Origin: a phage | Strand: one strand, 5' to 3' | NCBI GenBank assembly: GCA_024614665.1 | Contig: GCA_024614665.1_4861.1 | Length of the DNA: 64,000 nt | Part shown: in pieces, positions 1-64,000 of the stretch | How positions within the stretch are numbered: position 1 is the first letter of the stretch | Layout of the letters: the number at the start of each line of letters is the position of its first letter | Made by a program: the position numbers and the translations under genes | The notes under the pieces: generated by a model | Database searches by the model: none | Seen by the model: the letters and a program-made list of their open reading frames with translations, nothing else | Told to the model about the DNA's origin: nothing

Positions 1-55
1 TTTCGACGTTAACTTCCGCGATAATAATCTTTTCAGCTGTGGCTAAAAGTGGCAT
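1..55 (-). CDS. hypothetical protein, 5' fragment (gene continues beyond window start)
   Basis: ATG at 53-55 (minus) preceded by AAGGA that overlaps the stop of the upstream gene; open frame runs to window edge (MPLLATAEKIIIAEVNVE...). Confidence 0.4.
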   Translation of the reverse strand, partial: MPLLATAEKIIIAEVNVE

Positions 56-65
56 GTCAAAATCC

Positions 66-908
66 TTATATCGGGAGATAATGAAGGATGAGATTACCGG
101 CGTAGTTGCTGTCCGCAGCTAGCTTGATAATCGCCACACGCTGATAATCGGGGTTGTAACTATCGTTCGGTGTGACTGAAGTTATCCCCATAAATCGTGC
201 ACCTTGGAGTGCAATTTGTTCAGGTTGCGCATTCGCCCCCGTCACATATGCAAACTTTAATGGCACCACTTCATTCAACAACTCAACATCCGCTGCAGTG
301 ATTGCACGGTTGTAAACCCAATCGGTAGTGAACTGTTTTTGCAGTTCAGTCCAATCGTAACCATACGCCACATACTCGGCCTGTGGTTTACTAGCAACCA
401 CGAACGGTGCGATTATTGCGCTGAGGTCAACATCCGCCACCACATCCGCCAAGTTCGGGAAGAACTTCGCAAAGCGTAAACGGAAACCACCTTGCCAGGC
501 CAAGCAACCGGGCTTAATAGTCACATCGATTAACCAGCTTTCTCCCAAATCTTTTACTGACTGGTCAACGATATCATCGGCAACTAAAGACAAGCCGTAT
601 TTCGCATTCAGAAACGGCAACAACTCAGAGAGTTTATTTACCGGGTCGGCAACGACTACCGGTATTACGTTCCTGAACAGAATTTCCATTTCGATACGGT
701 CGTATTCGAGCGTAACGTTGCCTTTGTAGCCCTTGCCGTTCAACCCGTATAAGAGCACACGTGTATTCCGGTCAGCGCCAGGCGTTTGGACAGACTCAGG
801 GAAGCCAGTTGCAACCTGCTCCCATGTGAGTGGATTGGCCGTTAATCCGTTCTGTCGGTTAATAGCATCTAACAACATCTCTTTCGAGGGCTTATCGTAA
901 ATAGACAC
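66..908 (-). CDS. hypothetical protein, 280 aa; paralog of 919..1716 (fiber/structural-like family)
   Basis: ORF track; N-terminal similarity to the neighbouring ORF (K..LL..IN..N...P.T...V..G.PE.V); shared L..L..FN..YGLSL motif. Confidence 0.6.
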   Translation of the reverse strand: MSIYDKPSKEMLLDAINRQNGLTANPLTWEQVATGFPESVQTPGADRNTRVLLYGLNGKGYKGNVTLEYDRIEMEILFRNVIPVVVADPVNKLSELLPFLNAKYGLSLVADDIVDQSVKDLGESWLIDVTIKPGCLAWQGGFRLRFAKFFPNLADVVADVDLSAIIAPFVVASKPQAEYVAYGYDWTELQKQFTTDWVYNRAITAADVELLNEVVPLKFAYVTGANAQPEQIALQGARFMGITSVTPNDSYNPDYQRVAIIKLAADSNYAGNLILHYLPI

Positions 909-918
909 CTATACCCTC

Positions 919-1716
919 CTAGTTGTTAAAGTGTAAGTTGAGGCTACCCTGGAAGTTCGTACATTTATCGGTCAGTTGCACTGACACGACTTTCGCGAAC
1001 GCCGTATTTGCTCCCGGTAAGTCTGCAGGTACGCCGTCGAATACGACAGTGGCACCACGCAAGTTATACGGGGATGGGGTATCTTCAGCCACCCAAATCT
1101 CAGGAACACATTTGTTGAGTTCGATTGCTAACGCCGTGTCATCTACTTCGATACCGACCGCTAAGAGGCTCAGGAAACGAGAGATGTGGCTACAATCGAT
1201 GTCGCGCGAATAGATATACGCCTGACCCAACTGGATGTCCTGGTGATCCGGGTACAGAAGACCGCTCAACTCTGTATTGGTTATTACTTCTGCCAGAGGT
1301 GTAGCAGGTTTCAGCTCGATGACCGCTTGACTTCGCCACTCGTGGGAAGTTTCAACAGCAACGACTGTGTGAGTCTGTCCATCAATGGGGTTATCTTCGA
1401 TATCCTCAGGTAAGATAGACAGATTAAAACGCTCGTTAATCGCCGCTAGTAAGTCGTGCGTGGTATGCACATCTTCATCGCCAAAGGCAACATCGCCTGT
1501 AAGGTAGTCCTCTAATGGACGACGATGATAGTCCACAATCACTTGCGTACCTTCATCACCGCGCATTTTCGAGGTTAGTACCACCTCCGAATCACGACCG
1601 TCTACTGACACAACCTCCGGCAGTCCGATATCAACATCGTCAAAGGTAAGCGGTGGGCTTATCTTATTCTCTTCGTTGATGAGTTTTAGCAGATTCTGTT
1701 TTGAAGTAAAAGACAT
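919..1716 (-). CDS. hypothetical protein, 265 aa; paralog of 66..908
   Basis: ORF track; tandem paralog; palindrome TTAACTCGAGTTAA directly upstream of the ATG. Confidence 0.6.
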   Translation of the reverse strand: MSFTSKQNLLKLINEENKISPPLTFDDVDIGLPEVVSVDGRDSEVVLTSKMRGDEGTQVIVDYHRRPLEDYLTGDVAFGDEDVHTTHDLLAAINERFNLSILPEDIEDNPIDGQTHTVVAVETSHEWRSQAVIELKPATPLAEVITNTELSGLLYPDHQDIQLGQAYIYSRDIDCSHISRFLSLLAVGIEVDDTALAIELNKCVPEIWVAEDTPSPYNLRGATVVFDGVPADLPGANTAFAKVVSVQLTDKCTNFQGSLNLHFNN

Positions 1717-1846
1717 CGCGTTAACTCGAGTTAAGGGATTATTGAGGTCGTAAGATTTTTAGACCTCCTGCCAGCATATTAAAAGCGTAGCGCGTACCAG
1801 AATTTGAACAAGAGCAAACAAAAAAGAAAAGGAAACAAAAAAAGAA

Positions 1847-1872
1847 GGGGAGCCGAAGCTCCCTTTTCTTCA
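1847..1872. terminator. GC hairpin (GGGAGC-CGAA-GCTCCC) with flanking U/A tracts
   Basis: Downstream of gene 1895..2113; T-run on both sides. Confidence 0.5.
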
Positions 1873-1894
1873 CGACTTTATCCTCAATCGCCGA

Positions 1895-2113
1895 TTAACA
1901 GACCCACACAAGGTCGTTATTCTTTGGGCGGTCTTTAACACCGTAGGTTACTTCAACATTATCAATCGTTTTCTCGCCGTCTTTCATTGTCTTCATGAAA
2001 GCTTTGGCTTCTGCTGCAGACATTTTCAGCAGCAGGTCAATCATGTCTGGCTTACGTTTGGCTGCGGTTTCAACAACAGGTTTGATTTCAGATTTGGAGA
2101 ACAGGTTGCGCAT
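1895..2113 (-). CDS. hypothetical small protein, 72 aa
   Basis: ORF with AAGGAAT SD upstream of ATG at 2113; followed by hairpin terminator. Confidence 0.5.
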   Translation of the reverse strand: MRNLFSKSEIKPVVETAAKRKPDMIDLLLKMSAAEAKAFMKTMKDGEKTIDNVEVTYGVKDRPKNNDLVWVC

Positions 2114-2148
2114 GGGATATTCCTTTTTTGTAGATTGTAGGTGAATTG

Positions 2149-2166
2149 GCGGGACTTTGCCCGCCG
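2149..2166. terminator. hairpin GGCGGG-ACTTTG-CCCGCC
   Basis: Between 1895..2113 and 2175..2621; U-tract weak. Confidence 0.3.
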
Positions 2167-2174
2167 GGTTATTA

Positions 2175-2621
2175 TTAGTGTACTTCTTTTTCTAAACGCA
2201 GGCGATGTGTTGCTAAGGCAACCGCACGGTTTTCGAATTCAAGACTGAATGGGCTGATTTGTGCCATGTATTTCTTTACGACATCGTCAGAGACAACTTG
2301 ACGACGATAATCACGAATCATTTCAGCAAAGCTGCTAGTAGGAAGTTCGTCGTATTCGATTTCCATACCACGTTTATTGATGTAGTACGAAGCAATCATG
2401 TCGTTAAACATTACATCGCCGGCTTCACCTAGAGGGAACTCGTCGCGAGTAGGTTCTGTGGTCTGGAACGTGGCTTCTTTGGCGTTGGCGATAATCTCTT
2501 CGAAGTCCTCAGTAGTGAATTCGCTAGGGTCTTGTTTGTTGGCCGCCATCACGATTAGGAAAGAAATCATAATCGGGTTTTTGCTAGCGTACTTAGTAAG
2601 TTCGTTATTCAGAATGTACAT
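2175..2621 (-). CDS. hypothetical acidic protein, 148 aa
   Basis: ORF immediately downstream of class-1 promoter motif and conserved leader with TTAAGGAG SD. Confidence 0.65.
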   Translation of the reverse strand: MYILNNELTKYASKNPIMISFLIVMAANKQDPSEFTTEDFEEIIANAKEATFQTTEPTRDEFPLGEAGDVMFNDMIASYYINKRGMEIEYDELPTSSFAEMIRDYRRQVVSDDVVKKYMAQISPFSLEFENRAVALATHRLRLEKEVH

Positions 2622-2672
2622 GTTAAAACTCCTTAAGATAATGGTCGATTAGATAAGAGTTAATGGTTAACT

Positions 2673-2698
2673 CTCACCTAAGTAATATATATCTGAAA
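2673..2698 (-). promoter_or_regulatory. class-1 promoter-like motif (mRNA sense TTTCAGATATATATTACTTAGGTGAG)
   Basis: One of at least 5 near-identical copies, each about 50-70 nt upstream of a gene start and followed by the conserved leader. Confidence 0.55.
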
Positions 2699-2733
2699 AT
2701 AATTGTAATCGGACTAGACAAAAAAAGAAGAAA

Positions 2734-2757
2734 CCCTACTCCCGAAGGAGTAGGGTG
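2734..2757 (-). terminator. UUCG-loop hairpin terminator
   Basis: CCCTACTCC-CGAA-GGAGTAGGG followed on the minus strand by a U-run; downstream of 2797..3237. Confidence 0.6.
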
Positions 2758-2796
2758 CTGCTTTATTGACCGCTTTTGGGATAAGTGCCTCTCAAG

Positions 2797-3237
2797 TCAA
2801 TCGGCCACGTAATCGCGTAAGAGTTTCCGGGCTGCTACTGTAGCAGAAACTTGCTCTTTATTAGCGTTAATACCGATGCCATTAAAACGTTTTAGTTTGT
2901 CTAAGAAAACGCTAATGTTTTCTTTCGGCATAGGGCGTGGGAACTTACGCAGAAAATAAAGTTGTTCGCGGCCAGGCACCCAACTGAGTACCCAGCACGC
3001 TTTCAGTGTACGGAAGATATCACGGTAGGGTTTCTTCTCTTGAAAGAAGTCCCCTTTTAACTGACAACGGTCTTCAACCATTGCCTGGAGTTGGGTGGCT
3101 ACGTTGGCCATTGCCGACCAGCTGATAAGACGACTACGGTGTTTACCCACGTAGAGACGTCCACCTGTAACACGACGGGACTCCGGATGTACTATTTTGA
3201 CAAACTGTAATCTTTTCTGTTTGCGTGGCTTTAACAT
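2797..3237 (-). CDS. hypothetical basic protein, 146 aa
   Basis: ORF with CTTAAGGAG SD before ATG at 3237; Lys/Arg-rich. Confidence 0.5.
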   Translation of the reverse strand: MLKPRKQKRLQFVKIVHPESRRVTGGRLYVGKHRSRLISWSAMANVATQLQAMVEDRCQLKGDFFQEKKPYRDIFRTLKACWVLSWVPGREQLYFLRKFPRPMPKENISVFLDKLKRFNGIGINANKEQVSATVAARKLLRDYVAD

Positions 3238-3264
3238 TTAAATACTCCTTAAGGGGCTATGACA

Positions 3265-3597
3265 CTACGGCCGTACAGTTAACATTTCTCTCAGATCGGT
3301 CACATCGAGCTTAGCAATCATGGGTGACGTCGTGATGTGTGCGCAACGAGGCTGTACTCGGTACGCCTCAAGTGGAAAAGGTTTGTTAAATGCTTTTATC
3401 TGGTCGCGGCGGAGCTTCTCCATCGCACGTTTGGCTAATGTCCTTTTTAAAGGTGACCACTTCGCTGCTAAACCGAGAATGATAACATCGACGATTAGCT
3501 GGTTCTCTTGATACTCGAATGTACCAATGAGTTTCTTACCTTTATAGAGTCGCGCACGTCCCTGCTGGAACACGACTGACGTTCGTTTCGTTTTCAT
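3265..3597 (-). CDS. hypothetical basic protein, 110 aa
   Basis: ORF track; same strand and spacing as neighbours. Confidence 0.5.
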   Translation of the reverse strand: MKTKRTSVVFQQGRARLYKGKKLIGTFEYQENQLIVDVIILGLAAKWSPLKRTLAKRAMEKLRRDQIKAFNKPFPLEAYRVQPRCAHITTSPMIAKLDVTDLREMLTVRP

Positions 3598-3640
3598 TGC
3601 TTGTGGTTTCCATGGTTAAAGGGAAAACAAACTGTTATTT

Positions 3641-4042
3641 TTACTCATCTTTTACCTCGAAACCGTGACTACGAAAATACTCGATGGCCGCAGAACGTTT
3701 ACCTACGCAGGAGAGTTTTTCATAGAGTAACTCAAGGAGTGTCTTTGGTTCCCAACGCTGCTCTATGAAATAGATTAGGGCACCCAGGTTCCATCCCAAC
3801 ATCTTATCACGCAGATCCGCATCTCGTCGGGCATCTCGTAGCTCGTCTTCGAGTTTCCGGTTCTTAGACTGTTCCTCAGAAAGTAATCGTGTAAGCTTAC
3901 GGCGTTCTTCGAAAGATTCATCGAGATTTCTCTTCCACGCTTCTTTCGAAATTTCCAACTCAGTCTTTGAGAGGCTGAGTTCCAATTCCAGTATTTCTAA
4001 TTGGCGGCGCAACTGTTTTTTCTCCTGAAACAGGCCGAACAT
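3641..4042 (-). CDS. hypothetical coiled-coil protein, about 133 aa
   Basis: ORF; preferred start ATG at 4040-4042 with AAGGAG 6 nt upstream; charged heptad-like sequence. Confidence 0.55.
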   Translation of the reverse strand: MFGLFQEKKQLRRQLEILELELSLSKTELEISKEAWKRNLDESFEERRKLTRLLSEEQSKNRKLEDELRDARRDADLRDKMLGWNLGALIYFIEQRWEPKTLLELLYEKLSCVGKRSAAIEYFRSHGFEVKDE

Positions 4043-4107
4043 GTTTTCTCCTTGCAATAGCTCTATCGATTCTGTTACGAACTTCTGCTAACGATAATGG
4101 TTCCCAC

Positions 4108-4428
4108 TTAAAATCCATTGCGACCTCCCTGTGCGATGTATAACGCACATTTCGCATTGAGTGCTTCGATATTAGCGATAAGTATCATCACCCCGCCGAG
4201 TGTGCGCGGTACGCGAACTGCTTCGTATTCACGCCCTTGCGTCCGGACACAATATTCATCGCCCAGGAACGCGATTTCGTAATACTCAGCACGTAACGGT
4301 ACAAATGACTGTAGCAACATATCTGCGGTTTGATAGTCGTCAGTCAGTTTCCCGCCCTCGAGTAAATATTTCTGAATCTCGTGAATAGTCAGTCCCCGTA
4401 ATGAAATAGACACCGGCTTCTCCTTCAT
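4108..4428 (-). CDS. hypothetical protein, about 100-106 aa
   Basis: ORF; conserved leader element AATCGACCAT and AAGGAG lie at the start region (ATG 4428 or in-frame GTG 4410), inside the 3' end of the upstream gene. Confidence 0.5.
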   Translation of the reverse strand: MKEKPVSISLRGLTIHEIQKYLLEGGKLTDDYQTADMLLQSFVPLRAEYYEIAFLGDEYCVRTQGREYEAVRVPRTLGGVMILIANIEALNAKCALYIAQGGRNGF

Positions 4429-4765
4429 GGTCGATTAATAACAGTTCAGGTGGTACGTCGTAGTCGATGGGTGCGGACTCCTCCATCGCGCCATACAATC
4501 GCTGATAGAACTCTCTGGAAGTTTCCAGGTGCCCTCTTGACACATGTTCGACATGCGGTACATTAGGATGATAAAACTCGCCATAAGTTATCGCTAACTC
4601 AACAAACCATAGACATAGTTCTCTTGGCCCGTATCGGTTATAAAACTTTATCACCCCAACATCAAACATCTTGTTGTAATGCGGTAAATCACGATAACGA
4701 AGTTTTAGTGTACTTACACCGATGCGTTGAAGCTCGATAGAGATAGCTACGTCTATGGTTACCAT
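4340..4765 (-). CDS. hypothetical protein, 141 aa
   Basis: ORF track; 3' end overlaps start of 4108..4428 in another frame. Confidence 0.55.
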   Translation of the reverse strand: MVTIDVAISIELQRIGVSTLKLRYRDLPHYNKMFDVGVIKFYNRYGPRELCLWFVELAITYGEFYHPNVPHVEHVSRGHLETSREFYQRLYGAMEESAPIDYDVPPELLLIDHEGEAGVYFITGTDYSRDSEIFTRGRETD

Positions 4766-4788
4766 TCACAATCACCCTTATCCGCCGA

Positions 4789-5172
4789 TCAGTTAAATCC
4801 GCTGTATTCGTCAATGGTGCCGTCTTTGATGTACACGCCCGGCGTCAGTGCGACTTTACGCGGATCTTTATCAGCACGCTCGCCGTTACACTGGACATTC
4901 CATTCGTTGGTTAAACGTTCCATTTCACGACTTGCATACAGCCGTACATTCGTAACTAACTCGCTGGCTTCGCCCAGGTGCGACGCATGGAGCACGCTGT
5001 TTTCCAGCCCGTAAAGTTTAGCGAGTAGAATCTTGTTAAGTTCTAACGCTGCTTTTGCAACGAGCGCATACCCTTGACGTTGCCCTTCTGTGCTTGCATT
5101 CAGTAACGTCAGCTGATGGTTTTTCATGTGTTCGATTGCCAGTGCTAAGTCGGTGTTCGTTGGCATTTCCAT
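4789..5172 (-). CDS. hypothetical protein, 127 aa
   Basis: ORF track; tightly packed with neighbours. Confidence 0.55.
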   Translation of the reverse strand: MEMPTNTDLALAIEHMKNHQLTLLNASTEGQRQGYALVAKAALELNKILLAKLYGLENSVLHASHLGEASELVTNVRLYASREMERLTNEWNVQCNGERADKDPRKVALTPGVYIKDGTIDEYSGFN

Positions 5173-5492
5173 TAGTATTTATCCTCACGTTTGCTAAACT
5201 CTTCTAACATCTCGTCGTACACATTCCTGGTATCTTTCAATCCCTGGACGGCCGCGTCATAGACGCGACGCGCAGGAGACGTAAGATGGTAGTGTCCAAT
5301 ACGTTCGATGATATCGTGGCACCGGCTAATGTGCGTACAAAGCCTACTCGCGTTAACACCCAGTTTCGCGAGGTCGTGTCTTAACTGCAAGTTATCGGCC
5401 TGTACACGACGGATAGCGGCAGCTAATTCTCGGTTTTCTTCGTACAGTTGTTTTTGTCGCTTGTTAATCAGCGCAAGTAACCAGTTCAACAT
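5172..5492 (-). CDS. hypothetical protein, 106 aa
   Basis: ORF track; start overlaps stop of upstream gene. Confidence 0.55.
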   Translation of the reverse strand: MLNWLLALINKRQKQLYEENRELAAAIRRVQADNLQLRHDLAKLGVNASRLCTHISRCHDIIERIGHYHLTSPARRVYDAAVQGLKDTRNVYDEMLEEFSKREDKY

Positions 5493-5502
5493 CCTGTCCC
5501 CC

Positions 5503-6021
5503 TTAACGCTTCAGATAGATAACGTTATGGTTTTCGTATTTCGCATCTACCCAGGAAAATTCCCAGTAGTGGCGAGGCCGATCAGCAATTTTCATGTCCA
5601 GTTCCAGGATACCATCTAAAGGTACCTGTCTGAGCACTTCTACGATGCTTTGCAGCTCGTTACGAGGACGGTCGTGGATTAACCCCAGATAACGCTCCAA
5701 ACGCTCAGGCGTCGCTACAGTGCGAATATGAGTACGTTTATCGTCATCGTGTAAGTAGAGGAAGTTCGGGGTGCGAGGGACGTACCAGTGCCAGGTACCG
5801 ATGTACGGGCCAGGCTGATAATCAGACAGTTGTTTGATTGCATTCAATACCGACGAACAACGGAAATACCAGATGTCCCATTCATCACGAGGGAACAGTT
5901 CCGCGACTTTCACTTTCAGTGGGTCGATACTAATATCCCCCGCAGCCAATACTTCTGGGGCAACGCCAGATTCTAAAACGTTACGTTCCCGTTTGGTGTA
6001 CAGGTTCATGGTAATATTCAC
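5503..6021 (-). CDS. hypothetical protein, 172 aa
   Basis: ORF; GTG start at 6019-6021 with TAAGGAG 8 nt upstream (alternative ATG at 6009). Confidence 0.55.
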   Translation of the reverse strand: MNITMNLYTKRERNVLESGVAPEVLAAGDISIDPLKVKVAELFPRDEWDIWYFRCSSVLNAIKQLSDYQPGPYIGTWHWYVPRTPNFLYLHDDDKRTHIRTVATPERLERYLGLIHDRPRNELQSIVEVLRQVPLDGILELDMKIADRPRHYWEFSWVDAKYENHNVIYLKR

Positions 6022-6048
6022 TTAATGCTCCTTAGGATTTAAAATAGC

Positions 6049-6333
6049 TTATTGTTTAGCCCAGTATTCGGCCAACGTTTGGTCACCTTTACCGATGCGA
6101 GCGTGAATGCCCATTTTACGCAGGCGGTACAGCTCATGGGACATGGTGTTTAGTTTGATAAGATTTACGTCCGTTGGGCTCTTAAGGCAATCGTCTAATA
6201 CATTAACGAATTTATCCAGCGCCTCTTGCGGAACTTTGCCTTCTGGGTAGTCGTACAGTGTTATCACTTTAAAGGTGTAACCGTCGATATTCGACAACAG
6301 TTTTACAGCTTCACTGATATCGCGATTTATCAT
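6049..6333 (-). CDS. hypothetical protein, about 94-117 aa (start uncertain)
   Basis: ORF track 6049..6402; ATG at 6333 has AGGA upstream and avoids overlap with the upstream gene. Confidence 0.45.
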   Translation of the reverse strand: MINRDISEAVKLLSNIDGYTFKVITLYDYPEGKVPQEALDKFVNVLDDCLKSPTDVNLIKLNTMSHELYRLRKMGIHARIGKGDQTLAEYWAKQ

Positions 6334-6376
6334 CGGCGTCCTATTGAGACGCATTGGTCTGGCAACACGGATTACT

Positions 6377-6709
6377 CTACCCATTAACCACCCCCAAACC
6401 ATTTACAATGGATGTTGCGGGGGCATCCAGGTTATTCATCCATAACGACAGTTTGTTCATCTTCGTCGCGGTTTCAGGACTAGGGTTATTGCGCAAGTCA
6501 CTTAAAGCCATCGCAAACTGGGTTGCCAGGATTTGACTGCCGTAGAAAGCGTTACGGCTTACAGGCAGCGCCTCGAAGCGTGCATCGAAATTGTTTGCTT
6601 GGTTAAGTTCTTTAACGGTGCTCAGAATGGCTTCCTGCATTCGAAGTTCGCCGTCGCCTTCAAGGTCAGTTGCCTGACGCAATACCGCAATGTGATAGAC
6701 TTTGGACAT
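6377..6709 (-). CDS. hypothetical protein, 110 aa
   Basis: ORF downstream of class-2 promoter-like motif; TTAAGGAG SD. Confidence 0.6.
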   Translation of the reverse strand: MSKVYHIAVLRQATDLEGDGELRMQEAILSTVKELNQANNFDARFEALPVSRNAFYGSQILATQFAMALSDLRNNPSPETATKMNKLSLWMNNLDAPATSIVNGLGVVNG

Positions 6710-6782
6710 TTTAATTGCTCCTTAATACATGACATAAGCTCTGATTGAAACGTAAATTTCAGAGGTTCACTGAGATAACATC

Positions 6783-6800
6783 TATCTGAAATAAAATAAA
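6783..6800 (-). promoter_or_regulatory. class-2 promoter-like motif (mRNA sense TTTCAGATAGATGTTATC)
   Basis: Related to class 1 (AGATA.AT.TTA.C) but without the conserved leader; upstream of 6377..6709. Confidence 0.45.
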
Positions 6801-6814
6801 GCGTACCAGCCACC

Positions 6815-6838
6815 CCGAAGGATAGCTGGTATACACTT
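6815..6838 (-). terminator. UUCG-loop hairpin terminator
   Basis: Hairpin after the stop of the 1005-aa gene, followed by U-rich tract and a class-2 promoter. Confidence 0.55.
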
Positions 6839-9800
6839 AATTAGTTTCGAGCGGATCGTCTGGGATAGTAAACGTTATATCGAGTGAAGCTGTCGTGTGG
6901 TCGGGTATTGCCAAGTCACGATAAATATCATGTCCTGGGCCGTGTTCTTTATAGAGGAGATACAACCCGATTGCACGCATCGCTTCTCCAGTATAAAACC
7001 CAAAAGCCTGACCGTTATCCGTAGTAGGGTTTGCCCACGGAGACCAGGCACCGTTAATGGCTTTTCCTGGAATGTCGGTGACGGTGAAGTTGTCACCCAT
7101 CTCCTTCATCCCCATATCCATAATACGGCTCAACCCTTCCACTGTACAGCCAGCCATTGCCGCATAAGCGCTGCCTGCTATCCAGAGCGCACACATATGT
7201 GCTGTGAAATCATTCTCTACCCATACCGGTTTATTTGGTGCCGTAGGGAATTCATTCGGAGTGTGGTTGTCAAAGCGGTCTAAGAACCCTACGAGCCACT
7301 TAGCCCAATTTTCAACGTACTCTACTAGCTCTGGTGGAACCTCTTTACCACGCACAACTAATTCGTACCAACAACGCGCAGCGGCGTTATACGCGCGTGG
7401 CTGATAACCTGCCCACGGATGTCCATCTCCCCAATGGAACGTTGTCCACGTATCTGCCGGTCCGTAAGTGTAGTTATCCCAACGGTTCCAAATATACGCC
7501 GCACAACCTGGACCCAACTCACCTAACTGCGCCTGGTAGTTGGTTTGTGAATCGTGCATAAACCGAATCTGATTTAAGAGCCAGACTTTGTAGCGATCAT
7601 CGGTGTGTATGGTGTACATAAACGGATACTGATAGCCAGGATACGGCATCCCGTGCCATGCACCTAGCTGATACGTTCCTTCCGAATAAATGTTCGAGAA
7701 CGGTATCGTTCCTGGACAATACGCGAGCGAGTCAAGACGGTAATCTTTTATCGTACAATCGCCCACTTTACCCGTAAATGCAGAACCTCCCCGAATTGCG
7801 ATGCGAAACGTTAATGTCCAGCCATCATCTGCATTAAACAGTGGCGGAACATCGTTTACGCAATACCAGCTAAAGTGCGCATTCTCCACAGCCGAATCGG
7901 GCAGTATGGTTACCTGATCGATAGTTGTGTAGTTTGGCGCAGACGGTTTTGTTTCGACATCGGTATCGTGGTCAGGTTGATAGCCCGAGAGTGTTGCGTC
8001 TTCAGGGCGAATAATAACCTGTTTCCATTCCCCGTTAGTCGCGGGCAACATCCACCACCAACGCCACTTGTTGGTATCTTCGAAACGGAAGTTGAAATCG
8101 GCATCAGCACGATAGACAATTGACTGTGGGGGCGCAACTCCAGCATCGGTTAACCAGAAACCGATAATGAAGCCCGCATCGTCGTTCGGGAATAACGCTT
8201 CTACGATTGTGCCTGAACGACCATCGTAGATGTTACTCTCAAACTTCTCCTGCCACGTACACCCACCGTAATCTGAACATGCTCGCGCATCGGCAATGAT
8301 GTAATCTTCACCGTTGACCGGATTAGTCATTCTGGCCAGATGCCCTAAACCGATGTCATGCTGTTCTACCTCCATCGATGTTGATCCCGGAAGCGTACAG
8401 CCGTACCAGTTTACTTCTTCAGTATCCGCTTTAACGGGGTTAATATCCACCATCACTTTACACGCAAGTGCATCACCGTTGTCGCAAACACCGCCATACG
8501 TCACACGTAACTTCGATTGACTGTTTATCCTGAAACGCACGGCTTGCTGTTCCATAAAGTTCTGCACAGCTTTCTCAGAACGGAACACAATATCACCATT
8601 TTCATCACGACTGTAAGCGACCTCAACGGTGCTGGGGTATTTATAGTCGTACGAGATACCATCTGTAAATGGTGTTTCGGCTAACTTAGAGCGACGGAAA
8701 AACTTGTCCTTCGCATCGATATACGTGTATTCGTGCGCTGTATAGAACACCGAGTCTAGTGCGGTTTTATAGCGCGGTTCACCTGTGATACGCCAGAGGA
8801 GATAACAGGCATCAATAAACCACACTTCTGCATCTGCCGCGTTACCCATCTGGTTAACAGACCCTTTTAACGGGGTATGAACCGGACGGTTGTGCCACGG
8901 CTCATTGCGGTCAAACAAATATCCGCCGTGCTCTACAGGTACCTGGGAAGCGTAGTTAATCAAATATACACCGTTAATACTGGTGTCCTTTAATTGTACG
9001 GTTCCTTTCTGGGCATCAGGTAAACCGGATTCGATGACTTCGCCGTCTTGAACCTTCTCACCCGTCCACACAACAAACCAGTCAGGTTCGTACCGCGGAC
9101 CTTTCGAGGTAGAACCACCCCATATTGGGGTATATCCGGTTGGGTCGTTTAACATCCTGTTCCAGTCCACCCACGCTTTTACATCGTAAGGTTTCTCTGG
9201 ATTGGTGATTAAGTAATCAGGGACTTTAGACCAGTCAATTAACCCGTCTTCCGATTCCTTAATTTTCTGTACGTCAGCATTAACCGCGCCCCAGGTAGGA
9301 TGGCCACGATGCGCAGAAAAGAAATTGTTCAGATATTCACCAAAGAACGGTGCGCCTTGGGGTATCTGACAACGCCCGTTCGTAAACGTTACCGGTACAC
9401 ACTTGTAACCACCGTGGGTTGGCTCGGTCGGATGCACCGGATAGTCTGACAGCACCGGTTCTTTACCGTTAACTAGCCAGTTACAAATCCAACGTTGCGG
9501 TGACTCAGGAATGGCCTGACCTGCGTAATAGTAGGTAGCGTACGCTTCCCATGCACGAATCGCCGCATCTAACCACATCTGGTTTTTGGTAGCAATGTAC
9601 ATGTGACAGTAGCCAATAATCAGCAACGATTGGCCTTCTGTGGTGGCGTCACCGTTAGGTTGATACACAGCCATGGAGTCAGCAATGAAATGCCGGTTAT
9701 TAGATAGCACCCCTTCTGGGTTAATCAGATAATGGTCATTGTGGGCGTCGTTTGTGAGACCGGTATTGCGGCGAACAAAGTCCTGATGTCCGTAAGCCAG

Positions 9801-9854
9801 CGACATCGCATAGTTCAACGCATGTCGTTTAGCAGAGATTTTAAATTTGCGCAT
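6837..9854 (-). CDS. large Trp/Tyr/Gly-rich protein, 1005 aa; possibly alpha/alpha-toroid glycoside hydrolase or lyase-like
   Basis: 1005-aa ORF; composition and helix-rich N- and C-terminal segments suggest a carbohydrate-active enzyme; follows small fiber-like paralogs; hairpin terminator downstream. Confidence 0.6.
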   Translation of the reverse strand: MRKFKISAKRHALNYAMSLAYGHQDFVRRNTGLTNDAHNDHYLINPEGVLSNNRHFIADSMAVYQPNGDATTEGQSLLIIGYCHMYIATKNQMWLDAAIRAWEAYATYYYAGQAIPESPQRWICNWLVNGKEPVLSDYPVHPTEPTHGGYKCVPVTFTNGRCQIPQGAPFFGEYLNNFFSAHRGHPTWGAVNADVQKIKESEDGLIDWSKVPDYLITNPEKPYDVKAWVDWNRMLNDPTGYTPIWGGSTSKGPRYEPDWFVVWTGEKVQDGEVIESGLPDAQKGTVQLKDTSINGVYLINYASQVPVEHGGYLFDRNEPWHNRPVHTPLKGSVNQMGNAADAEVWFIDACYLLWRITGEPRYKTALDSVFYTAHEYTYIDAKDKFFRRSKLAETPFTDGISYDYKYPSTVEVAYSRDENGDIVFRSEKAVQNFMEQQAVRFRINSQSKLRVTYGGVCDNGDALACKVMVDINPVKADTEEVNWYGCTLPGSTSMEVEQHDIGLGHLARMTNPVNGEDYIIADARACSDYGGCTWQEKFESNIYDGRSGTIVEALFPNDDAGFIIGFWLTDAGVAPPQSIVYRADADFNFRFEDTNKWRWWWMLPATNGEWKQVIIRPEDATLSGYQPDHDTDVETKPSAPNYTTIDQVTILPDSAVENAHFSWYCVNDVPPLFNADDGWTLTFRIAIRGGSAFTGKVGDCTIKDYRLDSLAYCPGTIPFSNIYSEGTYQLGAWHGMPYPGYQYPFMYTIHTDDRYKVWLLNQIRFMHDSQTNYQAQLGELGPGCAAYIWNRWDNYTYGPADTWTTFHWGDGHPWAGYQPRAYNAAARCWYELVVRGKEVPPELVEYVENWAKWLVGFLDRFDNHTPNEFPTAPNKPVWVENDFTAHMCALWIAGSAYAAMAGCTVEGLSRIMDMGMKEMGDNFTVTDIPGKAINGAWSPWANPTTDNGQAFGFYTGEAMRAIGLYLLYKEHGPGHDIYRDLAIPDHTTASLDITFTIPDDPLETN

Positions 9855-9857
9855 GGC

Positions 9858-10328
9858 TTAGTATCCTGTTCCGCAAATGGCCCCTTTCCAGGTTGTACCG
9901 CCATCCGTAGATGACAAAGACAACACATCCTCGGCGTCTAGCGTGTACGATAACGGAGGTTCTGCACCGTTAGGCCATTTAACCGAAGCCGGCCAGGTGA
10001 TTTTGTTTGCACCGGTACCCTGACGTAGCGTCAGTAATAACTCATATCGCGTACCCGGAACAGGGTCGGTAATAGGTGTGATAGAAAGCGCAGTGGTGGG
10101 GTCACCTAAACGGATAATGAAGTCGTCCGCAATATTGGGATCTATTTCAACGATACCGTCAGCACCGGATAAGTTTTGGATAGGGTTTGCATCTGCCCCG
10201 CCGCCGATTTCACTGAGAGGAAGTTTGTACTCCTTTTCATCAACGCTAATAAGCGCTACTGCGCTCGACTTATCACCGTCGTAAGAATCGAGTTCATGCA
10301 AACGTTTCTTTTTGACTACAGTTGCCAT
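9858..10328 (-). CDS. hypothetical beta-rich structural-like protein, 156 aa
   Basis: ORF track; stop 3 nt before start of the 1005-aa gene. Confidence 0.55.
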   Translation of the reverse strand: MATVVKKKRLHELDSYDGDKSSAVALISVDEKEYKLPLSEIGGGADANPIQNLSGADGIVEIDPNIADDFIIRLGDPTTALSITPITDPVPGTRYELLLTLRQGTGANKITWPASVKWPNGAEPPLSYTLDAEDVLSLSSTDGGTTWKGAICGTGY

Positions 10329-10861
10329 TATGCATCGTCTCCGTAGGTTAACACTGCATCATCACCGATGCATAAAACAGTTTCTTCATCCAGACTTGCC
10401 ACAGCTTCTTTTTCATTAAACGCCGTGAATGTAAAGGTAGCCGTCCAAGCCGGTGAATCGTCACTCATCGGTGCAATCAACGGCTCGTTTGTTGGTGTAA
10501 TAACCCCAGTCGAGATGTCTTCACGTGACAAGTTTAAACCGCACAACTGGTTTACAACCGTCGCTAAATCAGCATAGGTGTCGCCGGGAGCTACAGTAAC
10601 CAGTATCGGTCCTTGCGGGTCGATAATCTTATTAGCGACTAGACGGTCGTAATAGACGGTAACTTTCTTGCCGTTAGGTTTACGTGCTTTCGCAATGTAC
10701 GCTTGCGAGGTACGGGCACTTTCAACACCTAAGTCGATTGGCCCTACTCCGCTTATCACAATCTCGTCAGGCGATAATGACAAGCCGTTATCGTGATTAA
10801 TTAACGCCACGACAAGCGCTTTCGACGAGAGTGTTAGGTCGGGCTGATAGCGGTCTGCCAT
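10328..10861 (-). CDS. hypothetical structural-like protein, about 177 aa; shares ..LAT.VN.L.GLNLS..DI motif with 66..908 and 919..1716
   Basis: ORF; ATG at 10859-10861 with GGAGG 7 nt upstream. Confidence 0.55.
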   Translation of the reverse strand: MADRYQPDLTLSSKALVVALINHDNGLSLSPDEIVISGVGPIDLGVESARTSQAYIAKARKPNGKKVTVYYDRLVANKIIDPQGPILVTVAPGDTYADLATVVNQLCGLNLSREDISTGVITPTNEPLIAPMSDDSPAWTATFTFTAFNEKEAVASLDEETVLCIGDDAVLTYGDDA

Positions 10862-10897
10862 TAACGCCTCCAGAAACAAAAAAATAAGCTACCACAC

Positions 10898-10925
10898 ATA
10901 TGATCGTGTGGTAGCCTACTCGTAC
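10898..10925 (-). terminator. hairpin terminator
   Basis: CTACCACAC-loop-GTGTGGTAG followed by a U7 run on the minus strand. Confidence 0.55.
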
Positions 10926-10929
10926 GCCG

Positions 10930-11325
10930 TTAGTGTAGTGTAGCGCTGTGCACCACAGTTAACCCGCGACGTTTGATCTCATCCGCGATGGATTGCAACA
11001 GCTTATCGTAACCCACCTTTACAAATTCAGGTAAGCCACGGTCAACCATCTCCATCTCGGTGATTTCTTCACGGAAAACTTGACAACAGCCTTCTAAATA
11101 ACGTTTAGCTTCTGTCACGTCATCGACATACCGCGCATAACTCAGGGCGATCGCGTAACCTTCTGCAATAAACGCATACTTCATGAAGACTTCTGGGTCG
11201 AGTTCTTCAACTGCCACGTCTAGACGTGAAGCGGTCTGACGTACAGAGTTACGTAATGATTCAGAAAACAGTGTAGTCGTAACCATATCCTGATTGGGAA
11301 CGGTTTTAGGCATAATCAATTTCAC
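10930..11325 (-). CDS. hypothetical protein, 131 aa
   Basis: ORF track; hairpin terminator at 10898..10925 downstream. Confidence 0.55.
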   Translation of the reverse strand: MKLIMPKTVPNQDMVTTTLFSESLRNSVRQTASRLDVAVEELDPEVFMKYAFIAEGYAIALSYARYVDDVTEAKRYLEGCCQVFREEITEMEMVDRGLPEFVKVGYDKLLQSIADEIKRRGLTVVHSATLH

Positions 11326-11336
11326 GATGACTCTCC

Positions 11337-11720
11337 TTACGATAACTCGCCCATGTAAATTACTTCATAACCGAACCACTCACCGATATCAATAAGGTAA
11401 GAAACTAGCAAGTGGCGATGACAGAATTTCCCCGGTGGGCAATAGCACATTAGTACGACCTCGCCCTGGCGGAGAATCTCTATCAACTTATCAGTGTCTT
11501 CATCAAACAACCGACTAAGTTTCTGCAGGTAGCGTTTGGTATACGCAGCTTCTGCGTCGGGGCCTTTGTCAGACTTCTTGTAGTCCATCAGAAAGTCCCA
11601 GTCAGGTGCCAAATATTTCAGCCCCGACTTAACCGTTATATCCAGCTTTGGCAAATTCCGTTTTTCAGCTATCCGCCACTTCGCCAGTTGGAGCGTCCAC
11701 AGCTTTACATGCTTTGGCAT
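11337..11720 (-). CDS. small protein with C-x-C-x5-C-H-R motif, tentatively DUF488/YeaO-like
   Basis: Pattern K.LAP..(gap)RY..L..(gap)VVLMCYCPPGKFCHRHLL parallels the DUF488 family as I recall it; start ATG at 11720 overlaps the 3' end of the PP-loop gene. Confidence 0.45.
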   Translation of the reverse strand: MPKHVKLWTLQLAKWRIAEKRNLPKLDITVKSGLKYLAPDWDFLMDYKKSDKGPDAEAAYTKRYLQKLSRLFDEDTDKLIEILRQGEVVLMCYCPPGKFCHRHLLVSYLIDIGEWFGYEVIYMGELS

Positions 11721-12672
11721 TATTCGCTCTCTCTTTTTCTTTCTCCTGAAGCGCTTTAAAATGCGGTGCATATTCGCACCACTCTTCTGCTGTAAATGAC
11801 GTGATAAACAGTCTTTCGGTATCTTCGGTTACCGTAAAGGTTGTGTGATTTCTTTTCGGGTCCTTAAAGTTAGCAAAAGTCGGTACGTCCAAACCCATAG
11901 CAGAAATAGCACCACCAAGAGCAGAGCACCATACCCGTCTGTAAGCATCGTTGATTTTAATCTCCCATCCCACAGACGGTGTAATACCAAGACTACGATA
12001 ATTCTGCGACTTTGCCGACGGATGGGCATAAACGATGAGCATGTTATTCTCACGGTCTATCGCGAATTCGTAGTTGTTGTAGTTACTGACCTGCACCAAT
12101 CTACGAATGTCTTCCGGCAACTCCTGCCACATTTCCAGTTTCTCTTTATCCCACGCAGGTGTTAGAAGCGGTGGAACGCGGCCGGCATGATCTTGGAAAT
12201 ACATCAGTTCGCTATAAAGGTTCTTTAAGCGAGCGTACTCGTCTAATGTCCAATCTCCCAGCTCTAGACTATTCTCCAACGCATCTAGCTTATTCCAGCC
12301 AACAACTGCATAGGCGTGGTGCTGTTTGCGTGTAATGTCGCACATCAGTTTAGCGAGGCCGTTAACAACATTGCCTTGCTGAACCAGAGGCGACCAGCCG
12401 TTAGCGTAGCCGGCGCTAACGACAGGCGGAAAGTTCTCTTCCCCGAGCACCGCCCATGTAACACGATCGGTTTGTGCGTGGTATCTGTCCATTAACCGTT
12501 CAACAATGGCCACACTACAAAGAATTTCCATGAAGTTCGCGTTACCTCCATTCCACATGGAGAAATATGCAGGACGGACATGTCGCGCTTCATTGGCCGG
12601 TGCTTTGCACAACAGCTGATACATTATCCAGGTGGAATCCAACCCTGCTGAAAACGAAACAAGCTTTGTCAT
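11665..12672 (-). CDS. PP-loop ATP pyrophosphatase superfamily protein (PAPS reductase / QueC-like), about 335 aa
   Basis: N-terminal SFSAGLDST matches the SGGxDS PP-loop motif; ATG at 12670-12672 overlaps stop of upstream gene (ATGA). Confidence 0.6.
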   Translation of the reverse strand: MTKLVSFSAGLDSTWIMYQLLCKAPANEARHVRPAYFSMWNGGNANFMEILCSVAIVERLMDRYHAQTDRVTWAVLGEENFPPVVSAGYANGWSPLVQQGNVVNGLAKLMCDITRKQHHAYAVVGWNKLDALENSLELGDWTLDEYARLKNLYSELMYFQDHAGRVPPLLTPAWDKEKLEMWQELPEDIRRLVQVSNYNNYEFAIDRENNMLIVYAHPSAKSQNYRSLGITPSVGWEIKINDAYRRVWCSALGGAISAMGLDVPTFANFKDPKRNHTTFTVTEDTERLFITSFTAEEWCEYAPHFKALQEKEKERANNAKACKAVDAPTGEVADS

Positions 12673-13154
12673 TGTTTCACCGTATGTAGAAATTGATAAC
12701 GTGGGGTTTCTTCTGCCACAACATCGAAAGATGGGATGCAAACAATCTTCCCATATCCATCGAGTTCTATACGTGGAGAAATCGTGATGGTGCCTGCACG
12801 CATCACTTCAATCGCTAACGCTTTGAGTGGGCCGTGTGGTGTGAATTCACCGCGGAGTTGAAAGTAACCATCGACAACGCCATAGCAGACGTTCGATACA
12901 TAACCGCAAACGCGTACGAGTTCAATACAACGTATCCGATCAATGGCGGCCTTTACTTCCCCGAACGATTGACACGGTTTAATCACAGGCGCGTCGAATT
13001 CACAGAAAACGTGTCCGCGACGTAATGCTAACGATATCGTTTCGTCGGGACGGGCCGAGTCTTTAAATTCGTCGCACGGTATAGACAGTATCAGTCCACT
13101 CGCGGATGCCACGGTTTGTGCGGGTATTTCCTTAACCTCGGTTTGTAGTTTCAT
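12669..13154 (-). CDS. hypothetical Cys-containing protein, 161 aa
   Basis: ORF track; translationally coupled to the PP-loop gene. Confidence 0.55.
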   Translation of the reverse strand: MKLQTEVKEIPAQTVASASGLILSIPCDEFKDSARPDETISLALRRGHVFCEFDAPVIKPCQSFGEVKAAIDRIRCIELVRVCGYVSNVCYGVVDGYFQLRGEFTPHGPLKALAIEVMRAGTITISPRIELDGYGKIVCIPSFDVVAEETPRYQFLHTVKQ

Positions 13155-13158
13155 TTAT

Positions 13159-13245
13159 TCACTCGATAATTAATGGGGTTAAAATCAAATCCATGTAACC
13201 TAGGGTCAATAGCGCCACTATCTCAATCGGCGTTAAATTCTCCAT
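13159..13245 (-). CDS. possible 28-aa hydrophobic micro-protein (MENLTPIEIVALLTLGYMDLILTPLIIE)
   Basis: ATG overlaps stop of upstream gene (TAATG); AGAGGA SD 6-8 nt upstream; not in ORF track (under 60 aa). Confidence 0.25.
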   Translation of the reverse strand: MENLTPIEIVALLTLGYMDLILTPLIIE

Positions 13246-13454
13246 TAATTTTCCTCTTTGAGTATCATGGCAACCGCTTTACGACACGCATCCACCGCAT
13301 CAGGATAAGTGTCACTGTTCGGGTCTACTCGATCAATGCACATCCTAAACGTGCTGGTTGCGGCCTCTCGACGTTCTGCAGTACGAGTGCTGGTACTGAT
13401 TGCGATATAAATACAAAACAGCACCGCCGCGGCGATAGGCCAACGTAAGTTCAT
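13245..13454 (-). CDS. small membrane protein, 69 aa (one predicted TM helix)
   Basis: ORF track; hydrophobic stretch PIAAAVLFCIYIAI. Confidence 0.45.
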   Translation of the reverse strand: MNLRWPIAAAVLFCIYIAISTSTRTAERREAATSTFRMCIDRVDPNSDTYPDAVDACRKAVAMILKEEN

Positions 13455-14152
13455 CAGTAATCCCCCGTTGCCCCTATCGCAGTCGCTACTTTACTGGCAA
13501 CCTCGTCAACCGGAAGCACCACCTCGTCTTTCTTGCTCACAATCTCTGGTACTTCTTTGACATGTTCAACGGTCACGTCAAACTTCCGAGTATAACCGAC
13601 AAGTAACTTTGCCATATCTGCACGACTAACGAACTGTTGTTCTTCCGACAGATGTAACGACGTATCAAGTAGTCCAGAATGCATGAAGTTTTCAATGAGC
13701 TGGTCTTCTTCCGCTTTGAAGTCGTATCGCTCGTTCGGTGCAGCCACAAATGCATAACCGAAATACTTCCCCTCTTCCTGTTCAGGGCGTAACGATTTAA
13801 CTAACTCCTCAGCGTGTTCGCAGAAGTCCGCCAAAGTATAATCGTCAAGTGTGGCAACTGCGGTTTCTGTTACAATTTCACCGGTGTCGAGTTCAGTGAG
13901 GTGCATCACCCAAAGATGCCATGGTCGCGGTTGGTCGAACAGCCCACCGACTAACATATCTGTGGCGATAGCACGAATACGAGGACTTGCCGTAAAGTGA
14001 AAACCACGGCCCGCGTACGGCCCGAGGCGACGAATCGAACTGCCGATAAACGTGATACGATTCAGAGCGTTTTCAGCGACGGTGTGTGCCGTACGTTCTG
14101 TGGCAACTTTCGGGTTATACTTTTTGTTACGGGGTTTCTTTTGCTTAGCCAT
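13454..14152 (-). CDS. hypothetical protein, 232 aa
   Basis: ORF track; start overlaps upstream stop. Confidence 0.55.
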   Translation of the reverse strand: MAKQKKPRNKKYNPKVATERTAHTVAENALNRITFIGSSIRRLGPYAGRGFHFTASPRIRAIATDMLVGGLFDQPRPWHLWVMHLTELDTGEIVTETAVATLDDYTLADFCEHAEELVKSLRPEQEEGKYFGYAFVAAPNERYDFKAEEDQLIENFMHSGLLDTSLHLSEEQQFVSRADMAKLLVGYTRKFDVTVEHVKEVPEIVSKKDEVVLPVDEVASKVATAIGATGDY

Positions 14153-14622
14153 TAGTTAAAAACCTTTTTGCAAACTGTGTGGAATACTTTACGAATTTCA
14201 CGAAGGGATTGTTCGGTGTGCAGATAACGATACGTTATCTTCCACGCGTTATACGTGTTTTTCAGGGTGATTTCGCTGAGGTCATAAACGAAATCATCAT
14301 CAGGGTACATGAGTCTCGCCATGGATAAATCCCACAATGGTGGAATATCCGCTTTCATTAACTCAGCAACTAGCTCATGCGCTTTGTGCTCAAAGCCAAC
14401 ACCAAGAACAAACACTACATGGAATTCCCCTGGCGAGTTCTTTTTAGAATATGGTCCGTGTCCATGACATGACCACATTGTCGTCGCGCCGGGGTAACGG
14501 CAAATAACTTCACACGCATCCCGTACCCCACGCTCGACCCAACCGTTTACGAGCGCTTCGGATGCCCGTAGTTTAAACCGATCCAAAACTTTCAGATCCA
14601 CGCCACCGTATAAAACTGGCAT
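14152..14622 (-). CDS. hypothetical protein, 156 aa (contains CHGHG)
   Basis: ORF with CTTAAGGAG SD before ATG. Confidence 0.55.
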   Translation of the reverse strand: MPVLYGGVDLKVLDRFKLRASEALVNGWVERGVRDACEVICRYPGATTMWSCHGHGPYSKKNSPGEFHVVFVLGVGFEHKAHELVAELMKADIPPLWDLSMARLMYPDDDFVYDLSEITLKNTYNAWKITYRYLHTEQSLREIRKVFHTVCKKVFN

Positions 14623-14650
14623 CTTTAATTCTCCTTAAGGGTGTCTTCAT

Positions 14651-15103
14651 TTAATGGTTGTGTTCTGTAAAAATTGCGAGTGCGAGCCAGTGCTCCATCA
14701 CGCTTTCCATCACATCTGGGTCAGGCCGATAGTTGAGTCTAAACGTCCAGCTCGGATAACAGAGATTTGCATTGCCTTCGTGACGCAGCCAACTAAAGTT
14801 TAACTGAAAACGTTTCCCGTATTCATGCGGCTGCCATCCTTCTAATAAACGATTAATGTCTTTAAGACCCGCTTCGGTGGCCACAAATGTTAAGCTGTGG
14901 TGTCTACGTGTACGTAGCTTGTCTCCATCTTTGCGAACTTCTCCCGTAAATGCCCAAACAGTTGCGATATTCGGCCATTCGCTAAATGCCCTAATAATTG
15001 CACGCGTTTTAACATCGACTGGTTTTTCAGCATCCAGCGCCCGGATTGTGCGCTGCTTGTACGCGGCCAATTCCGCATCATTGACGACTGAACATTGAAA
15101 CAT
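14651..15103 (-). CDS. hypothetical protein, 150 aa
   Basis: ORF track. Confidence 0.55.
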   Translation of the reverse strand: MFQCSVVNDAELAAYKQRTIRALDAEKPVDVKTRAIIRAFSEWPNIATVWAFTGEVRKDGDKLRTRRHHSLTFVATEAGLKDINRLLEGWQPHEYGKRFQLNFSWLRHEGNANLCYPSWTFRLNYRPDPDVMESVMEHWLALAIFTEHNH

Positions 15104-15136
15104 GGTATACCCCCAAAGGGTTAAAAATAAAAAGAA

Positions 15137-15163
15137 CCCTACCTAACCGAAGTTAGGTAGGGG
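15137..15163 (-). terminator. UUCG-loop hairpin terminator
   Basis: CCCTACCTAAC-CGAA-GTTAGGTAGGG then U-rich tract; downstream of 15169..15474. Confidence 0.65.
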
Positions 15164-15168
15164 ACTAT

Positions 15169-15474
15169 TTAAGCGACAACGCGTTTGCGTTTATCGACGA
15201 CTTTCTTGGTTGCTTTCGCTACCTTCTTAGCGGCAGGGATGGTATCAACCGGGGTGTCGGCTACCAAGGCACGTTCTACGCCGTCTGCGCGTAGAACACG
15301 CAGATTCTTCGCCTGTGGTAAACCTTTGAAAGTGATGGTCAAACCCGCGCGGAGACCTTGATACAGAAACCCTTGCAGGTTCAGTTTCTTGGCGGTTGTG
15401 GTGTCCTCACAACCTTTCTCCACGTACAGCAGAGTTGTACCTGCACGTTTAACAATAGTGTATTGCTTAGCCAT
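15169..15474 (-). CDS. small basic protein, 101 aa, possible nucleic-acid-binding
   Basis: Stand-alone gene between class-2 promoter motif and strong hairpin/U-tract terminator; Lys-rich C-terminus. Confidence 0.6.
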   Translation of the reverse strand: MAKQYTIVKRAGTTLLYVEKGCEDTTTAKKLNLQGFLYQGLRAGLTITFKGLPQAKNLRVLRADGVERALVADTPVDTIPAAKKVAKATKKVVDKRKRVVA

Positions 15475-15509
15475 CTACTTTTTCCTTTCTTTACAGTTAG
15501 GTTCAGTAA

Positions 15510-15528
15510 AATAACATCTATCTGAAAA
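15510..15528 (-). promoter_or_regulatory. class-2 promoter-like motif
   Basis: mRNA sense TTTTCAGATAGATGTTATT; upstream of small basic protein gene. Confidence 0.45.
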
Positions 15529-15566
15529 GTCGTGCGTTAAACCACCAACTCTAAGCGCACATACTA

Positions 15567-15884
15567 TCAGTGGGGTTTAGGCTCGACGTGAAGCTGCCCT
15601 GGGGTATACGCGGTACCTTTTTCATTGGTTGTGTTAGCAACGCACCACATCCACTGTTTAGTTTCTTTGTCTTGCCAAGAAAACAAGATAGAACCCTCGC
15701 GGATTTCAGACGCATCAACTTCGGGATGGAATAACATGAATTCGTTTTCATCGTTGTCCACCACGACATACTGTCCTTCTTCCATACGGTCGAAGTTAGC
15801 GACACCAACGGTAATCGGTTCCGCATCGACAGAAAGAGTCACTTCACGTTTTGGCAGGTCACGATGAATAGCACTTAACCACAT
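15567..15884 (-). CDS. hypothetical acidic protein, 105 aa
   Basis: ORF track. Confidence 0.5.
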   Translation of the reverse strand: MWLSAIHRDLPKREVTLSVDAEPITVGVANFDRMEEGQYVVVDNDENEFMLFHPEVDASEIREGSILFSWQDKETKQWMWCVANTTNEKGTAYTPGQLHVEPKPH

Positions 15885-15954
15885 TCTCTTAATTCCTCAT
15901 TACGTGGGTTGTTTCACATAAGTTAGTGGACTGATGTAAATAAAAAGGGACCCC

Positions 15955-15972
15955 CTTACCCATGGGCAAGGA
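15955..15972 (-). terminator. hairpin terminator
   Basis: Imperfect stem CCTTACCC/GGCAAGG followed by U-rich tract; downstream of 15981..16463. Confidence 0.4.
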
Positions 15973-15980
15973 GGTAGACC

Positions 15981-16463
15981 TTACAGTTGGTTTTCTTCGC
16001 GGTCGTCTGTCAGGACAGCAGCACAGATAAAGCGTGCGAGTTTCAATTTCGCAGCTGCAGTCTCCTCTGCAGATGGATTCGGGTCAACCGGCGCAGCCAA
16101 ATCGACGTCTGCCAGCTCTTCCGCGTATTTCTCAGCAGCTTCATCGAAGCCTGCACGGATACCTGCCAAAAGGTCTTGTACTTCATCGCTTGGCACAGGA
16201 CCATCGATAAGAATCTTCTGAGCGTCAGACGGTTCCACATCAGCAAAGTTCATTTCGTTTAACATGCCAATGCGTTCTGCGTTAGAGGTGATGAGTTGTG
16301 CCAACAGTTTTTCAAAACGGTTGATATGTTCATCGTCCAACGGTTGACCGGTCAGTAGCTCGTAGTAGCGGGCCATAAGTGTGTTCGCGTCGGCCCCTTC
16401 CTCATGACGCACGCCTAAATCAAAATCGTGCTGAGGGAGCTGACCTAATTCGATCATATCCAT
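15981..16463 (-). CDS. strongly acidic protein, about 160 aa
   Basis: ORF; ATG at 16461-16463 with GAGG SD; very high Asp/Glu content. Confidence 0.55.
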   Translation of the reverse strand: MDMIELGQLPQHDFDLGVRHEEGADANTLMARYYELLTGQPLDDEHINRFEKLLAQLITSNAERIGMLNEMNFADVEPSDAQKILIDGPVPSDEVQDLLAGIRAGFDEAAEKYAEELADVDLAAPVDPNPSAEETAAAKLKLARFICAAVLTDDREENQL

Positions 16464-16503
16464 AGTTAACCTCAACGGTGTTTAAGGGTCATACAATGGC
16501 GAA

Positions 16504-16782
16504 TTACGCCGTTACCGGAACAGGGGTGATTAACAGCTCCCCTTCCACCTCACGTAACTGATAACCGTGCATAACGTTGTAGGATTTAATGCCGTCGCGT
16601 TGTTTGGCTTTCGCGACGAGTTTTTCCAACACGCGACTATGTGCACGCGTCATCTCTTCTTTCGAATAAACAACTTGGAGTACGTGCTGTTCGTCAATAA
16701 CGGCACGGAACTGCATTACATCACCGTCTTCAACGTTGTAAACGACTTCTTTAGACTTCGACACTGTACGATTAATTTGCAT
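16504..16782 (-). CDS. hypothetical protein, about 92 aa
   Basis: ORF; ATG at 16780-16782 with GGAG SD. Confidence 0.5.
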   Translation of the reverse strand: MQINRTVSKSKEVVYNVEDGDVMQFRAVIDEQHVLQVVYSKEEMTRAHSRVLEKLVAKAKQRDGIKSYNVMHGYQLREVEGELLITPVPVTA

Positions 16783-17584
16783 TATTTTCTCCATTAGTAG
16801 TTTTCAGGGCACGTCCGTACACATAACTTTCGGGTAGCCAACCGTTTTCTAATAACCACATTGCGGCTGGCCCCCCAGTATATTGGTGGTAAGTGTAAAC
16901 TAATTCATCCCCCACCGGTAATTCAGACTGGATACAGTGCATCAACAGTCCGAACTCCTCTCGAGTTAGAGCAACCACCCCTTCTGCGGTAAACCATCCA
17001 CCAATAACCCATCGATGCCCACGGTGCGAAAGCACTGTCAACTTGTAGCTATCAGCGTTTCGCCACGACATCAGCCTCCCGCCCGTAACGAGCGTTGAGT
17101 AGATAGAGCTTGTACCGTAAAGCATCCTAACCCAATCCAAGAACGCTTTCTTACTATCGAACAACGAACTGACATCCCCACAGAAATCCTCATCGTGGCT
17201 AGGCACCGATGAATTAATTTTGCGATAGTTTACCGTTTCGCAACAAAAGCCCATGCGTCCATATTCGTCCCCCTCCGAACGAGTAAAATGCATCGCGTAG
17301 TTACACCCCGCTGAACGGAGTAAAGCATCCGCAAGCGAGGTTAACTGGGCGTCTAAAGCACGAACCATGTTGATAACTTCTAACATGTATCCGTGGTCCA
17401 GACAGAGCACGATCGCGTCTGGCGCAACTGTGTCCCGACTGAACACTTCAAAGATTCGGTAATAAAGACGACGTTCATCTTGTAACGTGGAAGGATCGAT
17501 ATCATTTAACAACGATAACGCCTTACGGTCTTCCAACCACGTTCGGTCCAGAATCCTCTCCGTGCGTTCGATAACTCTCAGCAT
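16772..17584 (-). CDS. hypothetical protein, 270 aa
   Basis: ORF track. Confidence 0.55.
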   Translation of the reverse strand: MLRVIERTERILDRTWLEDRKALSLLNDIDPSTLQDERRLYYRIFEVFSRDTVAPDAIVLCLDHGYMLEVINMVRALDAQLTSLADALLRSAGCNYAMHFTRSEGDEYGRMGFCCETVNYRKINSSVPSHDEDFCGDVSSLFDSKKAFLDWVRMLYGTSSIYSTLVTGGRLMSWRNADSYKLTVLSHRGHRWVIGGWFTAEGVVALTREEFGLLMHCIQSELPVGDELVYTYHQYTGGPAAMWLLENGWLPESYVYGRALKTTNGENNAN

Positions 17585-17593
17585 ATTCTCTCC

Positions 17594-18397
17594 TTACGCA
17601 AGGGTGTAATGATGCGTGATTACACGATACTCCAACCCTTCGATAGAAGGAAGCTCGTGCTCTATCGCAACACCCATGTTGACCTTTTTACCTTTCTGTC
17701 CCGCCAAATGCAAAATAGCGTGGTAGTGTTTTAGAAACTCTACCGAGTAAGCAACCGGGTCAAAAGTTTGGCAGCAGAATTGCTCAGTAATGATACTCTT
17801 CGGGAATTCCTTATAAAGCATTAATGAGAACGGTTTCTGGCCGTGCAGCCCCACAAACGCAGAGACAAAACCATTTGCTAACTCGCCCAACATCTCTCGC
17901 GTTCCTGCGTCTTTTAGCGTAGGTCGCATCAGATAGCAAATATCTTGGGTTTGTTCTAATGACAATGTCTCCAACGGGACAACTGATGGGTCTGACGTAA
18001 AACCGTATTTCGGACTAACAGTAATCTCCACACGTTTCGTTACAGCTTCGAACCCCAGACGCTGGTATAGTGCTGCGTGTTCGGTGTCGTGCGGGAAACA
18101 GGTAATATCAAGCATCTGCACTTCCAGGAGTCGCGTTAAACGCTTCCACTCGTGGAACAGGGGCTCGGAGAGCACGTGCAGCTCGTAGATGTAGTAAACA
18201 ATACCTGAACGACATCCACGAAAATACATTTGCGCACGACCGCTATTGCTCAACACTAACCAATGATCGTCTTCTTGGTCTGCGACGGGTCGCAAATCTT
18301 GAATCCGTTCGCGGAGTTGCCCCAAGGTGGTCAATCGACCACTAAACTCTACGGTCAGGTCATTTTTGTCCATACCGTATAGATTAAATAGTTGCAT
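17594..18397 (-). CDS. hypothetical protein, 267 aa; weak GNAT-like C-terminal motif
   Basis: ORF track; HAALYQRLGFEAV resembles a GNAT motif but the match is weak. Confidence 0.5.
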   Translation of the reverse strand: MQLFNLYGMDKNDLTVEFSGRLTTLGQLRERIQDLRPVADQEDDHWLVLSNSGRAQMYFRGCRSGIVYYIYELHVLSEPLFHEWKRLTRLLEVQMLDITCFPHDTEHAALYQRLGFEAVTKRVEITVSPKYGFTSDPSVVPLETLSLEQTQDICYLMRPTLKDAGTREMLGELANGFVSAFVGLHGQKPFSLMLYKEFPKSIITEQFCCQTFDPVAYSVEFLKHYHAILHLAGQKGKKVNMGVAIEHELPSIEGLEYRVITHHYTLA

Positions 18398-18406
18398 GTT
18401 GGTACC

Positions 18407-19225
18407 TTATAGGGTGCCGATTAGCTCTGTCACCGCTTTACGCTTATTCGCATCCGCAGACATATATCGACCTACCTGAACTTCGCGCCAAGTAAAGCCG
18501 TAATAAATATCGCGTGTGAGTAACGTATCTGCGTTTGACAGAACGACCTTATTGCCATCGGCAGCTTGTTGTTTTAAAAGTTTCGCTAACTCGCGGTGGT
18601 CAGCTTGTGAAAATTCTTTGCTGTGATACTGCGCGTGTTTAGCCGTATCCGAAAGTGGGATGTAAGGCGGGTCAGCGTATATCACAGCGTTAGATGGGCA
18701 CTTATTTAGGATGTCGCGGAAGTCCGCGCAGAGTAGTTCGACGTTGGTTTCCGAACAACGTTTTGCCCACGCCAGAATTTCCTCTTCAGGGAAATAGACA
18801 CCGTTCGGATGTTGACCATAGGGCACGTTAAACCCACCCGACTGATTGTATCTGCACAAACCATTGTAACCATGACGTGTAAGATACAGGAACATCGCGG
18901 CGCGCTGGAGATTAGGTTTCCCCGTGGTTGCTTCGCTGTTAAATCCCTCGCGTCGTTCCATGTAGAGACCGCGGTCCGTCCCATTTGCAAAGAGCGCCTT
19001 TGCTTCCAGAATCAGCGCTTCCGGACGATCGCGCGCCATGGTCAGTAACTCGATTAAGTCCGGGTTCGTGTCGCCGAGAATATAGTTCGGGTATTTAGTG
19101 TTTAAAAACACTGACCCTGCACCCACAAACGGTTCAACGAAATACTCAGCATCTGGAAGCACCTGTAGCAGCTCGGGAAGTACGCGACTCTTACCACCCA
19201 TCCATTTTAAAATTGGTCTTATCAC
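18407..19225 (-). CDS. dam: DNA N6-adenine methyltransferase, Dam family
   Basis: N-terminal KWMGGKSRVL and FVEPFVGAGSV (SAM-binding) plus DPPY catalytic motif. Confidence 0.85.
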   Translation of the reverse strand: MIRPILKWMGGKSRVLPELLQVLPDAEYFVEPFVGAGSVFLNTKYPNYILGDTNPDLIELLTMARDRPEALILEAKALFANGTDRGLYMERREGFNSEATTGKPNLQRAAMFLYLTRHGYNGLCRYNQSGGFNVPYGQHPNGVYFPEEEILAWAKRCSETNVELLCADFRDILNKCPSNAVIYADPPYIPLSDTAKHAQYHSKEFSQADHRELAKLLKQQAADGNKVVLSNADTLLTRDIYYGFTWREVQVGRYMSADANKRKAVTELIGTL

Positions 19226-19231
19226 CCGTTA

Positions 19232-20230
19232 TCATCCTCTCATGCCAGATTGAAACATATCACTAATAGTCAGCCTGGTTGTAGTCTCCACCGGAATGCT
19301 AGGTTCTTCTTTCAGCACACGATCGGCGCGGTTCCCATTCACCCGTTTCCAGCTAATAAGTTCAGGATCGCGTTTCAGCGTTAGTGTACGTAGTACCTGC
19401 TTGCAACGTAAGATGTTGCCATACAGGTGATTTGCTGGATCATTATCAGCAGCTGTTTCAATATAGACTTGGTCGGAATGACGTTGTGCGAAATCGAACA
19501 GCGCGCCCATTAGCCGGCGGCCAATGCCACGTTTACGGTGCGTGGGTGCAACGGTTAAACCAGAAAGTTCAACGACGCCTGGTGTAACCAAGCGCATCTG
19601 GGCAATACCGACGATATCATGACCGTCTCGCCAAATTGCAGTCTCCACATTAGCGTGCTGAATTCTTGCTATTACTGTTTCTGCTAACGGACCAATGTGT
19701 GTATAGTAGCCACGCATATCGTATTCTAGCTCTTCGCAAATTGCACCGCTAATCAAATTCAGGATAACGTCTTTATCATCCTTGGTAAGTTCTGCGTATG
19801 CATCACCAGAAATAATCTTGATTTCCGGTGCGGTTATTACTTTGTCAAACAGTTTGGAATGACATGCCCAAACGATATCTGAAAGAACAAACCCTTTTTC
19901 GACCAGTTTTTGTTCAACATCGTCAGTAGGTGCTGGACACGACATATATTCGAATCCGGTATGGTCGAGCACAAGGGCCAAACCAACTTTATCGAACGCC
20001 CCAGGTACAAACTCCTCAAAATAGTGACAGGTTAGTGTAGGGTCACCGTGTCGATAGGTGGCCACTAAATAACCCTCCCAGGTTTCTTTATTCTTCACCA
20101 CGTAAACAGAATAAGTCTCGTCCTTTAGAAACTCTTTTAGGCGGCGTGCTCGTACAGTATCGGTACCGACGTTATTTCGGAACTCGGCAGTGCGGATGCT
20201 GGTGCGAAACAATTTAGCCACAGTTTTCAT
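19232..20230 (-). CDS. protein with C-terminal GNAT N-acetyltransferase domain, about 333 aa
   Basis: GNAT motif A in RKRGIGRRLMGALFDFA; ATG at 20228-20230. Confidence 0.65.
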   Translation of the reverse strand: MKTVAKLFRTSIRTAEFRNNVGTDTVRARRLKEFLKDETYSVYVVKNKETWEGYLVATYRHGDPTLTCHYFEEFVPGAFDKVGLALVLDHTGFEYMSCPAPTDDVEQKLVEKGFVLSDIVWACHSKLFDKVITAPEIKIISGDAYAELTKDDKDVILNLISGAICEELEYDMRGYYTHIGPLAETVIARIQHANVETAIWRDGHDIVGIAQMRLVTPGVVELSGLTVAPTHRKRGIGRRLMGALFDFAQRHSDQVYIETAADNDPANHLYGNILRCKQVLRTLTLKRDPELISWKRVNGNRADRVLKEEPSIPVETTTRLTISDMFQSGMRG

Positions 20231-20292
20231 TGTAATGCCCTCAAAAGGTATTGCTGTCACAACATGAGGATAATGCGTAAAAAGACAAAAAA

Positions 20293-20316
20293 TTAAGGGG
20301 TCCGAAGACCCCTTAA
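20293..20316 (-). terminator. UUCG-loop hairpin terminator
   Basis: TTAAGGGGTC-CGAA-GACCCCTTAA immediately after the stop at 20320. Confidence 0.55.
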
Positions 20317-20319
20317 TGA

Positions 20320-20976
20320 TTACAGTTCCGGTTTGGAGGCAAGCGCCGTCCAAGTTTCGGAATGTTTGACACTGACGTGCGCTAAGCGATTCACCATGAA
20401 CGCAAATTTGTCCATATGTTTCTGCACTTCGTTATCAGTCAGATTGCCAGCGATAACTTTACCGTCTTTGGTCAGCACGATATAGCCGTGGTTGTTGTCT
20501 ACCGTAGTGAACGCCACATCAATCGTAACCGGGTACAGTTTCACCAGCGTCGGCAGAATATGACCAACACGATCGGCCATACCCGCAAGCTGGCCACAAA
20601 GGTCGGCTTTATCCTGCATGAACAAACGCAACATCGCTACTGCAAACACCGGATAGATGTTTTCGATTTGCGTGTCGTAACGAGACAGACCGATAACTTC
20701 ATCACCGCGGGTCAGCACCATGTTGTTCAGATGTGCGCCTTTATAGATGGTAAAGCGTACGTCGCTACCAAGGTTAACCGCAACGATTTCCTGACCAAGG
20801 TCAATCGGATATTCGCGCTCGATGTGAATTGTTTTCAGACGTTCACTGATTGGTACAATTACATCCGGCTTCGGAATGCTAGATGTATGCGTGGATTCAG
20901 TGGTACGCGTTTTTGTGGATTTAACCACGCTGCTTGCCGTTGAATCTTTTGCTACAGTTTTAGGGGCCTTCGCCAT
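20320..20976 (-). CDS. hypothetical protein with Ser/Thr-rich disordered N-terminus, about 218 aa
   Basis: ORF; ATG at 20974-20976 with TAAGGAGTAT SD; hairpin terminator at 20293..20316. Confidence 0.55.
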   Translation of the reverse strand: MAKAPKTVAKDSTASSVVKSTKTRTTESTHTSSIPKPDVIVPISERLKTIHIEREYPIDLGQEIVAVNLGSDVRFTIYKGAHLNNMVLTRGDEVIGLSRYDTQIENIYPVFAVAMLRLFMQDKADLCGQLAGMADRVGHILPTLVKLYPVTIDVAFTTVDNNHGYIVLTKDGKVIAGNLTDNEVQKHMDKFAFMVNRLAHVSVKHSETWTALASKPEL

Positions 20977-20998
20977 GATATACTCCTTATGGGTTATA

Positions 20999-21388
20999 TT
21001 AGTTATCCCAGAAAGCTGCTTCTGGAAAGTCGTGTTCAAATGCCCGACGGTCATTCTCTACACGGTTTAAATGTGTCGGTAAAGACACGCAGTTATTACA
21101 GATACAAAGTTCTTTATCTCCCTGACTGGGGTCAAAGTCGTACCATTTCCACTCAACAGTATCCCGTTTCGGGAAGGTACCTTTGCAATCGTCGCAGACC
21201 ACTTCCTCCGCTGCAATTTCAGCCTGCAGTTTTTCCCAGCAGTTCTCGCACATGTAATACGTTTCGCGGCCCCATGGGTCGCACTCTGCCGTATAACGTG
21301 GAGCTATAGAGCCCACTTTAAGATGTTTGCATCGTTCATCCTCTTCCGTCATCACGCGACGGGTGATACCATTTACAAACCAATTCAT
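20999..21388 (-). CDS. Cys-rich zinc-finger protein, 129 aa
   Basis: Multiple CxxC pairs (CENC, CDDC, CICNNC). Confidence 0.55.
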   Translation of the reverse strand: MNWFVNGITRRVMTEEDERCKHLKVGSIAPRYTAECDPWGRETYYMCENCWEKLQAEIAAEEVVCDDCKGTFPKRDTVEWKWYDFDPSQGDKELCICNNCVSLPTHLNRVENDRRAFEHDFPEAAFWDN

Positions 21389-21399
21389 ACGTTTGCTCC

Positions 21400-21765
21400 C
21401 TACATCACTGCAGAAGGTTTACGTGCCATGACTTTAAGTCCCGTATCTCGTACCCGGATAGGACAATTATTCATGTAATCAATGCAGGATTCTATTTTGA
21501 AGCTGTGTCGACATTTACCGTTGATGGAACGGTAAACGATTTCGTAATTCAGGCGCAGTGTGTCGGCAACACGCATCAGAGTTTCGATAGTTACGGCTTT
21601 CTCACGTTCATTTTTAATCGCAGAGATTTGTGACGGTGAGCAGCCTACTAATAACGCGATGTCTTTCTGCGTAACGTCCTTCGCAGTAACACGCGTAATA
21701 ATGTAAGAAAGACGAACCAAAAACGTTTTCTTTGCCAACACAACGGCTTGATGTTTAAAACGCAT
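21400..21765 (-). CDS. helix-turn-helix DNA-binding protein (XRE-like), 121 aa
   Basis: QKDIALLVGCSPSQISAIKN resembles an HTH; first gene after class-1 promoter and conserved leader. Confidence 0.55.
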   Translation of the reverse strand: MRFKHQAVVLAKKTFLVRLSYIITRVTAKDVTQKDIALLVGCSPSQISAIKNEREKAVTIETLMRVADTLRLNYEIVYRSINGKCRHSFKIESCIDYMNNCPIRVRDTGLKVMARKPSAVM

Positions 21766-21814
21766 TAGAATACTCCTTTAGATTAATAGTCGATTAGAGA
21801 GTTTAACGACAACT

Positions 21815-21840
21815 CTCACTAAGGTAATATATATCTGAAA
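21815..21840 (-). promoter_or_regulatory. class-1 promoter-like motif
   Basis: Plus-strand CTCACTAAGGTAATATATATCTGAAA; upstream of HTH gene. Confidence 0.55.
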
Positions 21841-21896
21841 TTTAGTGGACTGGAAGCAAAAAGCATAGGACTGTTCTGATCTGTAAAAAAGACAAT

Positions 21897-21922
21897 ACCC
21901 TCTTACCCGAAGGTAAGAGGGG
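21897..21922 (-). terminator. UUCG-loop hairpin terminator (identical copy at 49098..49123)
   Basis: CCCTCTTACC-CGAA-GGTAAGAGGG downstream of tmk. Confidence 0.6.
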
Positions 21923-21927
21923 TACAA

Positions 21928-22551
21928 CTAACCTGCCAGAATACGTTCAACGATACGCGCGGCTTGTAACGCTATATCGTCGTCAGCCGTAACGCGCATC
22001 AGCGGGAACTTATCGCCGCCATCTGTGGTGATGTGGAAAGCAAAACGGTAGTGGTCGCGTAACGCGTCCCAATCAGTCTGTGAGCGCAGATACTTCGCTG
22101 TCAGTACCTCATCATCCCAGTTCTTGCCCTGGGCTTCTGCGCGCTTCTTAAAGCGTTCTGTGGCGGTTTCGTAGGATACATCGGTTGCCACGTAAAGTTT
22201 CGGTGTGTTAATGTGGTCTAATACCCGTGAACGGAAAACTTCCCCTTTACCATCGACGCCTTGGTAGACAATAGTCGATTGACAAAAACGGTCAAAAATA
22301 ACGACATCGTGCTCTGGCACAACGAAATCCATCGTGTATTGGAAATCCAGACACATCGCTTTAGCAATGCGTTCGTTAGAAGCGTGCTGGATAACCAGAG
22401 AACGTGCACTAATACCGGCTTCAGTGGTATTCGTCGGGTGATTGACGATGATGACATTAACGCCAGCGGAGCGCAACATCGCTTGAATCATTTTCGCGAG
22501 TGTTGATTTGCCAGAAAAGTCCGGACCATCCAGCGCCACTGAGTTTAACAT
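21928..22551 (-). CDS. tmk: thymidylate kinase (dTMP kinase)
   Basis: P-loop LDGPDFSGKST near N-terminus and DRFCQSTIVYQG matching the Tmk DRxxxSTxAYQG motif; ATG at 22549-22551. Confidence 0.75.
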   Translation of the reverse strand: MLNSVALDGPDFSGKSTLAKMIQAMLRSAGVNVIIVNHPTNTTEAGISARSLVIQHASNERIAKAMCLDFQYTMDFVVPEHDVVIFDRFCQSTIVYQGVDGKGEVFRSRVLDHINTPKLYVATDVSYETATERFKKRAEAQGKNWDDEVLTAKYLRSQTDWDALRDHYRFAFHITTDGGDKFPLMRVTADDDIALQAARIVERILAG

Positions 22552-22627
22552 TTTATTCTTCCCCAAAAGTTTAATTAATTGTAGTGGTGTCACAATATAG
22601 CGACCATACGTAAAGAAAAAAATAATG

Positions 22628-22648
22628 GGCACTCCGAAGAGCGCCCAA
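22628..22648 (-). terminator. UUCG-loop hairpin
   Basis: GGGCACTC-CGAA-GAGCGCCC (imperfect stem) downstream of 22654..23268. Confidence 0.4.
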
Positions 22649-22653
22649 TAAAC

Positions 22654-23268
22654 TCACTTCACAAGCAGTATCTGCTTGCCAGCGATCCGTACCTCATCCC
22701 AGTTTAGATGTCTTGCAGCTGCACTAACTAAATCAACGCAGTTTGCCTCAGCAATCCAATCTTGACAAACACTCCGAATGAATTCAGGCTGCAGTAGAGC
22801 CATTGGCGTTGACTCTGAATAATCCTCTGGGGAGGGAATACGTGCAAAGTCCACCATCTGCTCCAGTTTACGAAGTTGTGTATGGAAGCGATAATAAAGA
22901 GTTTCTGTATGGCTTTCGCCGTTCTCTTCAACGAGAGTAATATTGATTGCGATACCAGTACGAGTATAGTCGTTTTTATCAACTTTGTACGTGGATGCGC
23001 TTAAGTTATAACCAAAGAACTTTATACCTACCTCGGCGTCAAACTCATCGTTGAGAATTTCGGTATACATATTGCTCAATTCGTGGGTACACGGACGAAC
23101 GTCGTAATAGTCGTCGCCTTCGAAAGGTGCGTATTGTGTATCTGGTAGAAGATTATTAAAAATCCAGTTTGGTAAACGTTGACGAAACTCTTCAGCAATC
23201 TTACGACGTTCGTCTGAATCGGTAGTGGTTGAGAGTGCAATGGCCGCGTCTACAATATTAGTAATCAT
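22654..23268 (-). CDS. hypothetical protein, 204 aa
   Basis: ORF downstream of class-1 promoter and conserved leader. Confidence 0.6.
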   Translation of the reverse strand: MITNIVDAAIALSTTTDSDERRKIAEEFRQRLPNWIFNNLLPDTQYAPFEGDDYYDVRPCTHELSNMYTEILNDEFDAEVGIKFFGYNLSASTYKVDKNDYTRTGIAINITLVEENGESHTETLYYRFHTQLRKLEQMVDFARIPSPEDYSESTPMALLQPEFIRSVCQDWIAEANCVDLVSAAARHLNWDEVRIAGKQILLVK

Positions 23269-23309
23269 AGTGAGTTCCTTAATGGTCGATTAAAAGAATA
23301 GGTCGTAGT

Positions 23310-23336
23310 CTCACTAAAGTAATATATATCTGAAAA
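23310..23336 (-). promoter_or_regulatory. class-1 promoter-like motif
   Basis: Plus-strand TCTCACTAAAGTAATATATATCTGAAA; directly after a terminator hairpin. Confidence 0.55.
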
Positions 23337-23348
23337 ATAATAGAGTCG

Positions 23349-23370
23349 ACCCACTCCCGAAGGAGTGGGT
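23349..23370 (-). terminator. UUCG-loop hairpin terminator
   Basis: ACCCACTCC-CGAA-GGAGTGGGT followed directly by a class-1 promoter. Confidence 0.6.
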
Positions 23371-23375
23371 ATAAC

Positions 23376-23972
23376 TCACTGATGATCAACTTTCGGTTCA
23401 GACCACTCGGGGACTGGCGGAAGTTTAATATCAGTTGCGTATTCTGAAGGCACTGCGAGTGTGGTAAAGCCACGACATGCTAAATAATGCTGCATTCGTG
23501 CTGCCTGATTCGGTGTATCGGTGATCACCAAATGGGTCTTACGCATAAGTGCGAGTACCGCCTGTCCTTCTTGCGGCGTAGGTGTACGTGGATGCTTACT
23601 GATAATGCTCATTAACCAGTCACGCGCAATACCACCTACATTACAACTGGCCTCACGCAAATCAACCACACCTTCACCTTCACCCACCACCTGTTTGGTG
23701 GAGTTAGGATAAAAGCGATACGGTGCACGACGACGCTTACGACGTACTTCTGAAATAGCACGTCCAAGTATCATCTGTGCGTGTTTAACACTACAACCGT
23801 CCACCGGTCTACGCATGTTCGTTACTAAACAGGCAATTTCTAACACCTTACCGATTTGATAGCGACGCTTAAAGCCATGACGACTTATGTCTACGTATTC
23901 TGGAAGATTGCCGTTTTTATTGATGTTTGCAACCGTAATCAAAAACAGCGAATCGAGAATCATCTCAGACAT
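23376..23972 (-). CDS. hypothetical protein, about 198 aa
   Basis: ORF; hairpin terminator at 23349..23370. Confidence 0.55.
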   Translation of the reverse strand: MSEMILDSLFLITVANINKNGNLPEYVDISRHGFKRRYQIGKVLEIACLVTNMRRPVDGCSVKHAQMILGRAISEVRRKRRRAPYRFYPNSTKQVVGEGEGVVDLREASCNVGGIARDWLMSIISKHPRTPTPQEGQAVLALMRKTHLVITDTPNQAARMQHYLACRGFTTLAVPSEYATDIKLPPVPEWSEPKVDHQ

Positions 23973-23984
23973 CACAGTTTCCCC

Positions 23985-24356
23985 TTAAAACCCCGCAACG
24001 ACTGCAGACATAAAGTCATGAACGACTTTACGTTGTTCTGCAAGCGGGTAGCCAAATTTAGTAATGTCGTGCATCCACCGAACCCGGTGAGTCCGACCAT
24101 CGTGACTGAATGTGGAGCGCAGTACCAGGAAATAATCCGCACTGACTCGAAAATGTAACGAGCAGCTGCCATGTTTGGCTCGCACGGTCAACTGAATACG
24201 CTTTACACCGCCGCCTAAATACTTAGCGTCGATGTCGACCTGGTCAACCTCCGACACAGCCCGTAAGGCTTGCGCGACGTCTTCCAGGTCCCCGTTCTTG
24301 CTCACATTAGCGCCATGGAGCGCTGCGGTACAGAGTTGAAGCTCTCGATAGAACAT
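23985..24356 (-). CDS. hypothetical protein, 123 aa
   Basis: ORF track; 5' region overlaps the upstream ORF. Confidence 0.45.
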   Translation of the reverse strand: MFYRELQLCTAALHGANVSKNGDLEDVAQALRAVSEVDQVDIDAKYLGGGVKRIQLTVRAKHGSCSLHFRVSADYFLVLRSTFSHDGRTHRVRWMHDITKFGYPLAEQRKVVHDFMSAVVAGF

Positions 24357-24910
24357 CCTTCTAGTCTCCTGTCCCTCCCATAGTTCAAGGGATTTTTATA
24401 ATACCAATCTTCATGCACAGGAGTCACGCGGATATACCGGCTGTAAAACAACAAGTATTTGTAAAAGGTATCAATACTGACGTCTTTGTCCACTGATAAG
24501 AGGTAGTTTAAAGACGGGTCGTCTGGGAACGACACAAAGATACCGGTGAAGTGCGCATCGGCGTAGGGACCATTAAACGGTGTCACTTCACACTTCAGGC
24601 AAGGTAAGCCAACCTGAAACGCGTTCTGTCCTGTCCAGTAGATTCCACGAGTGGTTGCATCGCGTGTTTTCCCATCGGGACGACAAACAATCCCTGCCAT
24701 AAAACTGGAGCGTTGACTTGGGTCAGCCGCGTTTAAGAACCGGATTATTCTGTCTACTGAAAAATATTTTAACGTGCCGGGTGGTATTTGCCAGAACTGT
24801 CCCATCGCACGTACCACCTTCCAACCAGGGCGATTTCTTGCCCCAAAACGCTTTACACAAAAAGTATATCGCGAGCCAGTCTGATGCGGCACGCTGCGGA
24901 CAGCTACCAT
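24302..24910 (-). CDS. hypothetical protein, 202 aa
   Basis: ORF track; abuts stop of the GNAT gene. Confidence 0.5.
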   Translation of the reverse strand: MVAVRSVPHQTGSRYTFCVKRFGARNRPGWKVVRAMGQFWQIPPGTLKYFSVDRIIRFLNAADPSQRSSFMAGIVCRPDGKTRDATTRGIYWTGQNAFQVGLPCLKCEVTPFNGPYADAHFTGIFVSFPDDPSLNYLLSVDKDVSIDTFYKYLLFYSRYIRVTPVHEDWYYKNPLNYGRDRRLEGCSIESFNSVPQRSMALM

Positions 24911-24911
24911 G

Positions 24912-25379
24912 TTAAAGCTCCTTTACCATATCCTGGTATTCAGTTCGAAAACCGAAACGTTCATAAAACGCAATAGCACGGTCGTTATTACCGAGCACGT
25001 TAAGCTGCATCCATGCGCAGCCTTTTGATTTGCCGTAATTTTCTACGGCTTCAATTAACTCATGACCGACGCCTTGAGAGCGAACTGATTCATCTACAAA
25101 GAAGTTATATACCCAGAGGAAACGTTGTCCCTTTTTGGTGTAGCCAAAGGTGATGAAACCAACAGCCACACCACGGTCATCAACGGCGCAAGCGCACAGC
25201 GTACCTTCACCCCAAACCTCCTCCAGTTTTGAGATTTGATTAAACCCTTCACGACCGTTTAAGTCGGCAAGTTTTATTTTCTGATCGTCGTATAACTTGT
25301 TGTGTAGTCCTAACAAGTCCGCGTAGTATTTCTTTCCATACGGAGAGTTGGGCTTGGTGACAAAAACAATTTTCATCAT
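24912..25379 (-). CDS. GNAT family N-acetyltransferase, 155 aa
   Basis: VDESVRSQGVGHELIEAV (motif A) and AIAFYERFGF (motif B). Confidence 0.75.
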   Translation of the reverse strand: MMKIVFVTKPNSPYGKKYYADLLGLHNKLYDDQKIKLADLNGREGFNQISKLEEVWGEGTLCACAVDDRGVAVGFITFGYTKKGQRFLWVYNFFVDESVRSQGVGHELIEAVENYGKSKGCAWMQLNVLGNNDRAIAFYERFGFRTEYQDMVKEL

Positions 25380-26509
25380 TTCACCTCAGCCAACGACTGT
25401 TTTGTCCATTCCATTAGACCCTCCGCCACACGTACCAATGCTGTGGTAAATGCGTCTTCCATCGCCATTGCATTGCGGTAGCGCAAAGTGGCTTCTTTCA
25501 GCTCATCCCCTTCCAGGTTCTTAAGCTCGGACTTCATCGCTTCCACTTCTTCGTAGATACCAGTGTAGCCTACAACACGGTTCTTTGTTCCGCGCGCAGC
25601 AATAGATTTGATAAGTGCTTCCACAGCCTCTATTGCTTTCCCACACTGATGCATATCCAGCGATTTAATGGTTTCACCATAATCGCCATCACGCGCAATT
25701 GCCCAACTGATCTTACCATTATGGTGCTCAACCACAACGATATTTCCAGGAACAGGAAAAGCTTCCACCTTTTTAAAGGGATCGATGATGCCAAGCAGTC
25801 CAGCGGCACGCTTAACTGCCCAGTTTGTGGACTTGCTGATTTGTTTTAAGCCCGGCCCTTCGAATGCTTTGCTTTTCTTCAGAGCAGTGCGTGTGTAAAC
25901 CGTGTACTTTTGCACGACGCCTTCGTACGCATTTGTTTGTTTAGAGAACTGAACACACGCTTCAAAATCGGGTCTATCTTCAAAACAAATTTTAGACGTC
26001 CAGCTGCTCGTGTGAACGTCAACTGCAGCGAGTGTTTTGTGGTCATCTAGCAGCGACATTCGCGTTTTAAGCTTATTGAGCTTACGTTCCATGAAAGCAG
26101 CTTTCGAAGTTATTTCTTTCAAATGGTCGGCTTGTTCTTTCGCTAGCGCTTCCGCGAAATCGTAAAAGCGTAATGCGAGCTTTTTCGAAAGTTTACCCGC
26201 GCCCTTTGCGGTTGCACCTAGTCCAGCACCCACTAGCTTTCCAGCGCCTTTAACAGCTTTCGCAGTAATGCGCCCTGCTGCGCGATGGATGCCAGCCCGC
26301 GGGTCGGTATCAGTCATAAACTGAGCACGCTCCATCGCTTCACGCGATTCACGAGCAACCAACATATCTTCACCGTCGTCGGTTAAGCACCAACGCTGAC
26401 GAATCGCGCAAACCGCAGGGAAGTCGGGCTTAACTCCCAGACCTTCGAGTGCGACCAGGCGATCGTAGTCGTCAGTCAGGACTTCTAAATCTAAATCGAG
26501 CGTCGACAT
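25376..26509 (-). CDS. hypothetical protein, 377 aa
   Basis: ORF track; ATGA overlap with the GNAT gene. Confidence 0.55.
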   Translation of the reverse strand: MSTLDLDLEVLTDDYDRLVALEGLGVKPDFPAVCAIRQRWCLTDDGEDMLVARESREAMERAQFMTDTDPRAGIHRAAGRITAKAVKGAGKLVGAGLGATAKGAGKLSKKLALRFYDFAEALAKEQADHLKEITSKAAFMERKLNKLKTRMSLLDDHKTLAAVDVHTSSWTSKICFEDRPDFEACVQFSKQTNAYEGVVQKYTVYTRTALKKSKAFEGPGLKQISKSTNWAVKRAAGLLGIIDPFKKVEAFPVPGNIVVVEHHNGKISWAIARDGDYGETIKSLDMHQCGKAIEAVEALIKSIAARGTKNRVVGYTGIYEEVEAMKSELKNLEGDELKEATLRYRNAMAMEDAFTTALVRVAEGLMEWTKQSLAEVK

Positions 26510-26519
26510 CCCCTGCTCC

Positions 26520-26792
26520 TTATATCTGCGTCAAAGTATAGTAATAGTTGCGATGTGGCCAGCGAACACACAAGGCAAATATCTCTCCCGTATCCGGTGT
26601 GGTGTAGACCGTCTGAATTGGGTCATTTTCTTGTGGCGCGACTTTCGAATCAAAACCGTGACGTTCCAGGTAATCGAAAAACTCATCTTCGGTGCCTGGG
26701 AACAGACGAAGGCTGGTCACCTTCTTAATGGGTTTTGACGGCGTAGGGAAGAGCGCTTCCCACAAACGACGTGCTAAACTGGTAGTTTGCAT
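26520..26792 (-). CDS. hypothetical protein, 90 aa
   Basis: ORF track. Confidence 0.45.
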   Translation of the reverse strand: MQTTSLARRLWEALFPTPSKPIKKVTSLRLFPGTEDEFFDYLERHGFDSKVAPQENDPIQTVYTTPDTGEIFALCVRWPHRNYYYTLTQI

Positions 26793-26822
26793 AATAGCGA
26801 CCTCTGATTAAAGGCAACGTGG

Positions 26823-27422
26823 TCATAATAAGCACAAGCTCTCAAGCCACAGATGTCCTTCAAGCGCATGGTGGTAACAAGGAATACCACACTGCTTAGC
26901 GTATTTCACGCCCATGGCAGTACCGCCGGTCGGATTACCTTGTTTATCTAAAGGCGCAGAGTAATAGACTGCGTCTACAGGCGTTGCTAAATCATCGCCC
27001 ATAATTATATTCAGATTACGCCCGTGAAGCGCCCAGGCGAACTCCTGGAGCTTTTCTGGCGCGGGATGAAGCTTACCCACTATCTCACGATAGCGGTCGT
27101 CCTGAGGGATTACACGGAACTCTACGTTGGGGTTCTGTTTCTTGAGCCAAAGCTTTTTCTCATCGGGTAAATAGCAGATGAACTCGTCATCCCACACCAC
27201 TTTCTTGCCAGTGTTCTGGTCTATTGTATTCGCCCACTGTCGGGCAAATCGGAATTGCAATTGGTCTGGGCCACACCAGCAGCCGCCAGAAGAAAAATGA
27301 ATCGTGTAGCCTTTGGCGTGCAGCGCATTAAACCCACGTAACAATCGCATGTACATTTCAGACATGGTATCTTCATCAGTCTTCCGAGAACCGATTACCG
27401 CAATTTTATAAATCTTTTTCAT
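26823..27422 (-). CDS. DprA/Smf-like (SLOG superfamily) Rossmann-fold protein, 199 aa
   Basis: IAVIGSR ... SSGG ... GPDQ arrangement resembles the DprA/LOG nucleotide-binding core. Confidence 0.45.
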   Translation of the reverse strand: MKKIYKIAVIGSRKTDEDTMSEMYMRLLRGFNALHAKGYTIHFSSGGCWCGPDQLQFRFARQWANTIDQNTGKKVVWDDEFICYLPDEKKLWLKKQNPNVEFRVIPQDDRYREIVGKLHPAPEKLQEFAWALHGRNLNIIMGDDLATPVDAVYYSAPLDKQGNPTGGTAMGVKYAKQCGIPCYHHALEGHLWLESLCLL

Positions 27423-27462
27423 GGACTTACCTCCTATACGGAGTGGACGATTCGTAAGAAAA

Positions 27463-27489
27463 AATAAATACCTACCCTCGCTAAACGGG
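27463..27489 (-). terminator. hairpin terminator
   Basis: CTACCCTCGC-TAAACG-GGCGAGGGTAG then U-run; downstream of 27503..28120. Confidence 0.55.
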
Positions 27490-27502
27490 CGAGGGTAGTG
27501 TC

Positions 27503-28120
27503 TTAAACAAACTCACGATAACGAAAACCGTTAAGCTTCGAGATAGTCACTTCTTCTAACAGCTTACGCCCCCAGAAACCAGCCAGGTCGTATTCCAGAC
27601 CAGGCAGCGTTGTCTTGGTTAAGTCTTGGCCGATATGGTACGGTAGCGTAATGCGTGTGCGTGATTCGTAAACAAATGATTCGCATTCATAGACGAGGAC
27701 GTATCGATCGGTCGGGATGTCATACTCCACGTGGCATTGCGCGGGGTTTTCCCACGCCTTACTTACAACGATGCCGCGTTCTGCACACGCCGATTCAAAA
27801 CTAGCCATTGCAGGTTCAGACCATACGCGCAAATCGGCCGGTTTACCTTTCGACAAATCAAACCATGTGAGATGTTCAGGCTTCAACGTGATGATATCAT
27901 TGAGGCTCAATTTGCGGTAACGCACAACCACATAGTCGTCCGGCTTACTCTTATTAGTCAGCAAAGCACTTACACGACCGTCTGGTTCCGGCGGACCATA
28001 ACTCTCCACACGGATACGTTCTGTGGTCAGGGGCGTATAAACGGTTTCGGCATTAAAAGCATTGACTAAATCGAGCAAGGTTTGACTGTGATGGTGGTTA
28101 AAGTCAATAACAAAAGACAT
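27503..28120 (-). CDS. hypothetical protein, 205 aa
   Basis: ORF track; hairpin terminator downstream. Confidence 0.55.
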   Translation of the reverse strand: MSFVIDFNHHHSQTLLDLVNAFNAETVYTPLTTERIRVESYGPPEPDGRVSALLTNKSKPDDYVVVRYRKLSLNDIITLKPEHLTWFDLSKGKPADLRVWSEPAMASFESACAERGIVVSKAWENPAQCHVEYDIPTDRYVLVYECESFVYESRTRITLPYHIGQDLTKTTLPGLEYDLAGFWGRKLLEEVTISKLNGFRYREFV

Positions 28121-28181
28121 GCCTCGCTCCTGGTATTTGATTAAGGGGGGTCATAATACTTCACAGGAAAATAATAAACAG

Positions 28182-28203
28182 TATAGGGGCCGAAGCCCCT
28201 ATA
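28182..28203 (-). terminator. UUCG-loop hairpin terminator
   Basis: TATAGGGGC-CGAA-GCCCCTATA downstream of the secreted protein gene. Confidence 0.55.
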
Positions 28204-28211
28204 CGCTGTGT

Positions 28212-28601
28212 TTAGTAATCGTACAAAGGATACCGCGCGGAAATTTCTTTACCTACCCAAAAAGTTAACCGTAGGTTATTAACTCTGCAGTGTGTTCGTA
28301 CTGACGGGGCAATTGTCGCTTTAACTTTCGACGAACACGTACCCGCATCTATTGGCTGGTACGTCTTGCGCTTTGTGTTAACGAGATAAAAGCCACCACC
28401 TGGACACAGTTCAGAACGTCCGTAGTTAACCACGGCAAACTCACCATTTTCCACCGTCACGACTGGTTCATCTTTGTCGCTGAATTTCACAGGTGCGTCA
28501 GTTTCCCACATTGGTTTGTATTGCGGGAAGTCCTGAACAGTAAACGCGTATACTGACGTAGTAACGCAAATTATAAACACAGCTAATACAGCACGCATCA
28601 T
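28212..28601 (-). CDS. secreted/periplasmic protein with N-terminal signal peptide, 129 aa
   Basis: MMRAVLAVFIICVTTSVYA hydrophobic leader with A-x-A-like cleavage context; four Cys in the mature part. Confidence 0.55.
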   Translation of the reverse strand: MMRAVLAVFIICVTTSVYAFTVQDFPQYKPMWETDAPVKFSDKDEPVVTVENGEFAVVNYGRSELCPGGGFYLVNTKRKTYQPIDAGTCSSKVKATIAPSVRTHCRVNNLRLTFWVGKEISARYPLYDY

Positions 28602-28603
28602 AT

Positions 28604-29080
28604 CTAGTCCTCTTCCAGATAGGGTAGAAGCCAGTCCATTTTCTCCAAACGGTGAATCATGTTGCGAGTGTTTGGCGATACCTGTAAGGCATCGTGGAAC
28701 TGTTTTTTGAAGTGATGCCAGTGATAAGAGAAAGGTTTAGTTGGATAGCCCGCTTCCTTGAGAACCTCTTCCCATTCCAACTTCTGGATAAGGTGTTCGT
28801 CAACCAAAACCACAACTAAAGCCTTCCAGGCACTCCGACGAAAATGCCGGGACAACCGATGTTTTAAATCGGCATAACTTTTTCTTTTACTGGACCGTAT
28901 TGCTGGTGAAGTCTTACTGTGATGAAAAGAACGTCTCGTAAGATTCAGAATCTTAACAGGAGTACCCCTAAGCGAACTGTCTGCAATATTCAGTTCATGC
29001 TGAGGAACAAGCTCCACACGGCGGATGACGTTTATACGGGTTCCATCCGTATCTCGTGTTTCGTAAGCAACACGTATCAT
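28604..29080 (-). CDS. hypothetical basic protein, 158 aa
   Basis: ORF track. Confidence 0.5.
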   Translation of the reverse strand: MIRVAYETRDTDGTRINVIRRVELVPQHELNIADSSLRGTPVKILNLTRRSFHHSKTSPAIRSSKRKSYADLKHRLSRHFRRSAWKALVVVLVDEHLIQKLEWEEVLKEAGYPTKPFSYHWHHFKKQFHDALQVSPNTRNMIHRLEKMDWLLPYLEED

Positions 29081-29097
29081 TATACACTCTCGCTCGT

Positions 29098-29583
29098 TTA
29101 GACGAATTGACCTTCTGCCATCGAAAGAAAAATGGGAACGCTTTCAGCGTAATGAGTTAAAAGCTTTTCCTCCGGTGGCGTGTGTGACGAAATAACATTG
29201 TAGTTCGTCATACGAAAATACCGTTGGCCGTCAGCAGCAATATACCATCGGTCAATCTGGAAGCCTTGTTGGTGAAAGAATCCCAGCGCAGGAATATTAG
29301 TCGGGTGAACACGACAGCTGATGTGTTTACGATCGGAGTTCTGTTGAAGGTACTTAAGCATAAATCTACCGACGCCGCCGCGTCGCGATTCCTCGGGCAC
29401 AACCATATAGACCAAATGGCCAGGTTCCCATGCCATGATTCCCCGCACGATATCATCCTCAACAAACATCGTGAGTTTAATAGGCTCCTCACGAATACTG
29501 TTTAAGTCGCGTACCCATTCAACCAGTTCAGGATAAACGTTCGCAGGAATCTTATCCTCGACCACATTAATAACAAGCATCAC
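29098..29583 (-). CDS. GNAT family N-acetyltransferase, 161 aa
   Basis: VPEESRRGGVGRFMLKYL (motif A) and ALGFFHQQGF. Confidence 0.7.
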   Translation of the reverse strand: MMLVINVVEDKIPANVYPELVEWVRDLNSIREEPIKLTMFVEDDIVRGIMAWEPGHLVYMVVPEESRRGGVGRFMLKYLQQNSDRKHISCRVHPTNIPALGFFHQQGFQIDRWYIAADGQRYFRMTNYNVISSHTPPEEKLLTHYAESVPIFLSMAEGQFV

Positions 29584-30218
29584 TTCTCTCCACTAAGCAG
29601 GTATCTGGCTTCTGCCAATGATAGGGACGGTTTTAACAGCATGTGCAGCGGCAGGATTGTTGAACGGTGAAACTGTGCCGGTGTTTTTGCCAGGTATTCC
29701 AGATAGCGATTGACCGACATTTCTTGCCAATCGATAGTAGGACGAACCCAACTTATCTGTAACCATTTCCCCAATGAGACGTCACGCTTACCGCGTGGCA
29801 TAATTATACTTAACTTGTACCCGTGGTCAAACTGACGCGGCGGATGACCTGGCTCCCAAGGAACCTCGGGACCTGGCGCATCTGTGAGAAATCCTTCTTT
29901 AATTAACACATTTCTGATGGTAGCGAATATCCGTCCTCGTTGCGCGGTGATCTCTTTGACGTGTGCCATGGCATTTAGTTTACGTTTGGTAATCGCGGTA
30001 GAAAGAGCACTAACAAATTGCCCCTCGACATACGGCGCATTCAAACAGCTACGAAACGGCACGACGTAAAACGCTTCCCACAACACTTCTTCAGCTGCCG
30101 ACAATAACAACGCTTCTTTCTCAGCAGCAGTAAAATCCACAGATAACATTTTAGTAAATGAGCCTAATATAGCGCTAAACGGTAGTAGTACAGACCGTTG
30201 ACGAAACTGTAATTGCAT
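29580..30218 (-). CDS. hypothetical protein, 212 aa
   Basis: ORF track; overlaps the GNAT start by 4 nt. Confidence 0.5.
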   Translation of the reverse strand: MQLQFRQRSVLLPFSAILGSFTKMLSVDFTAAEKEALLLSAAEEVLWEAFYVVPFRSCLNAPYVEGQFVSALSTAITKRKLNAMAHVKEITAQRGRIFATIRNVLIKEGFLTDAPGPEVPWEPGHPPRQFDHGYKLSIIMPRGKRDVSLGKWLQISWVRPTIDWQEMSVNRYLEYLAKTPAQFHRSTILPLHMLLKPSLSLAEARYLLSGEK

Positions 30219-30282
30219 TTTTTATATTCCTTTTGGTCTTGCTTACACAGTAATTTACATAGACGTAATAAAAAAATAAGAA

Positions 30283-30310
30283 GCCTCTTCTCCCAAAGGA
30301 GAAGAGGGCT
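30283..30310 (-). terminator. hairpin terminator
   Basis: GCCTCTTCTCC-CAAA-GGAGAAGAGGGC with U-run; downstream of 30314..30886. Confidence 0.6.
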
Positions 30311-30313
30311 TAA

Positions 30314-30886
30314 TTACACTTTAGATGCGGTAGTCTGTTGCTTCGCGTTGCTCTTGTTCAGCTTATACTCAACGACTTTGGCACCAATGGCCATCGAATT
30401 GTAAGCAAGCGTCTTAATCGGCCATGTGAAGAACACGGCCTGAGCAAACAAAGGTAAGAGCGCCACAATCAACACATCCGTCAATTCTTGCGGATAGTGC
30501 AGGTGTGTATCCCAGGCCATTGCTGCGGAGACCAGTACGGTGGTAAGCACCAGTAAAGCGATAAGGACTTTCTGAGGACCTTTTAAATTCGGCCACAGGG
30601 TCAATAACGTTTCTTTGGCAAGTTTTTCATTCATACTCTCCACAGCTGCTTTCGCCTGTGATTCAAACGTCTTCGCCATATTCCCAACCTGTTCAAGAAT
30701 CAGGGGGCGTAGTGACGTAAGAATCACGTTAGCAGGTTTAGTGACATCAATTACAACATCACTTCCCAAAGCGGTCTGAGCGGCTGTTTTTAGTCGGGCG
30801 CTCTCTTCCAGGCTTAATTTATTGGTGCCCGCCTGGATAAGAACATCCAACACATCCGTCGAAGCTTCTTGCAAAGACTGCGACAT
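30314..30886 (-). CDS. membrane protein with two C-terminal TM helices, 190 aa
   Basis: Hydrophobic segments VLIALLVLTTVLVSAAMAW and VLIVALLPLFAQAVFFTW. Confidence 0.55.
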   Translation of the reverse strand: MSQSLQEASTDVLDVLIQAGTNKLSLEESARLKTAAQTALGSDVVIDVTKPANVILTSLRPLILEQVGNMAKTFESQAKAAVESMNEKLAKETLLTLWPNLKGPQKVLIALLVLTTVLVSAAMAWDTHLHYPQELTDVLIVALLPLFAQAVFFTWPIKTLAYNSMAIGAKVVEYKLNKSNAKQQTTASKV

Positions 30887-30888
30887 CG

Positions 30889-31539
30889 CTATTTCCTCCG
30901 GCGTCTTCCTTTCCGCTTACCGGCCTTAGCTTTAGGAACCTTAACCTTGGGCGGAAGGAGACTATTTAGGTTTAATAAGTTGACCCTGACGAAGATATTA
31001 CCCACCGCCACGGCATCGATACTGTGTTCATCCAATACCGATAAGTCGCACCTGGTATGGTTCGCGTAGAGTTTGGTCACCGCTTGTTGCATATGCGATT
31101 TATCTGTACCCTTTGCTTCCACACCAACGTACGACTTCACAATAATAGGATTAAACCCATGGAGATATTTTTCGGGAAACACGTCCCAAAGCGTTCGCCG
31201 CAACATCAGTTGCAACTCCACCCCAGACTCGTACGCTGAGAGCTTAGCTCTTCGCATGAATGGAGTTTCGGTAGCGACAAAAGTCGGCCTTGCCAGTTTT
31301 AAAAACTCGCGAAAGCGTTCTTCTAATTCCACCAAACGCGCATCACGTTTCCCTACGCACTCGCCAAAGGCGCTATTGTGCGTAGGGTCCGCAACATGAG
31401 CCGTTCCCGCCCAGACAACTTCACCTTGAGGTTGGCCAAATTCCCAGTCGATAACCGCCATCCCAAGATGGGCGGTACCGGGGTCAACAGCCGCAATCCT
31501 CACCATACTGTCGGGTAACCTCGGCTCAGGAATCAGCAT
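30889..31539 (-). CDS. RuvC-like Holliday junction resolvase with polybasic C-terminal tail
   Basis: IAAVDPGT (Asp 1), FVATETPF (Glu) and EHSIDAVAVG (Asp 3/4 region) in RuvC order; tail KAKAGKRKGRRRRK; TGATG coupling to upstream gene. Confidence 0.6.
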   Translation of the reverse strand: MLIPEPRLPDSMVRIAAVDPGTAHLGMAVIDWEFGQPQGEVVWAGTAHVADPTHNSAFGECVGKRDARLVELEERFREFLKLARPTFVATETPFMRRAKLSAYESGVELQLMLRRTLWDVFPEKYLHGFNPIIVKSYVGVEAKGTDKSHMQQAVTKLYANHTRCDLSVLDEHSIDAVAVGNIFVRVNLLNLNSLLPPKVKVPKAKAGKRKGRRRRK

Positions 31540-32426
31540 CAGTTAGCTGTCCCTAAGAACCACGGTGCTGGCTGGCCGATACGGATGGTCAGTGACAGAC
31601 GATCGTTGGTCTGTGCCAGGTTAGTGAACAGTGAGATGTAGTACAACGCTTGCACACCGATAGCTTCGTCGTAGCTGAACTGCGAACCGGTAGCCGACTC
31701 ACCCGTTTCAGGGGTATCAACGCCAGAGCACAGCGCAATTTCAGAGATAATCGAACTACGTGGTGTGCCACGTAGAATCGCCGTCACGTTCATGTATTCC
31801 TGAACATCAAACTCAGTCCATGGAATCACCAGGTCTGCGCCCGATTCAACATAACGACCGTCGGGGATCTCTACAGTGCCGTCATCGTCGTAATCGTAGT
31901 CTGGGAGTTCTTTCGGTACCGGGTTCAGTTCCGCATCGGTATAGACGAAATCTTTGACGGTTTCAACACCGTTTTCGCGAGTGATATCCAGGTCAGTGGT
32001 CTTCACTGCGCGCATATCGATACGTTTCAGATAGTACGCCCAGTAATCCCGCGCGCCGATAGTTTCACGAGTACGGAAAGCGTACTGTTTACGTTGCTCA
32101 TCAGATAAGTCATTATCCAATGTACGCAGTACCAATGGAACGCGCGAGAACATCCCTGACGTAATCGGGGATTTCGCGACAGGAACAACGTCTGCCACAA
32201 CATCAGACTGATCAACAATGTGTCCGCGATTGCCTACGCACATGTATCCTAAATGCGGGCGTGTAGCGCCATCGGGCACTTTCGAGGTCATGAGTTTATA
32301 AAACTCGTTCATCGTGGATTTCTGTGGGTACTGCACGTCAGCGCCTGTCAATAACGCGGTCGTAAGTCGCATCGCGTTAAGAGTCACTGTTGACAGTTTA
32401 CCATCGTAAACTTTGGTGTTAGCCAT
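31539..32426 (-). CDS. hypothetical protein, 295 aa
   Basis: ORF track. Confidence 0.55.
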   Translation of the reverse strand: MANTKVYDGKLSTVTLNAMRLTTALLTGADVQYPQKSTMNEFYKLMTSKVPDGATRPHLGYMCVGNRGHIVDQSDVVADVVPVAKSPITSGMFSRVPLVLRTLDNDLSDEQRKQYAFRTRETIGARDYWAYYLKRIDMRAVKTTDLDITRENGVETVKDFVYTDAELNPVPKELPDYDYDDDGTVEIPDGRYVESGADLVIPWTEFDVQEYMNVTAILRGTPRSSIISEIALCSGVDTPETGESATGSQFSYDEAIGVQALYYISLFTNLAQTNDRLSLTIRIGQPAPWFLGTAN

Positions 32427-32946
32427 TTAAAAATTCTCCTGGGCGAAACCCGTCGAGTGCCCGTTTAGTTACCAGCTGCGCCAGCTTACGGGGAGTTGGG
32501 TCAACAAAAGTAATCGCAATCGTGCCTTTGAAAGATAGATGGTGCGGGATTAAGCGCGCCTCATACGATTCCATTTCTGGGGTAATCGGTTCAACCATGA
32601 TATCGTAGGTGTCGAGCTGGAGACCCAGCTCATCGACAATATACGGAACTAATTCATGGCTCCATTCCACCGCACCTTTCGGGACTTCAACCGTTACGTC
32701 TTTAAGTAACTTGTTTAAGTCCGCACGAGTCAGGTAAAACTCTTGGGTGCCGTGTACTCCATTTACAAAGCGCGCCGCAACTTTAGACTCCACGCCTTTA
32801 GCGCGTCGCTCTGCTTGGGTCAGCGGCCACACCCCACGTGGGTTAAACTCGTAGTTATTTTCACTATACGATAACTTAAAAACGTAATTGATTCTCTCAA
32901 CCAGAATCTGTTTCGGGGTTTTTGATAAATCTATACGGTATCCCAT
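32419..32946 (-). CDS. hypothetical protein, 175 aa
   Basis: ORF track. Confidence 0.55.
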   Translation of the reverse strand: MGYRIDLSKTPKQILVERINYVFKLSYSENNYEFNPRGVWPLTQAERRAKGVESKVAARFVNGVHGTQEFYLTRADLNKLLKDVTVEVPKGAVEWSHELVPYIVDELGLQLDTYDIMVEPITPEMESYEARLIPHHLSFKGTIAITFVDPTPRKLAQLVTKRALDGFRPGEFLNG

Positions 32947-32953
32947 AAGTCAC

Positions 32954-35137
32954 TCACTTTGGTAATTGGTCTAGCCGGAAGCCATCCATGTCACGGTCGG
33001 CCACGCGCTCGGCAAGCGTCCACTCCTCAAATGACGTCCGCACACGGACAACGTCGATAGGCGGCTGTACCATATCGACCACAACATCCTGCTCGACCTT
33101 CACACGGATACCAGGGTAGACATTCATCCGCAACTTAATACGTTGCGGGATTGCCATTTCCTTTATCACGGGAGCGACAGGGATGGGCTTATCCGTCGTC
33201 ATGAATGAACTACGGCTCACACGCTGCACGTCTGTCAGAGGGTAAATGATATTTGTTGTATCGGCAGCCTCTGTGAGAATATCATCCAGAATCGGGATGA
33301 CTGGGTCGGTGACATCGTAGGTGTCAGAACCCATACGTGCGGCAAAATGGACAGTATACGACGAGAGTTTCGTCATTAACCGCACCATCGCGCGTTGTAT
33401 TTCAGCTTGTGAGACAGACGCACGTGTTTCCAGATTAGTGGCCACGTTTAGAGCGTCGGTGGCGATGTCCTGCCAGGTTTCCGCGGAGACTAACTCGTAA
33501 TCAAAACCAAACGTTTTAAAGAACTCGTCGTAATCGCGGTAAGGTAGGTCAAGATCGCACTTATAGTCACGGTAATGGTAGGTAAACAGCATTGTGCCGG
33601 CAGCACGGTCGGCTAGCTTGTGTCGATTATACGAGTAACGGTAACGACGACGCTTCTGCACCATGATTTCGCTAATTTCATCGTACAACTCATCTGCAGA
33701 CATCAAATTACCGATAACTTCATGATGCGTGTCCGTGTAATAGTTAATCAACGCATTAAAACGGCCGGGCCATGAACTTGGCAGATGCTGTTCCATCTCA
33801 TCAAAACCAACCCAGCGTTTGATTAGCACACCAAACACATTCCACACCGGGATTTTATCCAGTGCTACGCCAGAATAACCTTTGAAGCTCGCATACAAGA
33901 ACAGTGCCAGCAGCTCTTTTGAAGTGAGCTTTAGCGTGTCCCCGTTCGTTGGGTTAAGAATTTCGTGGTAAATGTTGTACTGTCCACGTGCCACGATATG
34001 CATCCACTCGTTGAACAAGCCATGCATAAATTCCCAACGTTCGATGGCCTCTGGGTCAATCGCCGTTACCTCAACTAACTTCGTTGGCAGGTTCGGATAC
34101 TGCGTCAAGCTCAAACGCCGATCGAGGTCTTCCTGATAGTCAGGTTCGTGCACTGGGTTATTGTACGCCAGATTGATTTCTTTCTGGATGATGTCAGTTG
34201 TGCTAACAATGTCCAGGTCACGGCCCGAGTCACGTTCAGTATAGTTAAGCGACGACTGGTAGCCGATCGGGAGTGGTGTCAGGTCATCGTCGCTGCCCGT
34301 CGTCGGGTCGTGAATCTGCTGGGCGACCTTATATCCAACAGCAGGCATACCCCAACCTGTCAGCAGGGTGTCAATCATCCAAGTAAAGATTTCTTCCTTA
34401 CCAGAGTTACGTTCCCAGTAACGGATATTGCGATACAGTGTGAATTTCTGCTTGAGGGTCAGGTACGGCATGAACTCGTGCAGTTCTTGGTGCGAAGCCA
34501 AGAACTCGGTCACGTAGTAGGAGTGCGTTTCGGTCGTAAACTGTAATCGTTTGCGGATGTACATGATAAGCCCCGGCCACACCGGGTACTGCTGCATGTA
34601 AAAGGCCAGTACGAAACAGTCGTTGTGAACTTTCCAGCCATCGGCCATGAAACGTACATGTGCCGCACGAATAAAGTTCTCAATATGTGTAATTAACGAC
34701 GTCTCCTGCGGTTCAACTAAAGCAGGATCGTAATACAAAATTGAGCAGTCATCGACACGTATCGCGTATGCAACATCAATCGGATTGAAAGTGCCGCGAA
34801 TGTATACTGCGTAGTCCGGATACTCGGCGATTAAGTCATCGATATACTCCGGGTTAGAACGATATACGTTTGAGGTCTTTTTATGACGGGAGAGGTTCTG
34901 CGTCGTTAACTCTATCTGCTCTTGCGTGTCGAGTGACGTAATGTATATCGGCTTGTCGATTGCATGTCGTTTACCTGCTAAGTGTAGGTAATACCGCCAC
35001 GTCTCACGGTTCTCGGAAACGAAACCGCCGTTTTTGGTTATTGCCAGGTTCATCTGTTGGGCGATGCTCTCTGATTTGACAATCAGGGATTTCGCTAACT
35101 GGATAGCCTGGTCACGAAAAATGTTAAATCTCTGCAT
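32954..35137 (-). CDS. large hypothetical protein, about 727 aa
   Basis: Long ORF; ATG at 35135-35137 (track uses TTG at 35149); diverges head-to-head from the 913-aa plus-strand gene. Confidence 0.6.
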   Translation of the reverse strand: MQRFNIFRDQAIQLAKSLIVKSESIAQQMNLAITKNGGFVSENRETWRYYLHLAGKRHAIDKPIYITSLDTQEQIELTTQNLSRHKKTSNVYRSNPEYIDDLIAEYPDYAVYIRGTFNPIDVAYAIRVDDCSILYYDPALVEPQETSLITHIENFIRAAHVRFMADGWKVHNDCFVLAFYMQQYPVWPGLIMYIRKRLQFTTETHSYYVTEFLASHQELHEFMPYLTLKQKFTLYRNIRYWERNSGKEEIFTWMIDTLLTGWGMPAVGYKVAQQIHDPTTGSDDDLTPLPIGYQSSLNYTERDSGRDLDIVSTTDIIQKEINLAYNNPVHEPDYQEDLDRRLSLTQYPNLPTKLVEVTAIDPEAIERWEFMHGLFNEWMHIVARGQYNIYHEILNPTNGDTLKLTSKELLALFLYASFKGYSGVALDKIPVWNVFGVLIKRWVGFDEMEQHLPSSWPGRFNALINYYTDTHHEVIGNLMSADELYDEISEIMVQKRRRYRYSYNRHKLADRAAGTMLFTYHYRDYKCDLDLPYRDYDEFFKTFGFDYELVSAETWQDIATDALNVATNLETRASVSQAEIQRAMVRLMTKLSSYTVHFAARMGSDTYDVTDPVIPILDDILTEAADTTNIIYPLTDVQRVSRSSFMTTDKPIPVAPVIKEMAIPQRIKLRMNVYPGIRVKVEQDVVVDMVQPPIDVVRVRTSFEEWTLAERVADRDMDGFRLDQLPK

Positions 35138-35148
35138 CGGAGACCCCA

Positions 35149-37890
35149 ATGGAAGATATTAGTAAATTAACGGGCGACCCCGCGGTAGCTGCCATACTGC
35201 GTAAGTCCACGAGCCCGTCGGCTCAGCAGCAACGCGGTAAGCGTGAAGATGGCGGTGTTACACCAACCCGTACAGAACTCACAGGTATCGCGAGTAGCCG
35301 CATTCGCACCGTTAAAAATGCCGAACGTATCTTTGATGCGCTCCCTGAGTTAGAGGTCATTGTTACCATCGCGACCTCCTCGCTCCTGTCCACAAAAGAT
35401 TTGATTAACACCACGCTGATTTACGACAACGTGGCGGATATCCCGATCGACCTGCGTCAACAGTTGTTAGAACCCGTGCGTGATTTCCATGACCACACGC
35501 GCCAGTTGCCCAACAAACTGTATCAGTGGATTTACGATGCACTGAAATCCAAAGGTGCGAGCCCAGTGTTGCTGATTTCAGATACCGGATTCGATGAACT
35601 CTTCGGCTTAAAGCCGTCTGTTGCAACCGAATCACTGCGCCGGAGCCAATCTGACTTCTTTGAACGTCAGTTGGGTATTCTAGGCAAGATTGGCGGTGAG
35701 AACAAACCGAAGGTTGGTGTAGAAAGTATTCTGGGCCGTGCACGTGGCGCTGACAAGCCCACCAAGCCACAAACCATTAAACTTAACTTTGCATCAGCCC
35801 CTAACAGTCCGTTTAAAGCAGACGGTATGTTAGCTTCCCTGGATATCGTTATCACCGACAACCCGCGTATTACCCTGTTACCAGAGGCTTATCGCCGTGT
35901 GGCACAGGAGAATGCTCGTACCGGCCTGTTCGGGCAGTTAGAGCAGTACGCATATGAACAACCTTCTACACCGACAGGTGCGTCAGCGTATAACGCTGAC
36001 CAGTTCACCGACAGCGAACAAGAGAAGGCAAAACTCGGTTTAATCAACATTGGCGACCTCAACGAAGCGTACCAGAAAACGCCTGAGCAAAAGCTTTACG
36101 GCGAAGTACCGAAGATGAGTTTCTCCGATGCTAACAAAATCGAATACACGGAACGATTACTGCCAGCAGAGTCCACACTCCCGCTCGTTATCGGCGACGA
36201 TGTTCGTAACCCCATAGGTTATCTGGCCATCGTTGACGAAATGGGTAACTTCATTAACTCGCGCTCCACACTTTACGGTGATGCGAACTTCATGAACTAC
36301 CTGAACAACGACGGTATGGTGGATTCAACAATCAACCGTGCAAATCTGGGGATGGGCAACACAACCCGAATCACACCAGACATTGCTAACCGCTTAACAG
36401 CGCGTTATGGTGAGATTGCTGAAGATCAGCTGACAAAAGCGTTGGGTGAGGCGTTGGGGGGTGCTGAGATTAGCATGACGGTAACCGAAACGTTCAGCCG
36501 TATCATGTTAGCGCGCCATCTGGCAAAACGTCATACGCAGGTTATTTATATTCCTGCGGAAAACCTTTGCTACTTCGCCACGGACTTTGATGAAGATGGC
36601 ATCGGTGTATCTATTACCGAACGTTCGTTCGTTATCTCTACTGTCCGTATGGCACTGTTGTTCGCTACCATGAACTCTGCGGTGTTAAACTCTGCGCGTC
36701 ACATGCAGTACGACATTGAGTTGGCACCAGATGACATGAACGGTCAGAAAACAATTGACCAGTTGAAAACAGACATCATGAACTCCTATAACCGTCGTCA
36801 ACCGATGTGGGGGGACATGAACGACACCTGGGCAATGACGACAAACGCAGGTATTGCGTTCAACGTTATCGGTAACGACTACTACGGTAGTACCAAAGTG
36901 TCTGTGTCGGATACCACGCCGGATTATAAATATCCGGATAAGGATTTCGACGAAGGTCTGTTACGCCGTACTTGCCATATCGCTGGTGTTGACCCTGACC
37001 TGGTAATGACCCCGGAGAACATCGAATTCGCTTCACAGATTTTCTCTAAATCGTTGCTGGTCACGCAACAAGTTGTTAAGAAGCAAGAGATTCTCTCTAA
37101 GCCACTGACGCGTTATGTAGTCAATGGGATGTTGGCCTCCCCGTCGTTACAATCAGCGATGATTAAAATCATTGCAGAGTATATCAATGCTAACGGCAAT
37201 GGGATGACTACTGACCAGGTTACGAAAAAGGTCTCTGAGTATCTGGCTGCCTTCATCAACGGTATGAAAGTAACCTTACCACCACCAGACACCTCAGCAG
37301 CAGCTTCGCAGATGGAGTTGTTCGATAAACGTACTGAGTTCTTTGAGAAGCTGGCTGATCTGGTTGTAACGGATGACATTGCTGCGCAACTTCAGCAGGA
37401 AGGCATCTCGATGGACCCGAACGATCTGAAGACGATGATCAAATCCTTCTATACGCGCAACTGGCTGCGTAAACAAGGCATTGAAACCGACTTCTTCGAT
37501 CTGGTTTACGACGATAAATCTCGTCAAGACAACATTACCATGATGACTGATGAAGCGATGGCTGCTTCGAAGACGCTGATTCAACTGGCGAAACGCTTTA
37601 CAGGTCGTCTGGAAACGTTGGCGAAAAATGCTGACCTTGACCCTAACGAATCTGCTGGCGGATTCAGTGGTGGTTTTGATGCGGGCGGTGACACCGGTGG
37701 CGGTGAAGGAGATCTCGGTGGTGGGGGTGACGATGATTTAGACCTCGATCTCGATACGGATGACGGAACCGACGGGGATAGTACAGGGGAAACGACTGAG
37801 TCGACCGAAACCACGGATACAACCACCGAGGGAACGGAAGGCACAGAAGACGAAGGGACTACCGACGACAACCCAGACAACGTCCTCTAA
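35149..37890 (+). CDS. large hypothetical protein, 913 aa, with acidic low-complexity C-terminal tail
   Basis: Long plus-strand ORF; GGAG SD 6 nt before ATG; C-terminal Gly/Asp/Thr/Glu-rich tail; UUCG hairpin plus U-tract terminator at 37918..37956. Confidence 0.65.
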   Translation: MEDISKLTGDPAVAAILRKSTSPSAQQQRGKREDGGVTPTRTELTGIASSRIRTVKNAERIFDALPELEVIVTIATSSLLSTKDLINTTLIYDNVADIPIDLRQQLLEPVRDFHDHTRQLPNKLYQWIYDALKSKGASPVLLISDTGFDELFGLKPSVATESLRRSQSDFFERQLGILGKIGGENKPKVGVESILGRARGADKPTKPQTIKLNFASAPNSPFKADGMLASLDIVITDNPRITLLPEAYRRVAQENARTGLFGQLEQYAYEQPSTPTGASAYNADQFTDSEQEKAKLGLINIGDLNEAYQKTPEQKLYGEVPKMSFSDANKIEYTERLLPAESTLPLVIGDDVRNPIGYLAIVDEMGNFINSRSTLYGDANFMNYLNNDGMVDSTINRANLGMGNTTRITPDIANRLTARYGEIAEDQLTKALGEALGGAEISMTVTETFSRIMLARHLAKRHTQVIYIPAENLCYFATDFDEDGIGVSITERSFVISTVRMALLFATMNSAVLNSARHMQYDIELAPDDMNGQKTIDQLKTDIMNSYNRRQPMWGDMNDTWAMTTNAGIAFNVIGNDYYGSTKVSVSDTTPDYKYPDKDFDEGLLRRTCHIAGVDPDLVMTPENIEFASQIFSKSLLVTQQVVKKQEILSKPLTRYVVNGMLASPSLQSAMIKIIAEYINANGNGMTTDQVTKKVSEYLAAFINGMKVTLPPPDTSAAASQMELFDKRTEFFEKLADLVVTDDIAAQLQQEGISMDPNDLKTMIKSFYTRNWLRKQGIETDFFDLVYDDKSRQDNITMMTDEAMAASKTLIQLAKRFTGRLETLAKNADLDPNESAGGFSGGFDAGGDTGGGEGDLGGGGDDDLDLDLDTDDGTDGDSTGETTESTETTDTTTEGTEGTEDEGTTDDNPDNVL

Positions 37891-37917
37891 ACAAAAAAAA
37901 GAAAAAGAAATAAGGTT

Positions 37918-37956
37918 TACCTCTCCCTTCGGGGAGAGGTACCTTTTCTTTTTTTA
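37918..37956. terminator. bidirectional UUCG hairpin terminator with U-tracts on both strands
   Basis: ACCTCTCCC-TTCG-GGGAGAGGT then TTTTCTTTTTTT on plus; A-run before it serves the convergent minus gene. Confidence 0.65.
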
Positions 37957-38256
37957 ATCTTCTGTAGCAGCTTTAGGTTTATTAACCAGTTCGTCGAGCA
38001 TGATACCAATCGCCAGAGGGTCGTTCTGGAAAGGTTCTAGCTTTTCCAATACCTTTGTATCCTTTGCTGCTTTTAACGCCTTCAGGAGGCCTTTACGGGC
38101 GTTATAGAAGATTTGCCAGCGACGCCCATGACTGATCGCGGTTTTGGCTTTGTGGAAGTCGGCTAAGAAAGCTTCAGTCGCTTTGTTTTCAGGTAACTCA
38201 AAGCGAAAACGCACACTACGCTCAAAATCCATGTTGACAACAATGAACTTTACCAT
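37954..38256 (-). CDS. hypothetical protein, 100 aa
   Basis: ORF track. Confidence 0.5.
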   Translation of the reverse strand: MVKFIVVNMDFERSVRFRFELPENKATEAFLADFHKAKTAISHGRRWQIFYNARKGLLKALKAAKDTKVLEKLEPFQNDPLAIGIMLDELVNKPKAATED

Positions 38257-38290
38257 GCTCGAACCTCATTATAGAGCTACTCTATAATAA

Positions 38291-38557
38291 TTACGCCAGT
38301 GTAATGTGGTACTTATCAATGTCAGGGAATCGCTCTTTGATCATCCCGCAGAACATATCTAGCACCGGATCAGTTTTTGCGGCCTTCTCCATCTCAGGAA
38401 AAACGCTACGCAGTGGCACGCCAGGGTTCTGCCCTGCCGTTTTCTTAAGCTCTTCTTTATACTTTGCCAACAGAGATTTAACCCCAGCTGTCTTCGGGAA
38501 GCCACACCCTGCGACCCCATCGTTTTCAAAATAGATTACTGCTTCAACACTAGACAT
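38291..38557 (-). CDS. hypothetical protein, about 88 aa
   Basis: ATG at 38555-38557 with AAGGAG SD. Confidence 0.5.
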   Translation of the reverse strand: MSSVEAVIYFENDGVAGCGFPKTAGVKSLLAKYKEELKKTAGQNPGVPLRSVFPEMEKAAKTDPVLDMFCGMIKERFPDIDKYHITLA

Positions 38558-38596
38558 TTTAATACTCCTTTTCATGATAAAATAAAAAATAATAAT

Positions 38597-38615
38597 AGGA
38601 GACCCGAAGGTCTCC
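38597..38615 (-). terminator. UUCG-loop hairpin terminator
   Basis: GGAGACC-CGAA-GGTCTCC with U-rich tract; downstream of 38623..40299. Confidence 0.55.
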
Positions 38616-38622
38616 GTATTAC

Positions 38623-40299
38623 TTAGTACAACACTGGTGCAGTTTTCTCACCATTGCTCAGAAGCAAGTAAGTGTGCTGCGGCAGCTGCATCAATACAAT
38701 TGCATGTGGCACGTTTTCCTGTACTGCTTCGTAGATAGACACAACCGGGTCTGCGGTATTGCCCAGAGACGCTACCGTAACTACGTCGTGTTTATCAACA
38801 GAATGGTACATGCCTGGAATCACGATGGTGAACTGGCTCTGAATCAGATTAACCACCTTGCCAGAATCGCTCAGCTTGATAGTCAGTTTGCGCAGAGAGT
38901 TTGCTACCATCAGGAACAGGTCACGGAACCAGTCTTCATATTCACTTACGCCGTTGTCGCCAGCGGTTGCTGTGAACAGATCTTTTACGAAGAAATCAAT
39001 ATCGCTGATTTTCCGTTCGAAATCGATAGCTTTGAACTTCGGCACATCTTTACCACGCTTAGTGCCCAGCGACAGCGCGTTGTGTACCAGGAAAGTGATA
39101 TTCGCCAGGTACGCATTAGCAAAGCGAGAAATTTCACTGATAACCACTTCTGCTTCGCTGCTGTTCGCAATCGCATATTCGTGCAGTTCTTTCGTGTTCT
39201 TACGCAGTTCATCGATCGTGCGTTTCACCTTAGCCATGATAGTTTCAACATCTTCTACCAACGCCAAGTTGTCGAGATCGGATTTCAGTGCGTCGTGCTT
39301 AGCAACGAATTGTTTCATGCGTTCGCACATGTCAGTGTTAACACCGACCAGATACGCGCGATAGCTATCCCGTGCACGCACAATCAGGTCAGCCCCGTCG
39401 TAGAAAACAACCTCTTCATTACCGTTAAAGATATCTTGCAACGGTGTAGCCCAATCACGCGTTTCCGCGTAAACAGATTGCTTAATGCGACTGTTAGCTT
39501 CCTTCGCTGGAATCGACATTTTAAGCTCGGGGGTTTTCAGCTCGTGAAGTGCGTAGTCTTCCATCAAATCAATCTCCTGCAGAATGTTGTTAATTGGGCC
39601 ATTGGTAGTGTCCTTCTCGGTTTCTTCTGTTGCGCCGAGTGGGGAAAGCACTGGGTTATTAACTGTAGCGTTAGACACCGGCATTGGTTGTACAGGCACC
39701 TGTGCTGGTTCAGGCTGGGGCTGTTGTGCTGTGGCTGGGACTACTTGCGCCGGTTGTGGGTTCAGGATAGGATCACTAACCAGGTTAAGACCTGCACCGC
39801 CAGCAATCACGGTTAGTGCCGCATCTGTGTTACCAATCTTAACACCGCCGGATGGCGCAGAAGACATGGTCAGGCCATCAGTAACACGGACACCGCCAGA
39901 ACTGTTACCGCCCAGTAACCCGCCTGCGTTGCTACCACCACCTAAACCACCACTGCCACCCAAACCGCCGGACTGCTGAGAACGAATTTCGGCAAGAATC
40001 TTACCGACTTGTTCCCAAGCATTAACCAGTTTGGTGTGACGATCGTCGTTATACGCGTCGCCCGCGTTATGCACCTGCTGATAGGCAGCTGCTTTATACG
40101 CGTCGACCGCATATGCGATAACCTGTGCTTCACTACCCCCTTTGGATGCTGCCCATGCCGCAACATACGTCGCAATCTTTAACGCCTGATCTGGCGGAAT
40201 GCTACGACTACGCATCACGTTATTCAACTGCGACAGTACCGCGTCCTGATCGAGGTGTTTAACGATGACGTTTTTGATTTGTTCAACAGTAATGCTCAT
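38623..40299 (-). CDS. hypothetical protein with internal Gly-rich and Pro/Gln-rich linker, 558 aa
   Basis: Long ORF; CTTAAGGAGTATT SD context; two folded regions joined by low-complexity linker. Confidence 0.6.
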   Translation of the reverse strand: MSITVEQIKNVIVKHLDQDAVLSQLNNVMRSRSIPPDQALKIATYVAAWAASKGGSEAQVIAYAVDAYKAAAYQQVHNAGDAYNDDRHTKLVNAWEQVGKILAEIRSQQSGGLGGSGGLGGGSNAGGLLGGNSSGGVRVTDGLTMSSAPSGGVKIGNTDAALTVIAGGAGLNLVSDPILNPQPAQVVPATAQQPQPEPAQVPVQPMPVSNATVNNPVLSPLGATEETEKDTTNGPINNILQEIDLMEDYALHELKTPELKMSIPAKEANSRIKQSVYAETRDWATPLQDIFNGNEEVVFYDGADLIVRARDSYRAYLVGVNTDMCERMKQFVAKHDALKSDLDNLALVEDVETIMAKVKRTIDELRKNTKELHEYAIANSSEAEVVISEISRFANAYLANITFLVHNALSLGTKRGKDVPKFKAIDFERKISDIDFFVKDLFTATAGDNGVSEYEDWFRDLFLMVANSLRKLTIKLSDSGKVVNLIQSQFTIVIPGMYHSVDKHDVVTVASLGNTADPVVSIYEAVQENVPHAIVLMQLPQHTYLLLSNGEKTAPVLY

Positions 40300-40330
40300 T
40301 GTAAATAATACTCCTTAAGAGATGTAATAA

Positions 40331-42109
40331 TTAGCGGCCGATTTTAGCAATGTCTTCTTCGGTCGGTCTGATGTACGGGTCCAGTTTAGGATTCCGCATC
40401 ATTACCAAACTTGGGTTGGTCTTCATGTACGGGTTGAGGATGTTTGCCTTAAACGGTGCCGACTTAGGAATATAGTAGACGTTACCGCATTCCAGATGCG
40501 ACGCGGATGCGTGCTTAGTACGGTCGTTCAAGTTAACGGTCTTGCCTCCTTTCTTCGAACGCTTAGCATCGGTTTCGGTTTGACCGATGGCGTGCGTAGA
40601 CACTGCCAATACCATTGATTCTGTAGAGGCATTGAAGAAACTGATACCGCCGTTGCTCGTAATGGTGCGCATCACCAGATTGAGCACGATCTGTTTGTTC
40701 AGTGCGTCTCGAATAGACTTCGCCGCTGTCTCTGGAGTCCGATGTTCCAACTGCCCCAGCTTCCAACGTATTTTCGAGATCGTTGTGGTAAAGCCACGTT
40801 GACCCAACAGTAGGTAATCGGTTACCGTGAGACGTTTTCCGTACATAGACGGAATATCATCTTGCTTGGTAAGTCGAGTGCGTACCATCAGCTGCGTGGT
40901 ATACCAGAGGAAATCAAACATATCCAAATCATCAGGGATGGACGGATCGTTTGCCATCAGCTCACCACGGAAGGTGCTGTTGACATAGCGTTCACATTCC
41001 TGGAAGTGGCTGTCCATACTGCGACTCAGTTCGATATCCGAAGGCTTCAGTCCGCGAATACTGCGGCCCAACACTTCACGCCAAGACGCTGCAGAGTTGA
41101 GGTTTGCAATATCTTCGTCCATTGCCATTTCATTAATCTGTGTAAACAGCCCCGGTAGTGTTGGTGCACGACCGTTCTTACTGTTCTGTTTACCTGCGTA
41201 GTAGTGCGCTGCTTTGAAGAACGCAGCAGTCGCTACCAGCAACAGATGTTCGTTTTGATCCCAACGCCCTGCATCGGTGTTAGGCATATCTTCACGTTTA
41301 ACCAACAATACGTACTGGATGGTCTTCGCGAGTTGTGGCTCACCAGATTGAATCACCACATACTTCGTTAAGTCCACATCACGCACTTTAATCGCTGGCC
41401 AAATCGCCACATCAACGCCCGCATAACGCTTCACGGCTTGTTTAAAGCCATAACGCCCAAAGAGCCAATACATCAGTGGCTTCTCATCTGTGTCGTGTCC
41501 AATCTGTCCAGTGGAGACAAACAGATTCGATGTACCCGGCAAGAACAGCTGCTCAGGGCGACCATTCACCAGAATCTTCGTTGGTTTCTTACAGAACTTG
41601 ATAGACACCTTGCGAGTGAAGTCAAAGTTAATAAAGATACCGCCGTGCTCACGACATATACCAGGTTGATGGATTACAGGTGCTACGTGGTACGTTGTAC
41701 CATAGTAGTTCATTAAGCCGCCACGACGAATAAACGGCAGGCTCATTGGTCGTTGCACCGGGCGAGGATCACCTGGAACTCGGAACGAGGCCATTACCAT
41801 ATACGTGTCAGTGGATGAGATGTTAATAATTGACCGGCCACGATTATTTCGTGAATTGTTATCCGACTTCGATAACTTAAAGATAAAAGCTTCAAACGGC
41901 GACATTTGGCGACAACCTAATACCGTTAACCCTTCTGGTAATTTCGGGTTATCGATTTCATCATACGTCAACTCACGACGTAGAATGGTTGCCACACGAT
42001 CATGTATCCCATCTTTAGCTTGTGTGTACCCAACTCCTTCTGCAATTGCACGATTAAAAGGCACTATTTCGCCTGCCTCTTTAATCTTCCTAATCGCATC
42101 TTTAAACAC
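40331..42109 (-). CDS. large hypothetical protein, 592 aa
   Basis: Long ORF track. Confidence 0.6.
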   Translation of the reverse strand: MFKDAIRKIKEAGEIVPFNRAIAEGVGYTQAKDGIHDRVATILRRELTYDEIDNPKLPEGLTVLGCRQMSPFEAFIFKLSKSDNNSRNNRGRSIINISSTDTYMVMASFRVPGDPRPVQRPMSLPFIRRGGLMNYYGTTYHVAPVIHQPGICREHGGIFINFDFTRKVSIKFCKKPTKILVNGRPEQLFLPGTSNLFVSTGQIGHDTDEKPLMYWLFGRYGFKQAVKRYAGVDVAIWPAIKVRDVDLTKYVVIQSGEPQLAKTIQYVLLVKREDMPNTDAGRWDQNEHLLLVATAAFFKAAHYYAGKQNSKNGRAPTLPGLFTQINEMAMDEDIANLNSAASWREVLGRSIRGLKPSDIELSRSMDSHFQECERYVNSTFRGELMANDPSIPDDLDMFDFLWYTTQLMVRTRLTKQDDIPSMYGKRLTVTDYLLLGQRGFTTTISKIRWKLGQLEHRTPETAAKSIRDALNKQIVLNLVMRTITSNGGISFFNASTESMVLAVSTHAIGQTETDAKRSKKGGKTVNLNDRTKHASASHLECGNVYYIPKSAPFKANILNPYMKTNPSLVMMRNPKLDPYIRPTEEDIAKIGR

Positions 42110-42120
42110 ACCGGCCTCCC

Positions 42121-43125
42121 TCAGAGAATCATCCCAACGAGTGCTACCCCTGCAGCCAAATACGCGGGAATGGATTTCAAGAACTCCGAGCTATCTTTTC
42201 GCTGATAAGCTCGGGACTCGTATTGGTCTTTACGAACATCGGAACGCAACTTAAGCTCATTCGTCTGGATTGCGTTAAGGGTGTTAATCCTCTCCTTCTC
42301 CAGCGCCAGATTATTAAGTTGCGTACGATAATCGAGGTCTTGCCGATTCTTTTTCTCATCGAGATCTTGCAACTTGGCCTGATACGTGGCTTCCAGCTTC
42401 GCACGAACATCTCGCAACTCTGGAATGTTATCGAGCCACCGATAACGCCTCGCTTCTTCTTCAGATGCAAACGCCCGGAACGGGGACATCGGGTCATCGA
42501 AAGCGTACATTATCATTTTACCCCCTTCGACACACTCCGCACCACCGATTACCATGTAAATACCCTCGTCGTAATACTTCGATCGAATCGGTTCGACTTC
42601 CAACATCGTTGTATAGAACCTCAGCCACTTTAAAGGTGCTGGGTCTTCGTACTTCTGCACAACTACCACGCCCAAGGCAAATTCTTTACGATCCCCTCCT
42701 GGCTTACCAATAACCTCAGAATCGAGTTTTACTGGTTGAGTAGAGAAAGCCATTCCTAGCTTTTTCAACACCACCAAGTCGCCTCGCATTAACGCACCGA
42801 TATCATCAACTACATACATCAGCGTTGTTTCGCCGTTCGTAGTTAATTCCTTACATATCTGCGCATACTGCTTTGGCGAATGTGCGTCGCGCAAACCAGA
42901 TAGGTTAGCACCGTTCGCAAACACCGTATAGGTCACGTAAATCACAATCCCAAATTCCGCCGCTGTGGTGGACGACGGGGCTAAAACAAAATGCCCGCCA
43001 CTGAGTTCAGTGACGTAAATGGGAAACCCGGTATTATTTTCGTACGTGATAGTCTTCGACACGGCACCACGGTGCATGGGCCGCTGGGTTAGCGTTGGCT
43101 GAACGTCTAAATCATAACGGTTCAT
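42121..43125 (-). CDS. protein with coiled-coil region and C-terminal TM anchor, about 335 aa
   Basis: ATG at 43123-43125; C-terminal IPAYLAAGVALVGMIL; downstream of class-2 promoter motif. Confidence 0.55.
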   Translation of the reverse strand: MNRYDLDVQPTLTQRPMHRGAVSKTITYENNTGFPIYVTELSGGHFVLAPSSTTAAEFGIVIYVTYTVFANGANLSGLRDAHSPKQYAQICKELTTNGETTLMYVVDDIGALMRGDLVVLKKLGMAFSTQPVKLDSEVIGKPGGDRKEFALGVVVVQKYEDPAPLKWLRFYTTMLEVEPIRSKYYDEGIYMVIGGAECVEGGKMIMYAFDDPMSPFRAFASEEEARRYRWLDNIPELRDVRAKLEATYQAKLQDLDEKKNRQDLDYRTQLNNLALEKERINTLNAIQTNELKLRSDVRKDQYESRAYQRKDSSEFLKSIPAYLAAGVALVGMIL

Positions 43126-43166
43126 TGAGCATCCCAGTAATAATACCAAAAGAATTATTCACGTAG

Positions 43167-43183
43167 ATAATATCTATCTCAGA
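43167..43183 (-). promoter_or_regulatory. class-2 promoter-like motif
   Basis: mRNA sense CTGAGATAGATATTATC; upstream of 42121..43125. Confidence 0.4.
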
Positions 43184-43191
43184 TTACTTTG

Positions 43192-43216
43192 GGCACGGGT
43201 TCATACCCAGTGCCCG
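43192..43216 (-). terminator. hairpin (imperfect)
   Basis: GGGCACGGGT...ACCCAGTGCCC downstream of 43231..43929. Confidence 0.35.
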
Positions 43217-43230
43217 TAACGTAAAAAACT

Positions 43231-43929
43231 TTAGGGTATTAGGCGTTGGGCTATTTCGCGGAGTTGGTCGCGGGTTAAATCAGCCAACTTCTGGTCGCCG
43301 AAGCCCAACTTCAGACCCAGCTCGTACCCAGCTTGCGGATACGTGTTCGTGTTTGCTACTGAGAGGAGTGCATCGGCTATCTTTACCATCGTTAACTCGA
43401 GAGACGCATACGGGGCGGGGATCGGCTGATTCACGATTTGGTAATTATAACGCACTGCGGCGTTATCGTAGTCAAACTCCATCCTTCTGCCGAGAACGTT
43501 AAACGACTCCGCAGAATAACTACCAAATGGGTGATTGGCTTTTTCCCACAAATCTTTCCGTTCAGTAAACCCAGTCGCGAAGTTCTGACGTATGGTGTCG
43601 AATATTTGCGTTGCCTGGCTAGGGTGTATATTTTTCAGCTCATTGTAGTCGTAGTCGGCGATGGAATATAGAGTGAACACAACACCGTTTATATTTAACT
43701 GCGGATAATCCATCCGCAGACTGTCATCACCTTGTAAATGAAGTTCCCACATCCTTACCCACTGCAATATCGCGCTTACCGCATCGTGACTGAGATAAAA
43801 ATTAGTAGGTTCTTCAGGATTTTCACGGAAGGGAACAGAGCATTCCGATACAAAAAAGCCGGCTGCCATAAATCCTCTGCCGTCGAACATAGGCGCAACT
43901 AATCTTGATTTTTCTAAATTGATTACCAT
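43231..43929 (-). CDS. hypothetical protein, 232 aa
   Basis: ORF with TTAAGGAG SD; downstream of class-2 promoter motif. Confidence 0.6.
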   Translation of the reverse strand: MVINLEKSRLVAPMFDGRGFMAAGFFVSECSVPFRENPEEPTNFYLSHDAVSAILQWVRMWELHLQGDDSLRMDYPQLNINGVVFTLYSIADYDYNELKNIHPSQATQIFDTIRQNFATGFTERKDLWEKANHPFGSYSAESFNVLGRRMEFDYDNAAVRYNYQIVNQPIPAPYASLELTMVKIADALLSVANTNTYPQAGYELGLKLGFGDQKLADLTRDQLREIAQRLIP

Positions 43930-43970
43930 TACTGTCTCCTTAAGTTAAAACCGAACGACTCTCTCCCTAA

Positions 43971-43989
43971 GATAATATCTATCTATAAA
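43971..43989 (-). promoter_or_regulatory. class-2 promoter-like motif
   Basis: mRNA sense TTTATAGATAGATATTATC; upstream of 43231..43929. Confidence 0.4.
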
Positions 43990-44006
43990 TTTTTAGAAAA
44001 AAAGAA

Positions 44007-44030
44007 AAAGCTTACTCCCCGAAGGGAGTA
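44007..44030 (-). terminator. UUCG-loop hairpin terminator
   Basis: GCTTACTCCC-CGAA-GGGAGTAAGC with U-run; downstream of the 766-aa gene. Confidence 0.65.
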
Positions 44031-44064
44031 AGCTAATCTTAGGCAACGTAATCCTTACGGATTA

Positions 44065-46365
44065 TTAGCCGCCAGCGCCTTCACCGCCAGTACCTGGCTG
44101 GGTAGCACCGCCGCCAACATCACCAGCATTACCACCGTCAGTACCGCCGGTGCCGTTGGAAGTAGTAGTGACGTTGAACGCCAGTTTCTCTTCCACGAAC
44201 TTGGTGATACCTTTAATCCAGATCAGACCAGTGATCGGGCAGTGGCAGATGTGCGCGTTACGAGGCTGTACTGCCAGCTCTTTGCTGGTAGCGCCGTTAC
44301 GCTGGATGTTGATGTTGGTTACCATGATCGGAGACCAGAAGTGGTTACCCCAGTTCAGAACACAGTAAGAACCATCATCAGCGGTTGGAACTTTCAGAAC
44401 CCACTGCAGGCGGCGAGTCCAGCTGCCGTCAGCTTCGTTCTTCACACGCCAGCGGTCATCGTTGGTGGTGATAACTTCGTACTCGTAGCGATCGCCCAGC
44501 AGACGCTGGTCGCCCTGAACCAGCAGCAGCATTGCAGCAGTCGGTTCGTCAGTTGCGATAACAACTTTCGGCAGTGCGTTCGGGTCCGCAGTCAGCAGGC
44601 GCAGAGCCGGCATGAAGCGAGAGTCCTGGATAGCACGAGTTACCTGGTCACCGATACGCTGTACCAGACCCTGACGGGCGTTGATGAGCGCATCTTTGGT
44701 ATCCAGAGACTGGATCACTTTGTCCACTTCGTAGTCGCTTTCGCTGTACCACGGAGCAACCCAGTGACGGCCCAGGCCGCGGATAGCAGGTTTGTCCCAC
44801 GGAGTGATCATGGACGCAGCTGCGTTCTTAACCGCTTCGGTGTAAGACAGAGTCTGAGTGATAGCCAGCATTTCGTTACGGATGTTAACCGCAGAAACGA
44901 GGTCGTCCAGACGTTCGGTGTCGTCGTATTCAACGCCAACCGGAGATTTGGTCATGATCGGAGAACCGTACTGCAGTTTGTAGTTCTCTTGTTCCCAAAT
45001 CGGGTCGAGCAGAAGGCCCTGGGTTCTCCGGTTCTCGTTGGTACGAGTACCGTCGAAGCGCCAGCCCAGCAGCTCCAGTTTCAGGTTGTCGATGATGACT
45101 TTGCCGGTGCCGCTTTCGATATCAACAGCAGTACCAGTTGCATCGTACAGACCTTCGATTTCCAGAGACGGTGCAGTCACGTCAACACGACCAGAGAACT
45201 GACCGTTGGTGAACAGAGACATGCTGATGTTCATGGAATAACGAATGGTGTAATCGTTCTGTGCCAGAGCGGCCAGTGCCGGGATTTCAGCACCTTTCCA
45301 GTCCAGAGACTTGGCGTTCAGGGAGAACACAGTGCGACGGAACTGCAGGACCAGCTCACGACCATCACCTTCAGGAGGACGCTGGAAGGTAGCGAACTGC
45401 ATGTCGCGTACGTTCAGTTTGATCAGCGCACCATCTTTCGCTTCTTCGCTCGGCTTACGCACAGACAGCAGCAGGCTACCCAGCGCTGCACCCGGTGCGA
45501 TTTCGTCGGTTTCATCGTAACCTTCCTGCACGATACCCGGATGGGCAGACAGCTGGAACAGGTTCAGACGACGCTCAGAGAAGCTCAGGTAGTTGGTCGG
45601 ATACGCCGGCACACGACCCAGCTGAACGTTTTCGTTTTCGATGATGTCTTCGGATACGAAGAACTTCGCGTTCTCACCGGTTTCCATCACGTAAGGTACG
45701 ATACGGATAGCATCGTCCTGCAGGACTTTGTGGTTAGACAGCGCGTTATGCAGCGGCTGACGGTTGTCTTCAACCACGTCTTTGGTCAGCAGGGCGTTCA
45801 GGATACCACGAGTTACAGTAGTAACTTTGGTACGAACGGTGATGCCGACGTCGTTGGTGTCCACAGTGATGGTCGGGAACAGGGTTTCTGCAAACTTGGA
45901 TTGAGTTTCCAGAGCACGCACGTTCAGCGTCCAGGTCAGACCCAGGTTTTTGTCCAGGTCTTTGTTGGTGTAGTATTCGGTTGCGACCAGCGGAGTTTTA
46001 CCGTAGTCAGCAGCCAGGGATGCTGCACCAGAAATAGCGATCGGCATATAGCTGGCGTATTCCGGCTTCGCGCTCTCAGCAGCAACACGGGTCATGAAGT
46101 CATCTTCGTGACCGGCAGCAGCCAGAATCATCGCAGAAGCAACCTGAGCAGCGTGGCTCATGGTTTTGCCAGGGTTTACAGCTTCGTAGTGCTGCTGAGC
46201 AGTGTCACGCAGGTTGGTGAAGCCGGCAGCATTTTTACGTACAGATTCGCCAACGGCTACGGTTTGCCATACGTCATTAGCGGAAGAGCCTGCCTTGGCA
46301 GCAGCGACCAGAGCATTGCCCTGCTGAACCAGCTGGTCCAGACTAGCGATACGGGTATCTTTCAT
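44065..46365 (-). CDS. highly expressed large structural-like protein (candidate major capsid or tail sheath), 766 aa, Gly-rich C-terminus
   Basis: Strong codon bias (few stops on the opposite strand, giving a 715-aa shadow ORF); flanked by promoter motif and hairpin terminator. Confidence 0.65.
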   Translation of the reverse strand: MKDTRIASLDQLVQQGNALVAAAKAGSSANDVWQTVAVGESVRKNAAGFTNLRDTAQQHYEAVNPGKTMSHAAQVASAMILAAAGHEDDFMTRVAAESAKPEYASYMPIAISGAASLAADYGKTPLVATEYYTNKDLDKNLGLTWTLNVRALETQSKFAETLFPTITVDTNDVGITVRTKVTTVTRGILNALLTKDVVEDNRQPLHNALSNHKVLQDDAIRIVPYVMETGENAKFFVSEDIIENENVQLGRVPAYPTNYLSFSERRLNLFQLSAHPGIVQEGYDETDEIAPGAALGSLLLSVRKPSEEAKDGALIKLNVRDMQFATFQRPPEGDGRELVLQFRRTVFSLNAKSLDWKGAEIPALAALAQNDYTIRYSMNISMSLFTNGQFSGRVDVTAPSLEIEGLYDATGTAVDIESGTGKVIIDNLKLELLGWRFDGTRTNENRRTQGLLLDPIWEQENYKLQYGSPIMTKSPVGVEYDDTERLDDLVSAVNIRNEMLAITQTLSYTEAVKNAAASMITPWDKPAIRGLGRHWVAPWYSESDYEVDKVIQSLDTKDALINARQGLVQRIGDQVTRAIQDSRFMPALRLLTADPNALPKVVIATDEPTAAMLLLVQGDQRLLGDRYEYEVITTNDDRWRVKNEADGSWTRRLQWVLKVPTADDGSYCVLNWGNHFWSPIMVTNINIQRNGATSKELAVQPRNAHICHCPITGLIWIKGITKFVEEKLAFNVTTTSNGTGGTDGGNAGDVGGGATQPGTGGEGAGG

Positions 46366-46377
46366 TTCAAGTTTACC

Positions 46378-46902
46378 TTATTTAGATAAATGACATGCGT
46401 ACAACTGCGTCAGCACTTCGTGCGCAGCAAACTGCGTCGACGTACTGAACGTATCATCCACGACACGAGTCTTGGGACGCATATATTTAAAAAGTTCTGC
46501 GCAGAACATCTTTTTCGCAGCGTGGTCTTCACTTAAAGAAAAACCCGGTCCGGATTTAGCTTCTGCAAAAGACGCCACAACAACATCGCCACGTTGTGAG
46601 AACACCCAACGTAAACGACCGTCGAATGATTCCCCATATAAATCAGCAAGGGTTTCATTCGTACCTTTCTCAACCAGGTTTAAGACCTGGTCATAATAAA
46701 GAGTCGGAAGTGCAGGTGGTGCCATAATCGATTTATAAATCGAAATAGGGTCACTCACTGGCAGTATGATGGAACTAAAGCCCGACGAGCAGTCATATAA
46801 CCAGTTAAAGAAGCTTGCTTGGAGTTCCTCCAACTTTTTAACGCCAGCCCCTTTATCTATGTTAGATTGAACTTCCCACGGTGGACTAAAACGAATTTGC
46901 AT
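46378..46902 (-). CDS. hypothetical protein, about 174 aa
   Basis: ATG at 46900-46902; start only 14 nt from the ATG of the divergent plus-strand gene. Confidence 0.5.
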   Translation of the reverse strand: MQIRFSPPWEVQSNIDKGAGVKKLEELQASFFNWLYDCSSGFSSIILPVSDPISIYKSIMAPPALPTLYYDQVLNLVEKGTNETLADLYGESFDGRLRWVFSQRGDVVVASFAEAKSGPGFSLSEDHAAKKMFCAELFKYMRPKTRVVDDTFSTSTQFAAHEVLTQLYACHLSK

Positions 46903-46916
46903 TTTAAGGATGCTCC

Positions 46917-48479
46917 ATGAATAGTAAAATGATGTTGATAACCGCCTTAGCCGCACTGTATACAGAATCTATGCTGACGGACCCTAGCAAGGATCATGAT
47001 GTCATAAGAAAAGTTCTGATGCAGATCAAGCTTCCGGAATATGCGGAAGATGGCGAAGAGCGCTTTGCACTCATCGAGATCAAGGACATTATCACATCTA
47101 TCATAGACGGCGGCATGGAATACGACCACGCGAGCGTTATGAAGCGCTTGAAGCTGGCCACCACTCAAGTACGTCCTCTATACGATACGATTACCAAATT
47201 CCTCGAAGACGATTTGCCCGAGGAAGAAGACAAACGTACCGAGCATCTTAATCGACAACTGTCTCAATATTATTTCCAATTACGTCAATGTTTACAGAGC
47301 GTCGAACTCAAAACAAAAATGGGTCGCGCGTTCGGAGCATTGAATGGAACTGAGACACGTGTTGATCTGAACACCGCAGTGCTCGAACTCAAAGAGGCGC
47401 TATCTACGTTCGGTGAACGCTCTCATAATAAGATTCCATCACTGGTCGGTGAGCTGGTTACAGATAATCGGGCTCCGTTTGTTAAAGTGTTCGACTCGAT
47501 TAACAAGAAAGCAGCAGGTAATGGTTTGCAGACGGGCTGGAAAGCCATTAACCAAATGCTCGGTTGTAACAAAGGGATTACCGAAGAACTGTGGCTAATG
47601 CCGGCGTTACCTTTTAACTGTAAGTCTTTGTTCAGTCTCTTGCTGAGCTTATCGATTCCTATCTTCAACACGCCTGAGAAAGTAATGGCGGATGTGAAGG
47701 GCACACTGCAACCAATTATTCTTGACTTGAGTTTAGAAAACGAACTCGACGTTAACTTAGCTTACGGCTATCAAGCTCTGTACGGTCATTTTGAAGGACA
47801 AGTTCCACAGATGACCATTTCACAGGATGCAACCGCTGAAGAGAAGTTAGCACACACAACAGCAATGTCTGATTACCTCTGTGGTAAGATTCGCGCAAAC
47901 GGTTGGGACTACGTTTTCCAAAAGCACACCAACTCCGATTTTAAAGTGCACTACATCAACGACCTTATTCTCGACTTACGTCGTCGCGGTTATCATGTTG
48001 TTGGCATTCGCGCAGACTACTTAGGCACAATCAGCAAAGCAGGACACGGCAACGGTATTGCCGGGAGTGATATCAAAGAAATTTATCGTATTGCTCGTAA
48101 CATTCAAGTGGTGCGCAACCGTGGGTTCTTAATTGCCCCACACCAGATTTCCCCAGAAGGTAAGCGCTTAAAAGCGTTAGACCCGGTAGGTTTCTGTAAG
48201 AACTTACCTGGTCGTGGTCTTTACGATAGTTGTTCGAGCCTTGATAACGAGGCCGATGGTGAAATGTATTTTAACAAGCGTGTGGTCAACGGCCATAGCT
48301 TCTTAGAAGTTCAACGCGGTAAGCACCGCACCATTATCGATACTAAAGAATCTTATCACTACACAGTGATACCTTTCCAGGATGTTGGCATCCTGCCTTG
48401 GGATTGTGATAAAGAAGAAACCGTAACAGCGTCGTCTATCAACTTCTTCACCGGTGGAATGGGTGATGATTTGTTCTAA
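46917..48479 (+). CDS. large hypothetical protein, 520 aa
   Basis: Long plus-strand ORF; AAGGA SD 6 nt before ATG; hairpin 48489..48508 after stop. Confidence 0.6.
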   Translation: MNSKMMLITALAALYTESMLTDPSKDHDVIRKVLMQIKLPEYAEDGEERFALIEIKDIITSIIDGGMEYDHASVMKRLKLATTQVRPLYDTITKFLEDDLPEEEDKRTEHLNRQLSQYYFQLRQCLQSVELKTKMGRAFGALNGTETRVDLNTAVLELKEALSTFGERSHNKIPSLVGELVTDNRAPFVKVFDSINKKAAGNGLQTGWKAINQMLGCNKGITEELWLMPALPFNCKSLFSLLLSLSIPIFNTPEKVMADVKGTLQPIILDLSLENELDVNLAYGYQALYGHFEGQVPQMTISQDATAEEKLAHTTAMSDYLCGKIRANGWDYVFQKHTNSDFKVHYINDLILDLRRRGYHVVGIRADYLGTISKAGHGNGIAGSDIKEIYRIARNIQVVRNRGFLIAPHQISPEGKRLKALDPVGFCKNLPGRGLYDSCSSLDNEADGEMYFNKRVVNGHSFLEVQRGKHRTIIDTKESYHYTVIPFQDVGILPWDCDKEETVTASSINFFTGGMGDDLF

Positions 48480-48488
48480 CGAACACTG

Positions 48489-48508
48489 GGGAGCTTAGGC
48501 TCCCCTAC
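48489..48508 (+). terminator. hairpin after plus-strand gene (weak U-tract)
   Basis: GGGGAGC-TTAG-GCTCCCC 10 nt after stop of 46917..48479; no U-run, so possibly leaky. Confidence 0.35.
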
Positions 48509-48571
48509 GGGCAGTTTATGCGTCCTGCCAAGATCAAAAAAAAAATACGACGAACTATTTATATGCATGGA

Positions 48572-48598
48572 ATTACCCGAGTGTTCCAGCACTCGGGT
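48572..48598. terminator. hairpin ACCCGAGTG-TTCCAG-CACTCGGGT
   Basis: Perfect 9-bp stem between the plus gene end and small ORF B; A10 run at 48538..48547. Confidence 0.4.
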
Positions 48599-48613
48599 AA
48601 GAGTTATTTCATG

Positions 48614-48760
48614 TTAACTTTTGTTTAGTAGTATTTCACCTCCTAAACCCTTGATACGACGAACAGTGTTCTGCTTGGGCGCAGTCAACTGTTGTACACG
48701 TTGGTTGAATTGGGTTTGCTTAACGTAATAGTTAAGTATTTGCGAACGTAGTTGTTCCAT
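48614..48760 (-). CDS. small Gln-rich protein, 48 aa (MEQLRSQILNYYVKQTQFNQRVQQLTAPKQNTVRRIKGLGGEILLNKS); paralog of 48873..49019
   Basis: AAGGAGG SD 7 nt before ATG; conserved C-terminal IKGLGG(D/E)I..NK shared with tandem neighbour; absent from ORF track at full-length start. Confidence 0.5.
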   Translation of the reverse strand: MEQLRSQILNYYVKQTQFNQRVQQLTAPKQNTVRRIKGLGGEILLNKS

Positions 48761-48845
48761 GTAGTGCCTCCTTAGGCAGGTTGTTAATATATCGCTGCGC
48801 TGTGGTGGTACACAATGCACCGATATACTGTCACGGGAGTTAAAA

Positions 48846-48866
48846 GGGGTGCTCGAACACCCCTGG
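48846..48866 (-). terminator. hairpin between the two small paralogous ORFs
   Basis: GGGGTG-CTCGAA-CACCCC directly downstream of small ORF A. Confidence 0.45.
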
Positions 48867-48872
48867 TTAGTG

Positions 48873-49019
48873 TTACTTCTTATTGAAGATGATGTCACCT
48901 CCTAGTCCTTTAATGGTACGGGTGGAAGTCTGCGGTTGGCGGGTAACCTCTTGCAGACGTTGTTGAAAAGCGACATGTTTCAGCTGTTGCTGACGCAGTT
49001 GTTGCATAAAGGTATTCAT
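48873..49019 (-). CDS. small Gln-rich protein, 48 aa (MNTFMQQLRQQQLKHVAFQQRLQEVTRQPQTSTRTIKGLGGDIIFNKK); paralog of 48614..48760
   Basis: GAGG SD before ATG at 49017-49019; tandem paralog; not in ORF track (under 60 aa). Confidence 0.5.
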   Translation of the reverse strand: MNTFMQQLRQQQLKHVAFQQRLQEVTRQPQTSTRTIKGLGGDIIFNKK

Positions 49020-49044
49020 GTTAACCTCTAAGTGGATGTGAATA

Positions 49045-49080
49045 AGCTCTCTCCTTCGGGAGAGAGCGCCTTTTATTTTC
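49045..49080 (+). terminator. plus-oriented UUCG hairpin terminator
   Basis: GCTCTCTCC-TTCG-GGAGAGAGC followed on the plus strand by GCCTTTTATTTTCTTTTCGG; faces the minus terminator at 49098..49123. Confidence 0.5.
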
Positions 49081-49097
49081 TTTTCGGAAAATAAATA

Positions 49098-49123
49098 TAA
49101 AACCCTCTTACCCGAAGGTAAGA
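49098..49123 (-). terminator. UUCG-loop hairpin terminator (identical to 21897..21922)
   Basis: CCCTCTTACC-CGAA-GGTAAGAGGG with U-run on the minus strand; downstream of 49133..49993. Confidence 0.6.
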
Positions 49124-49132
49124 GGGATACTA

Positions 49133-49993
49133 CTACGGTTTATAATCAACTTCGTTGATCTTACCGCAAGCCGGACAAGCAATGTTCATTGTCTGCGAAG
49201 TGTAGCGATGTGTTCTCGGTACCGTTGCGACATGATTGCGGTTACAGCCGGAACACGTCCAACCGACCACTGGTGCCTTCGATTGTTTCGGGGCAGGAGT
49301 GTCTTCTTTTAACAATGCGACTACCGCGTGAAATTTACGAAGTTCTGCGTTAACATGCGCTTCCCAGTCGGCGTCCAAACGCGCCGTGAACCAACGTTGA
49401 ATCTTCTGGCCAAGGCCGTCTTGATTTTCTTCTTCATGGGACATCACAAACTTGAGATTTGCGCGACCCCACTGCACAACGTTCTCTACTTTAATCCCGT
49501 CTACGGTGTCGCTGATTGGCGTATAGTTAAAAGTTGGATAGGTGAGATAACAAGCTTCAGCTGTTGCAAAGACCGTATTGCCTTCAAACAGCGCCATGGC
49601 CTCATCGCCCTTAGCATCCTTCTGTGCGGCTTCCAATCGTGGGCAATGGAAACCTTCAAGTTGCTGGATTTTGGTCGTTAGCGCATTGATACCCTGCAGC
49701 ACAGCGATACGCTTTTTGCTGTCTGTAATGGTTGCCATTACCTTGCACAACGCGCGCGAGATAGCGCTATACATTGACGTTTTGCGGTTTTCATCGAGGA
49801 AACGCTCTTGCTGCTCCAGGTCGTAAGAAGACAGGCCGTAGCTCTGCCCTTCGACCAACACGACGTAAGTACGACGTTTGTCGCGGTCCAGCTGGACAAT
49901 GGCCGCATCGGTTAACGGATCGCTAGCCAATACTTCGTGGTCGGGAGGTAGGGGGAAATCTGAACTTTTGATGAAATCAGTAATGCTGTACAT
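49133..49993 (-). CDS. hypothetical protein with C-terminal zinc ribbon, 286 aa
   Basis: CSGCNRNH ... CPACG near C-terminus; hairpin terminator 49098..49123. Confidence 0.55.
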   Translation of the reverse strand: MYSITDFIKSSDFPLPPDHEVLASDPLTDAAIVQLDRDKRRTYVVLVEGQSYGLSSYDLEQQERFLDENRKTSMYSAISRALCKVMATITDSKKRIAVLQGINALTTKIQQLEGFHCPRLEAAQKDAKGDEAMALFEGNTVFATAEACYLTYPTFNYTPISDTVDGIKVENVVQWGRANLKFVMSHEEENQDGLGQKIQRWFTARLDADWEAHVNAELRKFHAVVALLKEDTPAPKQSKAPVVGWTCSGCNRNHVATVPRTHRYTSQTMNIACPACGKINEVDYKP

Positions 49994-49995
49994 TT

Positions 49996-50418
49996 TTAGT
50001 CCTTAAGAGAGTTAATAAAGTCATCTAAACTAATATCACGGAATGGGAAGTAAACACCTTCAAGCGGAATCGTGTAGTGTTCACTAATGGCACGTTGCCA
50101 ATCCAGAACAGTTGCAGGGTAGTTCACAACCTCAAAGTTAGGATGCGTAATTGGCGGAATTGCGTTGTAAACATAGCCGTTAATATTTTTCGATGGGAAC
50201 GCTGCACGGAACTTCGGCTCCATGTAGAACATTTCCTCTTTTACTTCCTGGCCTTCCCAGAAACGATAACCGCCCTTACCGTCAGGAATATAAATCGCCT
50301 TGTCACGGGGTATAGGGGAATCCTTGGATAGCGGAACAAATCGTCCGTACTGGTCAAGGACCATCCAGTCGGTGTCATTCTTTAAATACTTTTGGAGCTT
50401 CTCATTAATCATTTTCAT
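49996..50418 (-). CDS. hypothetical protein, about 140 aa
   Basis: ATG at 50416-50418 with AAGGAA SD. Confidence 0.5.
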   Translation of the reverse strand: MKMINEKLQKYLKNDTDWMVLDQYGRFVPLSKDSPIPRDKAIYIPDGKGGYRFWEGQEVKEEMFYMEPKFRAAFPSKNINGYVYNAIPPITHPNFEVVNYPATVLDWQRAISEHYTIPLEGVYFPFRDISLDDFINSLKD

Positions 50419-50440
50419 GTTCCTTAGGCAAAAAATAATA

Positions 50441-50459
50441 CCACCCGTAGGTGGTATTA
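50441..50459 (-). terminator. hairpin terminator
   Basis: ATACCACC-CGTAG-GTGGTAT downstream of 50471..50659. Confidence 0.5.
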
Positions 50460-50470
50460 AATTAGCTATA

Positions 50471-50659
50471 CTACTTCTTCCCGAGTTCCCCACGGAACTT
50501 CGCCAGCTCTTCTTTCCAGTCCGGCTTCGGTAGTGCGCTTTTCGGCCCCACGATAAACGTACGTTCTGAGGTTTGCGGATTCACCTCTACCGTTTCGTTA
50601 TCTTCCACTTCGCGAAGCATGATTCCGTTTTTACCATCGTAATTAACTAAAACACCCAT
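50471..50659 (-). CDS. hypothetical small protein, 62 aa
   Basis: TAATG overlap with upstream gene; hairpin terminator downstream. Confidence 0.45.
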   Translation of the reverse strand: MGVLVNYDGKNGIMLREVEDNETVEVNPQTSERTFIVGPKSALPKPDWKEELAKFRGELGKK

Positions 50660-50841
50660 TAGTAAATCTCCTGCTGCATTGGAAATACATTACCTGTCGG
50701 TGAGACAAGTAAAACTTGCGCGGTAACGTGAACGATTTCTTCTTCGTCCTGACGACGAACACTGTTAGTGAGATTATCCCACTCACGTTTAACACGCGGG
50801 TGAGATAAGAACTCGGCAAACTGCGCATCAGAAAAGTCCAT
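50659..50841 (-). CDS. hypothetical small protein, 60 aa
   Basis: ATG overlaps stop of the upstream membrane micro-protein (TAATG). Confidence 0.45.
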   Translation of the reverse strand: MDFSDAQFAEFLSHPRVKREWDNLTNSVRRQDEEEIVHVTAQVLLVSPTGNVFPMQQEIY

Positions 50842-50984
50842 TAGCCGCGACCTGTACACATGGCAACAGAGTTACCGTTATCGATGCACTTATTGTAATC
50901 TTGAGTTACAGTGATAGACAGTACCGCGAAAGCAACAACAGCAACGATGGCAAAGATGGCACGTTTATGGTTACGAGTTAACAT
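50841..50984 (-). CDS. small membrane protein, 47 aa (MLTRNHKRAIFAIVAVVAFAVLSITVTQDYNKCIDNGNSVAMCTGRG)
   Basis: First gene after class-1 promoter and conserved leader (AAAGGAGTATTGCC before ATG); one TM helix; not in ORF track. Confidence 0.5.
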   Translation of the reverse strand: MLTRNHKRAIFAIVAVVAFAVLSITVTQDYNKCIDNGNSVAMCTGRG

Positions 50985-51034
50985 GGCAATACTCCTTTAG
51001 ATTAATAGTCGATTGAGTTGATAGATTGTCTTCT

Positions 51035-51060
51035 ATCACCTAGGTAATATATATCTGAAA
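51035..51060 (-). promoter_or_regulatory. class-1 promoter-like motif
   Basis: Plus-strand ATCACCTAGGTAATATATATCTGAAA; upstream of small membrane gene. Confidence 0.55.
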
Positions 51061-51078
51061 TTATTTTTATTCAGAGTA

Positions 51079-51196
51079 CACCCTCTATAACGCTCTCAAA
51101 CGCGTTTTGAGAGCTTTTATCACTATAGAGGGTCGTTCTACCGTTAGAGTGGCTTTAGAAGGTTGTGAGTGCGTTTAGAGGGCTAAAATAAAGAGA
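51079..51196. promoter_or_regulatory. structured non-coding element: nested 9-bp inverted repeats followed by four TTAGAG(G)G-like direct repeats
   Basis: CCCTCTATA (51082-51090) pairs with TATAGAGGG (51124-51132); inner GCTCTCAAA (51092-51100) pairs with TTTGAGAGC (51106-51114); TAGAG repeats at about 51126, 51145, 51156, 51176. Confidence 0.45.
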
Positions 51197-51222
51197 CCTG
51201 GTCTCACAAGGAGACCAGGCAC
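51197..51222 (-). terminator. hairpin terminator
   Basis: CCTGGTCTC-ACAAG-GAGACCAGG then U-rich tract; downstream of 51227..52024. Confidence 0.55.
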
Positions 51223-51226
51223 ACAT

Positions 51227-52024
51227 TTACATCAAATCCAGGCTCTGTGAGACCGCAACTTCCGGTTCACTGATGCCGCTGGTCACTGACAATGTAAAGC
51301 GACGATCGTTAATCACTTCAACTGCTTCGCTCGCACGCAGTGAATACTTGTCGGCGATTGGCAGTACACTGTTATCGTTCTGCGGCGGCAGAATCTGTGC
51401 CGGGAACGGAATGTACGAGTTGAAAGTGATATACGGACCGACTTGCATCATCGGGAACACTTCGTTCACGTTATTCGACATCCCTTCATCCGAAGAGATA
51501 ACGGAGTGACGCAGACAGGCACGCAGGCCAACGGTGTACTCCGGATCGCGCGATTCGCCGATCAGTGCGAAACGGAACACATTGAAATCGTAGTCGTCTG
51601 CAGCGAAGTGCTCTGGCAGGATACGCTGTACGTATTCAGGGTAAGTGGTCACGTCACCCGGAATAACATTCACGGCGAGTTTCTGTGCCAGGAAATACGC
51701 ATTCGCGAAACCGTACTGACCCGCCAGCGCAGCTGAAATCGGTGCAGTGGTTACGCAGTGCAGGAACAAGTGATAACCCAGCCCGCCTTTATCTTCGATT
51801 GCCAGGTCCTTCTTACTCTGCACACCGTCAGCAGTATAAATAACTGCCACTGTCTTATCCAACGTCGATGCCATGACAAAATCCAACTGCACCTCACCGC
51901 TCTGCGGTAGTACCTTAACCAGGCGATCCCAGAGCTTGGTCGGTTTGGTGAAGTTAGCGGCTTCGTACGCATCAATGTCGAGAACAGTTTGGCCGGTCAT
52001 GCGAAAGGTGTGAATCGCTTTCAT
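51227..52024 (-). CDS. hypothetical protein, 265 aa
   Basis: ORF with CTTAAGGAA SD; hairpin terminator 51197..51222. Confidence 0.55.
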   Translation of the reverse strand: MKAIHTFRMTGQTVLDIDAYEAANFTKPTKLWDRLVKVLPQSGEVQLDFVMASTLDKTVAVIYTADGVQSKKDLAIEDKGGLGYHLFLHCVTTAPISAALAGQYGFANAYFLAQKLAVNVIPGDVTTYPEYVQRILPEHFAADDYDFNVFRFALIGESRDPEYTVGLRACLRHSVISSDEGMSNNVNEVFPMMQVGPYITFNSYIPFPAQILPPQNDNSVLPIADKYSLRASEAVEVINDRRFTLSVTSGISEPEVAVSQSLDLM

Positions 52025-52067
52025 TGCAATATTTTCCTTAAGGTTACTTACGGGTCATACTAGATGA

Positions 52068-53381
52068 CTAAGCTGTAAATTTTTCATCTTTGAGCCAAAG
52101 ACTCAGTTGTGATTGGGTGTTATAGCGTCCTGATGCCATCGTTTGACCGTCGACAGCGGACTGGAACACTTCACCCACCAACGTGCCGTAGCGGGTATAG
52201 ACCCCATACTCGTTGGCAAAAACGTATTTTACTGGCATACCGGGATATAGGATGCCGTGCGTTGAACGGTTCCAGGTTGTTTGCACAATCGTACCCAGAC
52301 CCATCTCCAGTTTAGACCGCTGCGGTTTATCAGTATCACTAAAGTGTTTATCAGGATCGATTGGTGCGTTAACCACGCCGCCTGGATACGCAGCAGGGTC
52401 GGCCTGCGCCACAAACTTATCAGGTGTGGTCATACTGATGTCGCCAGGCGTAAATGAACTACTACGCCCATCCAACACACGTACAGACCCTACCCGGTAA
52501 CCCGTACCGTGGTTAAGCGCGGCCTGGTCACGGTATTCCAAACTACTGGTGTCGCCGCCACAAATCAGATAGATAACATTACCCGCAATATCGGTGGTGC
52601 GGTCAATGTGAGCAGCCTGTTCACGAGGCAGATTATAGATGACCAGTTTAGGCTTCGTTGTGTTATTAAACTTCAACGAGTCCCAAGGTCGATACAGATA
52701 CCATCGTTGTAGGTATTGGAAGACCCCAATACCTTTGCTGTAAACACCGTAATGGTTCTGCAGATAATCAAACACGCTTAAGAAGTCTTCGGAGTCTGGT
52801 ATAACGATGTCCCGATATGCCTGCTGTTCTTCTTCATCGTATTCAATCCCTTTCAACTGCCCCTCTGCAGCCACCCCTTCCGGCAACGTATCCGCCAGTA
52901 TCGAGCGTGCCACTGTTAACCCATCTGTTTCGTGGTAGATGCCGCCCACTTGACGATTACGCAGGAACCACATCGACTCATCCATCAGCTCCAATGTTAC
53001 CAAAGCGATAGATTTCTCATCAGACTGACTCAAGAACATCGTCGGTGTTTCCGCGTTGTGGTCGCGGTTATTTATCACGATGCCGCGGTAGTTAAAGACC
53101 CCCGCGATTTTCTGTCCACGACGCAATAACAGCTTTACCTTCAAATCCCCTTCTGCGGACGACGTGATCATTCGCATGTGGCTGTAGGGTATAGCCAAGG
53201 TGAGATGTGTCAATAAACAGATATCACGCGTAAAGTGACCGGTGTGAATGATAGACAGCATCTTCAACACCGTCACTGGGGCACCGTGTACCGTGAGGAA
53301 TATCCCGTAGTCGATAGCCGGTAACCCCCGAGCATTAGCGATGTGACCGTTCGCCATCTGTTGTAACCGACCAAACGACAT
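52068..53381 (-). CDS. hypothetical protein, 437 aa (possible structural module)
   Basis: ORF track; part of four tightly coupled genes 52068..56755. Confidence 0.55.
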   Translation of the reverse strand: MSFGRLQQMANGHIANARGLPAIDYGIFLTVHGAPVTVLKMLSIIHTGHFTRDICLLTHLTLAIPYSHMRMITSSAEGDLKVKLLLRRGQKIAGVFNYRGIVINNRDHNAETPTMFLSQSDEKSIALVTLELMDESMWFLRNRQVGGIYHETDGLTVARSILADTLPEGVAAEGQLKGIEYDEEEQQAYRDIVIPDSEDFLSVFDYLQNHYGVYSKGIGVFQYLQRWYLYRPWDSLKFNNTTKPKLVIYNLPREQAAHIDRTTDIAGNVIYLICGGDTSSLEYRDQAALNHGTGYRVGSVRVLDGRSSSFTPGDISMTTPDKFVAQADPAAYPGGVVNAPIDPDKHFSDTDKPQRSKLEMGLGTIVQTTWNRSTHGILYPGMPVKYVFANEYGVYTRYGTLVGEVFQSAVDGQTMASGRYNTQSQLSLWLKDEKFTA

Positions 53382-53920
53382 TAGCGACCTCCTCGGGCTC
53401 TATAAGCGTACTCAATACGTTTCATAATCGTATCATTAAAACGGTGGAGTTTAGACTCCAGGCGGACCTGCCCAAATAACGACTGAACACAGTCCGCCAT
53501 CGTTGCCGTGGGTTTCTTGAAATACCCGTAGCGGTTAGCCACAGGAAACAGTTTCGAAGCCAGCACATTGAACTGACGCAACCCTTCGATAGGGACTTCC
53601 CGGTAAATCAGCGTCGGGTTCTCCAGATAGTTCAGCCAGTCCGCAAGGTGTTCCATAATCCACCCGTACACTTTAATCCCGTCATGCGGGTCGTGTACAT
53701 CTAACGCACCACCGGTCGCTAAATACTCAGCAGCTTCTGAGGGGTGCAGATAGATAGGCTTCATGTTCAGTAACAACGCTTGTCGTTTCTTCGGGTCTTC
53801 TGGCAAGAACAATCCGTGTTCCTGACTGGCGTAGGTTGTGATGGTTGCGTATTCCGGTACCCGGAAGAACACCCACGCTTTAAACAGCATAAATGCTGCA
53901 CTGCGCTTCTTCTCCGACAT
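53381..53920 (-). CDS. hypothetical protein, 179 aa
   Basis: ORF track; overlapping start/stop with neighbours. Confidence 0.55.
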   Translation of the reverse strand: MSEKKRSAAFMLFKAWVFFRVPEYATITTYASQEHGLFLPEDPKKRQALLLNMKPIYLHPSEAAEYLATGGALDVHDPHDGIKVYGWIMEHLADWLNYLENPTLIYREVPIEGLRQFNVLASKLFPVANRYGYFKKPTATMADCVQSLFGQVRLESKLHRFNDTIMKRIEYAYRARGGR

Positions 53921-53922
53921 TA

Positions 53923-55278
53923 CTACCTCGCGTATTTCAAAATCACGTAGACCATCGGGACGTAATAGAACTGACTGTCCTTCGGTAAAGCCAGCACCAA
54001 TTCTGCTAAACGCGCAGCCACTTCACTAGGTACCGGTTGTTTGTTCAGATACAGGTACAAACAATGCTCCAGAACCGAGCTGTACGAGCCGCTATAGAAC
54101 GTTTCGCTTAACAGGTAGGGTTTATACGTCAACGGCAGAAAAGCCACCATATCCTCGCCTGCGTTGCCCTGATACTCAGGGAACATAACCGGTTCAAATG
54201 CTTCGAACTCTGGCCATTCCCCATCGTACGTTGCCAACTGACGAATCTGTGATGTAAAGAAGCGCGTTGAACTGAACTGTGACCACGCGATGGTGTTGCG
54301 GGTCTGCATCGTTCTGAAAGTGCGCGGGTTAACTGCGCTGCATTCTTTCTCGACGTACGGTAGTAGTCCTGGCTGTTGATTTAACAACACCGTGAACAGC
54401 GTTTCGATATCTTGCACAGGTTTCGGCGGGTGTGGGTAAATACGGATATCTTTACCAACGGTTCGAAGGCCGATAGCCTTCACAAACATCGCCAAGAAGA
54501 CGTCGTAGTAGCCGCCTGCCTTTAACCCGTCGAGTTTCCAGTCGTGTGGATAAGCAAGAGTTTCTAAACTGGTATCGTAGAAGCGACGGACAAACGTCGT
54601 CTCAATGTCCTTAATGCGGTCTCCCAGCTCCAGGAACGTACGATACTCGTTGGGGGTCAGTAAGGTATCACCACCGGTCCACGCACGCTCACGGACGTAA
54701 TGGAGCGTTCTGACGGTACACAGACGAATCGTCTCTGCAATCTGCGGTGTAATCTCGTACAACATCGTGTAACGTATCTGGTACGTTGCAATTTTGTTGT
54801 TCGACATTCGGGTAACGGCAGTGATGTTAAACAGTCCGTGTCGATGGTCGCCTATCGGCGCAACAAAGAAGTCACCCTCGTTCGGTGTAATCGATGCTAC
54901 CAGGGTCGACGTCCCGGTCAGTTCGAAAGTCTTACGTTGTTCGTCCTGCGTACGGTCGAGCGGTGCGTTAACACGTAATGACAGATTAACAATCTTAAGC
55001 AGCTGTTGCGTAGGGCTGTCATTCTGAGTATCGAACATCGTCTTCGGATCGTTGCGACCCGACAACGCGTGATAAAAATCAACCGGCCATTCAGAACCTT
55101 CGTTGTATTGCAGGAGATACTGTTTCGGAATCCTGTCGAAGTCCGTTACCGTGGTGCGGGTTGGAATCGTTACCAAGTTGCTGGCTTCTTTTACCCCGTC
55201 CTGCGGTTTATTGATAATCGGAATCTCAGGTTCAACAGGAACGAATTTAGTATCACCCCTCTTGTTCGCCTTGAGCAT
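53923..55278 (-). CDS. hypothetical protein, 451 aa
   Basis: ORF track. Confidence 0.55.
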   Translation of the reverse strand: MLKANKRGDTKFVPVEPEIPIINKPQDGVKEASNLVTIPTRTTVTDFDRIPKQYLLQYNEGSEWPVDFYHALSGRNDPKTMFDTQNDSPTQQLLKIVNLSLRVNAPLDRTQDEQRKTFELTGTSTLVASITPNEGDFFVAPIGDHRHGLFNITAVTRMSNNKIATYQIRYTMLYEITPQIAETIRLCTVRTLHYVRERAWTGGDTLLTPNEYRTFLELGDRIKDIETTFVRRFYDTSLETLAYPHDWKLDGLKAGGYYDVFLAMFVKAIGLRTVGKDIRIYPHPPKPVQDIETLFTVLLNQQPGLLPYVEKECSAVNPRTFRTMQTRNTIAWSQFSSTRFFTSQIRQLATYDGEWPEFEAFEPVMFPEYQGNAGEDMVAFLPLTYKPYLLSETFYSGSYSSVLEHCLYLYLNKQPVPSEVAARLAELVLALPKDSQFYYVPMVYVILKYAR

Positions 55279-56755
55279 TATCGGCTCCTCTGATGGCTAT
55301 AATCGTGGTATTAAATTGCGTCAACAGGACACGGCGATAGAACTTCGTGATTTCATCAATCACACTTGGTGGTAACACAGGTTTATCCCACCACCAATCC
55401 GGGCAATCCCAATCTGGGAATAACCACTCAATAAGCACTTTTGCCGCTTTTGGATAAAGATGCAGTGGCCATAAGTCCAGATTACGCCAGTCGTGTATTG
55501 CCGACTCTGTTAAGTAGTACGCTTTCTCGACATGAACTTCACGGTTACGTAGCGAGAAAACACCGTTCTCCCAATGATAGAAACGCGGTTCAATAATTTG
55601 ACCGTTCTCGAACAATTCCATACGGATAATGCCCGTCTGACCTGTCGGGTCTATCGTGCGACAGTGCTCGATATAAGGAACCACGTCGGCATTCCAGACA
55701 TACGGTAAATCATCGATACTACAAACCTCAGGGTCGATCATGTTTTCTTCACCGAAGGCTACATCGGTGCCGAACACATGCAGAAGCTTTGCTTTTAGCG
55801 GCGAGTGTGTACGTTCGAACTGTTCTGTCGGTGACAGCAGATACGGTAGGCGTAAGAACTGGCGAGATTCATTAATCCACCAAGTGCCGTCGAGGTTCTT
55901 TTGCTGTTGGTGACGTTGCACACCCTCTTCATTACTCACAAACGGTGGGTCTATCTCAGGCCACCATTCATCAGGCAACGGTGTTTGGTTGATGATGTAC
56001 GGGTAGGTAATCACCACCTCTTCGGGTCGCTGATACGAGAAGCGTATAACGAAGCTGGTCTCGTAATGGTTTTCGTCGTTATCCCAGGTAGGAGAGATAA
56101 CATCGTAAACCGTCTCGATACGGGTTGGTGCATAACGCACCGCTAAGACATTCTGGCCACCGGCGACATTGCCTGTGGTGAAAACGTCGGGTGTGAAATG
56201 TGCCTTTAGATAGGCTTTAAAGTCATCGTATTTCGGCACACGGGTCCCTGCGGCAATATAGCATTCGTTCAATAGCTTAAGCGCAGGTTTTGGAATCAAG
56301 TAATACGCTTCGGATTCCGTCATGGTCGAATAGCGACCCATGTCGATAAGTGAATCCAGGCGGTTCGCCCAACGTAACAATTCGTCGCGTGATGGGCCGA
56401 CACGCCGGAGCGTGATGGTCACGTTATACATTACGCGGACAGGAGCAGCGCGTACTTGGTCTTCGGGGTTATGGAAGAATGGAATCTCTGCCGCTAACCC
56501 AACTTGACGGTTAATGCGTGCACGTTCATCACGTTCTTCTTCCACTTCGACGTAGACACGGTTCGGTGCTGAATAGTCCACCGGTGTCTCATCGCCGAGC
56601 GTAGAGCCTGGCTGATGGGCGGTGTTGAAGCTATCCGTGAAAACAACACTGGCACGTTCAATACCAGATTCGTTTAGCACACGTTCTACGACGCCGTCGA
56701 CCACAGCTTTGCGCATGGTCTTGTCCAACGATGGAATTTCAAAATACTGTTGCAT
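55253..56755 (-). CDS. hypothetical Trp-rich protein, 500 aa
   Basis: ORF track. Confidence 0.55.
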   Translation of the reverse strand: MQQYFEIPSLDKTMRKAVVDGVVERVLNESGIERASVVFTDSFNTAHQPGSTLGDETPVDYSAPNRVYVEVEEERDERARINRQVGLAAEIPFFHNPEDQVRAAPVRVMYNVTITLRRVGPSRDELLRWANRLDSLIDMGRYSTMTESEAYYLIPKPALKLLNECYIAAGTRVPKYDDFKAYLKAHFTPDVFTTGNVAGGQNVLAVRYAPTRIETVYDVISPTWDNDENHYETSFVIRFSYQRPEEVVITYPYIINQTPLPDEWWPEIDPPFVSNEEGVQRHQQQKNLDGTWWINESRQFLRLPYLLSPTEQFERTHSPLKAKLLHVFGTDVAFGEENMIDPEVCSIDDLPYVWNADVVPYIEHCRTIDPTGQTGIIRMELFENGQIIEPRFYHWENGVFSLRNREVHVEKAYYLTESAIHDWRNLDLWPLHLYPKAAKVLIEWLFPDWDCPDWWWDKPVLPPSVIDEITKFYRRVLLTQFNTTIIAIRGADNAQGEQEG

Positions 56756-56805
56756 TAGCTGTCCCTCGTTGTAGTCATATCACTGGCCTAAAACGCAAAA
56801 AAAAG

Positions 56806-56826
56806 AAAGGGAGCCGAAACTCCCTT
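56806..56826 (-). terminator. hairpin terminator
   Basis: AAGGGAG-CCGAAA-CTCCCTT then U8 on the minus strand; downstream of 56833..57162. Confidence 0.55.
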
Positions 56827-56832
56827 CGTGTT

Positions 56833-57162
56833 TTAGTGGGCCAGCCAAGCCAGCTGCCACTTCTTACATTTTATTCCGCTGTGTCCAACCGGATTGCGGA
56901 TAATGTCCATCGTTTGCCCGACAACGAATTCAATCATCTTGTCTGATAACCTTTTACCCATCGCGATAGAGAGGGCTGTAACTTGATCAGGGTCATCGAT
57001 GTTCGCATAGACCGGCTCATTACTGCCGAAGATAAGATAGAAGGAACCCTCGCACGCCACGATTGAGGTCAGTGGCACGATACACCCGGTATACTCTCTC
57101 GCCAGTTCAGCCGCATTTGGGGTTACTTCCATTACGTAACCTTTAACAGATTTCTTTTCCAC
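56833..57162 (-). CDS. hypothetical protein, 109 aa
   Basis: GTG start with GGAG SD directly after the DHFR stop (TAA-A-GTG); alternative ATG at 57130-57132. Confidence 0.45.
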   Translation of the reverse strand: MEKKSVKGYVMEVTPNAAELAREYTGCIVPLTSIVACEGSFYLIFGSNEPVYANIDDPDQVTALSIAMGKRLSDKMIEFVVGQTMDIIRNPVGHSGIKCKKWQLAWLAH

Positions 57163-57163
57163 T

Positions 57164-57715
57164 TTAAACTCCAGCGATACGATTTAAAATTTGATACGTC
57201 CAACGGTGCGTGTGTTTCTGGCCGTCGGGTAAATGAGTCATGGTGTAGTCGACTTGAAAAACATCTCTGTCGATTTCTGGGAAGAATGCATCTGCACCTT
57301 CAACAGCAATGTCAATACGCGATAGATAAATACGATCCGCACGAGCGAGGGTTTGTTGATAAACTGATGCGCCGCCAATAATCATCACCTCTTGCTCTTT
57401 TCCGGTATCTTTCTCGATACGTTCCAGAGCTTTGATGGCTAAATCAATACTCGTGTGAAACGTCACCAAACGCATGTCGGTGTGTTCTTCCCGGCCATTG
57501 ATGTACCCTTCTGGGTTACGAGTAACAATTAAGTTACCGCGGTTAGGCAAAGGACGACAACCTAACGATTCCCAGGTCTTACTACCCATGATAACGTTCT
57601 TCCCTGTGGTAATTGCCTTAAAGTTAGCCAGGTCGGCAGGCAGACGCCACGGCAGTTCATTGTTTTTACCGATGGCGTTGTTGCGGTCCATCGCGACGAT
57701 AATAGAGAGTTTCAC
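57164..57715 (-). CDS. frd: dihydrofolate reductase
   Basis: MKLSIIVAMDRNNAIGKNNELPWRLPADL and IMGSKTW match the DHFR N-terminal NADPH/folate-binding signature; size 183 aa. Confidence 0.85.
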   Translation of the reverse strand: MKLSIIVAMDRNNAIGKNNELPWRLPADLANFKAITTGKNVIMGSKTWESLGCRPLPNRGNLIVTRNPEGYINGREEHTDMRLVTFHTSIDLAIKALERIEKDTGKEQEVMIIGGASVYQQTLARADRIYLSRIDIAVEGADAFFPEIDRDVFQVDYTMTHLPDGQKHTHRWTYQILNRIAGV

Positions 57716-58086
57716 GGTTTGCTCCTACGGGCTTTAGATAATTCTTTCATTGCGTGGCGTAAATGGCGACTAAATTCAAGACGGCTATACGAGAATGTCA
57801 CCGGATAGTCCAGAATCACCGACAGTGATACCGTTCTGGCATCCACTTCGACCAACAGACTGTTCGTACAGCAACCTGCAAACATCCCACTACCAACCAA
57901 CGGCCTCTTAAGCCTAATAGTTAGCGTACCAAGCCATTCCCTGTCGCCGAGCAGCAACAAGGCCTCTGCCAGGTCTTCTTCAACTACCGCTAGACAGTAT
58001 TCGACATCTCGTACACGGAGGCGAATCTGCGGTTCTACGTTTGCGATTTCTGGCGTCATCTCAAATTTAAATTTATCGGTCATCAA
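57712..58086 (-). CDS. hypothetical protein, 124 aa
   Basis: ORF track; ATGA overlap with DHFR start. Confidence 0.5.
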   Translation of the reverse strand: MMTDKFKFEMTPEIANVEPQIRLRVRDVEYCLAVVEEDLAEALLLLGDREWLGTLTIRLKRPLVGSGMFAGCCTNSLLVEVDARTVSLSVILDYPVTFSYSRLEFSRHLRHAMKELSKARRSKP

Positions 58087-58101
58087 ACAATCCCAAAAAA
58101 G

Positions 58102-58124
58102 AAGGTGGCATGTTAGGCCACCTT
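58102..58124 (-). terminator. hairpin terminator
   Basis: AAGGTGGC-ATGTTAG-GCCACCTT then U-run; downstream of 58131..58676. Confidence 0.55.
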
Positions 58125-58130
58125 ATTAAA

Positions 58131-58676
58131 TCATTGAACCATACGCTGCGCGTCGTAAGACGGTGCGAGGTTCACAACACGACCATGTAGAGTTTGCTCT
58201 GCTTCGTCTAACAGGTCATCGCGTACGAGCGTCTGGCGAATGTAAAGCGTTGCACGTATCCCCTCAGCGCTGTAAGGCGCGGTGACCATTTTGGTCTGGT
58301 AACCATCAATCGTCACCGGAACACGCTCACCGTTACGACGAACAAAATGCTCCAACTTACCGTAATCGTGACTACAGACTTTAGACATGTCGGACAATCC
58401 CGCATCGATTAAGTATTTCCAAAGACCGATGATGCTCTCCGAGCAATGTTTGTTAAGTTCACCTTCGACGACAAACTCGTACCCACCGTACGTTAGAATG
58501 TGCGTGCCTGCTGCACGACGATCACATTCTAAAATGAATACGCCCAGACCAATCATAACTGGACGCGGGATTGTCATGACACTGGTACTAAATTGCAGCG
58601 TAGTAACCTCATCCCAAAGGGGCGATGATTTATCGTTACTTACGCTAATAATATCTTTAAGATTGACACGTTTCAT
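58131..58676 (-). CDS. hypothetical protein, 181 aa
   Basis: Preceded by conserved leader TAATCGACCATTAATCTTAAGGAGTATTTATA and AAATATTAC promoter variant. Confidence 0.6.
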   Translation of the reverse strand: MKRVNLKDIISVSNDKSSPLWDEVTTLQFSTSVMTIPRPVMIGLGVFILECDRRAAGTHILTYGGYEFVVEGELNKHCSESIIGLWKYLIDAGLSDMSKVCSHDYGKLEHFVRRNGERVPVTIDGYQTKMVTAPYSAEGIRATLYIRQTLVRDDLLDEAEQTLHGRVVNLAPSYDAQRMVQ

Positions 58677-58726
58677 TATAAATACTCCTTAAGATTAATG
58701 GTCGATTACATACGGTTTCAGGCTAA

Positions 58727-58739
58727 CGTAATATTTACG
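58727..58739 (-). promoter_or_regulatory. class-1 variant (AAATATTAC) overlapping the stop codon of the upstream gene
   Basis: Followed by the full conserved leader before gene 58131..58676. Confidence 0.35.
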
Positions 58740-59496
58740 CTGCTGGTTCTTCAGCGGTTTTCACTTCAACTGGTTTCATCAGCGAGTTCGCACAGTCGAA
58801 GATAGCATCCAGGAAACCACGGAACGGCTTCATGGCTTCACGCTGGGCGTTCTGACGTTCTTCTTCAATTGCTTCTTCTTGCGCCTGAATTTCTTCAGCA
58901 GTCAGCTCCGGGTGTTCCGTCATGCTTTCTGCCAGGGTCATCACTTTCGGCTGCGCATTCCGAATCGGAATACGGCGGATGACCTTGGTGATATTCCCGA
59001 GCTTCATGCCACCCAGCGCGGTTTCGAACAGCGTACCGAAATCTTGCAGTGGGTCTTCGCTGATTTCCAGTACCGCCGGAGTCGCAACCAGACCAAAGGC
59101 AATGACCAATTCAACAGCAGTGTCAGTGACGTGCACAGCGAACGGGGTGTCTTCCATCTGCAGGTAATTGTTACCATTATAGGTCACCGGAATGAATTTG
59201 ATTTCTTCCCCTTTCTTCAGGCGCAGTGTGTCGACTGCGGCTTTGTACTGAACTTCGTACAGTTCCGGTTTAACACCGTCAACGTTATCCAGTGTAAAGA
59301 GCAGGTCGCCAACCGCCATACGGCGCGGCAGTTTGCGTTTGTTGATTTCGCGCAGCCAGACTTGTAAGCCGGTGAATTGAATTGGGGACAGTATAATTTT
59401 AAAGCCGTTGGTTGCTTGCAGGATAGCACCGTCGTCTTCGCTACGTTCGATAGAGCCATTAGCCAGAGTAAGCAGATTGATAGTTTTCATTTTCAT
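58735..59496 (-). CDS. hypothetical protein, 253 aa
   Basis: Downstream of class-1 promoter motif and leader. Confidence 0.6.
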   Translation of the reverse strand: MKMKTINLLTLANGSIERSEDDGAILQATNGFKIILSPIQFTGLQVWLREINKRKLPRRMAVGDLLFTLDNVDGVKPELYEVQYKAAVDTLRLKKGEEIKFIPVTYNGNNYLQMEDTPFAVHVTDTAVELVIAFGLVATPAVLEISEDPLQDFGTLFETALGGMKLGNITKVIRRIPIRNAQPKVMTLAESMTEHPELTAEEIQAQEEAIEEERQNAQREAMKPFRGFLDAIFDCANSLMKPVEVKTAEEPAA

Positions 59497-59537
59497 ATTC
59501 CTTAAGTGATAGTCGGTTAAAAGATTACCAATGCAAT

Positions 59538-59563
59538 CTCACCTAGGTAATATATATCTGAAA
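59538..59563 (-). promoter_or_regulatory. class-1 promoter-like motif
   Basis: Plus-strand CTCACCTAGGTAATATATATCTGAAA; upstream of 58735..59496. Confidence 0.55.
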
Positions 59564-59598
59564 TCTTTTCTAATCTGAGACAAAAAAAGAAAGGGTAA

Positions 59599-59620
59599 AT
59601 CCCCCACCGAAGTGGGGGAT
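59599..59620 (-). terminator. UUCG-loop hairpin terminator
   Basis: ATCCCCCAC-CGAA-GTGGGGGAT then U-rich tract; downstream of paralog B, followed by class-1 promoter. Confidence 0.6.
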
Positions 59621-59632
59621 TCGCCAGTCTAA

Positions 59633-60892
59633 TTACTTAGACTTTTCGTACGCACCGATACCGGCGCTGATGTAGCCGTTAACGCCGGCGATCAGGTTTT
59701 TCTGGCCAGTTGCAACGCAACGTTCGGTCCAGGAGATGTACTGGTTCGCAACGGTGATTGCACGACGTGCAACACGGACGTTGGAAGTCAGTTCAGCGTT
59801 GTCGTCGATCTTCACGCCGTCGATACGTTTCAGCAGCGCCTCAATAGCCCGCTCGTACGATTCTTGAGCCTGGTTATTTTTGTGGTACGCTTTCACGTTC
59901 TCTTCGACTGCTTTACCCAGCTGGTTGAAGAACGCAACCAGAGAAGACAGCGTCTGAGCAGACGGAGTAGAAACAGATTTTTCTACGCTGCCTTCAGCAT
60001 CGATAACGGTGAAGGAAGCTTCCAGGTCATCCCCGTTCACTTTCACGTCAGCTTTACCGATCTGGTTACCCAGCAGTTGAACTTCGCCCGCTTTGCCTGC
60101 AGTGGCTTTGTTAACCGCTGCTGCGAAGCCGCTGTTCAGTTTCCCGCCTTCAACTGCGCTGACCATGCTGGTTGCAGCTTTGACCACTGCATCCTGCTCG
60201 CCGTAGATGCTGCCGATAGTAGACAGAACACCTTTCAGGACGTTGATGTCGTTACCGACGAACTTACCACCGGTGGTCAGGTTCTTAATGAACCCACCGC
60301 TAACGGTGTCTTTCTTCTGCTTGCCCAGGCCACGCAGAGCCGCGTCATATTTCTTAGCGCGCGCCTGAATGGATTTACCCTGGTTGCTGAACTTGAGCCA
60401 GCGATCTTTGATTTTACGGCCTTGTTCTTTCAGCCAGTCGAAGATACGCTGCAGGAACGCTTTGATGTCGTCCCACAGTGATTCACGAGCAACCTGACGG
60501 CGTTTACGTGCGCCGTAAGATTCCTGCGCAACGCTTACGCGGTGATCGAATGCCCAACGTTTACGGATAGATTCCTGCGCAACGTCCAGCTGCTCAGCAG
60601 CTTCGTCAGGCATATCTTCTTCCACTTCCATTGGCTCTTCGCCATCTTCGCCTTCGCCGTCAGCAGCGGCTTCAGCAGCATCAACTGCATCCAGCTGTGC
60701 ATCAGTTTCGTCACCGTCTTCTGCCAGCACGTCTGCTTCTGCGTCCAGCTGGTCGATCGGTTTGGTGTCATGCTCGATGTCGGCCAGGGTACCTTCCACG
60801 GACTCAGCCGGCAGCTCGATGCCATCTGGAACGACAGTGCCTGCGCCTTCGACAGATTCACGAGCGAGTTTACTTTTTACAAAGTTAGCCAT
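59633..60892 (-). CDS. paralog B of tandem pair, 419 aa; acidic N-terminal third, Lys-rich middle; putative abundant virion or scaffold-like protein
   Basis: First 15 residues (MANFVKSKLARESVE) and C-terminal GIGAYEKSK identical to 60970..62247; strong codon bias. Confidence 0.6.
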   Translation of the reverse strand: MANFVKSKLARESVEGAGTVVPDGIELPAESVEGTLADIEHDTKPIDQLDAEADVLAEDGDETDAQLDAVDAAEAAADGEGEDGEEPMEVEEDMPDEAAEQLDVAQESIRKRWAFDHRVSVAQESYGARKRRQVARESLWDDIKAFLQRIFDWLKEQGRKIKDRWLKFSNQGKSIQARAKKYDAALRGLGKQKKDTVSGGFIKNLTTGGKFVGNDINVLKGVLSTIGSIYGEQDAVVKAATSMVSAVEGGKLNSGFAAAVNKATAGKAGEVQLLGNQIGKADVKVNGDDLEASFTVIDAEGSVEKSVSTPSAQTLSSLVAFFNQLGKAVEENVKAYHKNNQAQESYERAIEALLKRIDGVKIDDNAELTSNVRVARRAITVANQYISWTERCVATGQKNLIAGVNGYISAGIGAYEKSK

Positions 60893-60908
60893 CTTTTTCT
60901 ATCCTCTA

Positions 60909-60929
60909 GGCGGTACGCCGTGTACCGCC
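60909..60929 (-). terminator. hairpin between the tandem paralogs
   Basis: GGCGGTAC-GCCGT-GTACCGCC immediately upstream of the SD of 59633..60892; may attenuate or structure the inter-paralog region. Confidence 0.4.
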
Positions 60930-60969
60930 ATTAATGATTTGTCAACTGACGTTCAGTACGTAAAGCGGA

Positions 60970-62247
60970 TTAAGCTTTAGACTTTTCGTACGCGCCAATA
61001 CCAGCGCCGATGTAGCCGTTCAGGCCGCTGATAACAGTGTTACCAACGTGAGCCACAGCACGGTTCAGAGTCTGGTAGTTACGCACAGCCTGGTCAGCTG
61101 CAGTGCGTGCATTACGCAGCGCTTCCCACTCGCCTTCGTCGTTGGATTTTTTCAGAGCGGCAGCAGCTTTGGCAGCAGCCTCTTCCAGTTTCTCAACGTC
61201 AGCATCGTAGCTGCGGAAGTCTTGCAGGACTTTCTCGAAGCCTTTACCGATAACGTCCAGGGCAGACGCAGCAGATGCCAGTGCAGAAATAGCCGGAGTA
61301 GCGATTTCTTTCGTTTCAGAAACGTCACCCGTCGACAGGAAGGCCACTGCGGTGAATTCCTGACCGCCTGCCAGAGTTTTGGTGCCGGTCTGTACATAGG
61401 CGTTGCCTGGCAGTGCCAGAACTTTCTGACCGCCTTCGCCGTCTTCGAATTGCGGCAGTGCGCGCAGTTTCTTCGCAGCGGTACCAAACAGGGCAACGTC
61501 AACAGCGCCTTTAGCAGCGGTTGCGGTACCGTCTGAAGTTTTGGTGATCGCTACAGCAGAGTCAGCCGCCTGAGAGGACAGCTTGTTGATAGCATCTTTC
61601 GCTTTACCGCCGGTCAGCTCTTTCGCGATAGCGATAGAGTTGGCCACATCGAATTCACCTTCGATAGACAGTTTGCTAATAAAGCCACCAGAAATGTTTT
61701 CTTTCTTCTGTTTGCCGAGCTTACGCAGCATCTCCTGGTAAGCTTTCGCACGTTTCTGCGCGGACTTACCAACGTTGATGTACTTCAGTTTCAGCTCTTT
61801 CGCTTTCGCGATAACTGCTTTACACAGTTCAACGAAGCGTTCGAACAGATCTTTCAGGGTTTCTTTCCAGCCTTCCTGAGCTGCTTTGGTCATGCCACGG
61901 CCACGGCGATAAGATTCGCGTGCCAGTTTGGTACGATCGATAGCCCAACGTTTACGGATAGATTCCTGCGCCACTTCGGTGTGAGCGATGGCTTCTTCAG
62001 GCATCTCTTCACCGTTTTCGATTTTTTCGTCAGCAGCGTCGATAGCAGCTTCGGTACGCTCGGTATCAGCAGCCAGAGTTTCCTGGTCACCATCGAGCTG
62101 TTCCAGCTGACCGTCGATAGACGCAACTTCTGCCAGCTGAACGTCGATGTTCTCTTCTGCCGGTTCAACGTTGCTCAGACCGTCGATTACGTCGCCGGTA
62201 GCTTCAACGGACTCGCGGGCGAGTTTACTTTTTACAAAGTTTGCCAT
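60970..62247 (-). CDS. paralog A of tandem pair, 425 aa
   Basis: Tandem duplicate of 59633..60892 with conserved termini and diverged middle. Confidence 0.6.
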   Translation of the reverse strand: MANFVKSKLARESVEATGDVIDGLSNVEPAEENIDVQLAEVASIDGQLEQLDGDQETLAADTERTEAAIDAADEKIENGEEMPEEAIAHTEVAQESIRKRWAIDRTKLARESYRRGRGMTKAAQEGWKETLKDLFERFVELCKAVIAKAKELKLKYINVGKSAQKRAKAYQEMLRKLGKQKKENISGGFISKLSIEGEFDVANSIAIAKELTGGKAKDAINKLSSQAADSAVAITKTSDGTATAAKGAVDVALFGTAAKKLRALPQFEDGEGGQKVLALPGNAYVQTGTKTLAGGQEFTAVAFLSTGDVSETKEIATPAISALASAASALDVIGKGFEKVLQDFRSYDADVEKLEEAAAKAAAALKKSNDEGEWEALRNARTAADQAVRNYQTLNRAVAHVGNTVISGLNGYIGAGIGAYEKSKA

Positions 62248-62303
62248 TTGTTTCGGTTCCTTTGGTTATAACCCAATTACACGCCCCTAGATAAGGGGCC
62301 CCC

Positions 62304-62861
62304 TTAGGGACGTGCGATTTTTAAAAACACTGCTAACGACGAGATCATATCGGATAACCCGTTCGGACGTGTCAACCAACGTGCCAGCAGTTCGTGGTCT
62401 GCATAAGATAATAGACGCCGGTCAGGCGTGTACGTCTGATGCGCAGTTCCCATTTGGCGAACTTGCCCACTACGGCCGTAAGCCGCAGCAAGAAGTCGTG
62501 AGCCCAGGGAACCGGTTCGCTCTACTTGCTTGGTAGAGTGGATATCGTTCATGTACGATACCAGAAGAACGGACCACTGTCCTGTTGACACTGTACGGCG
62601 TTTACCGTCAAGTATGAACGATGCAGTTTCGTTATAGAACGTATTAAACGTAAAACCGACCTGCGGATATTCGTCATATAATACTTGTTGGACAGAGTCA
62701 GCGCCCATCATGCGGAAATACGGCAGCACGACGGCTGCAGCTTCCAGGGTTTCATGTATCAGTTCGTCGTCATGAACCAGCACGGGGTTTTGGGTCAGTT
62801 TCGCCATGTAGTTTTTAATCAACTTCTCGGCGAGGTTAAAATTCTGGTCATTGTCAAACAT
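62304..62861 (-). CDS. hypothetical protein, 185 aa
   Basis: ORF track. Confidence 0.55.
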   Translation of the reverse strand: MFDNDQNFNLAEKLIKNYMAKLTQNPVLVHDDELIHETLEAAAVVLPYFRMMGADSVQQVLYDEYPQVGFTFNTFYNETASFILDGKRRTVSTGQWSVLLVSYMNDIHSTKQVERTGSLGSRLLAAAYGRSGQVRQMGTAHQTYTPDRRLLSYADHELLARWLTRPNGLSDMISSLAVFLKIARP

Positions 62862-62884
62862 GAGACTCTCCTGATAATACGGCC

Positions 62885-63817
62885 TTAAACCAGACCGTAT
62901 TTTTTCTCCAGACGTTCACGTTTGTACTTGAGTTCCATCAAGCGCTTTTCGTGCGCTTCGATGAGTTTCTCAATGTGCACGTCCCCTTCACCGGCAGCCA
63001 GTTGTTTCTTGTACAACAGAATACGCAGTTCAGTCGCTTTCGCGGCTTCCACGCACTCGTCATAACGATCCATTTGCCATTCTGCAATATTCAGACGCAC
63101 GCGGTAGACGATCGACAGCGGGAACGGGACGGAGGACATGCCCAGCGGGTCAGTGGTGTTCGAACCGAACTGCTGAACCAATTGGCTATATGTCTCTTCG
63201 TCAAACACCGCTTCGGGTATCTCAGCGTAGTCTGCTTTCAGTTTGGTAATGGGGGTTGCCAGGACGCGCACCGCAATACAGAAAGACGTCTTACGAGTTT
63301 GCAGATACTGAAGGTCTTTCGGACCGATTCCCTTCACTGCAATGTTCGAGTCTTGTACAGCGGCAATCTCTTCGGCCGTGATGTAGTTAATCAGGGTGCT
63401 AGCGTAACCGACGAAGAATTCGATCATATCCAGCAACTGCAACACGGTTTGTTTGTTGAACGTTAGAGATGATGTCACCAACGTCTTCCCGATGTCACGG
63501 TCGATACACTGCTCCAGGAAAGGTCGCAGCGCCTGTACGTTCTGCATAGACGCGATGACGTACTCCAGCATACTTGCGTTACGTAACCCTTTAACTTCCA
63601 AACCGGAGCTATGCAGGTACTTAACGATTTCAGTAGAAAGGTCTGCAACAGGCTTCGCTTTAAATGGCTTACCCTGGATACTTCCTACCAGTTCCTGGAG
63701 GTTCTGGAACTGTGGCTCTAACGCAGCAATCGAGTCGCAGTTAGATGACAGTTGATTTTTTAAGTTGGTGGCTTCGAAGCTCGGCAGCAACATCGCCAAC
63801 ATATTCGGAATCGGCAT
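62885..63817 (-). CDS. hypothetical protein, about 310 aa
   Basis: ATG at 63815-63817 with AAGGGGA SD (track start is further upstream). Confidence 0.55.
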   Translation of the reverse strand: MPIPNMLAMLLPSFEATNLKNQLSSNCDSIAALEPQFQNLQELVGSIQGKPFKAKPVADLSTEIVKYLHSSGLEVKGLRNASMLEYVIASMQNVQALRPFLEQCIDRDIGKTLVTSSLTFNKQTVLQLLDMIEFFVGYASTLINYITAEEIAAVQDSNIAVKGIGPKDLQYLQTRKTSFCIAVRVLATPITKLKADYAEIPEAVFDEETYSQLVQQFGSNTTDPLGMSSVPFPLSIVYRVRLNIAEWQMDRYDECVEAAKATELRILLYKKQLAAGEGDVHIEKLIEAHEKRLMELKYKRERLEKKYGLV

Positions 63818-63827
63818 TCTTTTCCCC

Positions 63828-64000
63828 TTACAGTACCGGATTCGCGCCAGCGCGATAGGCATCGATGATTTTGTTTACATCGCCGCTACCGGACTTCGCC
63901 TTGCTAAAGTCTGATTTGTCGAGTTCCTGAGACCCGGTCTGACCACGCGTATAAATGGTTACACGGTTCCAGGTCTGGTCGACAACCACGTAGTAAACAG
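63828..64000 (-). CDS. hypothetical protein, 3' fragment (gene starts beyond window end)
   Basis: Open minus-strand frame from window edge to TAA at 63828-63830 (...DVNKIIDAYRAGANPVL*). Confidence 0.4.
   Translation of the reverse strand, partial: VYYVVVDQTWNRVTIYTRGQTGSQELDKSDFSKAKSGSGDVNKIIDAYRAGANPVL

Follow-up and report, generated by a model that had tools for sequence, protein, structure and literature searches.

Three neighbouring genes of an SPN3US-type Salmonella jumbo phage: a prohead-protease paralog, a divergent QueC/Cap9-like PP-loop protein and a DUF488-N3a protein

In an SPN3US-type, nucleus-forming jumbo phage of Salmonella, the homologs of gp117, gp119 and gp120 are probably three neighbours in a conserved gene block and not a dedicated module, with gp117 as a paralog of the prohead protease, gp119 as a divergent branch of the QueC/Cap9 enzymes and gp120 as a DUF488-N3a enzyme. 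This interpretation was drawn from the identities and folds of the genes, the conservation of their motifs, their distribution among taxa, their changing neighbours and the missing deazaguanine pathway genes, from which chemistry, substrates and cellular role would have to be extrapolated. The window, i.e., the whole stretch of 64,000 nucleotides that was analysed, shares 99% identity with the Salmonella jumbo phage SPN3US, whose gene numbers (gp117, gp118, gp119, gp120) are used throughout. An earlier note on this DNA had regarded the three genes as overlapping, translationally coupled members of a candidate module for nucleotide or DNA modification. Their overlap was confirmed by an ATGA junction and a 56-nt junction on the minus strand, and we agree with its remark that this combination of partners, including that of the PP-loop and DUF488 proteins, corresponds to no described pathway, while the module as such was not upheld.

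The features considered, in descending order of window position, were:

15137..15162, minus strand, predicted terminator-like hairpin (11-bp stem with 6 G-C pairs, T-run; consensus match only)
12669..13154, minus strand, gp117 homolog, 161 aa
12669..12672, minus strand, stop/start overlap of gp117 and gp119, ATGA (from the sequence and the DNA alignment to SPN3US)
11665..12672, minus strand, gp119 homolog, PP-loop protein, 335 aa counted from ATG
12631..12657, minus strand, PP-loop (pyrophosphate-binding) motif SFSAGLDST, gp119 residues 6-14 (from the alignment)
12103-12672, minus strand, N-terminal Rossmann-like PP-loop domain of gp119, about residues 1-190
11668-12087, minus strand, family-specific C-terminal domain of gp119, about residues 196-335
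11665..11720, minus strand, dual-coding overlap of 56 nt, shared by gp119 (3' end) and gp120 (5' end) (direct reading)
11337..11720, minus strand, gp120 homolog, DUF488-N3a protein, 127 aa counted from ATG
11415..11447, minus strand, active-site-like motif C92-Y-C94-P-P-G-K-F-C100-H101-R102 of gp120 (19-sequence alignment)
10930..11325, gp121, directly followed by the next hairpin
10882..10921, minus strand, predicted terminator-like hairpin (17-bp stem, then TTTTTGTTT; consensus match only)

When the reading frames of the window were checked, all three ORFs were found co-oriented on the minus strand at the positions given earlier, with longest ORFs that open further upstream in gp119 (at a TTG, 12741) and in gp120 (at 11771). 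The gp120 frame is +1 relative to that of gp119, and a purine-rich GAGAAAGAAAAAGAGAGAG stretch lies directly upstream of the gp120 ATG. As this frame stays open for 108 nt upstream of its own ATG, a +1 frameshift joining gp119 to gp120 was considered; it was rejected for want of a canonical slippery site and of a natural fusion. The predicted hairpin at 15137..15162, upstream of the gene run gp113..gp121, is likely a boundary of the transcription unit, and the one at 10882..10921 likely marks the end of the unit that contains gp117, gp119 and gp120.

In the annotation of SPN3US, gp118, a signal-peptide gene of 110 aa, is located between gp117 and gp119 and is missing from the window strain. 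In the DNA alignment of the window to SPN3US the gap is a clean indel, with 'ATGAAGAAAG' on one side and 'ATGACGAAGCT' on the other, and is bounded by two ATGA start motifs; the ATGA overlap in the window exists only because gp118 has been deleted. Although the overlap on which the proposed translational coupling of the 161-aa and the PP-loop genes was founded is real, this putative coupling is strain-specific.

The gp117 homolog is a truncated, diverged copy of the head maturation protease gp245 and stands outside any enzyme module. It is 98.8% identical to SPN3US_0117 and matched phrog_7478 'head maturation protease' in PHROG with 8e-48, and Pfam Peptidase_S80 was hit below its threshold (E 0.013; 15.2 bits against 23.4 bits). 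According to Ali et al. 2017 (PMC5694885), gp117 is a diverged paralog of gp245, the prohead protease: its S126 and D144 match the positions of the catalytic Ser and Asp, the His finds no aligned counterpart, and the C-terminal prohead-targeting region is absent. The window copy has kept both S126 and D144. The likeness of gp117 to the giant-phage prohead proteases (MEROPS S80; phiKZ gp175, SPN3US gp245) is that of a distant paralog, and with 161 aa it is considerably shorter than these (267 aa). In SPN3US, 117 kb lie between gp117 and the gene of the functional protease, gp245. The protein had been introduced as a Cys-containing partner of the PP-loop enzyme, and seven Cys are indeed present, but none of them lies within a recognised or conserved motif. 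In Erwinia phages an HslU-like ATPase adjoins the gp117-like genes; SPN3US encodes no homolog of it, and the candidate was discarded.

By motif, fold and profile, gp119 is a predicted PP-loop ATP pyrophosphatase with QueC-type enzymes as nearest relatives, as had been suspected from its SFSAGLDST loop. It possesses the SGGxDS(T)-type loop after the first beta strand that defines the PP-loop (N-type) ATP pyrophosphatase superfamily, with G10 and S13 invariant in all 41 sequences of the gp119 family and L11-D12-S13-T14-W15 invariant among the 11 closest relatives; most members display SGGLDST or TGGLDST, and SFSAGLDST aligned to FSGGQDST of QueC and SGGMDS of Cap9. The fold, for which a good AF2 model was obtained, is the Rossmann-like alpha/beta type common to QueC, ThiI, TilS, NAD synthetase and GMP synthetase. 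In a profile search of the PDB Cap9 (3.8e-5) and QueC ranked first, and hhalign against E. coli QueC gave 93.8% over residues 1-184, ending just short of the QueC zinc motif. Searched directly, the window protein found no match in Pfam at E <= 0.1 (QueC PF06508 included), nor in NCBIfam or PADLOC, and a single-sequence search of PDB sequences returned noise only. Weak matches to Pfam QueC were obtained for nine of 41 relatives at E <= 0.01 (best 2.4e-6), and distant members of the family weakly matched the 190-position PADLOC 'QueC' model (7e-4 to 1e-2). That the PP-loop protein might prove to be asparagine synthetase or a similar housekeeping enzyme, as the earlier note had allowed for, was not borne out. 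The gp119 family is a QueC/Cap9-like branch whose known members all come from jumbo phages; a literature search linked jumbo phages neither to PP-loop enzymes nor, in any relevant way, to a QueC-like synthase, and gp119 and gp120 are unmentioned in the SPN3US literature checked.

The chemistry of gp119 can be extrapolated from the PP-loop superfamily. Most likely its loop would bind Mg-ATP and the enzyme would adenylate a carboxylate or lactam carbonyl; the substrate would be small and probably planar, resembling a nucleobase or nucleotide. AMP would then be displaced by an amine nucleophile, which could be ammonia or belong to a second molecule as its amino group. Such an enzyme would be an amidoligase or aminase and neither a sulfurtransferase nor a preQ0 synthase. 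No conserved Cys column was found in the 41-sequence alignment of the family, which argues against a sulfurtransferase and against the sulfur chemistry proposed before.

gp120 passed two gathering scores in Pfam, with 45.6 bits for DUF488-N3a (PF22751, gathering score 27) and 28.3 bits for DUF488 (PF04343, gathering score 22.2), in accordance with its earlier description as DUF488-like. The C-x-C-x5-C-H-R motif on which that description was based corresponds to the Cys/His/Arg motif of the 'active' DUF488 subclade, and C92, C94, F99, C100, H101 and R102 were invariant in 19 of 19 homologs. Fold searches assigned gp120 to the rhodanese-phosphatase type with RapZ-C as nearest match, followed by phosphatases, and it is predicted to be a Cys-dependent phosphotransfer enzyme in the RapZ-C/DUF488/DUF4326 branch of the rhodanese-phosphatase superfamily. 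For this clade, sugar and nucleotide phosphate transfer was reportedly predicted by Burroughs and Aravind in 2023. gp120 would probably transfer phosphoryl groups by way of a cysteine and act on the phosphate of a sugar, a nucleotide or an RNA end. From members of the DUF488/DUF488-N3a family, including phiKZ gp151 (38.7% identity across 98% of its length), gp120 was indistinguishable; weak matches to the PADLOC candidate-defence models PDC-M45C (4.8e-5) and PDC-M19A (0.0015) were also recorded.

Homologs of gp120 occur in 290 phage genomes, phiKZ among them, compared with about 90 that hold the PP-loop gene; DUF488 is mostly found without it, and no adjacent PP-loop gene was seen in phiKZ or at the loci L019, L020 (phage Phobos) and L021. 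A 341-aa protein upstream of DUF488 in Phobos was tried as a PP-loop candidate and proved unrelated to the family. Since DUF488 is carried by jumbo phages of the chimallivirus type on a wide scale, mostly without gp119, the function of gp120 is regarded as independent of gp119, and the role of a dedicated partner, in which the earlier note had cast it, is not sustained.

Only in the SPN3US/Erwinia clade is DUF488 adjacent to or overlapping with the PP-loop gene. There, an overlap of about 40-56 nt is displayed by SPN3US-like phages, SPAsTU, pEa_SNUABM_29, Caitlin, ChrisDB, phiEaH2, Stratton and Asesino, and one of about 40 nt was kept in Erwinia phages with PP-loop proteins of 31-35% identity. 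Preservation of the overlap at such low identity could mean functional pairing within the clade and not inherited gene order. In Wellington, Kwan and locus L006 the two genes are 2.5-3 kb apart, with an insert of three genes, in phage SA002 the distance amounts to 108 kb, and no recognisable partner of the PP-loop gene was found in Miami, SA002, pEa_SNUABM_37 and Aeromonas phages. A bona fide thymidylate kinase (Pfam 2.7e-36) is located directly downstream of the PP-loop gene on three metagenomic phiKZ-like phage contigs (65-236 kb) and, but for 200 bp, next to it in phage EL. This recurrent adjacency in other jumbo phages weakly suggests a function of gp119 in nucleotide-pool metabolism; however, this kinase belongs to the core genes of chimalliviruses and its position may therefore be plain synteny. 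A weak Acb2/Tad1-like match in locus L007, considered as an anti-CBASS sponge neighbour, was not reproduced in two homologous loci and was dropped.

The alternative that survives best takes gp119 and gp120 as a true two-enzyme pathway of the SPN3US/Erwinia clade, in which the PP-loop enzyme would adenylate and amidate a nucleotide, an NAD or ADP-ribose derivative or an RNA end, and DUF488 would add or remove a phosphate on the same molecule, with thymidylate kinase in the phosphotransfer role in EL-like phages. We consider this unlikely, though deserving of attention: the overlap that persists down to 31% PP-loop identity is consistent with it, and so are the neighbour in EL-like phages, likewise a nucleotide phosphotransferase, the phosphate transfer said to be predicted for the DUF488 clade and the PADLOC matches of gp120, yet the excess of genomes with DUF488-N3a over those with the PP-loop gene, the DUF488 loci devoid of an adjacent PP-loop gene, the separation in SA002 and the three-gene inserts all argue against it. 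Moreover, gene order is generally conserved in the chimallivirus family and adjacency of gp119 and gp120 carries little weight for that reason.

The QueC substrate motifs are defined as YxQxHxxE, VPxRN with the essential R99 and YPDC with the essential Y131 (PMC13329287). With QueC (Pfam PF06508 cluster 1), gp119 shares the SGGxDS loop, Glu49 as the equivalent of QueC E42, N101 as that of N100, and a segment P-x-W-D-x-x-K178 that corresponds to QueC 'PLMWxxK165'. In the hhalign alignment none of the three motifs was conserved and only E49 and N101 were retained: VPxRN is replaced by QQGN, whereby the essential R99 becomes Gly100, and YPDC by GDWT, so that the positions by which QueC grips 7-carboxy-7-deazaguanine are exchanged. 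The C-terminal zinc site of QueC, C(x)8CxxCxxC, is absent, homology stopping at residue 184, and unlike QueC gp119 carries an unrelated C-terminal domain of about 150 residues with an invariant Lys221. As judged from these alignments, gp119 lacks every QueC substrate and zinc motif.

Two defence-system proteins were shown in studies of 2025-2026 to use the QueC fold for protein-nucleobase conjugation in anti-phage immunity, namely Cap9 of type IV CBASS, the mechanism of which has been described (10.1101/2025.04.06.647259), and QatC of QatABCD, in which a change of target went along with loss of the QueC substrate motifs in their canonical form (PMC13329287). Cap9 retains the QueC catalytic signature as well as the zinc site and gp119 neither; QatC retains a variant of the zinc site, but resembles the gp119 family in a conserved ATP loop, a remodelled substrate pocket and added extensions. 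In contrast to both, gp119 is phage-encoded and lies outside any defence island, and CD-NTase, Cap10, QatA/B/D-like or TGT-like partners were not recognised among the neighbouring genes examined. It does not qualify as a Cap9/QatC deazaguanylase, the sole resemblance being the closest fold and profile match.

That gp119 is the founding member of a phage branch of the QueC/Cap9/QatC group, with a new domain in place of the zinc ribbon, ligating a nucleobase-like carboxylate to an amine of a protein or metabolite, is a conjecture we hold to be improbable; it would perhaps oppose or imitate host immunity that depends on deazaguanylation (type IV CBASS, QatABCD) and perhaps cooperate with the DUF488 phosphotransferase in the SPN3US/Erwinia clade. 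It is very doubtful that gp119 acts in the manner of Cap9 or QatC, joining a carboxylated small molecule to a protein N-terminus or other amine, or as a mimic or decoy against host type IV CBASS or QatABCD. Nucleus-forming phages should stay open to cytoplasmic signalling defences, which was counted in favour of such a role, as were the weak PADLOC 'QueC' matches of distant relatives, the precedent of QatC for the loss of substrate motifs and the additional C-terminal domain, which could dock a protein partner. On the other hand, the zinc site kept by both Cap9 and QatC is missing, no CD-NTase, QatB or TGT-like partner of gp119 was recognised in the neighbourhoods examined, and the Acb2/Tad1-like match remained unreproduced.

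Hypermodification of phage DNA or nucleotides by a three-gene module, through 7-deazaguanine derivatives or sulfur chemistry, is highly improbable. QueC- and DndC-type PP-loop enzymes do act in DNA modification, the nearest characterised relatives of gp119 are QueC-family proteins, and one JGI record names a gp119 homolog 7-cyano-7-deazaguanine synthase; but the first gene of the supposed module is a protease paralog coupled to the PP-loop gene by a deletion artefact, DUF488 is mostly found apart from PP-loop genes, the neighbours of the latter vary, and gp119 has neither the substrate motifs nor the zinc site of QueC, its essential Arg being a Gly, nor a conserved Cys for persulfide or Fe-S chemistry. 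Whereas QueC is linked to folE/queD/queE, no such linkage was detected for gp119 by tblastn across the whole SPN3US genome. Queried with DpdA, FolE, QueD, QueE and Gat-QueC of phage 9g, at a single-sequence sensitivity that a very divergent DpdA/TGT-like protein could escape, this genome yielded no homolog of DpdA, FolE or QueD, and the best match to the phage 9g pathway was a generic radical-SAM similarity (E 0.006). DpdA of phage 9g gave no tblastn match at E <= 1 to SPN3US and the window, and the RefSeq annotation of SPN3US holds no Que or Dpd gene names. The host supplies 7-carboxy-7-deazaguanine and preQ0, so that a deazaguanine substrate would be compatible with the missing phage genes; nevertheless, the gp117/gp119/gp120 locus appears to provide no genomic evidence that SPN3US-type phages hypermodify their DNA, and the deazaguanine route envisaged in the earlier note was not borne out.

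We see scarcely any chance that gp119 serves phage translation by modifying tRNA or other RNA in the manner of the PP-loop enzymes TilS, ThiI or TtuA, as the acidity of both its domains (pI 5.5-5.6) gives no hint of nucleic-acid binding, a catalytic Cys or Fe-S ligand for thiolation is lacking, profile searches prefer QueC/Cap9 to TilS, and THUMP, PUA or other RNA-binding domains were not detected in gp119 and its relatives with Pfam.

With the three genes taken as neighbours in a conserved block, gp119 as a QueC-family variant and gp120 as a DUF488 enzyme remain moderately interesting as single genes, and the negative result on DNA hypermodification at this locus saves effort. The gp119 branch, characterised by the missing zinc site, a remodelled pocket and its occurrence in nucleus-forming jumbo phages, would extend the repurposing of the QueC fold to the virus side, and would provide a well-defined object for biochemistry in a family of phages whose genes, core as well as accessory, mostly lack a known function. 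A working amber-mutant genetic system in SPN3US makes both gp119 and gp120 accessible to experiment. In gp120, a homolog is available of phiKZ gp151, ASO targeting of which alters phage yield and transcription: in phiKZ, from which these data come and not from SPN3US, about tenfold more plaques were obtained and phage transcription was perturbed (PMC12571901).

The 2.5 kb surrounding the three genes showed 99% identity with Salmonella phage SPN3US, a phiKZ-related jumbo phage of 240 kb in the genus Seoulvirus, and 93-99% identity with about 30 relatives, and the genes are named here by the original SPN3US numbering. All three ORFs were confirmed on the minus strand. They belong to a run (gp113 to gp121) of eight genes with the same orientation, bordered by two terminator-like hairpins that were recognised by consensus match only:

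15162-15137, terminator-like hairpin, one border of the run
14651-15103, minus strand, gp113
14152-14622, minus strand, gp114
12669-13154, minus strand, gp117, 161 aa
11665-12672, minus strand, gp119, PP-loop protein, 335 aa
11337-11720, minus strand, gp120, DUF488 protein, 127 aa
10921-10882, terminator-like hairpin, other border of the run

The earlier note, in which the genes were read as a translationally coupled PP-loop/Cys-motif candidate module for nucleotide or DNA modification, was largely correct for ORFs and motifs, whereas the three-gene module and DNA hypermodification found no support. The neighbouring gp114 and gp113, which share the putative transcription unit with gp117-gp121, are mutual paralogs and both match phrog_7413 of unknown function (6e-56 and 7e-59). 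Several of the SPFM assemblies (LR5359xx) match the locus in 36-40 short pieces with truncated or frameshifted proteins (P0006-P0011); these look error-rich and should not be taken as natural variants.

Direct searches with gp119 in Pfam, NCBIfam and, as a single sequence, the PDB gave no significant match, and its PHROG is without assigned function. A word-indexed search retrieved 17 relatives and a profile search run exhaustively over 1.84 billion cluster representatives only 46; all members with a traceable source reside in jumbo phage genomes or jumbo-size contigs. The PP-loop motif proved to be real, with G10 and S13 invariant in 41 of 41 aligned sequences and G-L-D-S-T-W invariant among close members; most members carry the canonical SGGLDST and the SPN3US group SAGLDST. 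The AlphaFold2 model computed on the family alignment was confident (pLDDT 82, pTM 0.85), and structure and profile comparisons concurred on QueC and Cap9 as closest relatives (profile against PDB chains: Cap9 3.8e-5, QueC 2e-3, TilS 2.9e-3). Comparison of the family with E. coli QueC by hhalign reached 93.8% probability over residues 1-184, where the homology ends, and weak Pfam QueC matches occurred in nine of the 41 members.

Set beside the QueC signature as defined by experiment (PMC13329287), this alignment shows that gp119 retained the SGGxDS loop and, as P172-x-W174-D-x-x-K178, the PLMWxxK165 motif. From YxQxHxxE, however, only E42 is kept (E49), and in VPxRN, N100 is kept as N101, but the essential R99 is replaced by G100 (QQGN, with Q98 invariant); YPDC is lost (GDWT), as is the entire zinc motif C(x)8CxxCxxC. 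No conserved Cys column was found in the 41-sequence alignment. The place of the zinc ribbon is taken by a C-terminal domain specific to the family, about 150 residues long, in which Lys221 is invariant and a K-x-x-E-Y...G-I motif occurs; both domains are acidic. The assignment to a QueC-type PP-loop enzyme holds for the PP-loop and the nearest relatives, but not for QueC itself: gp119 is a small-family QueC/Cap9 PP-loop variant without the zinc site, so far found only in jumbo phages, and not a preQ0 synthase. We read gp119 as a QueC-branch enzyme, predicted to be active in adenylate formation, whose substrate pocket has been remodelled. By analogy with the mechanisms of QueC and Cap9, gp119 would adenylate a carboxylate or lactam carbonyl, which an amine would then attack. 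The lack of Cys or Fe-S ligands argues against sulfur chemistry, as formerly considered, and in this reading gp119 is no sulfurtransferase.

The 7-deazaguanine reading was examined in the complete SPN3US genome. Its RefSeq annotation names thymidylate kinase, thymidylate synthase, DHFR, MazG, an HD protein, a DNA methyltransferase and two generic radical-SAM proteins, and no Que or Dpd gene is named there. When DpdA, FolE, QueD, Gat-QueC and QueE of phage 9g were used as tblastn queries against this genome and the window, DpdA gave no match at E <= 1, FolE and QueD gave chance-level matches only (E 0.19-0.93), QueE only generic radical-SAM similarity (E 0.006), and the match of Gat-QueC to gp119 was confined to the PP-loop (E 0.5). 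Two adjacent radical-SAM genes of 442 and 264 aa lie outside the window (SPN3US record 140024-142139; 40024-42139 in the extracted locus L016) and match Pfam Radical_SAM/Fer4_12 generically only, besides resembling QueE of phage 9g weakly (E 0.006). Thus, the search for FolE, QueD, QueE and DpdA homologs yielded nothing beyond chance or generic radical-SAM similarity, within the reach of single-sequence tblastn, which is not exhaustive, and 7-deazaguanine DNA modification is without genomic support. 7-carboxy-7-deazaguanine can be supplied by the host.

The suspected DUF488 affiliation of gp120 was corroborated by scores above both Pfam thresholds (DUF488-N3a and DUF488) and by the motif C92-Y-C94-x-x-G-K-F-C100-H-R, invariant in 19 homologs; its AF2 model has very high confidence (pLDDT 95.7). 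Homologs were detected by tblastn in 290 phage records, among them phiKZ (gp151, 38.7% identity, E 1e-17), PA1C, Noxifer, Phabio, Ea35-70, PCH45 and SA002 as well as some smaller Vibrio, Aeromonas and Pseudoalteromonas phages. Targeting phiKZ gp151 with an antisense oligomer led to about ten times more plaques and to a strong disturbance of phage transcription at 30 min (Gerovac et al. 2025, PMC12571901). Beside gp119 there is hence a broadly conserved putative DUF488 enzyme, and knock-down of its homolog in phiKZ gives a phenotype; both proteins merit biochemical follow-up, although neither is a surprise in kind.

That gp119 and gp120 cooperate in the SPN3US/Erwinia clade is unlikely. In this superclade the two genes lie side by side, in most cases with an overlap of ~40-56 nt, and the adjacency, which argues for linkage, persists down to ~31% PP-loop identity (Caitlin, ChrisDB, phiEaH2, Stratton, Asesino, pEa_SNUABM phages). 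Elsewhere, however, they are separated or unpaired: three genes, including an HslU/ClpX-like AAA+ ATPase, intervene in Wellington, Kwan and the locus L006, 108 kb lie between them in Salmonella phage SA002, DUF488 genes lack an adjacent PP-loop gene in phiKZ, Phobos and two metagenomic phages, a thymidylate kinase gene is the downstream neighbour of the PP-loop gene in phage EL and three metagenomic phiKZ-like contigs, and the PP-loop gene neighbours unrelated genes in Klebsiella phage Miami, pEa_SNUABM_37 and two Aeromonas phages. Within core blocks this phage family generally keeps its gene order, and thymidylate kinase belongs to the cytoplasmic core genes (Prichard et al. 2023), so adjacency alone is weak evidence. 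We take gp119 and gp120 to be independent putative enzymes, chance neighbours in one clade. A 341-aa protein upstream of DUF488 in Phobos, considered as a PP-loop candidate, was unrelated.

In the window the overlap of gp119 and gp120 measures 56 nt; gp120 is read in the +1 frame and has a purine-rich stretch ahead of it. Here (11665-11720) the same nucleotides encode, in different frames, the gp119 C-terminal tail (…D-x-x-x-G-E-V-A…) and the DUF488 N-terminal strand (LWTLQLAKWR), both conserved. As the tail is not conserved in L006, where the genes are non-adjacent, or in the homolog P0017, its conservation is probably a by-product of dual coding.

A bona fide thymidylate kinase gene (Pfam 2.7e-36) immediately follows the PP-loop gene in three divergent metagenomic phiKZ-like contigs (65-236 kb) and, after a 200-bp gap, in Pseudomonas phage EL. 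Two genes upstream of this EL pair, gp198 (L023 3784-4602) gave a weak, sub-threshold NUDIX match (E 0.002), which hints at a small nucleotide-metabolism cluster, and in Miami DHFR lies ~4 kb downstream of the PP-loop gene. Together, these neighbours hint weakly at nucleotide-pool metabolism. The window has its thymidylate kinase gene at ~21928-22551 (minus), co-oriented with the PP-loop gene and ~10 kb upstream of it.

Instead of a Cys-motif partner, gp117 is a protease paralog: its seven cysteines form no recognised motif (only two align with a Cys in the one distant homolog compared, by eye), and it matches PHROG 7478 'head maturation protease' (8e-48) and, weakly and below threshold, Pfam Peptidase_S80. 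Ali et al. 2017 reported that SPN3US gp117 is a paralog of the genuine prohead protease gp245 and has diverged unexpectedly: Ser126 and Asp144 align to catalytic residues, whereas the His fails to align and the protein lacks the C-terminal part; the window copy has both Ser126 and Asp144.

At the gp117/gp119 junction an ATGA overlap is present (...GTG AAA CAA TGA, with the next ATG embedded). In SPN3US, the 110-aa gene gp118 (L002 3667-3999) lies between the two, and DNA alignment showed it to be cleanly deleted from the window between two ATGA-type start motifs (junction 12669-12672); judged by match lengths, it is apparently also missing in SaP7, SPLA5c and SEGD1. The overlap proposed as translational coupling thus exists, but as a strain-specific by-product of the gp118 indel and not as conserved coupling. 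In the literature gp118 has been suggested as a possible source of the C-terminal part that the gp117 paralog lacks; the gp118 N-terminus, MKKVLVLLGALVAPMVAHAA, reads as a signal peptide, and such a small, putatively secreted-type protein does not fit this suggestion.

In phage EL (L023 458-1321 versus 5001-5918) and metagenomic phiKZ-like phages (L007-L011), the PP-loop gene is preceded, at a distance of 3.7-6 kb and on its own strand, by a true S80 prohead protease. This relative position belongs to gp117 in SPN3US, with the working protease gp245 117 kb off, so gp117 may mark the ancestral protease locus. Erwinia jumbo phages possess at this locus an HslU/ClpX-like AAA+ ATPase of 580-682 aa (L004 2045-5512; L006 6845-9168; L020 1957-4005), accompanied in L004 and L006 by a 182/194-aa partner gene; no homolog of this ATPase was found in SPN3US, which encodes an HslV-family peptidase at 1186-1677. 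Two gp117 homologs were reported in ChrisDB (Ali et al.), and two ORFs directly after its ATPase (L004) look gp117-like by eye, a similarity not confirmed by tblastn. Here a capsid-protease paralog could have been turned into an ATP-dependent protease.

What the first reader, a model, noticed from the sequence alone, without database searches (positions are those of the whole stretch)
16772..20230. Dam methyltransferase embedded in a cluster of acetyltransferase-like genes
The Dam-type methyltransferase (18407..19225) is immediately followed by a 333-aa protein with a C-terminal GNAT domain and preceded by a 267-aa protein with a weak GNAT-like motif. Two further GNAT genes lie at 24912..25379 and 29098..29583. 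Three to four GNAT enzymes within 13 kb is unusual for a phage. GNATs can inactivate host translation (tRNA-acetylating toxins), antibiotics, or defence components, so this could be a host-takeover or anti-defence set.
Basis: partly seen in the sequence, partly recalled or inferred. Interest (0 to 1): 0.5.

Follow-up and report, generated by a model that had tools for sequence, protein, structure and literature searches.

The report
Dam methylase flanked by GNAT-fold paralogs
In this SPN3US-type giant Salmonella phage an ordinary GATC Dam methylase sits in one tightly packed transcription unit with three related two-domain GNAT-fold proteins, only one of which still looks able to use acetyl-CoA. 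This is a conserved but mostly already annotated gene block, with no sign of toxin-type acetyltransferases.

Summary
The window is a Seoulvirus (97-98% identical to SPN3US and SaP7). The genes are SPN3US gp104 (GNAT), gp105 (Dam), gp106, gp107, gp95 (GNAT) and gp88 (GNAT). GenBank already annotates all of them except gp106 and gp107.

New here:
- Weak but position-consistent profile matches, plus Foldseek hits, suggest gp104, gp106 and gp107 are paralogous two-domain proteins.
- gp104-gp109 lie between two terminator-like hairpins, with 6-9 nt gene gaps between gp104 and gp107.
- Dam is a full-length EcoDam relative with its GATC-contact residues. GATC is strongly depleted in the window (O/E 0.38).

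Other points:
- gp95 is the orthologue of experimentally verified phage spermidine acetyltransferases, although the identical SPN3US protein tested negative.
- gp88 has a solved structure (7DQG).
- Nothing resembles TacT/AtaT toxins or Mu Mom.
- The host-takeover or anti-defence reading remains untested.

Verdict: modest interest. These are new members of a known superfamily inside a known phage.

The parts
20292..20317 (-). Terminator-like hairpin (11-bp stem, TTCG loop, T-run) directly after the gp103 stop. It marks the upstream boundary of the unit. The 60 nt between it and the gp104 ATG contain a T-run followed by TTTACGCAT, a possible promoter.
19232..20230 (-). gp104 homologue, 332 aa, a two-domain protein. 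The C-terminal domain is a GNAT with the acetyl-CoA signature RKRGIG (starting at residue 232). The N-terminal domain (~1-135) is probably a degenerate GNAT-like domain. The last two sense codons (AGA GGA) double as the Shine-Dalgarno sequence of Dam.
   Evidence: Pfam PF00583 1.9e-14. Motif. N-domain matches to the gp106 and gp107 N-domains at equal positions. Foldseek match of the gp106 model to gp104-type proteins of Erwinia phages. Junction alignment.
18407..19225 (-). gp105 homologue, 272 aa: an orthodox Dam-family N6-adenine DNA methyltransferase, predicted to be GATC-specific. The start codon is GTG.
   Evidence: PF02086 2.1e-53. TIGR00571 5.3e-76. E. coli Dam 7e-58, with LKW, GYNGLCRYN, FNVP, FVGAGS and DPPY aligned. 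Start codon conserved across genera.
17594..18397 (-). gp106 homologue, 267 aa: a lineage-restricted GNAT-fold protein, probably a tandem GNAT, without the acetyl-CoA P-loop motif.
16772..17584 (-). gp107 homologue, 270 aa: a second GNAT-fold protein without the acetyl-CoA motif. The C-terminal domain is modelled confidently. The N-terminal domain is inferred from its secondary-structure pattern and profile matches.
16504..16794 (-). gp108 homologue (92-96 aa, unknown function). It overlaps the 3' end of gp107 and belongs to the same unit.
   Evidence: phrog_7896, unknown
15981..16475 (-). gp109 homologue (164 aa, acidic, unknown function), the last gene before the downstream terminator.
15950..15975 (-). 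Terminator-like hairpin (11-bp stem plus T-run) that closes the gp104-gp109 unit.
24912..25379 (-). gp95 homologue, 155 aa: a single-domain GNAT (RSQGVG) in a separate unit. It is 100% identical to the SPN3US protein. It is 72% and 53% identical to the verified spermidine N-acetyltransferases of phiEaH2 and Caitlin respectively.
   Evidence: PMC9992855
29098..29583 (-). gp88 homologue, 161 aa: a single-domain GNAT (RRGGVG) in a separate unit. Its crystal structure is deposited as 7DQG, 'putative acetyltransferase'. The substrate is unknown.

Best explanation
This is the gp104-gp109 transcription unit of an SPN3US-type, nucleus-forming jumbo phage (Seoulvirus).

What it encodes:
- An orthodox Dam methyltransferase (gp105).
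- Three lineage-specific proteins around it, gp104, gp106 and gp107. They most likely descend from one two-domain (tandem) GNAT ancestor.

What is shown:
- Dam has every catalytic and GATC-contact element of E. coli Dam.
- gp104 keeps a canonical acetyl-CoA-binding GNAT domain at its C-terminus.
- gp106 and gp107 have GNAT folds but lack the pyrophosphate-binding signature.
- The genes lie between two terminator-like hairpins. Gaps between gp104 and gp107 are 6-9 nt, gp108 overlaps gp107, and Dam's ribosome-binding site lies inside the last gp104 codons.

What is inferred:
- The unit is made as one mRNA with coupled translation.
- Dam methylates GATC on replicating phage DNA. Host Dam is presumably shut out of the phage nucleus. 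Progeny genomes would then be protected from enzymes that cut unmethylated GATC, and the strong depletion of GATC further reduces targets.
- gp104 is an active N-acetyltransferase of unknown substrate with an MshD-like layout: a degenerate N-domain and a catalytic C-domain.
- gp106 and gp107 are non-catalytic, or at least not acetyl-CoA-dependent, paralogs that act as binding or regulatory partners.

The link between Dam and the GNAT-fold genes is conserved co-transcription, not demonstrated functional coupling. The two other GNATs are independent single-domain enzymes elsewhere in the early/middle gene region. gp95 belongs to a phage spermidine-acetyltransferase family. gp88 is a crystallised GNAT of unknown substrate.
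For: Identity of the window:
- It is 96.9-98.4% identical to SPN3US, SaP7 and other relatives.

Dam:
-.

gp104 and the other GNATs:
- GNAT domain and motif for gp104.
- Motifs for gp95 and gp88, and the 7DQG match for gp88.

gp106:
- Fold evidence. The top hits are tandem GNATs, with 171-180 residues aligned.

gp107:
- Fold evidence.

Paralogy:
- Whole-protein hhalign hits fall at equivalent positions.
- Domain-wise hhalign gives N-N pairs at E 0.0011, 0.008 and 0.053, and gp106C-gp104C at 0.029. All N-C pairs exceed 0.14.
- Foldseek against BFVD ranks gp104-type proteins of Erwinia phages (E 1.6e-9 and 3.8e-8, about 280 aligned columns) directly after gp106's own family. A 256-aa phiEaH2 protein, the length of the gp107 homologue, scores 2.6e-4.

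Unit structure:
- Terminators at 20317-20292 and 15975-15950, with none on the coding strand in between.

Conserved order:
- GNAT-Dam-gp106-gp107-gp108 is kept in Machinavirus, Wellingtonvirus and Seoulvirus at only 24-30% protein identity. Erskinevirus keeps Dam-gp106-gp107 without gp104.

Other:
- GATC O/E is 0.375, the lowest of all 16 four-base palindromes.
- gp95 orthology to verified SATs.
- SPN3US forms a chimallin-type nuclear shell (PMC9365700).
Against: - Both AF2 models are of only moderate quality (mean pLDDT 62). Their N-terminal halves are below 50, so the 'tandem' call for gp107 and the N-domain assignments rest on weak evidence.
- Every hhalign match between the three families has low probability (at most 20%) and E values of 0.001-0.05.
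- No structure was computed for gp104.
- Synteny among these collinear jumbo phages is generally high, so conserved order says little about shared function.
- Erskinevirus lacks gp104, so the proteins are not an obligatory set.
- The terminator and promoter calls are pattern matches only. The count of terminator-like sites does not exceed that in shuffled sequence.
- Methylation of phage DNA, import of Dam into the phage nucleus, acetyl-CoA binding and expression timing were not and could not be tested.
- The SPN3US gp95 protein, identical to the one here, showed no spermidine acetylation in E. coli.
Confidence: 0.65

Rival explanations
1. The GNATs form a host-takeover or anti-defence set. 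They would acetylate host proteins, tRNAs (TacT/AtaT-like) or defence components, and Dam would add anti-restriction protection.
For: - Phage GNATs with such roles exist. The Rac acetyltransferase of phiKMV-like phages acts on the RNAP alpha subunit. Jumbo-phage GNATs have been predicted to modify host RNAP or ribosomal proteins (PMC7824862).
- The closest NCBIfam matches of gp104, gp95 and gp88 include RimI, all below cutoff.
- The genes lie in a non-structural region. They are not mentioned in the main text of three SPN3US virion and head-assembly papers.
- Dam is a plausible anti-restriction function.
Against: - There is no TacT/AtaT-type hit among the PDB sequence matches.
- There is no toxin-antitoxin gene pair. 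The upstream genes are 377 aa and 212 aa, and the first is internal-head-protein-like.
- gp95 belongs to a family with demonstrated spermidine N-acetyltransferase activity.
- gp106 and gp107 lack the acetyl-CoA motif.
- No substrate information exists for gp104 or gp88.
Confidence: 0.2
2. This would be a DNA hypermodification module. The GNAT-fold proteins would act on DNA as Mu Mom does (a GNAT-superfamily enzyme that acylates adenine N6), together with or downstream of the Dam-type adenine methylase.
For: - Mom-family GNATs that modify adenine N6 occur in jumbo phages (PMC7824862).
- The GNAT-fold genes here directly flank, and are co-transcribed with, an adenine-N6 enzyme.
- gp106 and gp107 lack the acetyl-CoA motif, so a different donor or chemistry is conceivable.
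Against: - Profile comparison of the gp104, gp106 and gp107 families with Mu Mom gives E of at least 0.39.
- There is no Pfam hit to any DNA-modification family.
- No report of modified bases in SPN3US-type phages turned up in the literature searches.
- Strong GATC avoidance suggests that the sites are still a liability.
Confidence: 0.05
3. gp106 and gp107 are active transferases that use a donor other than acetyl-CoA. Aminoacyl-tRNA is one candidate, as in the two-domain Fem/MprF enzymes or L/F-transferase, which have GNAT-like folds without the CoA signature.
Against: These hits rank below ordinary acetyl-CoA GNATs and MshD. Sequence identity is 4-11%. The model quality cannot discriminate between sub-families. 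No conserved catalytic constellation was identified.
Confidence: 0.07

Closest known systems
E. coli Dam / T4-type Dam (D12-class GATC N6-adenine methyltransferases)
   Same: The alignment to EcoDam is full-length (7e-58). It includes the FxGxG and DPPY motifs, the N-terminal LKW lysine, and the identical GYNGLCRYN...FNVP DNA-contact segment. It passes the TIGR00571 cutoff.
   Different: It scores below the equivalog cutoff for the enterobacterial host enzyme (245 against 441 bits), so it is a distinct phage lineage. It is encoded by a nucleus-forming phage whose own genome is strongly GATC-depleted.
Mycothiol synthase MshD and other tandem-repeat GNATs (1ozp, 7q3a, 5kf1)
   Different: Sequence identity is 4-7%. 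gp106 and gp107 have no recognisable acetyl-CoA signature in either half. The family is confined to one clade of jumbo phages. There is no link to mycothiol or sugar-amine metabolism.
Phage spermidine N-acetyltransferases (phiEaH2 YP_007237670, Caitlin YP_009292176)
   Same: gp95 of the window is 72% and 53% identical to them over its full length, and occupies the same genome position.
   Different: The SPN3US protein, which is 100% identical to the one in the window, gave no N-acetylspermidine in the same assay (PMC9992855). This applies only to gp95, not to the Dam-flanking genes.
TacT/AtaT tRNA-acetylating GNAT toxins
   Same: They share only the general GNAT fold.
   Different: There is no sequence match to any such structure. 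There is no adjacent antitoxin gene. gp104, gp106 and gp107 appear to be two-domain proteins twice the size of these toxins.
Mu Mom (GNAT-superfamily adenine-N6 DNA modifier)
   Same: It has a GNAT-related fold, and its biology is linked to Dam and adenine N6 (PMC7824862).
   Different: There is no detectable profile similarity (E of at least 0.39).

Membership tests
Dam family (D12-class N6-adenine DNA methyltransferase, GATC-specific) | Profile match above the curated cutoffs | tested here: met
   PF02086 scores 182.1 bits against a cutoff of 22. TIGR00571 scores 255.8 against 114.85.
Dam family (D12-class N6-adenine DNA methyltransferase, GATC-specific) | AdoMet motif FxGxG and catalytic motif DPPY | tested here: met
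   FVGAG begins at residue 33 and DPPY at residue 185.
Dam family (D12-class N6-adenine DNA methyltransferase, GATC-specific) | Residues that contact GATC in EcoDam (the N-terminal Lys in LKW, the YNGLxR loop, the FNVP Pro) | tested here: met
   These residues are aligned and identical in the phmmer alignment to 2g1p. The assignment of their roles comes from my knowledge of the EcoDam structures.
Dam family (D12-class N6-adenine DNA methyltransferase, GATC-specific) | Methylation of GATC in DNA | not testable with these tools
   This needs DpnI/DpnII digestion or SMRT sequencing of phage DNA grown on a dam-minus host.
GNAT acetyl-CoA-dependent N-acetyltransferases: gp104 C-domain, gp95, gp88 | Pfam GNAT profile above the gathering score, plus the Q/R-x-x-G-x-G/A pyrophosphate-binding motif | tested here: met
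   PF00583 scores 54.4, 65.0 and 26.2 bits against a cutoff of 20.7. The motifs are RKRGIG, RSQGVG and RRGGVG. gp88 matches PDB 7DQG.
GNAT superfamily: gp106 | GNAT fold | tested here: met
GNAT superfamily: gp106 | Sequence-profile membership and the acetyl-CoA-binding motif | tested here: not met
   There is no Pfam or NCBIfam hit even at E of 1 or below. There is no Q/RxxGxG/A motif.
GNAT superfamily: gp107 | GNAT fold | tested here: met
GNAT superfamily: gp107 | Sequence-profile membership and the acetyl-CoA-binding motif | tested here: not met
   There is no Pfam or NCBIfam hit. The motif is absent.
Tandem-repeat GNAT architecture (MshD-like) | Two GNAT-fold domains in one chain | tested here: inconclusive
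   For gp106, 171-180 residues align to tandem GNATs and both halves show the beta-alpha pattern of a GNAT. For gp107 and gp104, the N-domains are supported only by the secondary-structure pattern, hhalign E values of 0.001-0.05 and Foldseek full-length matches. The N-halves of both models have pLDDT below 50.
TacT/AtaT-type tRNA-acetylating toxins | Sequence relationship to characterised toxins | tested here: not met
   None appears among the PDB sequence hits of gp104 (E up to 1), gp95 or gp88.
TacT/AtaT-type tRNA-acetylating toxins | Bicistronic toxin-antitoxin arrangement with a small DNA-binding antitoxin | tested here: not met
   The neighbouring genes are 212-377 aa with no antitoxin-type domain.
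TacT/AtaT-type tRNA-acetylating toxins | Growth arrest on expression; acetylation of aminoacyl-tRNA | not testable with these tools
   This requires an experiment.
Phage spermidine N-acetyltransferase (gp95 only) | Orthology to enzymes with demonstrated activity | tested here: met
   72% identity to the phiEaH2 enzyme and 53% to the Caitlin enzyme, over the full length. Accessions and sizes match SI Table S4 of PMC9992855.
Phage spermidine N-acetyltransferase (gp95 only) | N-acetylspermidine formation | not testable with these tools
   Published assay: the identical SPN3US protein (YP_009153389) gave no product in an E. coli speG deletion strain (PMC9992855).
Mom-like DNA-modifying GNATs | Profile similarity to Mu Mom | tested here: not met
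   hhalign E values are 0.56, 0.39 and 0.58 for the gp106, gp107 and gp104 families.

The most novel reading that the evidence does not exclude
The three tandem-GNAT paralogs and Dam would form one functional machine specific to this clade of nucleus-forming phages. One version: the two pseudo-GNATs (gp106, gp107) partner with the single active GNAT (gp104) and/or with Dam, directing acetylation or adenine modification to phage DNA, DNA-bound proteins or a host defence factor. This would be an epigenetic or anti-restriction module with no described counterpart.
Probability: 0.08. Interest if true: 0.6.

Novelty: new member of a known kind. Interest (0 to 1): 0.25.

Why it matters
The practical gain is annotation. 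Two 'hypothetical' proteins conserved in SPN3US-type and Erwinia jumbo phages can now be labelled as divergent GNAT-fold proteins, probably pseudo-enzymes, related to the neighbouring acetyltransferase. The Dam start codon in the SPN3US reference record should be moved 8 codons upstream.

Biologically, two things are testable. A nucleus-forming phage carries its own Dam while strongly avoiding GATC, which bears on how these phages protect DNA in the vulnerable stage before the shell forms. A family expanded to one active and two degenerate tandem GNATs is a small, tractable example of enzyme-to-pseudoenzyme evolution in phages.

None of this overturns current views. No evidence points to a new kind of system.

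Tried and rejected
- BLASTP all-against-all of 14 local proteins found no paralogy.
- hhalign with shallow Seoulvirus-only profiles found nothing. Weak, position-consistent matches appeared only after adding Erwinia-phage homologues.
- Exhaustive HMMER with the gp106 profile over 1.84 billion representatives found only 11 proteins, all about 265 aa. It gave no bacterial or annotated relatives and so no functional lead. The word-indexed searches were equally narrow.
- I considered gp103 as a possible fourth paralog, because of a BLAST hit at E 0.15 and roughly 214-aa BFVD hits. Its positional counterparts in Erwinia phages align at only 18-27% with no conserved core, so I dropped the idea.
- The Mu Mom comparison was negative.
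- I looked for GATC clusters that might indicate Dam-regulated sites and found none of note.
- Literature searches for SPN3US gp104-gp107, 7DQG and GATC methylation of SPN3US found nothing specific.
- The sigma-70 promoter scan of the region did not exceed shuffled expectation. This is as expected for a phage that uses its own RNA polymerases.
- The conserved C-terminal tail of gp104 (F-x-S/L-G-x-R-G) looked like a possible peptide motif. Its last two codons are explained by overlap with the Dam ribosome-binding site. The rest remains unexplained.

Full report
**Identity of the window.** The 3.9-kb region is 98.4% identical to Salmonella phage SaP7 and 96.9% identical to SPN3US. 23 phage records cover it in full. 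These are Seoulvirus jumbo phages. SPN3US builds a chimallin-type nuclear shell (PMC9365700). All genes in the region are on the minus strand. They map one-to-one to SPN3US gp104 (annotated GCN5-related acetyltransferase), gp105 (DNA adenine methylase), gp106, gp107, gp108 and gp109 (hypothetical), and further on to gp95 and gp88 (acetyltransferases).

**The observation.**
- Dam (18407-19225) hits PF02086 at 2.1e-53 and TIGR00571 at 5.3e-76.
- gp104 (19232-20230) is 332 aa, not 333. Its residues 195-271 are a GNAT domain (PF00583, 1.9e-14).
- gp95 and gp88 are single-domain GNATs (9.4e-18 and 1.1e-5).
- All three carry the Q/R-x-x-G-x-G/A acetyl-CoA signature. gp106 and gp107 do not.
- A Pfam scan of 82 ORFs covering the whole window finds exactly these three GNAT proteins.

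It is also largely what GenBank already says.

**gp106 and gp107.**
- Neither matches any Pfam or NCBIfam model, and their PHROGs are of unknown function.
- Homologues exist only in Seoulvirus and related Erwinia jumbo phages. An exhaustive profile search of 1.84 billion representatives found only 11 proteins for gp106.
- The AlphaFold models are of moderate quality (mean pLDDT 62 for both). The C-terminal halves are confident and the N-terminal halves are poor.
- The secondary-structure order in both halves of both models follows the GNAT beta-alpha pattern.

**Paralogy.**
- BLASTP and shallow profiles show nothing.
- After adding Erwinia-phage homologues, hhalign aligns gp106 86-125, gp107 87-122 and gp104 86-123 with each other. 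It also aligns gp106 43-191 collinearly with gp104 40-211, at E 0.007-0.017.
- Split by domain, the N-domains match each other (E 0.0011, 0.008, 0.053). gp106-C matches gp104-C (0.029). Every N-versus-C pair is above 0.14.
- Foldseek of the gp106 model against BFVD ranks the gp104-type 'GCN5-related' proteins of Erwinia phages Kwan and Derbicus directly after gp106's own family (E 1.6e-9 and 3.8e-8, about 280 aligned columns). A 256-aa phiEaH2 protein, the length of the gp107 homologue, scores 2.6e-4. Ordinary single-domain phage GNATs score 1e-4 or worse.
- Each line is weak on its own. Together they favour descent of the three proteins from one two-domain ancestor.

**Unit structure.**
- Terminator-like hairpins with 11-bp stems and T-runs lie on the coding strand at 20317-20292, just after gp103, and at 15975-15950, just after gp109. 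None lies between them.
- The gaps are 6 nt (gp104 to Dam), 9 nt (Dam to gp106) and 9 nt (gp106 to gp107). gp108 overlaps gp107.
- Dam starts at GTG 19225. Its AGAGGA ribosome-binding site is formed by the final Arg-Gly codons of gp104, and the same arrangement is present in pEa_SNUABM_29.
- Caitlin and Wellington start with ATG at the same position. The SPN3US record therefore starts Dam 8 codons too late and loses the conserved LKW lysine.
- The order GNAT-Dam-gp106-gp107-gp108 is kept in Machinavirus and Wellingtonvirus at 24-30% identity. Erskinevirus phiEaH2 has Dam-gp106-gp107 but no gp104. Caitlin carries an extra gene of the gp107 position class.

**Dam.**
- It aligns end to end with E. 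coli Dam (7e-58). FVGAGS, DPPY, the N-terminal LKW and the segment GYNGLCRYN...FNVP are all conserved.
- I take the roles of these residues in GATC recognition from the published EcoDam structures, from memory.
- GATC is the most depleted four-base palindrome in the window (115 observed against 307 expected, O/E 0.375). There are no notable GATC clusters.

**The other GNATs.**
- gp95 is 100% identical to SPN3US gp95. It is 72% and 53% identical to the phiEaH2 and Caitlin proteins that produce N-acetylspermidine in E. coli. The SPN3US protein itself was negative in that assay (PMC9992855).
- gp88 equals PDB 7DQG, 'putative acetyltransferase'. I found no associated paper.

**Tests of named comparators.**
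- No TacT/AtaT-type toxin appears among the PDB sequence hits of gp104, gp95 or gp88, and there is no antitoxin-like neighbour.
- Mu Mom shows no profile similarity to any of the three families.
- Chimallin's C-domain is also a GNAT fold, but no protein named as chimallin appeared in the top 50 BFVD list, where several entries carry no name.

**Interpretation.** The best-supported picture has four parts:
- a co-transcribed unit of an orthodox Dam plus one active and two degenerate tandem-GNAT paralogs;
- Dam probably methylating phage DNA that host Dam cannot reach inside the phage nucleus (inference);
- gp104 acetylating an unknown amine substrate;
- gp106 and gp107 serving non-catalytic roles.

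Functional coupling between Dam and the GNAT-fold proteins is not shown. Host-takeover, anti-defence, DNA-hypermodification and aminoacyl-transferase readings remain possible but have no positive evidence here.

**Verdict.** The finding is real and slightly richer than described. It sits inside a known, annotated phage lineage and a known protein superfamily, so interest is modest.

Noticed in passing
whole window (64 kb): GATC is the most under-represented of all 16 four-base palindromes (115 observed, 307 expected from trinucleotide content, O/E 0.375), even though the phage encodes a Dam-type methylase. CTAG comes next at 0.61. There are no striking GATC clusters.
   Followed up: partly
window 2682, 6775, 15511, 21824, 23319, 43167, 43972, 51044, 59547 (all minus strand): The 16-nt motif TTCAGATA[T/G]AT[A/G]TTA[C/T] occurs 9 times (0.14 expected), always on the coding strand. 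Where I examined the sequence, it lies in an intergenic region, often just after a terminator hairpin. It is very likely a phage promoter class. None directly heads the gp104-gp109 unit.
   Followed up: partly
window ~20270-20285, 22606-22619, 27450-27463, ~15930-15945, ~30265-30280 (minus strand): After several terminator hairpins, a T-run followed by TTTAC[G/A] precedes the next gene. This is seen before gp104, thymidylate kinase, gp92, gp110 and gp87. It may be a second promoter class that would place the Dam unit with nucleotide-metabolism genes. The motif is loosely defined and only weakly above chance.
   Followed up: partly
window 19195-19260 (minus strand); SPN3US record JN641803 gene SPN3US_0105: Dam most likely starts at GTG 19225, with its AGAGGA Shine-Dalgarno sequence inside the last two sense codons of gp104. 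The SPN3US and SaP7 annotations start 8 codons downstream at an internal ATG and so omit the conserved RPILKW segment.
   Followed up: yes
window 19232-19270 (C-terminus of gp104): The extreme C-terminal tail F-x-S/L-G-x-R-G is conserved among Seoulvirus-type gp104 proteins that are otherwise only 59-69% identical, and it follows a variable linker. The terminal Arg-Gly is explained by overlap with the Dam ribosome-binding site. The rest is unexplained, and the tail is absent in Erwinia Machina and Wellington types.
   Followed up: partly
L004 (Erwinia phage Caitlin) 4798-6359: Caitlin has two genes at the gp107 position. One is 28% identical to gp107. The other resembles the highly divergent gp107-position proteins of Machina and Wellington. 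These may therefore be a further, separately diverged member of the family rather than gp107 orthologues.
   Followed up: no
phage records LR5359xx (Salmonella phages SPFM1, 5-10, 12, 14, 15, 20): In these records the region matches only as many short pieces (up to 40), and their predicted proteins are scrambled. The likely cause is error-rich assemblies rather than real divergence.
   Followed up: no

Follow-up and report, generated by a model that had tools for sequence, protein, structure and literature searches.

An XRE-type helix-turn-helix protein at the head of an early-type transcription unit in an SPN3US-like jumbo phage, and the DNA it might bind

For transcription, nucleus-forming jumbo phages rely on two polymerases that they encode themselves, and their temporal programme has, to our knowledge, not been linked to any sequence-specific transcription factor. 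Which DNA might then be bound by a small helix-turn-helix (HTH) protein encoded by the first gene of an early-type transcription unit of such a phage? Some nucleus-forming phages leave the host chromosome intact, and the handling of that chromosome is a question on which such a protein bears. Either problem, the temporal programme or the handling of the host chromosome, can reasonably be approached through an HTH protein that is conserved, promoter-proximal and immediate-early. Here, we analysed a locus of this kind in a stretch of 64,000 nt of phage DNA (GenBank assembly GCA_024614665.1, contig GCA_024614665.1_4861.1; the whole stretch is referred to as the window). Over 1.1 kb around the genes of the HTH protein and of a cysteine-rich, putatively zinc-binding protein (hereafter the zinc protein), the DNA is 92-97% identical to Salmonella phages SaP7, SEGD1, SPN3US and their relatives. 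Judged by this identity, the source phage is an SPN3US-like jumbo phage of the genus Seoulvirus (240-kb genomes), which belongs to the nucleus-forming phiKZ-like group. We refer to the HTH protein as gp101, in accordance with its SPN3US orthologue.

The genes near the HTH locus all lie on the minus strand. Both open reading frames that an earlier note had read there from the bare sequence, one for an XRE-like HTH protein and one for a Cys-rich protein, are present on that strand exactly as it had placed them (Table 1). The locus is a three-gene early-type transcription unit that encodes the HTH protein, the zinc protein and a protein of 218 aa, with a gap of 11 nt between the first two ORFs. 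Scans of the window for tRNAs and Rfam families were empty.

Table 1 Features of the HTH locus, in the direction of transcription
Feature	Position	Strand	Remarks
Intrinsic terminator, CCCTCTTACC-TTCG-GGTAAGAGGG, then T-rich tract	21898..21921	-	Ends the upstream thymidylate-kinase (tmk) unit; GC-rich hairpin after the tmk stop codon
phiKZ-type early promoter, AAATTTCAGATATATATTACCTTAGTGAGAG	21813..21843	-	Core TATATTAC at 21824..21831; presumably used by the virion RNA polymerase
Predicted 5'-terminal stem-loop, GAGAGTT-GTCGTTA-AACTCTC	21797..21817	-	7-bp stem; computed fold
Leader box, TAATCGACTATTA	21784..21796	-	Just 5' of the Shine-Dalgarno sequence; family consensus aaTCGACYATta
Shine-Dalgarno sequence of the HTH gene, AAGGAG	21773..21778	-	
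HTH gene, 121 aa	21400..21765	-	ATG at 21765, TAG at 21402..21400; orthologue of SPN3US_0101 / ACQ60_gp165 (gp101)
Gene of acidic two-zinc (Cys-rich) protein, 129 aa	20999..21388	-	Orthologue of SPN3US_0102
Third gene of the unit, 218 aa	20320..20976	-	Orthologue of SPN3US_0103; phrog_32024, without known domain
Intrinsic terminator, ATTAAGGGGTC-TTCG-GACCCCTTAAT + TTTTTT	20292..20317	-	Strong; closes the three-gene unit
Dam-like methylase	18407..19225		Three genes downstream of the HTH gene

The promoter carries the assignment of the unit to the early class. Its 19-mer core occurs in six copies in the window, all on the minus (coding) strand, compared to 0.01 copies expected; the six copies align over approximately 30 nt, and the ATG of the HTH gene lies about 45 nt past the motif. 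Early-promoter consensuses have been published for phiKZ (TATATTAC), 201phi2-1 (TTTRARR.BTATATTACDWHDGTG) and OBP (TTTYARRYAKATATTATYWWADTG) (PMC7058600, Table 2), and early motifs of the phiKZ type are centred near -10 and credited to the virion RNA polymerase (PMC7598289; PMC8244752). The motif in the window agrees with the published phiKZ-like early consensuses (PMC7058600; PMC7598289). By motif homology, which is also the sense in which it is called 'early', the HTH promoter belongs to the published phiKZ-type early class; our search of the literature for a transcriptome or transcript map of SPN3US-like phages (Seoulvirus) found none. Terminator, promoter and gene follow each other in this order, and the anatomy described in the earlier note is therefore present: at the level of motifs, the HTH gene is the first gene after an early promoter, and the gene of the Cys-rich protein comes next in the same unit.

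The same terminator-promoter arrangement was found in SPN3US, phiEaH2, pEa_SNUABM_29, Huxley and Asesino. Inspection of the upstream DNA showed the HTH gene as the first gene after a terminator and an early-type promoter in all of these and in PS1, and probably in Miami, while Caitlin has one extra small ORF between the early-type promoter and the HTH gene. Since the gene is thus promoter-proximal in most lineages inspected (six of the seven genera or lineages examined), this place at the start of an early unit is conserved in the family.

The HTH protein (121 aa, 13.8 kDa) is basic, with a pI of 9.97 (~10.0). It matches three HTH models of Pfam, namely HTH_3 (PF01381; 31.4 bits vs. a cutoff of 23, E = 2e-7, residues 28-73), the HigA2-type HTH_37 (PF13744; 27.4 vs. 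27) and HTH_26 (27.0 vs. 22), which together span residues 13-77, and among the PHROGs it matches phrog_7126 ('HTH DNA binding protein') at 5.8e-50. An AlphaFold (AF2) model built from seven homologues places helices at residues 3-28, 33-40, 44-51 and 60-69, with pLDDT values of 77-90 for this block, and predicts a beta-hairpin within residues 73-121, where pLDDT is below 50. The XRE-type HTH comprises residues ~28-73 with the recognition helix at ~44-54 (PSQISAIKNER), and is followed by a conserved C-terminal region (residues 74-121). When the PDB was searched with Foldseek, the top matches were all DNA binders of the XRE fold, i.e. HigA2 (7ewc), 2o38, 2a6c, C.Esp1396I and HipB, with probabilities of 0.98-1.0, yet E-values of only 0.03-0.3; a sequence-profile search of the PDB gave C.Esp1396I as best match, with an E-value of only 0.017. 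The earlier note had claimed an XRE-like HTH and would have given it up had structure prediction returned no DNA-binding fold; the prediction was run and returned one, and Pfam, the AlphaFold model and Foldseek all bear out the claim. Hence, the protein truly belongs to the XRE/Cro-C1 superfamily, in which it represents a distinct small subfamily restricted to jumbo phages. The fold as such is ordinary and the annotation as a regulator is already public: SPN3US records label gp101 'putative transcriptional regulator' or 'HTH DNA binding protein', and SPN3US_0102 'hypothetical protein'. In a literature search for SPN3US gp101, the sole match to 'gp101' was gp101 of phiKZ. Membership in the controller (C) proteins of restriction-modification systems was considered and rejected, as the locus has no endonuclease gene, no C-box palindromes at the promoter and only the Dam-like methylase.

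How widespread is this subfamily? A single-sequence search of 5.8 billion proteins yielded only 13 matching clusters, and a profile search of 1.84 billion representatives yielded 76 matches at E <= 1e-3, approximately 30 of them full-length (112-134 aa). The protein is 100% identical to its counterpart in SaP7, and orthologues from at least seven genera or lineages share 26-98% identity. Nearly all aligned full-length members start with MR(F/Y)xH or a close variant, and the C-terminal region carries the family signature L.Y.I...GK...V.VES..DYM. The HTH gene is a real, selected gene. With tblastn, the family was found in 83 phage records, those listed being phage genomes of ~197-253 kb, and the hosts of these phages comprise Salmonella, Erwinia, Aeromonas, Klebsiella, Stenotrophomonas and Raoultella; the same search gave no match in any Pseudomonas phage and, for Escherichia, matches in two SPN3US-like phages only. 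The recognition helix, S(P/A)SQISA(I/V)KNERE, is invariant across Seoulvirus and Erskinevirus, i.e. in phages of Salmonella and Erwinia, and differs in the likewise Erwinia-infecting Machinavirus as well as in Huxley, PS1, Miami and Caitlin.

From its fold, its basic pI and its possibly dimerising C-terminal region, gp101 is predicted to bind DNA. But, which DNA would it reach? We tentatively suggest a host-directed role. Following this argumentation, gp101 would be synthesised on cytoplasmic host ribosomes within minutes after infection, would dimerise via its conserved C-terminal beta-hairpin region in the manner of HipB-type XRE proteins, a step that is assumed given the low pLDDT of the C-terminal half of the model, and would bind specific double-stranded DNA through helix 44-54. 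In these phages, early mRNAs are translated in the cytoplasm, and the phage genome is shielded at all stages, at first by the early-infection vesicle and later by the chimallin nucleus (PMC12908238; PMC13282480). Since the phage genome is enclosed in this way, gp101 would most probably encounter the host chromosome, which is left undegraded by relatives with an orthologue, and would then repress or retune host genes during takeover. Such a relative is Asesino, which leaves the host DNA intact (PMC11724907) and carries the HTH orthologue gp118. The reported degraders of host DNA, phiKZ, 201phi2-1 and Goslar (PMC13282480), infect Pseudomonas or Escherichia, genera whose phages gave no tblastn match to the HTH family or, for Escherichia, only the two SPN3US-like ones, in a comparison made at the level of host genus. 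This suggests that the family tracks the persistence of host DNA, a pattern resting on very few phages. In addition, gp094 of Erwinia phage RAY, a regulator of the XRE superfamily, was localised on the host nucleoid outside the phage nucleus (Prichard et al. 2023, PMC10299810).

The main counter-argument comes from the recognition helix. As it is the same in phages of Salmonella and Erwinia but different in the Erwinia-infecting Machinavirus, its specificity follows the phage lineage and not the host, a pattern for which a phage-borne site is at least as good an explanation. A second point that counts against the host-directed reading is a sequence element in the leader of the HTH gene, which is present in exactly the clade with the invariant helix. 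The leader begins with a predicted stem-loop (-8.8 kcal/mol, z = -2.5), and a stem-loop of differing stem sequence follows 11 of the 12 TATATTAC promoters in the window and phiEaH2; in the orthologous leader of pEa_SNUABM_29, the stem reads AGCATT/AATGCT instead of AGAGTT/AACTCT, so that two pairs are changed on both sides (compared by eye, uncounted). Behind the stem-loop lies the box aaTCGACYATta, which has 11 matches compared to 2.6 expected and stands behind five of the window's six early promoters. It is kept in the HTH leaders of Seoulvirus and Erskinevirus, occurs in a weaker version in Caitlin and is missing in Huxley, PS1 and Miami; the HTH leader of Asesino has the same promoter, hairpin and box. 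The copy in the window can be read as TTAAT-N5-ATTAA, with the centres of the half-sites 10 bp apart. Apart from this box, the hairpin and the terminators, a search for palindromic operators around the HTH promoter found no inverted repeats. For binding of gp101 to the promoter motifs or to the repeat element at 51079..51196, the targets named in the earlier note, the analysis gave no evidence.

With its partial dyad and its co-occurrence with the invariant helix, the box at first appeared promising as an operator of the HTH protein. In that case, gp101 would be imported to the phage DNA and would bind phage sites such as the box. About ten small non-structural genes, that of gp101 among them, have the box between a promoter or terminator and their Shine-Dalgarno sequence; gp101 would then autoregulate and shut off or re-time this regulon. 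A scan of the whole phiEaH2 genome weakened this reading. The genome has 24 TCGACYAT sites, of which 10-11 immediately precede a Shine-Dalgarno sequence and a start codon; all of these are in sense orientation, 5-19 nt before the Shine-Dalgarno sequence, and only five of them stand behind an early promoter, while six follow a terminator or gene end. Similarly, the boxes at 4425..4437 and 58696..58708 of the window are without a canonical promoter. The box is thus tied to ribosome-binding sites in one orientation, with or without a promoter, which weakens its reading as an operator. Moreover, TCGACYAT, the conserved core, has no symmetry, and what looks like a dyad arises from A/T-rich flanks that shift by 1 nt; the weaker box of Caitlin occurs despite a differing helix, and gp101 would have to be selectively imported. 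Pairing with 16S rRNA as a translational enhancer was rejected as an explanation of the box, since 92-99% of shuffled boxes were at least as stable against E. coli 16S rRNA. An element of the RNA leader or translation-initiation region, or a compact promoter of a second class, fits the pattern better than an operator of the early promoter. We therefore consider a phage-directed regulator unlikely. The most specific form of this idea, that gp101 is a lineage-specific timer which binds the box and either switches about ten genes off or passes them on from the virion polymerase to the second polymerase, is very unlikely in our judgement. If true, the self-contained transcription of nucleus-forming phages would have its first described trans-acting transcription factor.

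Might gp101 instead serve to counter host defences? As an antitoxin mimic, it could neutralise the toxin of a toxin-antitoxin or abortive-infection system of the host; alternatively, as an autorepressor of the Aca type, it could repress its own operon, with the zinc protein and gp103 as the inhibitors of host defences. The antitoxins HigA2 and HipB are among the best structural matches, the cutoff of the HigA2-type HTH_37 is passed and PADLOC gave weak HTH matches, but the antitoxin models of NCBIfam remained far below their cutoffs (TIGR03070, 17.8 vs. 71.65; HipB PRK09726, 13.7 vs. 79) and the locus has no toxin-like neighbour, as the genes next to gp101 are tmk, with a terminator in between, and that of the zinc protein. 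On these grounds, membership in the type II antitoxins (HigA/HipB) was rejected. An Aca-like role would be in line with the immediate-early expression predicted from the promoter motif, and Aca proteins are described as HTH repressors of strong early operons (PMC9410906); furthermore, the gene of one metagenomic relative of the zinc protein has a Tad2-like anti-Thoeris gene ~1.2 kb upstream of it, at a distance of three genes. Against such a role stand the outcome of the operator search at gp101's own promoter, and the searches of Pfam, PHROGs and PADLOC, in which neither the zinc protein nor gp103 matched a known anti-defence family. We regard an anti-defence function as distinctly unlikely.

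The earlier note had further taken the Cys-rich protein for a zinc-finger protein and, together with gp101, for a candidate regulator of the host or of the later transcription of the phage. The first part holds at the level of prediction. The protein (129 aa) is acidic, with a pI of 4.73, and the residues C20/H22/C47/C50 and C65/C68/C97/C100 are invariant in nine homologues down to 40% identity. These eight residues form two putative four-member sets of zinc ligands, a zinc-finger-like Cys/His pattern for which metal binding is predicted only. In the AlphaFold model (mean pLDDT 85), C47/C50 and C97/C100 are located at the N-termini of helices 48-60 and 98-101, respectively. The second part, a role as regulator or DNA-binding zinc finger, found no support: besides being acidic, the protein exceeded no threshold in Pfam, NCBIfam or PADLOC (best Pfam match DZR_2, 14.8 bits vs. 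27), and Foldseek against the PDB gave nothing below E = 0.18, with a FYVE-type domain of rabphilin-3A as best match (TM 0.27). A known fold was also sought in BFVD, which gave only the protein's own uncharacterised jumbo-phage family, e.g. ORF161 of Ralstonia phage RSL2. According to a profile search, this family comprises at least 254 clusters, none of which has a name or a Pfam domain and many of which are on contigs of 150-240 kb; on one metagenomic contig of 231 kb, the gene lies between a chimallin gene and an RNA-polymerase fragment. Nothing suggests that the zinc protein binds DNA, and a protein-binding module with a separate target would be likelier than a DNA-binding partner of gp101.

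That the zinc protein joins gp101 in a regulator of two subunits, in which it would act as co-repressor or anti-repressor, appears highly doubtful: their genes are adjacent and co-transcribed in Seoulvirus, phiEaH2 and Machinavirus and their charges are opposite (pI 10.0 vs. 4.7), but each family occurs without the other and the zinc family is far larger than the HTH family with its 76 representatives. The two genes are directly adjacent, HTH first, in SPN3US, STsAS, phiEaH2, Caitlin and Huxley, and separated by one or more other ORFs in Asesino and pEa_SNUABM_29; Miami and PS1 have the HTH gene without the zinc gene as neighbour, and RSL2, Vibrio phage pVp-JHP1101 and all four of four metagenomic contigs have the zinc gene without an adjoining HTH gene. 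The block of tmk, HTH gene, zinc gene and, further on, Dam methylase gene is kept in three related genera, a synteny that is accounted for by common descent. Hence, the functional link between the two proteins that the earlier note had implied is unsupported, and we reject a conserved functional pair on phyletic and synteny grounds.

Returning to the host-directed role of gp101 that we tentatively prefer, the protein would gain in interest if it instead turned out to act in trans on the transcription programme of the phage itself. Two by-products of the analysis are more unusual than gp101 itself: a large fold-orphan family of two-zinc proteins in jumbo phages, and a stereotyped early leader composed of stem-loop, box and Shine-Dalgarno sequence.

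Each element of the locus can be set against a known system. The two ligand sets of the zinc protein resemble treble-clef or cross-braced double zinc fingers of the FYVE/RING kind, as each set combines a knuckle (C-x-H or C-x2-C) with a C-x2-C located at a helix N-terminus. The protein differs in that the match to rabphilin-3A is insignificant, in its acidic character and an extra N-terminal beta-sheet, and in the confinement of its family to jumbo phages. With the early promoters of phiKZ, 201phi2-1 and OBP, the promoter shares the motif, as TTTCAGATATATATTACCTAGGTG fits the published consensuses, the position directly after terminators at the head of operons of small hypothetical genes, and a 5' UTR of roughly 40 nt; the downstream stem-loop and leader box are a difference, being undescribed in PMC7058600, PMC7598289 and PMC8244752. 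Like an Aca repressor, gp101 is a small HTH protein co-transcribed with small fold-orphan proteins from a strong, by its motif immediate-early, phage promoter. In contrast, aca genes lie downstream of acr genes and their products bind inverted repeats in a promoter of the host RNA polymerase, whereas here the HTH gene comes first, the promoter would be read by a phage polymerase inside the vesicle, and the operator search was negative.

With XRE/Cro-C1 proteins such as HigA2 (7EWC), C.Esp1396I (3CLC) and HipB (4YG1), gp101 has in common the HTH fold and the length class, and its recognition-helix signature S.S.IS.IKN resembles the usual S.S.IS.IE.G of XRE proteins; the small C-terminal beta element in its model recalls HipB. 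Unlike them, it has no toxin or restriction partner gene, its family starts with the MR(F/Y)xH sequence, modelled at the beginning of the long helix 3-28, its C-terminal ~45 residues are conserved, with a model of low confidence, and it originates from a lytic jumbo phage that is independent of the host RNA polymerase. Finally, RAY gp094 differs from gp101 in its size (96 aa), its HigA/VapI-like character and its genomic context, and orthology of the two was rejected (BLASTP, 25% identity over 52 residues, out of register, E = 0.002), so that it is a precedent for gp101 by analogy only. The likeness lies in the type of protein, as both are small XRE HTH proteins encoded by nucleus-forming jumbo phages; among such proteins, RAY gp094 alone has been localised by experiment, and it was seen on the host DNA in the cytoplasm.

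We found that a conserved leader box, aaTCGACYATta, lies 5-19 nt 5' of the Shine-Dalgarno sequence in a subset of small non-structural genes of the window and of the relative phiEaH2, the latter surveyed in loci L010-L014. The Shine-Dalgarno-linked box is in sense orientation in every case, and it is found behind early promoters, i.e. phiKZ-type motifs attributed to the virion RNA polymerase, as well as straight after terminators without an early promoter. BLAST placed the box in Seoulvirus and Erskinevirus only, and comparison with the 16S sequence gave no special complementarity. The box might be an element of the RNA leader, a site bound by a protein, or a compact promoter used by the second, non-virion polymerase.

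A stem-loop was detected immediately 3' of 11 of the 12 TATATTAC-type early promoters in the window and phiEaH2 (z of -2.1 to -6.9 versus shuffles), the window promoter at 23308 being without one. The stem sequences are not alike, neither from promoter to promoter nor from phage to phage. This arrangement suggests that early mRNAs may carry a 5'-terminal hairpin, which perhaps serves their stability or their export out of the infection vesicle.

Positions of the features in the window and of the phiEaH2 promoters with a stem-loop
Feature	Position	Strand	Context
Leader box copies, window	2639-2651, 4425-4437, 21784-21796, 23280-23292, 51003-51015, 58696-58708, 59507-59519	-	
Promoter-proximal stem-loop of the HTH unit	21797-21817	-	
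Other window stem-loops	~30 nt following promoters at 2671, 51033, 59536		
phiEaH2 promoters with stem-loop	22030, 38278, 87450, 148034, 170864, 223775, 233327		
Degenerate early-type motif GATATTATCTTAGGGAGAG	43961-43979	-	follows the major capsid gene (44065-46365) directly, ahead of a 232-aa ORF
Repeat element	51079-51196	-	in the gap that separates a terminator from the early promoter 51033-51051
GNAT acetyltransferase	19232-20230	-	downstream of the three-gene HTH unit; 332 residues

At the syntenic position of the degenerate motif next to the major capsid gene, phiEaH2 carries a AGATAGATATTAT-type motif (241271), and the early-type motif of this phage hence has two sub-types, ...TATATTAC and ...TAGATATTAT.

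Between the XRE-type HTH gene and that of the acidic two-zinc protein, pEa_SNUABM_29 has an extra ORF of 151 aa (L008, 3381-3836) and Asesino one of 139 aa (L023, 1914-2333); the two inserted ORFs differ and are unrelated by eye, and this intergenic site is apparently a hot spot of gene insertion. The HTH gene of STsAS has kept box and Shine-Dalgarno sequence, while its early promoter is absent (L009, 2376-3000) and ~600 bp of unannotated sequence follow tmk. Since the STsAS record is 40 kb shorter than those of the relatives, it may be rearranged or incomplete. To about ten SPFM records (LR535903-LR535917), positions 20900-22000 of the window align only as 3-14 short pieces with fragmented ORFs, which looks like the result of frameshift-rich assemblies rather than biology.

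In the stretch that an earlier note had named a repeat element, CTCTAA/CTCTATAG words recur and a long nested palindrome is present (CCCTCTATA...GCTCTCAAAACGCGTTTGAGAGC...TATAGAGGG); no connection of this element with the HTH protein was found. For the GNAT acetyltransferase, the catalytic domain is confined to residues ~190-270, the N-terminal ~190 residues gave no match, and there is no early promoter between the terminator at 20292-20317 and the gene.

Clustering at 90% identity divides the family of the two-zinc protein into no fewer than 254 clusters; the family is without a Pfam domain and has no named member. On a 231.6-kb metagenome contig, one family member has the chimallin gene (PF25677) on one side and a fragment resembling RNA polymerase beta' on the other (L019, 622-5406).
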